Source of the DNA: a virus
Lineage: Duplodnaviria > Caudoviricetes
IMG/VR virus record: IMGVR_UViG_3300037631_002099
Location: 1 to 25,012 of that record
Length of the DNA: 25,012 bases
Strand: one strand, 5' to 3'
Every line of letters starts with the position of its first letter. Position 1 is the first letter of the stretch. The notes beneath the pieces were generated by a model. It was not told where the DNA came from. It ran no database searches and saw only the letters and a list, made by a program, of their open reading frames with translations. The position numbers and the translations under genes are program-made. Shown one piece after another: positions 1 to 25,012 of the stretch.

Positions 1-109
1 CAATCCAACTTTCATTAATTACATCATAGGGTAAAAGATCAGGCCATGCAAATTTATTATCAGCAGTATTGCCATAACTAAAACTACAACCATTTACATA
101 AACTTTCAT
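1..109 (-). CDS. Partial (N-terminus only, runs off window) SGNH/GDSL-hydrolase-like protein, MKVYVNGCSFSYGNTADNKFAWPDLLPYDVINESWI...
   Basis: Translated by hand. ATG at 109-107 directly follows the stop of the upstream ORF. 'VNGCSFSYG...WP...VIN' matches the SGNH block I (G-D/C-S) pattern. Confidence 0.7.
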   Translation of the reverse strand, partial: MKVYVNGCSFSYGNTADNKFAWPDLLPYDVINESWI

Positions 110-274
110 TTAATGCCCATGTCCAAAATTTACACCTAAAAACCAACCTAATGCAATAAACAATGGTCCTAAAATTAATAAATCTACAGCCCAATGTAAT
201 GCTATGGATAAAGTAACTATTTCTTTCCAATGTAATTTACATACATTTTTCCAGTGATCTAACTTTTCTCTCAT
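110..274 (-). CDS. 54-aa small membrane protein (MREKLDHWKNVCKLHWKEIVTLSIALHWAVDLLILGPLFIALGWFLGVNFGHGH), not in ORF track
   Basis: Translated by hand. ATGA overlap with the primase stop, TAA at 112-110, long hydrophobic segment, fills the gap exactly. Confidence 0.75.
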   Translation of the reverse strand: MREKLDHWKNVCKLHWKEIVTLSIALHWAVDLLILGPLFIALGWFLGVNFGHGH

Positions 275-1248
275 ATCATTTTTGCCTTAACTTTAATTTT
301 CAGTTCATTGTTAGTTGCATGTCTTATAATACTACTAACAGTAGCCATTCTGCCATAACGTTGTACAGCATCTGCGGCGTCTTTACAATCCACATGCCAA
401 GGTGGGAAACTTACTTCCCACCCTAGTTCAGCGGCCTGCATAATTAAATCTATACCTGCTTCGTCTCTGTCAGGGCAAACAATAATTCTTTTACCCAATT
501 TTTCTATTAGGTGTGCTTGTTCAGGACCAACACTATTACCTTGTATTGCTATTCCATCAATCATTATAGCATCAAAGACACCTTCTGTCACTATAACAAT
601 TTCTCTTTTACTATCTGCAAACCTATCTATATTAAAAACATATCCAGGTTGCATTTTATGTAAGTACTTAGGTGTTGTTTTATTAGGTGGATTTATATGC
701 CTAGCAGTCCAACCAACTAATTCTCCGTTATAAGAAAAGGGAACCACCAATCTTTGTTTATATAATGATTCCTCAAAATATAACAATGGATATAGACCAA
801 TAAGTCCCCTTTCTATTGCGTACTGCCTTACCGGATGTTCCTCAGGCAAATCATCTACTGCTATTGCAGTTTCAGGTAAATCTTCATTCTTAAACTTCGC
901 TAAATTATATACATAATCGGTAGTGTCTTCAGTTTCTAAATCTTCTGCATATTTTAATAAGTCAACAGTAACAGCATGTATATCTGTTTGATCAGCACCT
1001 AATTTTGTTGCTAAGTCTTTGTATTTTTTACCTAATGTAGGATTAGGTTCCCAACCTGTAGTAAACCCACAGTTAAAACAATTATAGGATATTTTTGCAC
1101 CAGTTGTAATAAGACCACCACGTTTCCTTTTATCAGTACACATTGGACAATCCATTGTATTCCAACCACTAGGAGTTTTACTTGTCCTTATAGGCAAGTT
1201 ATCCAAAAGGAGGCGGTGCACCTTTTCAACTAAGAAGTCTATATCCAT
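271..1248 (-). CDS. gp61: DNA primase, T4 gp61/DnaG-like
   Basis: N-terminal Zn ribbon (CPMC...CFNC), 'GWTAR', 'PKY', TOPRIM motifs 'IVTEGVFDA', 'CPDRDEAG', 'KDAAD'. Confidence 0.92.
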   Translation of the reverse strand: MDIDFLVEKVHRLLLDNLPIRTSKTPSGWNTMDCPMCTDKRKRGGLITTGAKISYNCFNCGFTTGWEPNPTLGKKYKDLATKLGADQTDIHAVTVDLLKYAEDLETEDTTDYVYNLAKFKNEDLPETAIAVDDLPEEHPVRQYAIERGLIGLYPLLYFEESLYKQRLVVPFSYNGELVGWTARHINPPNKTTPKYLHKMQPGYVFNIDRFADSKREIVIVTEGVFDAIMIDGIAIQGNSVGPEQAHLIEKLGKRIIVCPDRDEAGIDLIMQAAELGWEVSFPPWHVDCKDAADAVQRYGRMATVSSIIRHATNNELKIKVKAKMI

Positions 1249-1254
1249 GCATTA

Positions 1255-1283
1255 ATTATACATGATATATGCTGAAAAGTCAA
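1255..1283 (-). promoter_or_regulatory. Sigma70-type promoter for primase (TTGACT-17-TATAAT), 6 nt before ATG
   Basis: -35 at 1283-1278, -10 at 1260-1255, 17-nt spacer; fills the whole intergenic gap. Confidence 0.8.
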
Positions 1284-2063
1284 CTAGTTTCTAATTAGTA
1301 CTTTACTTATAGAACCTGCTGTAGGGACATGTTTTATTCTAATCCAATTAGCATTAACTTTAAAAGTTTTATGTGTTAATACTGAAGAAGTTGTTAAAGA
1401 AAAATCTGAGATGTCAAACCAGTCTAAACTTGCTTCGTCACTGTTAGGAGAATTTTCTAAACAACTGCCTTGTATTGTGATAGTACCTGAATAGCCACTT
1501 GGATAGATTGCTAAACTGTGTAAAGAGTGATTAAAGTTTCTATCAACATTTCCCTTTACTGCACTTGAAGTATAAATATCCTCACCGGATTGTAAGAAGG
1601 TTTCTATTGTTTGCGTTTTTACAGGTTCTCTACCTATCTGATCTGATATCTCAATTTGGAATTTAAGTCCATTGTTTTGATCTGTAAATACCGGAGCATC
1701 AGAGCCGTCTTCTTTCTGCATTACAATATAAATTGTATATAATCCTGCGTCTATATTTACAAGATCACCATCATTTAAACTAAGTTTTATTTGCCCTACT
1801 TTAGTAGTTTCTTCTAATAATTTAGATAAAACTCTTCTTTTAGAAGTAGGGTTTACGAGGTTTGCACTAAAAGACTTACCAAATACATTTTGTTTCTTTC
1901 TATCTCTATCAGTAATATTAAATAATAATTCGTTAGTCATTCCTTTATGTGCTATTAATTTTCTGTTATTCATAGGCCTGTTATCCACATATACGCCATA
2001 GGAATCTAATACTATATCAATAATATTATCATATAAATACATTTTTTGATTTCCTTGGCTCAT
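1284..2063 (-). CDS. Hypothetical protein, probably virion structural (BppU-like N-terminal beta domain)
   Basis: 259-aa beta-rich ORF. 'HKGMTNELLFNITDRDRK...GQIKLSL...AGLYTIYI' resembles baseplate-upper-type Ig-like domains. Preceded by a TAAATA late-like motif. Function is inferred. Confidence 0.5.
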   Translation of the reverse strand: MSQGNQKMYLYDNIIDIVLDSYGVYVDNRPMNNRKLIAHKGMTNELLFNITDRDRKKQNVFGKSFSANLVNPTSKRRVLSKLLEETTKVGQIKLSLNDGDLVNIDAGLYTIYIVMQKEDGSDAPVFTDQNNGLKFQIEISDQIGREPVKTQTIETFLQSGEDIYTSSAVKGNVDRNFNHSLHSLAIYPSGYSGTITIQGSCLENSPNSDEASLDWFDISDFSLTTSSVLTHKTFKVNANWIRIKHVPTAGSISKVLIRN

Positions 2064-2085
2064 AAATTTACTCTTTCTATTGTAC

Positions 2086-2110
2086 TATTTATCAATACCT
2101 TACATAAATA
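2086..2110. promoter_or_regulatory. Back-to-back T4-late-like promoters: GATAAATA (minus, 2093-2086) and CATAAATA (plus, 2103-2110)
   Basis: Two divergent TAAATA motifs in the short gap between divergent genes; T4 late consensus is TATAAATA. Confidence 0.65.
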
Positions 2111-2115
2111 ACATT

Positions 2116-2496
2116 GTGGAGAAAAAAGATCTAATAGATTCAACAAAAGAAAAATATCCCTTTCTTACTGGCATATTGTATGGAGGTAAAGAATATGTTG
2201 GTATAGTAGTCAATCATGATAATAGTATCTTAACATTTTACGATATTGAGAAGATACCTACAATAGAAGATAAAAGAATATTCTTACAAATGGGAGAGAC
2301 ATGGTGGTGGGAATCTAATCGTATGCTACCTATAGATGTATTTTTAAATATAGAAATGAGAATGTTTCAACCTTGCTTAAAAACTTTTATAATGAAAGAT
2401 GTTGAAATATTATTTGGTCCTGTAACCACATTACAAAATTTATTAAAGAAACGTATAAAAAGACGTGGAATCCAATTAGTTAAAAAGACAGATTAA
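2116..2496 (+). CDS. Hypothetical protein (WWWES motif); probable start GTG at 2116
   Basis: Only complete plus-strand gene. The in-frame GTG lies 5 nt after CATAAATA, as at other TAAATA sites. The track start at 2080 overlaps the promoter region. Confidence 0.7.
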   Translation: MEKKDLIDSTKEKYPFLTGILYGGKEYVGIVVNHDNSILTFYDIEKIPTIEDKRIFLQMGETWWWESNRMLPIDVFLNIEMRMFQPCLKTFIMKDVEILFGPVTTLQNLLKKRIKRRGIQLVKKTD

Positions 2497-3063
2497 CTAT
2501 TCACAAATACTATTAAGTTGTACCATTATTGCTAGAGCATAACCATAACTATGACTCTTCTTAAAGAAGTAAGTCCCATCATTTGGTTTTACCCAAACAT
2601 TATCCTCTATCTCCTTCCAACTCTTTCCTACCAAGTGACGTTTACCAGGCCTTATAATTGCCAATATCATTGCTAATTGTTCTATATTAGTAGGAGTATG
2701 TTGCTTAACAATATCCCAATGGTTACTTATGTGGAACAACTGCTCAACAACTTCTTTATGTTGTAGAAGTTCCCACATGGGTTCTGTATTTACTAACTTG
2801 TTTAAATGTGCTTCATCTTTAATATCGTTGTATACACTAGCATTTAAAAAATCTACTTTAAACCAACCCTCATCTTCTGCTTGTTTGTGATCTATTGTAC
2901 TGTATCCTTGTAAAGGAAACTTAGGAATATTTTGAAAGTAGACGCCAGTATTGTGCTTAGTAAACTTACCATCCTTTTCAATACTTGCAGGAGTATGGTT
3001 AATTAACTTTAAAAAGTCATCTCTGTTAGCCATATCTATATCTACATCAAAATCAATCTTCAT
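2497..3063 (-). CDS. Miniature DNA polymerase III alpha (DnaE, C-family)-like protein, 188 aa
   Basis: Ordered DnaE motifs: FDVDID (PDxDxD), KHNTGV (HAxGV), GWFKVDFL (GLxKxDFL), LAIIRPG (ALYRPG), YFFKKSHSYGY (YxFNKSHAxAY). Confidence 0.8.
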   Translation of the reverse strand: MKIDFDVDIDMANRDDFLKLINHTPASIEKDGKFTKHNTGVYFQNIPKFPLQGYSTIDHKQAEDEGWFKVDFLNASVYNDIKDEAHLNKLVNTEPMWELLQHKEVVEQLFHISNHWDIVKQHTPTNIEQLAMILAIIRPGKRHLVGKSWKEIEDNVWVKPNDGTYFFKKSHSYGYALAIMVQLNSICE

Positions 3064-3313
3064 TAAACAACGAACTCCACTTCATTAATTTTTGTTCTTT
3101 TAAAAACATTCTGTCCTTTATTTGTTCCTCTGTAACAAATCCATCTCTTTTTAATAATTCAATCATACACATTAAATCACCAACTTCATCTTGTAAATTT
3201 TTTAAATCATTAGGACATTCATCATCTTCAAACCGTATTAGTTTACTACATGCCTGTACCAATTCACCGCATTCTTCCATTGTTATTGTAAGTAATTCTT
3301 GTTTCTTATTCAT
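3053..3313 (-). CDS. MazG-like NTP pyrophosphohydrolase (86 aa; start MNKKQ)
   Basis: 'EECGEL...LQDEVGDL' EExxE/ExxD motif; ATGA overlap with the upstream stop at 3310. Confidence 0.8.
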   Translation of the reverse strand: MNKKQELLTITMEECGELVQACSKLIRFEDDECPNDLKNLQDEVGDLMCMIELLKRDGFVTEEQIKDRMFLKEQKLMKWSSLFNED

Positions 3314-3969
3314 TTTTTTGTTGCCATTCTTTTTATATGGTTGTGTATTACCCAATTACAACTTATGCTATACCTAAAACTATTACCTAGCACCGGTGCA
3401 GTATAATGTAAAGTAGATGAAGGAAATATTAATAAGTCACCTTCTTCAGGTTCTAAATCAACACAGTATCTTCCAAATCCATTAGTATTTACTTCCTGTC
3501 CATATTGAAAATTTATTTGTCCTTTTTGTTTATGATTAGTTGTAGAATTAACTTTATAATATTCTACATTAGTATCTAATTCAATCCTAGGATATAAAAC
3601 TGTAACAATGTCTGCACTAGTTATGTGACTATGGATTGGATTATATTCCATTGCTATTTGTTTATTGTACCATGCAGATCTTAAATTACATATTGAATCA
3701 AAATTATTTTCTTTTAATATTTTTCCATATATTCCTGAATCTACAGTTTTTATATATTCATCTACATACTGAGAAATCGTATTAGAAACTTCTGAACCTT
3801 TTAATCTTTCAAGTATATGTACTTCTTCTTTTATATATCCAACTAAAGTATCTGTTGCATCTCTATGGGAGTTAATACAAATTTGATATAGTTCATTTGT
3901 TTCTTCTTTTGATAATTTTACCTTTGCTATCCTAGGTCCAAAAGATTCCAATAATTCAAATTTATTCAT
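3310..3969 (-). CDS. 2OG-Fe(II) oxygenase superfamily protein (TIGR02466-like)
   Basis: 'AWYN...YNPIHSH...VLY' and 'PEEGDLLIFPS..LH.....RYSISCN' DSBH motifs. Confidence 0.8.
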   Translation of the reverse strand: MNKFELLESFGPRIAKVKLSKEETNELYQICINSHRDATDTLVGYIKEEVHILERLKGSEVSNTISQYVDEYIKTVDSGIYGKILKENNFDSICNLRSAWYNKQIAMEYNPIHSHITSADIVTVLYPRIELDTNVEYYKVNSTTNHKQKGQINFQYGQEVNTNGFGRYCVDLEPEEGDLLIFPSSTLHYTAPVLGNSFRYSISCNWVIHNHIKRMATKK

Positions 3970-4646
3970 ATCCCTGCTACCTCACATGATTGTTTTACTT
4001 CTGCAACTTCTTCCTTATTACCAGCAAACTGCTTCATCCAAAAGGTTGCATCTATTATATCTGCAATCATCTTGACCTGCTCATCATTAAATCTTACAAG
4101 TAATTCGTCTCCTGTTTGACACAAATATAATACCCAAGGACTTATTTTTGCACTTCTAATATCATGTACTGCTCTTGCAGGGGAGACTAATTTAAAATAA
4201 TCCTGCCAAACGTTTTTACTCTCGTCACTCCATTTGGACAAATACATAATTGTTCGTTCTAAGGCCTTCATACCGGGTTCCTTTTTTACATAATGTAACA
4301 TATACTCATCATATAAACTATCTTTGCACCAGTCAGCAAGTTTCTTACCATTTTTAATAAGCCATTCTGCAAACTGCTCTGGATTTAAATATTCATTTGT
4401 GACACAACTTCTACCAAATTTTACAAAACCCTCATAGTACTGACTTTTAACAAAGTCTTCATATGACTTTGGTTTAGTTGCTGTGGTATTAATCTCATAA
4501 AACATTTGAAATACTCTATAACCTAATCTAGTATGTGTTAGATCTTTGTCTGCCATACGTCTTTTCTTGACGCACATATGAACACTAAGAGTACGTTCGC
4601 TTTTAAATGATTTGCCACACCATTTACATGTAAAATTATTTTCCAA
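3966..4646 (-). CDS. Zinc-finger protein (CxxC-x12-H-x-C), probable start TTG at 4646
   Basis: 'FTCKWCGKSFKSERTLSVHMC'; AAGGAG SD at 4656-4651 just before the in-frame TTG. Confidence 0.7.
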   Translation of the reverse strand: MENNFTCKWCGKSFKSERTLSVHMCVKKRRMADKDLTHTRLGYRVFQMFYEINTTATKPKSYEDFVKSQYYEGFVKFGRSCVTNEYLNPEQFAEWLIKNGKKLADWCKDSLYDEYMLHYVKKEPGMKALERTIMYLSKWSDESKNVWQDYFKLVSPARAVHDIRSAKISPWVLYLCQTGDELLVRFNDEQVKMIADIIDATFWMKQFAGNKEEVAEVKQSCEVAGI

Positions 4647-5103
4647 AGATCTCCTTAATTGTTTTGTCATCATAACCATGCTGTTTTGCTAAAGTTTTTA
4701 AATCTTCTTTTGTATTAAGATCAATAAAATTATTAATATCCTCACTTTTCATATGAGGGAAAACAGAATATACAAATTCAAATACCTTATTCTTTTTCTT
4801 TCTCGCATTAGGCGGTTTCAAATAAGGATGAAATTGTATTTTACCTGTACCACAGGCACTTAATAGTAACCATTGTAGTTCAGGATGTTTGCTAACTTCA
4901 CTAAATTGGTAGTTTACCAGTTCGTTTGTCATGAATATATAGTTTGCGGCATCTCTGCCTTGCACACTACTACAATACCTCATCATCATCCAGGCACTAA
5001 AGGCTTTTTTACCTTCATCCGTTAGGTTATTATAAAAGTTTCTATCCTTTTTGTCAATCGCCGCCATTATATCTTTTAACGGAATTTGAGGTTTCTTAGG
5101 CAT
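4636..5103 (-). CDS. gp62: Clamp-loader small subunit, T4 gp62-like
   Basis: Size and pattern 'IMAAID.K...F..WMMMRY.S...NE.VN...QW..L......K.FHPYLK' resemble gp62 family; replication context. Confidence 0.6.
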   Translation of the reverse strand: MPKKPQIPLKDIMAAIDKKDRNFYNNLTDEGKKAFSAWMMMRYCSSVQGRDAANYIFMTNELVNYQFSEVSKHPELQWLLLSACGTGKIQFHPYLKPPNARKKKNKVFEFVYSVFPHMKSEDINNFIDLNTKEDLKTLAKQHGYDDKTIKEIFGK

Positions 5104-5717
5104 TATTCTCCTTCGAACTCAACAAGAGTTTCTACATTATAGCCTTCTTTCTCTATTATAGCACTTCCTTCTAAATCGGGCAAGTCCACAACTGCTAAAA
5201 CTAAAATATTTTCTCTAGGAACATTCCAGCACTGACAAATTAAACTTGCTATTGCTAGGGCAGTTCCTCCTGTTGCAATTAAATCATCTACAATGACAAT
5301 CTTATCTGTTGGTTTCAAATTGCTGTTTTGTTGTATATGCAATGTTGCTTCACCATATTCTAATTTGTAATTTCTTTGATATGTAGGGTTAGGCAACTTA
5401 CCAGGTTTCCTTGCAAGTATTAAAGGCAATTCCATATCTCTTGCTACTGGAGAAGCAAACACAAACCCTCTGCTTTCTATCGCAACTAACTTTGTTGCAT
5501 TGAATTGCATACATGCTTTAGTAATGTCAATACATGCTTTATTGAACGCCTGTGGCGTTTCTAACATGCTTGTGATATCTCTAAATTGTATTCCTTCTTT
5601 TGGAAAATTAGGTACTGTTCTAATCGCTTCTTTTAAATCCATTTTATTTCTTGACTCTTCAAGTTCCTTTAACTGCGGGTATCTGGAATAGGCAGGATGA
5701 TTATACTTAGTATCCAT
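5103..5717 (-). CDS. apt: Adenine phosphoribosyltransferase (start either coupled ATG 5717 or core ATG 5642)
   Basis: 'IRTVPNFPKEGIQFRDIT', 'IESRGF', 'RKPGKLP', 'YKLEYG', PRPP-binding 'IVDDLIATGGT'. Confidence 0.95.
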   Translation of the reverse strand: MDTKYNHPAYSRYPQLKELEESRNKMDLKEAIRTVPNFPKEGIQFRDITSMLETPQAFNKACIDITKACMQFNATKLVAIESRGFVFASPVARDMELPLILARKPGKLPNPTYQRNYKLEYGEATLHIQQNSNLKPTDKIVIVDDLIATGGTALAIASLICQCWNVPRENILVLAVVDLPDLEGSAIIEKEGYNVETLVEFEGE

Positions 5718-6808
5718 TAGAATATATTTACTTTTTCCCATGGCATATCTTCTTTACCAAAGTGTCCATAGTTAGTTGTAGTAGTTAAGTCTAAATCAAA
5801 TAAATTAAATTTTTCAATTATACCTTTTGGTGTTAAATCAATGTTGTTCATAAAATAATCTGCAAACTCTTTTCTTACTTCACCATCTGCATATACATAT
5901 ATACTAGTTGGTTCTTTTACACCAATAGCATAACTTAATTGTACTGTGGCATTTTTTGCCTTGCCACTTGCTACAATATTCTTTGCTAAGTAACGTGCCA
6001 TATAAGCCGCACTTCTGTCTACCTTAGTACAATCTTTACCACTAAATGCTCCACCACCATGAGGTGCATAACCACCATATGTATCTACAATAATTTTTCT
6101 TCCTGTTAATCCTGTATCACCATCTGGACCACCTATAACAAATCTACCTGTTGGGTTGATTAACCATTTTGAATGTAATAAATCTACTTTGTCTTTAACA
6201 ACAGGCAGTATTATATCTATAACCTTTTCTCTAACTTCTTCTATACTTAATTCATCACTATGTTGTGTACTACATACTATAGTTTTAATATCTATTGGCT
6301 GTCCTACTTTATCATAATTAAATGTGACTTGTGCTTTACTATCAGGACCTAACCAATCTCCCCCATTGCGTCTAGTATTTTCTAATGCTTTGAGTATCTC
6401 ATGACTGTAATATATTGCACTAGGCATATGATTTGGTGTCTCATCACATGCATAACCAAACATAAGACCTTGATCTCCTGCTCCTAAGTCATCAGTACCT
6501 AATGCAATGTCTGGACTTTGGCCATGTAATTCATTATATACTTTTAGTTTTTCCCAATGAAACCCATCTTGTTCGTATCCTATATCTTGTACAACTGCTC
6601 TTACAATATCTTCAATTTCATCTTTATCAAACTTATCACTTTTGAATTCACCAGCAAGTGTAACCATATTGGTTGTTACTAAAGTTTCAACAGCCGCCCT
6701 ATGATTTATATTTTTATCTATTAAATAAGTTGCGACAGCATCAGATATTTGATCTGATATTTTATCTGGATGTCCGCTACTTACACTTTCACTTGTAAAT
6801 TCATACAT
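5717..6808 (-). CDS. metK: S-adenosylmethionine synthetase
   Basis: 'FTSESVSSGHPDK', 'GAGDQG', 'GGPDGDTGLTGRK', 'GGGAFSGKD', 'YGHFG' signatures. Confidence 0.97.
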   Translation of the reverse strand: MYEFTSESVSSGHPDKISDQISDAVATYLIDKNINHRAAVETLVTTNMVTLAGEFKSDKFDKDEIEDIVRAVVQDIGYEQDGFHWEKLKVYNELHGQSPDIALGTDDLGAGDQGLMFGYACDETPNHMPSAIYYSHEILKALENTRRNGGDWLGPDSKAQVTFNYDKVGQPIDIKTIVCSTQHSDELSIEEVREKVIDIILPVVKDKVDLLHSKWLINPTGRFVIGGPDGDTGLTGRKIIVDTYGGYAPHGGGAFSGKDCTKVDRSAAYMARYLAKNIVASGKAKNATVQLSYAIGVKEPTSIYVYADGEVRKEFADYFMNNIDLTPKGIIEKFNLFDLDLTTTTNYGHFGKEDMPWEKVNIF

Positions 6809-7131
6809 TAATTGTCTCCTTCTTTTACAAAGATACCATCTATCATTTTACCTTTGCGATCTTTTATATCATCATATGCTACTTGCAAACATTCTTCCAT
6901 ACTAATATTATTTCTTTTCATAATATTAATCATTACAACTAACATGTCACCTAAGTCGTCTCTAATATCGTTACCTTTACAGACATTATCTGATAACTCT
7001 CCCATTTCTTGTAGTAGTTTTAATACTTGATCTTTATCAGTTGCTCCTTCTATAAGATTTCTATCTGTATGCCATTGTTCTACTAGTTCAACTAGTTCAG
7101 GCAAGTTCCATTGTTCATTAATGCTATTCAT
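6808..7131 (-). CDS. MazG-like nucleotide pyrophosphohydrolase
   Basis: 'KLLQEMGEL...DDLGDMLVV...CLQVAYDDIKDRKG' phage MazG-like pattern. Confidence 0.85.
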   Translation of the reverse strand: MNSINEQWNLPELVELVEQWHTDRNLIEGATDKDQVLKLLQEMGELSDNVCKGNDIRDDLGDMLVVMINIMKRNNISMEECLQVAYDDIKDRKGKMIDGIFVKEGDN

Positions 7132-7937
7132 TATAATTTTCCTTTTTGTTTCATTTCTTTACGAATTTTAGTTGCACTGATGCTTTCAATGTCTGCATCT
7201 AATACTTCCTGCTCTACCTTATACCCTACATCTCTACCATATGTAATATTCATTATGTTAGGAACTGGATAACATCTAAACTTACCTGCATATTCATATA
7301 GTTCTTGTTCTATATTTTCACATATATCTTCAGGTGACCAAGGATTATTATCGTTCAAAGGCATGTCTCTTACAAGTATTGCAACTTGTCCATGTTTATC
7401 TAATGCTTTTTCAAATAATGCCTTATGGCCTGCATGGAACGGTTGGAACCTTCCTAACATTTGTGTAGTTGGTAGTTTTGGTTGGAATTCGTGATCTTTT
7501 ATATCAACAGCAATAAGTTTTGCCCATTGTTCTATTTTATCTTCTTCCCACCAGTCATCTTCAGTAATATGTACATTCACATCAACTTCTGTTTGATTAG
7601 TAGGCTTTTCAAATATAAGATTTGTATCTTCAAATCTACCTTTTTCTATAGTATCCATAAAAATTAAATACTCAGGCATAAATGTTTTTTGTAATTCATT
7701 TGTGGGGCAAACAAAATCAGCAACACCATACCTTCCTTTTGCTACACTTTTTCTTGTGTAATCCTGCATACGTTTCATTTGCCTTGCACGGCCTTTGTTT
7801 GTAAAGTCCCAGTCCTTAAACTTTGACCTTATTTCGTCTGCATTATAAAAATCTGCATTACCTAGTACTTCTACTAGTTTAGTTGCTAACGTTGTTTTAC
7901 CTGATCCAGGTAATCCACATATTAATATTCTTTTCAT
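7131..7937 (-). CDS. Fusion: APS-kinase (CysC)-like P-loop kinase + HxGH (cytidylyltransferase-like) nucleotidyltransferase
   Basis: N-terminal 'ILICGLPGSGKTT...NADEIR...DWDFT..GR.RQ...ADFVCP...FEKP'; C-terminal 'GRFQPFHAGH' and 'ISATKIR'. Confidence 0.85.
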   Translation of the reverse strand: MKRILICGLPGSGKTTLATKLVEVLGNADFYNADEIRSKFKDWDFTNKGRARQMKRMQDYTRKSVAKGRYGVADFVCPTNELQKTFMPEYLIFMDTIEKGRFEDTNLIFEKPTNQTEVDVNVHITEDDWWEEDKIEQWAKLIAVDIKDHEFQPKLPTTQMLGRFQPFHAGHKALFEKALDKHGQVAILVRDMPLNDNNPWSPEDICENIEQELYEYAGKFRCYPVPNIMNITYGRDVGYKVEQEVLDADIESISATKIRKEMKQKGKL

Positions 7938-8705
7938 TTATTCCCTATTTTCACGTTCCCACTCAGCATTGTCGTCGAAGTCTTCCCAATAGTCTTTTAA
8001 GTTTTCATACATCAGTTCCTGACTATCATGCCACTTAGTATTTAACCAACCAACTTCTGCATCATAACTTTTACCGGTAGTGTCATTGTAATCGTAATCA
8101 CAGTCTAATTCTTCCTTATCGTAAAATACATTATCAATAAATTCTGCTAAGTTTGTTTCTACAACACCATAACCTAATTTAAACTCGTCAAATGGTTCGT
8201 CAGTATCTACAAACCATGCACCGAAACTGCCTTTTTCTGAACTATGAAATGCTAAAACAGGAACATACTCGTTACCATCCTCGTCTTTTTCATTTACTAC
8301 TTCTGGTTCTTCACTACTAAAGTATCCGCCTTCTCTGCCATATACATGAATCCCTTCTCCATCATATACTTCTTTATCATAGTCCCAATCATTTGAACCA
8401 TCTGCTGGAACTTCGTATACCATAAACCCGCCATCTGCATAGGCACTATTAATGTGTTCAAAGTTATCATTTTCCCACATGTAAAAATCTTCACCTGGTA
8501 ATGCAGGATGTGGTATCCCTTCTGGGTCTAATAAAGCATCAGAATCTTCCTCCTCATTTGGGTCCCAGTCCTCTGCTTCTAAAACTGCATCAACAACTTC
8601 ATCTTGTTTATCTGCATAATAACTAGCAAAAGAATTACTAACTTCTCCTAAAACAAGTTCTCCTCCGTATCTTCCGCCTTCAATTCTATATCTATGTTTT
8701 GCCAT
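7938..8705 (-). CDS. Highly acidic hypothetical protein (255 aa)
   Basis: Long ORF with GGAGG SD; about 71 D+E versus about 16 K+R by hand count. Confidence 0.8.
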   Translation of the reverse strand: MAKHRYRIEGGRYGGELVLGEVSNSFASYYADKQDEVVDAVLEAEDWDPNEEEDSDALLDPEGIPHPALPGEDFYMWENDNFEHINSAYADGGFMVYEVPADGSNDWDYDKEVYDGEGIHVYGREGGYFSSEEPEVVNEKDEDGNEYVPVLAFHSSEKGSFGAWFVDTDEPFDEFKLGYGVVETNLAEFIDNVFYDKEELDCDYDYNDTTGKSYDAEVGWLNTKWHDSQELMYENLKDYWEDFDDNAEWERENRE

Positions 8706-8714
8706 ATTAGCCTC

Positions 8715-9212
8715 CTATAATAAATCTGCTATGTCAATATTTTTAATTTTTTTGTATTCTTTTATAAACAATACACACTTTGGTTCTTCCTTATCTTCAA
8801 GTGGTACAACTAACATATGACCATTTTTAAGTTTAGGGAAAAACCATTTAACATCTTGATACACATTAGTAATTTGTATCTCTTCTGCTCTTGGCATCCA
8901 ACTATGCATTGGATTAAGTGCAGGTGTTAAAAACCCTCTATTATTCAAACTTGCTAATGGTATTATTTCTAAATCTGCAAACTCTTCATCACAAGTTAGT
9001 ATGCTCCAATCCATAGGCATTTGAATATTATGCTCTCCTATCTGCAAACAAATAGCAGGAGCATGAAAACTTTCTAAAAATATTAATGGTAAGAAGTAGT
9101 AGTCTTGAAATTCTTCATCTCCTCCATCAAAGACACAGTATCTAATATCCTCAATCTGATCTGGCACACAATCTATATCGTATGGTTTATTTTCTAATGT
9201 TAATATTTTCAT
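8715..9212 (-). CDS. Hypothetical protein, possibly a degenerate Hint-fold protein
   Basis: ATGA overlap with uvsW stop; beta-rich with a Hint-like spacing pattern (see findings). Confidence 0.6.
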   Translation of the reverse strand: MKILTLENKPYDIDCVPDQIEDIRYCVFDGGDEEFQDYYFLPLIFLESFHAPAICLQIGEHNIQMPMDWSILTCDEEFADLEIIPLASLNNRGFLTPALNPMHSWMPRAEEIQITNVYQDVKWFFPKLKNGHMLVVPLEDKEEPKCVLFIKEYKKIKNIDIADLL

Positions 9213-10666
9213 TTATATTCCACCTTGGTTACTTGAAAAGGAAATCCTTGTTCTCGGTAGAAGGCTTTCCTTTTCGTTAAATGCCTTTTACTGTATTTTA
9301 AATTGCTAGTTAAGTCTACTACATTAAGATAATCCTTATCTTCTGCTTTCCTAATGCCTCTACCTATACTTTGTATTACTCTAACAAAACTTTTGCCTGG
9401 TTCTAGTAATACTAAATTAAATATTCTTGGTATATTAATACCCACTGCCGCCACACCATATGTTGCAACAATAACCTTATTGTCTAATTCTGATATCTCA
9501 TCATATTCTGTTTGCCTATCTTTTTGCTTCATTGTACCGGAAACAAAAACCCAGTCATCATTTAATTCCCCTAAGGCTTCTCCAGTTGCGATTCTATCTA
9601 TTAGAACCAATGTATTTCCATTTACAGAAAGTCCTTTTATTATTTCTGAGATATGTTTTATTCTTTTTTCATCTGTAACTAACCATTTAAGTTCTTGTGC
9701 ATAGTTACTGAATCCCATCATACCATCTTGTAGTTGGAATATATTGATGTCTAAGTTTGCTAGTACACCCATATCCTGTAGTTCTTTACTACTCATTTTA
9801 CCAACTACTGGGCCTAAACTACATACACAGCCAACTGCTTCATATTCATCTTTTGGGATAGTACCTGTTAGTCCCCATCTAACTGGAACATTTTTAAATG
9901 GACCACTTAATAAATTTCTTAAAACATCTGCTTTTGCTTTATGTACTTCGTCAACCATAATACATACAACATCATCTAAAAACTCATCTATTGGAAATGG
10001 AGTTTCTCCTGCTTTAGTTTTCTTTTCTAATACTGCTAAACTTTGCCAAGTACAAATTGTGTGCTGTTTATCATATTGTTTTCTATCCCCAAACAATACT
10101 CCAACATCTAATCCCATATTAATATAGTCTTTTTCTGTTTGTACTACTAAGTCTTTATTAGGAACAATAACAATAGTTCTGCCATACTCCTCACACTTTT
10201 GACTTAGTACTGCTGTAATAAGTGTTTTACCTGCTCCTGTGGCAATCTCTTGTACACTCTGTGGATTCTCTAGGAACTTGTTTATAACATCTACTTGATA
10301 GTCCCTTAATATAATAGGTTCTCCTCCTGCAGGATGTTTCTCAGGCCATTTAACATGATCATAACTTGTTTGTGCAACAGCATCAAAATTAAATTCCCAT
10401 GCTTGTCGCATATCCTTAACTTCAATCTCATAGCCATCGCCAGTTACAATAGGTAACAGTTTATCTAATATATGAAAATATGTTCTGCCACCTATATCAC
10501 AGAACCTCACGCATCCATCCCATCTGCCTAGTTTATATGCTGGCATATGATATGCATAAGGTAAAAAATACTTACAGGCATCTGAAATCTTACGTCTGGT
10601 CTTAACGTCAAGTCCTGTGAACCTGACGTTTACCTCGTCCTTAATTTCTAAAACACATTTTCCCAT
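9209..10666 (-). CDS. uvsW: UvsW-like SF2 DNA helicase
   Basis: 'WDG' N-domain, Q motif 'LRDYQ', Walker A 'ATGAGKT', 'DEVH', 'GLTGT', 'GINIP', 'QSIGRGIR'. Confidence 0.92.
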   Translation of the reverse strand: MGKCVLEIKDEVNVRFTGLDVKTRRKISDACKYFLPYAYHMPAYKLGRWDGCVRFCDIGGRTYFHILDKLLPIVTGDGYEIEVKDMRQAWEFNFDAVAQTSYDHVKWPEKHPAGGEPIILRDYQVDVINKFLENPQSVQEIATGAGKTLITAVLSQKCEEYGRTIVIVPNKDLVVQTEKDYINMGLDVGVLFGDRKQYDKQHTICTWQSLAVLEKKTKAGETPFPIDEFLDDVVCIMVDEVHKAKADVLRNLLSGPFKNVPVRWGLTGTIPKDEYEAVGCVCSLGPVVGKMSSKELQDMGVLANLDINIFQLQDGMMGFSNYAQELKWLVTDEKRIKHISEIIKGLSVNGNTLVLIDRIATGEALGELNDDWVFVSGTMKQKDRQTEYDEISELDNKVIVATYGVAAVGINIPRIFNLVLLEPGKSFVRVIQSIGRGIRKAEDKDYLNVVDLTSNLKYSKRHLTKRKAFYREQGFPFQVTKVEYK

Positions 10667-10671
10667 AGTTT

Positions 10672-10701
10672 ATTATACTACCAATTGTACTGTAATGTCA
10701 A
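10672..10701 (-). promoter_or_regulatory. Sigma70-type promoter for the uvsW operon (TTGACA-18-TATAAT), 5 nt before ATG
   Basis: Perfect hexamers at 10701-10696 and 10677-10672; -35 and spacer lie inside the receptor gene 3' end. Confidence 0.75.
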
Positions 10702-12363
10702 GTTAATTTGTCTACCTTGGTTGTCATAGTAAGGTAATATCTCTACTTCTTCATCAGTAATGTTATCAATCGCAAAGTTTAGATTCATACCATTAGTAAA
10801 TCTTTTTGTAATATACACACTAAGTTTTGTAAGATCTTCTAAAAACTCTTGTCCTACTGGGAGAACATCGTAAGCACCAGGCTTTCTATCAAACTGTCCT
10901 GCATACTGAACTTTATAATTTACATCTTTAAACATTTGTTCCCATGTAATAACACCAACATACTCAGGTACTCTAGTTTGATCTGTGTCATTTACTTTTA
11001 AATCAATACTAAATGAATTCCACGTATTAGAAAATCTAATACCTTGTGTATCATATGAGCCTGAATTATTATATTTTGCATTATAATAAATTGTTTCATT
11101 TACTTGATCAGTTAAAAGATTTCCATCTACATCATATGTAGCAGGAGAAACTAATACTGTTTCTGAATATGATGACGTATATTCTATTGCTTCTTCAAAT
11201 TCGTATTTAAAAATACTAATAGCACCAAACCCTATTTCATATCCAACTCCTTCCTCAGGAAGTAATTCATTATTTGGATCTACAAAGGCATCGCCATAAA
11301 GTTCATATAAGTTAGGCCTTCTATAACTAGTTCCTACATTAAAAAAGAACTGATCTTTTGCTATACCAAGTCTCATAGCATTTTGATCTTCGTTTCCGTA
11401 TCTAATACCAAAGTTGTACTCTAATGCAAACTTGGCATTTACACTTAAAAAGGCACCGTAGTTATCTTGTTTTTGTTCCATGTATTGATCTTTGCTACCA
11501 TCAACACCATAAGTGACATCTAATAAGTTAGATAATTTAACAGTATCGCCTGCTCTAAAAAAGTCTCTACTACTTTCATTTTGGTATGTACTAACACCTT
11601 CTGTAAAATATTCTGCTTTATCCTCTGATCTACCAATAGTAAAGAATTCGTTCCTAATACTTACAGTAAATCTTTCACCGTCCTGTAAGCAGTCGTTACT
11701 TTGTGACCAACTAGCAGTATAACAATTATCATAATCGTATGCATAATCTGTTGCATTTACATATAGTGTAAAGTCGCCTGCGTCTGCAATAATTTTTGCA
11801 CTAGTATTTTCATAAGTATCTTCTTCTTCGTTATCGTTTCTAGCATGTTGCTTTACTGAAAAATCTGTAACTTGTATCCAGTTTGTAGGTGCTACTGACA
11901 GATATCTGTGAGATTGGTTTCCTAATCTTCCAGTTACACCTTTTTTAATTGTATCTGTAATTAAAACTGTACCACCTATACTGCCTGAGCCATACATTAC
12001 ACTATTGGCTCCACTAATTACTTTAACGTCTTCGCCTGATACAATATCATGTGCAAAGTCATACCAACCTGAACCAGGGGTATTTTGATGTATTCCGTTT
12101 TTATAAACTGCTGTATGAACTGATTGTGTTCCTCGTTCTCTATATAAAATATTACCGCCATAGCCTCCTGCTATATAGGCCACTTCTGGTATTAAAGTAC
12201 TAATTAATTTAGTATCTGTAAGAGCATCTGTTTCTGTTTGTTTTACTTCTTGTGCAATAACAATTACCTCTTCAATATCTTCAGCAAGTGCAAATGCTGT
12301 CCATAAAGGTAAAGTAATAACTATTGCAATCTTTACAATATTATCGTATAGAAATTTTTCCAT
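10678..12363 (-). CDS. TonB-dependent outer-membrane receptor (BtuB-like, compact 561 aa)
   Basis: Signal peptide ending 'AFALA', TonB-box-like 'EEVIVIA', plug motif 'VISGANSVMYGSGSIGGTVLIT', 'YRRPNLYELY', 'IDNITD', C-terminal 'GRQINLTLQYNW' ending in an aromatic residue; AGGAGA SD. Confidence 0.88.
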   Translation of the reverse strand: MEKFLYDNIVKIAIVITLPLWTAFALAEDIEEVIVIAQEVKQTETDALTDTKLISTLIPEVAYIAGGYGGNILYRERGTQSVHTAVYKNGIHQNTPGSGWYDFAHDIVSGEDVKVISGANSVMYGSGSIGGTVLITDTIKKGVTGRLGNQSHRYLSVAPTNWIQVTDFSVKQHARNDNEEEDTYENTSAKIIADAGDFTLYVNATDYAYDYDNCYTASWSQSNDCLQDGERFTVSIRNEFFTIGRSEDKAEYFTEGVSTYQNESSRDFFRAGDTVKLSNLLDVTYGVDGSKDQYMEQKQDNYGAFLSVNAKFALEYNFGIRYGNEDQNAMRLGIAKDQFFFNVGTSYRRPNLYELYGDAFVDPNNELLPEEGVGYEIGFGAISIFKYEFEEAIEYTSSYSETVLVSPATYDVDGNLLTDQVNETIYYNAKYNNSGSYDTQGIRFSNTWNSFSIDLKVNDTDQTRVPEYVGVITWEQMFKDVNYKVQYAGQFDRKPGAYDVLPVGQEFLEDLTKLSVYITKRFTNGMNLNFAIDNITDEEVEILPYYDNQGRQINLTLQYNW

Positions 12364-12413
12364 GATCTATTTCTCCTGTGATGACTGATCAAAGTCGTAA
12401 TTTATAAGTACTA

Positions 12414-12441
12414 ATTATACACTTAATATATATTTTGTCAA
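12414..12441 (-). promoter_or_regulatory. Sigma70-type promoter for the TonB receptor (TTGACA-16-TATAAT)
   Basis: Perfect hexamers at 12441-12436 and 12419-12414. Confidence 0.75.
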
Positions 12442-12447
12442 GTGTTT

Positions 12448-12480
12448 AATAAGAGAAACCCCCAAAAAATTGGGGGCTTC
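12448..12480 (-). terminator. Rho-independent terminator after the AAA ATPase gene
   Basis: GAAGCCCCCAA-TTTT-TTGGGGGTTTC stem (12480-12455) followed by TCTTATT. Confidence 0.75.
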
Positions 12481-12483
12481 AAA

Positions 12484-12511
12484 GTGTTTAGAGTGGGAGG
12501 GTTCTAAACAC
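12484..12511 (-). other. Perfect 9-bp hairpin with C-rich loop (GTGTTTAGA-ACCCTCCCAC-TCTAAACAC) in the 3' UTR
   Basis: Inverted repeat at 12484-12492 / 12503-12511 read directly from the sequence. Confidence 0.7.
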
Positions 12512-12525
12512 CAGGGGGAGTATGC

Positions 12526-13554
12526 TTAAACATTTTTTTGTCTATGCATACAAGTTGACTCAGCCAATTGTTTCCAATTGTCGAAATCCATCTTGGCCAA
12601 GTCAGCAATTTTAAGTACCATTCTCAAACTAAGTTCCCTAAGTCTAGCACTCTTTAAGACCATAAAGTCTATAATTTCTTTTTCAAACTCTTTGCTAAAG
12701 CCATACTCTTTAAGCATGCCATCTCTAACAATTTGATTAATCCTTAAAAACTTATCGCTAGTAGAGTCCATACCCAAATCAATGTAGTGACATCTTGACA
12801 TTAGTGCTTGTAAATGATCTTGTATTTTCTTACTTCTAACATTTTCAAAGTTTACATTAGTAATAAAGATTACGCCACCTTTAAATTCAAACCTATCAGG
12901 TATGTCTTCTCTACGAAGTGCTTGTGATTCTGCTTTCCAACTAATTGTTCTCTTTTTACCAGAGTCCAATACTGCTTTTAACATATTCAAACATACTTCA
13001 TCAAATAATACTGTATCGCAGTCATCAAATACAAGTATGTCACCTTTTGACGAATTGTTAAATAATGTTTTGTACAAACCAATTGGTGTCATAGAGCCCT
13101 TAACAATTTCTGTTTTAACACCACCACCAAGTTTTGCCATTGCATCATACTCTTCAAGTATAGTTTCAACACCAAAACTTTTACCTACTCCTGGAGGGCC
13201 ACTAACAATAAGTCCTCTAACAGTACCATTTGCTACAGCATCAGTCATTTGGTCTAATACCTCAAATCTCTTTTTAATCCTATCCATAGCCTGTTGAGTA
13301 GTTTCCTTTTTCTTAGGCTCTTTTTTAACTGGCATAAGTGCTTGATAGTCTTCTTTAGATGAGGGTTCAACACTAAGTGGTGAATCAACTAAAATCCTTA
13401 CTCTTTTAGATTCAGGACCCATTAAAGCAGAACCATCTACCGTTACAAACGCACCTTTTTTACCAAAGGTTAATGGTTTTACTAGTGGAAAAATCGCATC
13501 TTTAATAGGTGCATTGCGATAGGTACCTTTTTTAATTTTAACAAAGTTTTTCAT
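12526..13554 (-). CDS. AAA+ family ATPase
   Basis: Walker A 'GPPGVGKS', Walker B 'LVFDDCD', sensor 'FITN', arginine finger 'ALMSRC'; GGGAGG SD. Confidence 0.85.
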   Translation of the reverse strand: MKNFVKIKKGTYRNAPIKDAIFPLVKPLTFGKKGAFVTVDGSALMGPESKRVRILVDSPLSVEPSSKEDYQALMPVKKEPKKKETTQQAMDRIKKRFEVLDQMTDAVANGTVRGLIVSGPPGVGKSFGVETILEEYDAMAKLGGGVKTEIVKGSMTPIGLYKTLFNNSSKGDILVFDDCDTVLFDEVCLNMLKAVLDSGKKRTISWKAESQALRREDIPDRFEFKGGVIFITNVNFENVRSKKIQDHLQALMSRCHYIDLGMDSTSDKFLRINQIVRDGMLKEYGFSKEFEKEIIDFMVLKSARLRELSLRMVLKIADLAKMDFDNWKQLAESTCMHRQKNV

Positions 13555-13591
13555 ATAATGCCTCCCACGGCTTTATTTAAAATATACATTT

Positions 13592-13619
13592 ATTATACTA
13601 TATTTTTAAGTCTTGTCAA
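13592..13619 (-). promoter_or_regulatory. Sigma70-type promoter for the AAA ATPase (TTGACA-16-TATAAT)
   Basis: Perfect hexamers at 13619-13614 and 13597-13592. Confidence 0.75.
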
Positions 13620-14621
13620 CCCCTTTTTATACATATTTCGTAAATTAATGTTATTTTCTTCTACTTTTGTATAATTTTTAGTATAATAGTTCTCTATATA
13701 ATAACTTCCTTCGCTAACAATGTCAACTATTTTTTCTATTTTATTTTCATATTCTAAACTGTCATAATCATATCCTAATAGGTCATCAAAGGTATGAAAG
13801 CCTAATTCTTTAAGATATTCTAAATGTCCTATTGGAGTTAAAGGTATGGGTATTTGCCCTGCTAAAAATGGTTTAACAGTTTTTTCAGTACATACTTGTT
13901 TGTCTATTTCTGATTCTGTATATATGTGAGCATAAGTATTATTAAATGCTGTATGGCTTACAGAAAATGTATCAAAGGATAAGTTTTTATCATCTAATGC
14001 TTTTGCATAAGGATCTTGCTCATACTTAAAAGGTAAACAATCTATATAATTTTGATAATGTTTTAGATGCTGTAACTTTTTATTTGCTTCATTTAAAAAA
14101 TTTTCTTCTCCCTTACTTTGTGAGAATAAAATATCATCTAATAATTTATTTTCCCACAACTTATACCCTAAGTGAATTCTAAAATACTTTGGAAAATGAT
14201 TCAAAAAACTATACGAGTAATCTCTTTTGCCAGTATTTTCTATAGGTTGATATTTAAAATTATTAAAATAAACTAATCCTATTTCATATATGTTATCAGA
14301 ATGTTTTTTTGCATCATACCCTATAGTTTGTATTATAAAGAATGTATCTTGCTTACTTTTTAAAAAATTAATTATATCGTCATATGTTTCAGAAGATAGT
14401 AAGTTTGGCCATGTGTCTGTATTCCCCAATACAAAACTTTCTACACCCTGATCTATAAAATATTCTATTCTTTCTTTTATTGTTTCTAATAATAAACTTG
14501 ATACGCCTAAATTTATTGACGTATCTAAATTTCTATCACAACATAGTAATAAGTCTGTTGCTACAGGATCTAGTACACTGGCTTCCACATATTCTTGTGG
14601 AATGGTACTATTGCTTAACAT
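13593..14621 (-). CDS. Hypothetical 'TEK-motif' protein, glycosyltransferase-like (probable start MLSN at 14621)
   Basis: 'FLNH.PK.FR', 'IYTES...TEKTVKPF..GQIP...G.L.YLKELGF.TFD...YD'; TAATG overlap with the Smr gene; paralog-like to 19288-20490. Confidence 0.6.
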   Translation of the reverse strand: MLSNSTIPQEYVEASVLDPVATDLLLCCDRNLDTSINLGVSSLLLETIKERIEYFIDQGVESFVLGNTDTWPNLLSSETYDDIINFLKSKQDTFFIIQTIGYDAKKHSDNIYEIGLVYFNNFKYQPIENTGKRDYSYSFLNHFPKYFRIHLGYKLWENKLLDDILFSQSKGEENFLNEANKKLQHLKHYQNYIDCLPFKYEQDPYAKALDDKNLSFDTFSVSHTAFNNTYAHIYTESEIDKQVCTEKTVKPFLAGQIPIPLTPIGHLEYLKELGFHTFDDLLGYDYDSLEYENKIEKIVDIVSEGSYYIENYYTKNYTKVEENNINLRNMYKKGLTRLKNIV

Positions 14622-14830
14622 TATATTTTCCTTATAACGATTACACCATATAAATCCATAACAAATTCTTCGCAACCTATTCTATCTATAACATCTTTTA
14701 CTAGGTCAATCATTCGCTGACTGTTACCGCAAATAATAGTAAGTGGTAATTGGTTTTGGTTAAGTAGTATAAAATTTTCTACTTTAAGATCTACTTCGTG
14801 ATGTCTAACACCGTGTAAATCTAATTTCAT
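14621..14830 (-). CDS. Stand-alone Smr-domain protein (69 aa)
   Basis: 'LDLHG' start motif, 'IICGNS', terminal 'GVIVI' strand. Confidence 0.75.
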   Translation of the reverse strand: MKLDLHGVRHHEVDLKVENFILLNQNQLPLTIICGNSQRMIDLVKDVIDRIGCEEFVMDLYGVIVIRKI

Positions 14831-15291
14831 TAATCTATTACAATGTCTTCCATACCAGCAGTTCTAAGTCTAGTGATATGTCCTATTTGCCATTGCTTTG
14901 TATCTAAGCCTTTCATTATTCCTAAATACTTATTTCTCAATAGACTAAATTGGTTAGTTAGGTGTGTTAGGTCTATTACTGATTGTTCACCATCAACAAA
15001 CTTATCTGCATCTCTGCTTGATAATGTTCTATTATAGTTTTCTAAATATTTACGAAATACTACAGAACGTTCCTTGCGAAGTTCTATATTTAAATGTTCC
15101 AATATTGCTTCAATCTCTTGAAGTTGGTTAAATCGAAACTCAGTAAGACCGGGCAGGGAGGCACTGGCCTTTTCCAGGCTCCCTTTGATCTTGACTTCCC
15201 ATCTTGCTTCATCTAATTCCTTTTGGTAATATTCGATTGCCGGAACTATATTACCTAAGTCTTGTACAATGTTGTTATAATGGGTAGCCAT
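14830..15291 (-). CDS. uvsY: UvsY-like recombination mediator
   Basis: Helical ~150 aa; 'FRKYLE.Y...LSSRDADKFVDGE...IMKGLDTKQWQI..I.RLR.AG'; adjacent to uvsX. Confidence 0.75.
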   Translation of the reverse strand: MATHYNNIVQDLGNIVPAIEYYQKELDEARWEVKIKGSLEKASASLPGLTEFRFNQLQEIEAILEHLNIELRKERSVVFRKYLENYNRTLSSRDADKFVDGEQSVIDLTHLTNQFSLLRNKYLGIMKGLDTKQWQIGHITRLRTAGMEDIVID

Positions 15292-15294
15292 AAA

Positions 15295-15525
15295 TTAATC
15301 CCAATCCTCATCTTCATCATCTTCCAACCCAATGTCAAAGTGGCTGATTAATGCGGCTTTCATAATAGAATCGAACTCATTAGCATTTTCTTCTGCTTCT
15401 GAAATATCAACATGATCTTCAAAAGATCTAAGTAGTTCTTCTGCTACATGAAGCCTTTCTTTTGCAGGGACAAACGATTTAATCGTGTCCCATGCATCTA
15501 ATAGTAATGCTACCTCAGGACTCAT
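15295..15525 (-). CDS. Small acidic hypothetical protein
   Basis: 76-aa ORF filling the uvsX-uvsY gap; GGAGG SD; acidic tail. Confidence 0.7.
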   Translation of the reverse strand: MSPEVALLLDAWDTIKSFVPAKERLHVAEELLRSFEDHVDISEAEENANEFDSIMKAALISHFDIGLEDDEDEDWD

Positions 15526-16621
15526 CTGTGTAATCCTCCATATCTGGCTCTAGAATCTCAGGATCAATATCTTCTACAACATCATCTTGTGCCATAGGAT
15601 TTTGTCCCCATTCATCTAAAATTACTTGAAGTTTTTCATTAGTCCAGCCTTTCCTGAACTCTTTTATTTCTTCACCTGTTACAGGAGAAACATAAGAAAG
15701 TTTATTACCTACTTTAGTAAGTATCTCTTTTGCTTCTAACATTTCTACCATACCACTATAAGGGTCCATTCCTGTTTCATATGGAATCTTAATCTGTACA
15801 CCTTCAAAAGGTTTACTATATCTAGACTTCATTACTTTACAGGCGGCTCTTATACCTTGTACTGTGGAAACTTTATTTCCTGCTTCGTCCTCTTTTAGTT
15901 TAAGTTTTTTAATTGCTACAACAATACTTGATGCATATATAAAACCTTGTCCGCCTGAGATTTTATCATCAGGGTCAAACATGTCTTGCGATGCATAAGT
16001 GTGGTTTGTTGCTACAATTCCAATTGGAAAGGGTGCTATTTGGTTAACTGTGTTTCTAACTAAAGACGCCAATGCCTTTGGTTTTCTACCCATATCACCT
16101 TTCATATCACCTTTCTCAAATTGTGTTACGTCAGTAGGCGTTAATAACATTCCTAAACTATCTATAACAAATAATAACTTAGGCATATCTTCATATGCCA
16201 TATCGCCATAATTATTTTTATAGTCTTTCATAAATTCACTTATTGCTTTAGCAACATCGTCAATCATTGAAACACTAATTTTTAATAGTTTTTCTGGTGA
16301 TGTATCAACATCTAATGCCTGTAGCCATTGTTCATCCAATGCGTTCTCAGAGTCAAATAATACTACTTGACATCCTTGATCTTGTGCATTTTTAACAATG
16401 TTGCCAGAACATATAAACGATTTACCAGAACCTGATTCACCAGCAAACACACTAACTTTACCTAGTGGGATACCTCCATTGAAGTCCCCACTTATTAGGT
16501 AGTCTAATGTTTTGTTACCAGTGCTGATCCAATCCTTTGGGTCATGGAAACCAGCACTAATTCCACTAATGCTTTTAGTTAAACCGGTTCTGAACTTTGT
16601 TAAGTCAAATGGTTTTTGCAT
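15515..16621 (-). CDS. uvsX: UvsX/RecA-like recombinase
   Basis: 'ISTG', Walker A 'GESGSGKS', 'FDSENA', 'VIDSLG', 'TNHTY', 'SGGQG', 'KSR'. Confidence 0.93.
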   Translation of the reverse strand: MQKPFDLTKFRTGLTKSISGISAGFHDPKDWISTGNKTLDYLISGDFNGGIPLGKVSVFAGESGSGKSFICSGNIVKNAQDQGCQVVLFDSENALDEQWLQALDVDTSPEKLLKISVSMIDDVAKAISEFMKDYKNNYGDMAYEDMPKLLFVIDSLGMLLTPTDVTQFEKGDMKGDMGRKPKALASLVRNTVNQIAPFPIGIVATNHTYASQDMFDPDDKISGGQGFIYASSIVVAIKKLKLKEDEAGNKVSTVQGIRAACKVMKSRYSKPFEGVQIKIPYETGMDPYSGMVEMLEAKEILTKVGNKLSYVSPVTGEEIKEFRKGWTNEKLQVILDEWGQNPMAQDDVVEDIDPEILEPDMEDYTDES

Positions 16622-16630
16622 GATTACTCC

Positions 16631-17656
16631 TTAACTTGATTGTCTGTTTCTAATCATATTAAGAATGTCATCTGCTGACTTCTTGCCTGCATCTCCTTCT
16701 GCTGGAGCACTTGCAACGGGTTCAGCCGCTGGTGCTGGAGCAGGAGTTTCTACTGCTGGTGCAGTTGTTTCCGCTACTGCTGGTGCAGGTGCTGTTACAG
16801 GTGCCACACTCTCTGTTGCAGTTGCTTGTACAGTTTGAGCTGGTGCAACTGTTGATTGTGTGCTACTTCCTGTATCAAGTCCGTAGGGTTTGTAAAAGTC
16901 ACCCCACTTTGCAGGGTCATAAAGTTCCCCGTCTACACTTGCCGCAAACATTTCGGAAATTGCTTGTACTCCCTCAGCACTTGGTTTTGCTGGAAGGAAG
17001 TCGTTTAAGTTATACAAACCATGTGTATCAATTGCCGCTAAGTTTTCTTCAGTAAGAGCACTTTCTTTTCTTGCCCACTTACTTGTAGAATAGTCTGCAT
17101 ATTGACCTTTGGTTGTTTTGGATAATCTAAAATCAGTACCTGCAACATAGTCTGTTGGAAGGTTTTCCATCTCTGGGTCCATAAGTGCTGATTTGATTAT
17201 GTTAAATATTTGAGGACCAATTACAAATCTTCTAATTGGATTCTCTGGTGAAGTCTCATCTAAAGGATTTTCATTTACAAACCCTTGGAAAATGTAACTT
17301 CTTTTTTTCCAATATTTACGACCCATATCTTCTAAAGAAGGATCTTTGAACCAAGGTCTTACCTCAGTTAATATTGGACATGTCTCATTCCACATTTCCA
17401 TACAAGGAACTTGTACAGTAACTGGCCTTGCGTCTCCGCCTGCCACTCCTGGAAATGTTAGTCTGATCATTTGTCGTTCTACCCAAAAGAACGTGTTGTT
17501 TGGATCACTATCAGGCAAAAACCTCATCACTGCTGATGTGCCTTCGTCTATGTTCCAAAATGGGTATATTGCGTTATCGCCTTGAGCTTTTGAACCACCG
17601 CCTGGTTTAGATTCCATTGATTGTAGTTTTGCTCTGATTTCTGCTAAAGATGCCAT
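16631..17656 (-). CDS. gp32: Single-stranded DNA-binding protein, T4 gp32-like
   Basis: 'RFLP', 'PC.E...CPI', 'YWKKRSY', 'G.DF.L.K....YADY.TS'; Ala/Pro-rich C-terminal linker; upstream of uvsX. Confidence 0.88.
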   Translation of the reverse strand: MASLAEIRAKLQSMESKPGGGSKAQGDNAIYPFWNIDEGTSAVMRFLPDSDPNNTFFWVERQMIRLTFPGVAGGDARPVTVQVPCMEMWNETCPILTEVRPWFKDPSLEDMGRKYWKKRSYIFQGFVNENPLDETSPENPIRRFVIGPQIFNIIKSALMDPEMENLPTDYVAGTDFRLSKTTKGQYADYSTSKWARKESALTEENLAAIDTHGLYNLNDFLPAKPSAEGVQAISEMFAASVDGELYDPAKWGDFYKPYGLDTGSSTQSTVAPAQTVQATATESVAPVTAPAPAVAETTAPAVETPAPAPAAEPVASAPAEGDAGKKSADDILNMIRNRQSS

Positions 17657-17680
17657 GTTTTTCTCCTATATGCCATGTTT
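17650..17680 (-). repeat. 11-nt direct repeat AAACATGGCAT flanking the gp32 Shine-Dalgarno
   Basis: Plus-strand atgccatgttt at 17650-17660 and 17670-17680. Confidence 0.8.
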
Positions 17681-17718
17681 CGCTGTATCTTCTGTATTTA
17701 GGATACAACTGTTTTTTT

Positions 17719-17747
17719 ATTATAATGCCTCGATGCAAAAAAGTCAA
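17719..17747 (-). promoter_or_regulatory. Sigma70-type promoter for gp32-uvsX-uvsY (TTGACT-17-TATAAT)
   Basis: -35 at 17747-17742, -10 at 17724-17719. TAAATA motifs also occur at 17702-17695 and 17808-17801. Confidence 0.78.
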
Positions 17748-17762
17748 GTACTTTTTTACAAC

Positions 17763-17796
17763 TATTGGAAAATTAAATTACTTTATTCTTCCAACA
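17763..17796 (-). other. 15-bp hairpin with GUAA (GNRA) tetraloop in the gp32 upstream region
   Basis: UGUUGGAAGAAUAAA-GUAA-UUUAAUUUUCCAAUA; one A-A mismatch and two G-U pairs. Confidence 0.6.
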
Positions 17797-17822
17797 AATT
17801 TATTTATCTTTATAACGTAATA

Positions 17823-19283
17823 TTATATGATAAACTGGTCTAAAAATGCTTCATATGACTCTGTTGCTGTCATAGGAGCAGTTTGTACATTGTGCTGACC
17901 TGCACTTAGTAGACTACTTTTAATTGCACCATACTCGAATTGGCTCAGTTGTCCACCAGCATTTAGTTTACTACTAATGCTATGTAAATAGTTTCCAAGT
18001 TTTTCGTCCTTTGCATTAAACCCTAATCTACTAACTTGATGTCCAAGTTTAGCATGAGGTGTGTCAAATTCCATTAACTCGTCTTCTTTAAGTTGATCTT
18101 TAATATTTTCAAACGTTTCTTTTGCTATTGCGTTTGTAATGTAACTTTCAAAAGCATGTCTTTTACTAGCCATTACTTTTAAATTATCTAATACATTTGC
18201 AACTTTGTCATCAAAATGTGTTTCTGTAAATTTACTTTCTAAATCTAAATCGTCTTGTAATAATTCTACATTATTATAATTTGTAACTGTTTCTACTGCA
18301 TTTGCATAAGACTTAACACCACTTAATCTTTTTAAGTTTGTTTTAATATCATTAATATTTTCTACTGCTAATGTCACAAACTCTTCATTGGTTTCGTTAA
18401 CCAAGTTAGCCTTTCTTACATATCTAACAAATTCTCTAAGTTTGCCATAGTCTTTTGACATTTCTGTAATTGCTTCGCCTATTTCGTCAAAAGTTTCTCC
18501 ACCATTGTGTAGATGTCTTGCCATTGCTCTTGCGGCTTGTAAATTATTTTCTGCCATTTTAAACTTTTCTTCACCACGTTGTATTAAAATACTGTGAATA
18601 TTTCTGCTTCTAGCACCACGTACTTCTTCGTTTACATCTTTATTGTGTCTAACAATAATTTTAACATTGTCTGCTAGTGGTTGATAACTGGACTTTCTGC
18701 TACCAGTCATTTTACCTAAACTGGCTTCGTTAACAGATTTCTTATTATATTCCTTAGTACCACCAAAATAGCCATCATCCTTGGCTTCACCATCACAAGT
18801 TTTACAAGATTTAGAACTTGAAGAGTCGCCATCTTTAAAACCTGTACCTTTACAGTCTACACAATCTTCCTCTTTCTTTTCTGGTATTGCTTGTAATCCT
18901 GATAGTTTTCTAATAGTATTAATTTCTTCCATAACATCTGCCATGTCCGTCTCCGCATTTCTTTTGATATCTACTTTTTCGCCTTTAGGTTTAATTTTTT
19001 TGTCAAATATTTTGTAGTCAAAACTCATTAAATAATCTTGTGCAAGTTCTTTTAACATATCTCTTACAGGACTTTCACTTAAATCCTGACTTGTTGCTAA
19101 TAGTAATGCTTTTTCTTTAATATCTAATCTAGCAAGTAAGTTAGGTTCTGCTACAGCAAACCGTGTTGCTTCTTTTGGATTAATAACTTGATTACCGTCT
19201 TTATCAAAACTTCTTACTTCAAATCCAAAGCCTTTTAAGACATTAAAAGTTTTTTCTGCTACTGTTTCTATATTAATTGACAT
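17823..19283 (-). CDS. Hypothetical 486-aa protein, probably late/head-associated, with an internal CxxCxGxG...CxxCxG segment
   Basis: Long ORF under a TAAATA promoter; coiled-coil-like C-terminal half; function unknown. Confidence 0.75.
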   Translation of the reverse strand: MSINIETVAEKTFNVLKGFGFEVRSFDKDGNQVINPKEATRFAVAEPNLLARLDIKEKALLLATSQDLSESPVRDMLKELAQDYLMSFDYKIFDKKIKPKGEKVDIKRNAETDMADVMEEINTIRKLSGLQAIPEKKEEDCVDCKGTGFKDGDSSSSKSCKTCDGEAKDDGYFGGTKEYNKKSVNEASLGKMTGSRKSSYQPLADNVKIIVRHNKDVNEEVRGARSRNIHSILIQRGEEKFKMAENNLQAARAMARHLHNGGETFDEIGEAITEMSKDYGKLREFVRYVRKANLVNETNEEFVTLAVENINDIKTNLKRLSGVKSYANAVETVTNYNNVELLQDDLDLESKFTETHFDDKVANVLDNLKVMASKRHAFESYITNAIAKETFENIKDQLKEDELMEFDTPHAKLGHQVSRLGFNAKDEKLGNYLHSISSKLNAGGQLSQFEYGAIKSSLLSAGQHNVQTAPMTATESYEAFLDQFII

Positions 19284-19287
19284 AATA

Positions 19288-20490
19288 CTATTTATCTATT
19301 TGATTGTTTTCAAAGTAATTGTTAATGTTGTCAAGTATAGTATCTTCTTCTAGATGCAATTTAAAGGTATTGTAATTGTGTATTAAAACATCTTTCATAT
19401 CGTAAATAATATCTACCCATTGCTCATCAGAATACTCAGTCAATTCTTTGTATAACCTACATAATTCGTTCATTCGTGCTTCATTATCAGTTATGCCGTC
19501 GTATTCTTCTGACCACCATTTATCAAAAGTTTTAAATCCCTTATCTTTTAATAATTGTAAGGAGCCAGGTGTTGCACAATATACAAATGGTTTAACATTT
19601 TTAAAAGACTGAGATGCCTTTTCTGTTAAAATAACAGGTCCGTTTTCTATAAATCTTGTTTCTGTACTAAAATCAACATAGGAGTTTGTTGCAAGAGTTT
19701 GGTAACGTTCAAATGCTCCACTCCAATTACCTTCTTGTGGATTTAAATCTGTATTAAAAGGAAGTAAATGCTCAAACGGATATGTTTTTGTTGTGTACCG
19801 TCTTAATTCTTCTACAGTACAGGCAAGTGTATGATGATTACTTTTAAGTAAATTGTTTTGAAAAGCATAATTAAATAAATTTAATCTATGTTCTCTTGGT
19901 TTGTTATTAAGACATAATATTTTAAATTGTCTTTTAGTATGAGATTTAATTTGTTTAATTTTATCATCTAAAATATTAGGATTATAAGAAACCTTAGAGT
20001 AAAACAAATAATGTATAGGGATATATGTAAAGTCTAAAGAATTTATATTATAATAATATCCTAATACTATAAACCTTTCTTTACTTAAATTATATTTTTT
20101 AATTGTATTAATTAGAATCTTATGGAAAAATAAATCATTTTTTTGTGTACTACTTACATCAGGTAGTAAATCATCTATAATTGTATCTATAACAATATTG
20201 TAATTGCTATCATTAACAATATGATCGGGTATTGTAAAATAAAAATTTTCTGTTACTATGTTCTCTATGATAAGTTCATTACTAAATTGTATGTGATAAA
20301 TTAACTTGTCTATGTTTTTGAAAAAATCATATCTATTAAATATACCACTCTCAATAGCATATTTTTTATAAGAGTCTTCTGAAGTAAATGCTAATGGAAG
20401 ATGTTTATGCCTATATGTTTTAATAATGTCTTCTTGGGAATATCCGTTAGGAATAGTTATATCTTTTCCTTTAAAGTTAAAAGTTGCCAT
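19288..20490 (-). CDS. Hypothetical 'TEK-motif' protein, glycosyltransferase-like
   Basis: 'LCLNNKPREHR', 'FSTET...LTEKA...F....PF.....G.L..LK..GFKTFD.WW.E.YD'; TAATG overlap with terL. Confidence 0.6.
   Translation of the reverse strand: MATFNFKGKDITIPNGYSQEDIIKTYRHKHLPLAFTSEDSYKKYAIESGIFNRYDFFKNIDKLIYHIQFSNELIIENIVTENFYFTIPDHIVNDSNYNIVIDTIIDDLLPDVSSTQKNDLFFHKILINTIKKYNLSKERFIVLGYYYNINSLDFTYIPIHYLFYSKVSYNPNILDDKIKQIKSHTKRQFKILCLNNKPREHRLNLFNYAFQNNLLKSNHHTLACTVEELRRYTTKTYPFEHLLPFNTDLNPQEGNWSGAFERYQTLATNSYVDFSTETRFIENGPVILTEKASQSFKNVKPFVYCATPGSLQLLKDKGFKTFDKWWSEEYDGITDNEARMNELCRLYKELTEYSDEQWVDIIYDMKDVLIHNYNTFKLHLEEDTILDNINNYFENNQIDK
19289..19296 (-). promoter_or_regulatory. T4-late-like promoter GATAAATA, 5 nt before ATG 19283
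   Basis: GATAAATA-gtatt-ATG; no SD present. Confidence 0.7.
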
Positions 20491-22073
20491 TAGATAAGTG
20501 GCATAGGTTGATCCCAGTCGTCGTCATCATCTGAATTAAAGTCGTCCCAACCAAGACCACTATTTACAGCATTGTAAACATCATCTTCAAAGGTGCTTAT
20601 AAAATCTATCATTCTAAGTCCTAAAGTAAGACTCATAACTAAATCGTCTGATTGTCCAGGCTTTGCTTTAAAGGTATTTGCTGTGGATACAAAGTTTTTT
20701 AACTCACTCATTAACATTTTACTGCCTAGTTTTATCTTATCATGTTCTATTAATCGTTTAAGATTTAAACAAGACTCTATCTTTGTTTTATGTGTTGTAT
20801 AATAACCTCTGCGACCTTTCTTTCCTTGTACTTTCTTTGGTTCATGTAGCATTTCTCCAGGGAAATTTTCCTCCCCAGTATCTCTAATTACTACTAATGC
20901 CGCCTCTCCAATAGCATTGTTTTCCACACTCCAATAAATTTGTGGTGCACCTTGGTCTTTTATATATTGCATTACTTCCATACAGACCTTTATCTGCCCT
21001 TCTATAGGAGTTTTATTGTGGCACCACTCTGCTACTTGTACCATACTAGGAAGTTCCATAACCTGTATTGCGGCATTGTCTCCGCCTGTACCAGTACTTG
21101 GATCTAGTGATAATACATAAATTCCCTCTGGTGTTGGATGTTTATACCATCTGACTTGTCCACTTTTAAGTATAGGTTCTTTACCATTCATTTCTAATAA
21201 CTTTAATGGATCTATTAATGTTTCATCATATATTACAAATTCACATTCGTGTTCACGTTTAAAACGTTCTTCGCCAATTCTTCCTCTTTCTTCTGTTGCC
21301 CATATGGCATCTCTATCTGGGTGCTGGTCCCAGATTGCTAACATAGGCTTAAATCCATTTACACCTACATCTTGCTCATTACCATGTTCATCAAAAAGTT
21401 TATTTGCTTGATTCCATATCATAGCAAATGTGTCTTCATCACTATTAGGTGTTGATGTAATAATACATTTACCACCAGTTGCCAATGTAGGCGATAAAGA
21501 AGTCCAGAATTCACTCGCAATTCGTTGTGGTACAAATGCAAACTCATCTAAGTATACTAATGTAAGTGACATACCCCTACCAGTATTTTCTGTTGTTGTA
21601 CTTGCTACTATTCTACTTCCATTATCAAACGACATAGAACCTTTATTGTATTCTGTTACACCGGCTCTAATATGATCTGGTACACTTTCGTATGCGTATC
21701 TAATACGTTGCATAATTTCCTGAGCACCTGCTTGTTTGTGAGCCGCAACTAATATTGTACTATCAGGCTTAAACATAGCATACCACAGCAAGTATCCTGC
21801 GGCTACAGTAGTTTTACCCATCTGTCTACCCAGCATGTTTATACTGTATCTGTAATTATTATAGTTTTCTATTAGATCTAACTGATATTTAAAAGGGTCA
21901 AAATCTATACCACCTTTTGTAGGATGTTGTATTTTTACATGATTAGTCATAAAATACAGAGGGCCACCCACAGGATCTGCACAATTTTTGAAATCTTGAA
22001 TAGTATCTGGGGTATATGCGACCTTGCTATAGCCTTGTTTAACCAGACTGGTATCTGCTGTTCCTCGTGCCAT
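20490..22073 (-). CDS. terL: Terminase large subunit, T4 gp17-like
   Basis: 'YQ' motif, Walker A 'GRQMGKTT', Walker B 'VYLDEFAF', 'ITSTP', 'F.REH.C.F', nuclease 'SLDPSTG' and 'DDLVMS'. Confidence 0.95.
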   Translation of the reverse strand: MARGTADTSLVKQGYSKVAYTPDTIQDFKNCADPVGGPLYFMTNHVKIQHPTKGGIDFDPFKYQLDLIENYNNYRYSINMLGRQMGKTTVAAGYLLWYAMFKPDSTILVAAHKQAGAQEIMQRIRYAYESVPDHIRAGVTEYNKGSMSFDNGSRIVASTTTENTGRGMSLTLVYLDEFAFVPQRIASEFWTSLSPTLATGGKCIITSTPNSDEDTFAMIWNQANKLFDEHGNEQDVGVNGFKPMLAIWDQHPDRDAIWATEERGRIGEERFKREHECEFVIYDETLIDPLKLLEMNGKEPILKSGQVRWYKHPTPEGIYVLSLDPSTGTGGDNAAIQVMELPSMVQVAEWCHNKTPIEGQIKVCMEVMQYIKDQGAPQIYWSVENNAIGEAALVVIRDTGEENFPGEMLHEPKKVQGKKGRRGYYTTHKTKIESCLNLKRLIEHDKIKLGSKMLMSELKNFVSTANTFKAKPGQSDDLVMSLTLGLRMIDFISTFEDDVYNAVNSGLGWDDFNSDDDDDWDQPMPLI

Positions 22074-22078
22074 ATTAC

Positions 22079-22086
22079 TATTTATA
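22079..22086 (-). promoter_or_regulatory. T4 late promoter consensus TATAAATA, 5 nt before the terL ATG
   Basis: TATAAATA-gtaat-ATG; exact T4 gp55 consensus. Confidence 0.75.
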
Positions 22087-22957
22087 CAGTAATTATACTT
22101 GGATTTGGTTTTTTGTGTAGATTATGTTTTAATATCCAGTCATATAGATGTTGAGCTATAGCCATATGCCCTAATTTATCAGGATGTACTGTATATTCTT
22201 CAATAGAATATTTTTTAGAGATGGCTTTACCTGAAAAGGCACTTAAAGGAATAACTCTTTTATCTTTTGTTAATGATCTTAAAGTTTGATCTATGAAGGG
22301 TTTTTCTGGAGCATCATCAGATACAGCGGCAGAATATATTAAAAAAGGAATATTTCGTTTGATTAAAAAATTTTTTATTAGGGAAAGATTTTTATACATA
22401 TATTCTAAATGCTCTACATAATTTGTAAATCGTGTGAGAAGCCATTGTGTTGCAAATTCCTTAACTTTTTTTACATCATCCGCATCAATATGTTCTTCAG
22501 GTACACTTACAAACAAAGGTTCTTGTATGTCTAGATAATCAGTACTTTTCCTAACGTAAGAAATCATATATCCAAAGCCACCTGTTTCGTTATTATTAAC
22601 TTCTGTTCCTTTTGCCATAACAACAGGAGTAATATCTTGATTTTTAAATATACCGTCTCTTGCCTTAACTGTTCCTATACTTCTATATGTAATATAAGAA
22701 TACTCTGCGACAACAAACAGTCTATCAAATGTTTTGAATTTATTATAATACTGATTACAGAAATTTTGTATATCGAATACTTGCATGTCGCAAGGTTTGG
22801 CAACTAAGGAATGATTCCATAAATTATTACAATTAGTTAAATTTGCAAATTCATCTACCCAAGAATAGGTATCTGTTGTTTTAAATAGACTTCTTTCGTG
22901 ACCTTTACCCCATCCTGAGGCATAACTTGTTCCGTCTACATATAGATCGGTAAACAT
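22082..22957 (-). CDS. SGNH/GDSL-hydrolase-like protein
   Basis: Block I-like 'LYVDGTSYASG' and block V-like 'HPDKLGHMAIAQHL'. Confidence 0.6.
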   Translation of the reverse strand: MFTDLYVDGTSYASGWGKGHERSLFKTTDTYSWVDEFANLTNCNNLWNHSLVAKPCDMQVFDIQNFCNQYYNKFKTFDRLFVVAEYSYITYRSIGTVKARDGIFKNQDITPVVMAKGTEVNNNETGGFGYMISYVRKSTDYLDIQEPLFVSVPEEHIDADDVKKVKEFATQWLLTRFTNYVEHLEYMYKNLSLIKNFLIKRNIPFLIYSAAVSDDAPEKPFIDQTLRSLTKDKRVIPLSAFSGKAISKKYSIEEYTVHPDKLGHMAIAQHLYDWILKHNLHKKPNPSIITV

Positions 22958-22961
22958 GAAT

Positions 22962-24224
22962 TTATGAAAGTCGTTTTGCTAATTTATCTTTGATGTAGTT
23001 TACTAAAACTTCTTTATCTGTTGAGTATGAAGCGTCTGCATCGCTAGTGCCACATGGTGATTCTTCATCACTATCAGGCTCTACTACTTGTACTTCAGGT
23101 TCATCATGTGCTTCTGGTTCGTCGTCTGCTTCTGGTTCATCTTTATACATGTCTTGTGGTAAAGTAAGTCCTGCCATTTTAAGTACTTTTGCAAGTTCTT
23201 GCATATCATCGCCACTTGCTTCTATACTTACAGAACCTTTATCAGTATTTTTATGTTGCTTAAATTCTACTGAACCTTCAACATGTTCAGGGGAATCTGC
23301 ATCACCATAAGCATCACTCATTGCTTCTGAAAGTCCTGCTAACATTTTTAATTCGTCTAAATTAATTGCTTCTATTTCCATACCTTCTTCTATATCTGCT
23401 AGTTTGACTTTTACTACTTTTCCATCATCTGTTTGAACAATAGCCTCATCATCTGCTTTAGGCATAGTAGAATTAATAACTCTAACTTGTCCTAAATCTT
23501 TATGTGTTTTTTGCTGTCCTACATCTTCAGGACCTTGATCAGGTTGATCAGGTTGTTGTGGTTCTTGTGGTTCTACTTCTGGTTCTACATCTTGTGCAAA
23601 TTTTTCTTTATGTCTTGATATACTATCAACTGCATCTGAACCAGTTAAACTATCTAGAACAGGTTTAATGAACTGAAAAAACGGTTGTGCATGTGAAGGT
23701 GGAATTCCTTCTCCTTTCTTCATCATACCGTAAGCCATCATTACCTTTTGTGTTAATGCAGTATCATCTCCTACCATTTTTTGCACAGCCTCTCTAGACA
23801 GTTCTTCTTCTATAGATTCTATTTGTCCGGAAGCAATTTCGTTAGGCCCTGGTATTTTACCACCATCAGGATCATTAATGCCCATATCTGATCTTGTTTT
23901 ACCTTGTCTTTGCCATGCAGGTACATCAAGATCTTTTTGCATTGATGCTTGTTTATCGGCTACTACTTTACTTGATATTTTATTCAACTGTATTAACTTA
24001 GGTAAATGTCCTGCTTGAATCATTGGGTCTAAAAGACCTAGTAATATTTCTATTTGTTCTGATTCTGCGGCTGGTAGTGCCTTACCTTGCTGTAAATGAG
24101 TTCTAGCACTTTGTAATCTACTAGTAATTAGGCCAGCCATTTCTGCTCCGCCTAATGTTCTAATTCTACTTATATCAGTAGTCTTCATTACTGGTTCAGC
24201 CTCTATAATTTTCTTATCTGACAT
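22962..24224 (-). CDS. Hypothetical acidic, low-complexity protein, probably an internal head/scaffold-type protein
   Basis: 420 aa; repeated 'LKMLAGL'/'LKMAGL'; P/E/D/Q-rich linkers; located in the late cluster near terL. Confidence 0.6.
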   Translation of the reverse strand: MSDKKIIEAEPVMKTTDISRIRTLGGAEMAGLITSRLQSARTHLQQGKALPAAESEQIEILLGLLDPMIQAGHLPKLIQLNKISSKVVADKQASMQKDLDVPAWQRQGKTRSDMGINDPDGGKIPGPNEIASGQIESIEEELSREAVQKMVGDDTALTQKVMMAYGMMKKGEGIPPSHAQPFFQFIKPVLDSLTGSDAVDSISRHKEKFAQDVEPEVEPQEPQQPDQPDQGPEDVGQQKTHKDLGQVRVINSTMPKADDEAIVQTDDGKVVKVKLADIEEGMEIEAINLDELKMLAGLSEAMSDAYGDADSPEHVEGSVEFKQHKNTDKGSVSIEASGDDMQELAKVLKMAGLTLPQDMYKDEPEADDEPEAHDEPEVQVVEPDSDEESPCGTSDADASYSTDKEVLVNYIKDKLAKRLS

Positions 24225-24226
24225 TG

Positions 24227-24922
24227 TTACGACCTCTTACTACTTTGAGAAATAACATCAACAGTTTTACTTGATTCTGTACCTCTACCCATATTCGGTA
24301 ATCCGTGTATTTGAGCACCTAGTTCTGCTAAGTCATCGCCCATTAATTCGTCTTTACTAGGATAGTTACGGAAATAGTCTGCGCCTTTCTCTGCTTTAAT
24401 TTTTGCTAATTCCTCTAAAAACTTTTTATTATATTCTTCACCAAAGAAGTTTGCTTTAAAATCAACATCTGCATTTTCATTTTCGTAATGTTCCATACTT
24501 TCATCGTTGAGTAGTGCATCTTCTTCTGAAACTTGTCTGTCTACATCTTCTTTTGCTCTAAGTTCTGCCATTTCAGATTCTATTCTTCTAGGATCTTTAA
24601 CACCATAAGCAAGGACTCTTTCGTGATCCATACCTAAATTAACAGCCAACCATACTTCTAATATTCTTTCGTTGACTGGGTACTTTAAAATAATATCTGT
24701 ACTACATACCTCTGATGTACATTGTGTACCTTTTGCTCTATAAAATTCTTTTGGATTCTCTTCTATAGGTGTTCTTTTAAATGGTGTAGCACTGACAAGG
24801 TTATATTTGTCTAGACATTTTTCTAACATGTCCATTTGTTCAGAACCACAATCAGCGGCAAACTTTACTCTGTAGCCGTACTCTTTGTTGAATGATTCTG
24901 TTATATAGTCTTTAAGTTTCAT
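24227..24922 (-). CDS. Hypothetical late protein (231 aa)
   Basis: GGAG SD; GATAAATA upstream; N-terminus 'MKLKDYITES' resembles T4-type head proteins cleaved at I/L-x-E. Confidence 0.7.
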   Translation of the reverse strand: MKLKDYITESFNKEYGYRVKFAADCGSEQMDMLEKCLDKYNLVSATPFKRTPIEENPKEFYRAKGTQCTSEVCSTDIILKYPVNERILEVWLAVNLGMDHERVLAYGVKDPRRIESEMAELRAKEDVDRQVSEEDALLNDESMEHYENENADVDFKANFFGEEYNKKFLEELAKIKAEKGADYFRNYPSKDELMGDDLAELGAQIHGLPNMGRGTESSKTVDVISQSSKRS

Positions 24923-24955
24923 ATTTAAACTCCGTTTAAACTTCGTTGTTACACT

Positions 24956-24988
24956 TATTTATCAGAATACAGATATTTTTGCTAAATA
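24956..24988. promoter_or_regulatory. Back-to-back late-like promoters: GATAAATA (minus, 24963-24956) and GCTAAATA (plus, 24981-24988)
   Basis: Same divergent TAAATA architecture as 2086-2110. Confidence 0.6.
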
Positions 24989-24993
24989 ATTGC

Positions 24994-25012
24994 ATGTCAA
25001 AAATAAAAGTAA
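24994..25012 (+). CDS. Probable start of a plus-strand gene (MSKIKV...), truncated by the window end
   Basis: ATG exactly 5 nt after GCTAAATA; only 6 codons visible. Confidence 0.4.

Follow-up and report, generated by a model that had tools for sequence, protein, structure and literature searches.

A 188-residue phage protein as the C-terminal unit of a split minimal DNA polymerase III α

Introduction

What is the function of a 188-aa phage protein that carries the motifs of the bacterial replicase DnaE? The question is raised by an ORF within 25,012 nucleotides of a virus of the Caudoviricetes (IMG/VR record IMGVR_UViG_3300037631_002099, positions 1 to 25,012; hereafter the window). Two points are at stake: can a C-family core polymerise at all when it lacks a thumb and comes in two pieces, and why is it kept under strong selection in phages that replicate with a family B enzyme of T4 type? 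Answers would show how small the catalytic unit of the bacterial replicase can be, and they could bring to light a hand-off of primers that is not known from T4.

According to excerpts of Iyer et al. (2021, PMC7824862), group 2.2 jumbo phages, among which Atu_ph07 is named, encode a minimal Pol III α as two proteins from distant genes, of which the N-terminal one binds NTP and the C-terminal one Mg and template. In the same excerpts the split enzyme occurs beside a family B polymerase, with synthesis of one strand or repair as its suggested role; further domains of Pol III are said to be absent, and the module serves to model the ancestral enzyme. The ORF studied here is the C-terminal unit (C unit) of this split enzyme, described from sequence in 2021. 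A sequence-only reading of the window had listed one piece of a split polymerase among its explanations, correctly and in line with that earlier description. Like the published system, as far as the excerpts describe it, the window phage has a gp32-type SSB, UvsX/Y/W and a DnaG primase, and its relatives have a family B polymerase and two distant unit genes; there is no difference in kind. New beyond Iyer et al. are a single-chain form (P0284), near-adjacent unit genes in the phage RsoM2USA, a 141-kb phage with both units, a hint of a PHP remnant and the retention of H171. No experimental work on the split family was found in the literature searched, which comprised journals open without subscription, and excerpts of two surveys of bacterial polymerases (PMC3919608, PMC12926913) and of one on viral replication (PMC4889955) held nothing on it.

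The ORF encodes a trimmed DnaE palm

The ORF matched the PHROGs family phrog_11778, annotated as DNA polymerase, with an E value of 1e-65. Pfam and PDB searches with the single ORF sequence gave nothing useful, and tblastn of E. coli DnaE against the window reached a best E value of only 2.4. As claimed from the sequence alone, the ORF is intact and its motifs stand in the order of E. coli DnaE, with six anchors (D6/D401, H37/H511, D71/D555, F110/F609, R138/R639 and H171/H760; Table 1). This ordered pattern was matched by 0 of 100,000 shuffles, a weak control with a pattern drawn post hoc from the query. A register equating D4/D6 with D401/D403, taken from a profile of close relatives, was dropped: D4 varies and is not conserved, and the catalytic pair is therefore D6/D8.

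Table 1 Features of the window around the C unit and motif anchors of the ORF
Feature	Position	Strand	Remarks
DnaG-type (Toprim) primase	271..1248	-	phrog_47, E 4e-42, Toprim_2; about 1.3 kb downstream of the C unit
Virion structural protein, phrog_14467	1284..2063	-	between C unit and primase; 62/67 diverse loci
Convergent gene, phrog_11637	2080..2496	+	stop abuts the C-unit stop; 71/72 diverse loci with room
C unit of split minimal Pol III α, phrog_11778	2497..3063	-	188 aa, ATG to TAG; palm strands with D6/D8/D10, H37, K69/D71; trimmed fingers with RP138-139, KKSH168-171; no thumb
Anchor 1, DVDID	ORF residue 6		DFDVD at 401 of E. coli DnaE
Anchor 2, KHNTG	ORF residue 36		KHAGG at 510 of E. 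coli DnaE
Anchor 3, FKVDF	ORF residue 68		VKFDF at 552 of E. coli DnaE
Anchor 4, QLFHI	ORF residue 108		AVFQL at 607 of E. coli DnaE
Anchor 5, IRPG	ORF residue 137		FRPG at 638 of E. coli DnaE
Anchor 6, FKKSH	ORF residue 167		FNKSH at 756 of E. coli DnaE
Variable insert, MazG-like and 2OG-Fe(II) oxygenase genes	3053..3969	-	between zinc-finger gene and C unit
C2H2-like zinc-finger protein, phrog_11058	3966..4679	-	usual upstream neighbour; 38/41 diverse loci
Likely small clamp-loader subunit (gp62-like), phrog_11758	4636..5103	-	38/41 diverse loci

The spacing of D6 and D71 was measured as 65 aa, compared with 154 aa between D401 and D555 of E. coli DnaE, in agreement with the values of about 65 and 150 aa given earlier. 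The proposed deletion of the thumb and shortening of the fingers are borne out as well: about 79 residues are gone between D10 and H37, the thumb region (boundaries in E. coli DnaE, as we take them, 433-510), and about 88 between RPG and KSH in the fingers. The thumb is an insertion in the polymerase fold according to section 15 of PMC11646218. The flanking frames hold no other part of DnaE and a TAA is the seventh codon past the TAG stop, both as noted before. Readthrough of the stop codon as a way to a longer protein is ruled out, with homologs ending in TAG (48), TAA (31) or TGA (1) at 188-194 codons.

All of the nine best PDB matches of the family profile are DnaE (E values 1.5e-5 to 4e-4). 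The structure model of the C unit has a pLDDT of 95, and the structural comparison proposed as a check turned out in favour of the polymerase assignment: the top 14 Foldseek matches are all C-family polymerases, and in VIA-align 173-187 of the 188 residues overlay 15 DnaE and PolC entries (rmsd 3.5-4.6 Å, Z 5.9-9.4). The overlaid part corresponds to residues 397-777 of E. coli DnaE, and the next unrelated fold reached a Z of 3.8. D6 aligns with D463 of the Taq enzyme, with no gap between it and the start of the alignment. The ORF is a C-family polymerase palm with equivalents of the catalytic triad D401/D403/D555. It does not have the single-chain DnaE layout of PHP, palm, thumb, fingers and HhH, and the GS motif of the Pol-β fold is absent from it and invariant in the partner N unit.

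Palm topology and Asp triad are shared with bacterial DnaE (2HNH and 5FKU from E. coli, 2HPI and 3E0D from T. aquaticus, 5LEW and 7PU7 from M. tuberculosis) and with PolC (3F2B), and so are K553, RPG, the KSH helix with H760 and, on the partner unit, GRGS. In contrast, the split enzyme comprises about 350 residues in two chains where DnaE has about 1160 in one, and it is without thumb, HhH, clamp motif, OB, CTD and intact PHP; R390, R396 and R709/R710 are lost.

Conservation and selection

Homologs of the C unit made up 2773 of 2781 candidates, and the best 120 of these are 188-194 aa long. All 80 close loci are intact, with 188-194 codons and three different stop codons, so the length of the homologs is steady and not erratic. 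Compared with the window, dN/dS has a median of 0.10 and a maximum of 0.16 (76 of 80 pairs, which are not independent; three pairs were excluded as too close and one as saturated). The earlier view that the gene is under selection and not in decay is upheld by these values and by the invariant triad. A decaying fragment of a DnaE pseudogene, to which the large internal deletions relative to DnaE might point, is already refuted by the 80 intact loci, the median dN/dS of 0.10 and the 2773 homologs, and we give it practically no weight.

For residue conservation an alignment of 95 rows was used, consisting of the window protein, 86 of 150 listed representatives (near-full-length) and eight close homologs; the other 64 representatives, which are fragments, chimeras and a fusion protein, were omitted. 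D6, D8, K69, D71 and P139 are present in 95 of 95 rows, so the acidic triad is retained, as the sequence-only reading had stated. H37 and R138 are kept in 94 rows, H171 in 93, D10 in 92, K168 in 90 and K141 in 87. The homologous sequences are 31-55% identical with a mean column identity of 27%; nonetheless the metal ligands and GRGS are invariant. A search for expression gave five runs with small shares (contigs only).

A partner unit in related phages

The absence of PHP and GS motif noted earlier holds for the ORF, since it has no GRGS; nevertheless the GS motif, perhaps with a PHP remnant, is not simply lost and lies on a separate gene in relatives. A search for a complementary DnaE fragment had been suggested. 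None is present in the window: neither the ORF nor the six frames of the window contain GRGS, the N-unit profile had no match in the six frames (best E value 0.63) and PF07733 none (0/1). Such a fragment was found in relatives. G001, with 78% identity to the window in its C unit, encodes an N unit of 158 aa at a distance of 194 kb from the C unit; in Sinorhizobium phage Phosso the N unit has 177 aa. Both match PF07733. The window's record is 7% complete and the N unit is not in it; by comparison with its relatives, the window's own phage presumably encodes one.

By hhalign the N unit aligns only to residues 273-395 of E. coli DnaE. WGVGRGS is invariant in 64 of 64 N units. In 72 of 79 viral N units the distance from the start of GxGRGS to the C-terminus is exactly 35 residues, an end point that equals E. 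coli 393. The cut point lies between the equivalent of 393, where the N unit stops, and about 397, where the C unit begins. The position of E. coli R390 is occupied by Glu in 62 of 64 N units, and R396 and R709/R710 lie in stretches deleted from the split polymerase. We take these four arginines to be the triphosphate ligands of E. coli DnaE; as they are missing, catalysis may be slow or different.

Both units were found in 7 of 17 long records, 34-224 kb apart, and in four of the five records that are at least 60% complete; one record of 60% completeness (G007) has the C unit only. With the single-chain P0284 as query, 193 places in 101 phage records were matched (60 rows listed), which corresponds to two places in about 92 records, provided that no record has three or more. 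Ralstonia phage RsoM2USA has the two units 4.2 kb apart, with the N unit upstream, within a co-oriented run of about 5 kb that comprises N unit, GroES, both clamp-loader subunits, zinc finger and C unit. Alishewanella phage Slickus01 (OQ508957.1), with 141 kb well below jumbo size, has both units 11 kb apart. A GTDB scan for the N unit yielded 18 loci, all in metagenome-assembled genomes, which is consistent with phage contigs. PF07733 is also reported from 51.9% of a cluster of marine jumbo phages (PMC9123017).

Downstream of the N unit (L083:667-1498, minus strand) a 161-aa gene is present in 71 of 79 loci and a GroES-like gene in 75 of 79. An open frame of 576 codons (G009:C1:62416-62619), about 6 kb from the C unit, matches the N unit weakly and is possibly a second, longer DnaE piece.

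A single-chain form

P0284 is a single chain of 375 aa in which N and C unit are joined by a linker of about 9 residues; end to end it corresponds to both PHROGs, 11778 of the C unit and 11127 of the partner. An alignment to residues 319-417 of E. coli DnaE runs across the N/C junction (E 3.5e-6). Its model overlays DnaE as one body (329-331 of 375 residues, rmsd 4.1-4.4 Å, Z 14.7-15.1), which may reflect likeness to solved structures. The model has a pTM of 0.72, and the pLDDT of the GS loop (151-154) and of the junction (163-188) is below 50. The underlying alignment is shallow, with 29 rows chosen for correct registration: 3 of 59 subsets were correct, one of which was folded, and an alignment of 101 rows with misaligned N units was discarded.

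P0284, a singleton from a contig of 2.4 kb, could be an artefact of assembly rather than a natural protein. Relatives were found in 0 of 18 stretches of viral contigs and 0 of 259 metagenome contigs, and similar fusions in 0 of the 18 GTDB N-unit loci. Plasmid matches to P0284 proved to be annotated dnaE genes covering 27-31% of the query. Among 169 candidates for longer forms of the C unit, the search retained one, a protein with a methyltransferase domain whose match covered 45% of the query; the search missed P0284.

In 15 of 15 polymerase rows, given as range ends only, the overlay of P0284 starts at residues 9-16 of DnaE or 344-349 of PolC, presumably the beginning of the PHP domain. Because the overlay starts there, the model hints at a remnant of PHP in the N unit and at an origin of the module by reduction from full DnaE, which bears on whether it is ancestral, as proposed, or reduced. 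No PHP remnant was found by sequence in the hhalign comparison of the N unit, and the hint therefore derives from the structure ranges.

Clusters of 355-378 aa in the ESM Atlas (52-108 members, scores 0.93-0.94) combine PF07733 and PF17657, the DnaE palm and finger families. Their label is Bacteria, or Bacillota in the few cases where a phylum is given, and they are possible unsplit mini-DnaE relatives.

Genomic neighbourhood

The window carries a T4-like SSB, UvsX, UvsY, UvsW, a terminase and a DnaG primase, and the order terminase-SSB-UvsX-UvsW-C unit-virion-primase is common to the window and Phosso. The family B DNA polymerase is not in the window fragment and is present in both relatives searched (G001 and Phosso). 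Among cultured phages the C-unit gene occurs in 96 records, mostly of jumbo phages (Atu_ph07, PA5oct, RaK2, 121Q, GAP32).

The primase is linked to the C unit in 51 of 51 diverse loci with room. Homologs of phrog_11758 in RsoM2USA and Slickus01 match the clamp-loader family phrog_225 (E 5.5e-7 and 3e-4) and come after the gene of the large clamp-loader subunit; phrog_11758 is likely the small (gp62-like) subunit. The zinc-finger protein is of the eukaryote-like C2H2 type, with C18, C21, H34 and C36 invariant in 48 rows; it was considered as gp59-like, and only zinc-finger matches were found. In the variable insert, the MazG-like gene is present in 8 and the 2OG-Fe(II) oxygenase gene in 4 of 41 diverse loci. 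PDB profile searches for two further neighbours, including phrog_11637, gave no match.

Proposed function and alternatives

The reading that we consider probable is that the ORF provides the aspartate-bearing half of a two-gene, thumbless DnaE-type polymerase, which pairs with the N unit and works alongside the family B replicase, adding short stretches of DNA at primers or gaps. N and C unit would bind 1:1 without splicing and rebuild a Pol-β-type site, in which D6/D8/D71 of the C unit would hold two Mg ions and the GRGS helix of the N unit would bind the triphosphate. H171 (E. coli H760) would act as a sugar gate that excludes ribonucleotides, and the product would for that reason be DNA. 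The function of the lost DnaE arginines may have passed to K141 and K168, invariant basic residues that are new to the split enzyme. The enzyme would be distributive and unable to proofread because thumb, HhH, clamp motif, OB fold, intact PHP and a proofreader are lacking.

As its job we tentatively favour the extension of RNA primers from the primase, which the gp43-type polymerase would then take over, by analogy with B. subtilis DnaE and PolC, as the C gene is linked to the primase, the likely small clamp-loader subunit and the zinc-finger gene. Gap filling in recombination-dependent replication would be the next likeliest job, close behind. Excerpts of PMC5627055 describe B. subtilis DnaE as a primer extender before hand-off to PolC; it is a model of function only, with short synthesis and then hand-off, and is full length, unlike the split enzyme. 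African swine fever virus PolX, in excerpts of PMC11646218 a minimal repair polymerase of palm and fingers only, is likewise comparable in the way it works and belongs to another polymerase family. The gene order also fits the earlier suggestion, itself conjectural, of a primer-handling partner of primase and clamp loader. Partners are poorly predicted by gene order in T4-like phages, and a virion gene and a convergent gene separate the C unit from the primase. It is conceivable, albeit doubtful, that N and C unit form the smallest working C-family DNA polymerase, a DnaE that has shed its thumb, the outer fingers and most of PHP rather than a primordial module, serving in a T4-type replisome as a Pol-α-like primer extender between DnaG primase and family B replicase.

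The two units might instead form an active but non-templated nucleotidyltransferase that adds nucleotides to DNA ends, RNA or protein or makes a signalling nucleotide. Loss of the thumb, the DNA-gripping domains and several DnaE arginines would suit such an enzyme, and the P0284 model shares its core with Pol-β-fold transferases at Z 3-4. Nevertheless, replicative polymerases are the best structural matches by a wide margin, K69, the RP motif and the KSH helix of DnaE are retained and the gene remains in the replication block, which makes this unlikely. That the 188-aa protein works alone as a minimal nucleotidyltransferase is the least probable of the readings still considered, although it folds confidently by itself (pLDDT 95) and the unit genes are usually 30-220 kb apart: the GS helix of the fold is missing, and the N unit is kept in all complete genomes checked, ends at the cut point and is fused to the C unit in P0284. 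Since the ORF has no GRGS helix, the earlier term minimal nucleotidyltransferase is tenable for both units together and not for the ORF alone.

Improbable, too, is a non-catalytic scaffold or decoy for host or phage replisome parts. The exchange of R390 for Glu in 62 of 64 N units and the loss of R396, R709 and R710 are compatible with it; however, metal ligands and GRGS are invariant across sequences of 31-55% identity, and the DnaE surfaces for clamp, tau and epsilon are among the parts deleted or reduced. The decoy of the sequence-only reading is thus disfavoured, because the catalytic residues are invariant in both units. Marginally less probable still is a second primase or a ribonucleotide extender. 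Small size, lack of processivity domains and linkage to the helicase-primase block would accord with a maker of RNA primers, but a DnaG-type primase is encoded next door, and H171, the counterpart of H760, which excerpts of PMC8485763 call the presumptive steric gate of DnaE, is kept in 93 of 95 rows. The two-gene DNA polymerase remains our preferred reading.

Further genes of the window

The convergent phrog_11637 gene is a lone opposite-strand gene with an invariant WWxSNR motif and matches no known family. A metabolic insert (5103-7937, minus strand) encodes an APRT-like phosphoribosyltransferase, S-adenosylmethionine synthetase, MazG and a kinase-cytidylyltransferase fusion. Positions 12526-13554 (minus strand) encode a 342-aa AAA ATPase (phrog_1250) weakly like the large clamp-loader subunit (E 5e-4), and positions 10678-12363 (minus strand) a 561-aa TonB-dependent-receptor-like phage protein with a Plug domain (E 3e-8).
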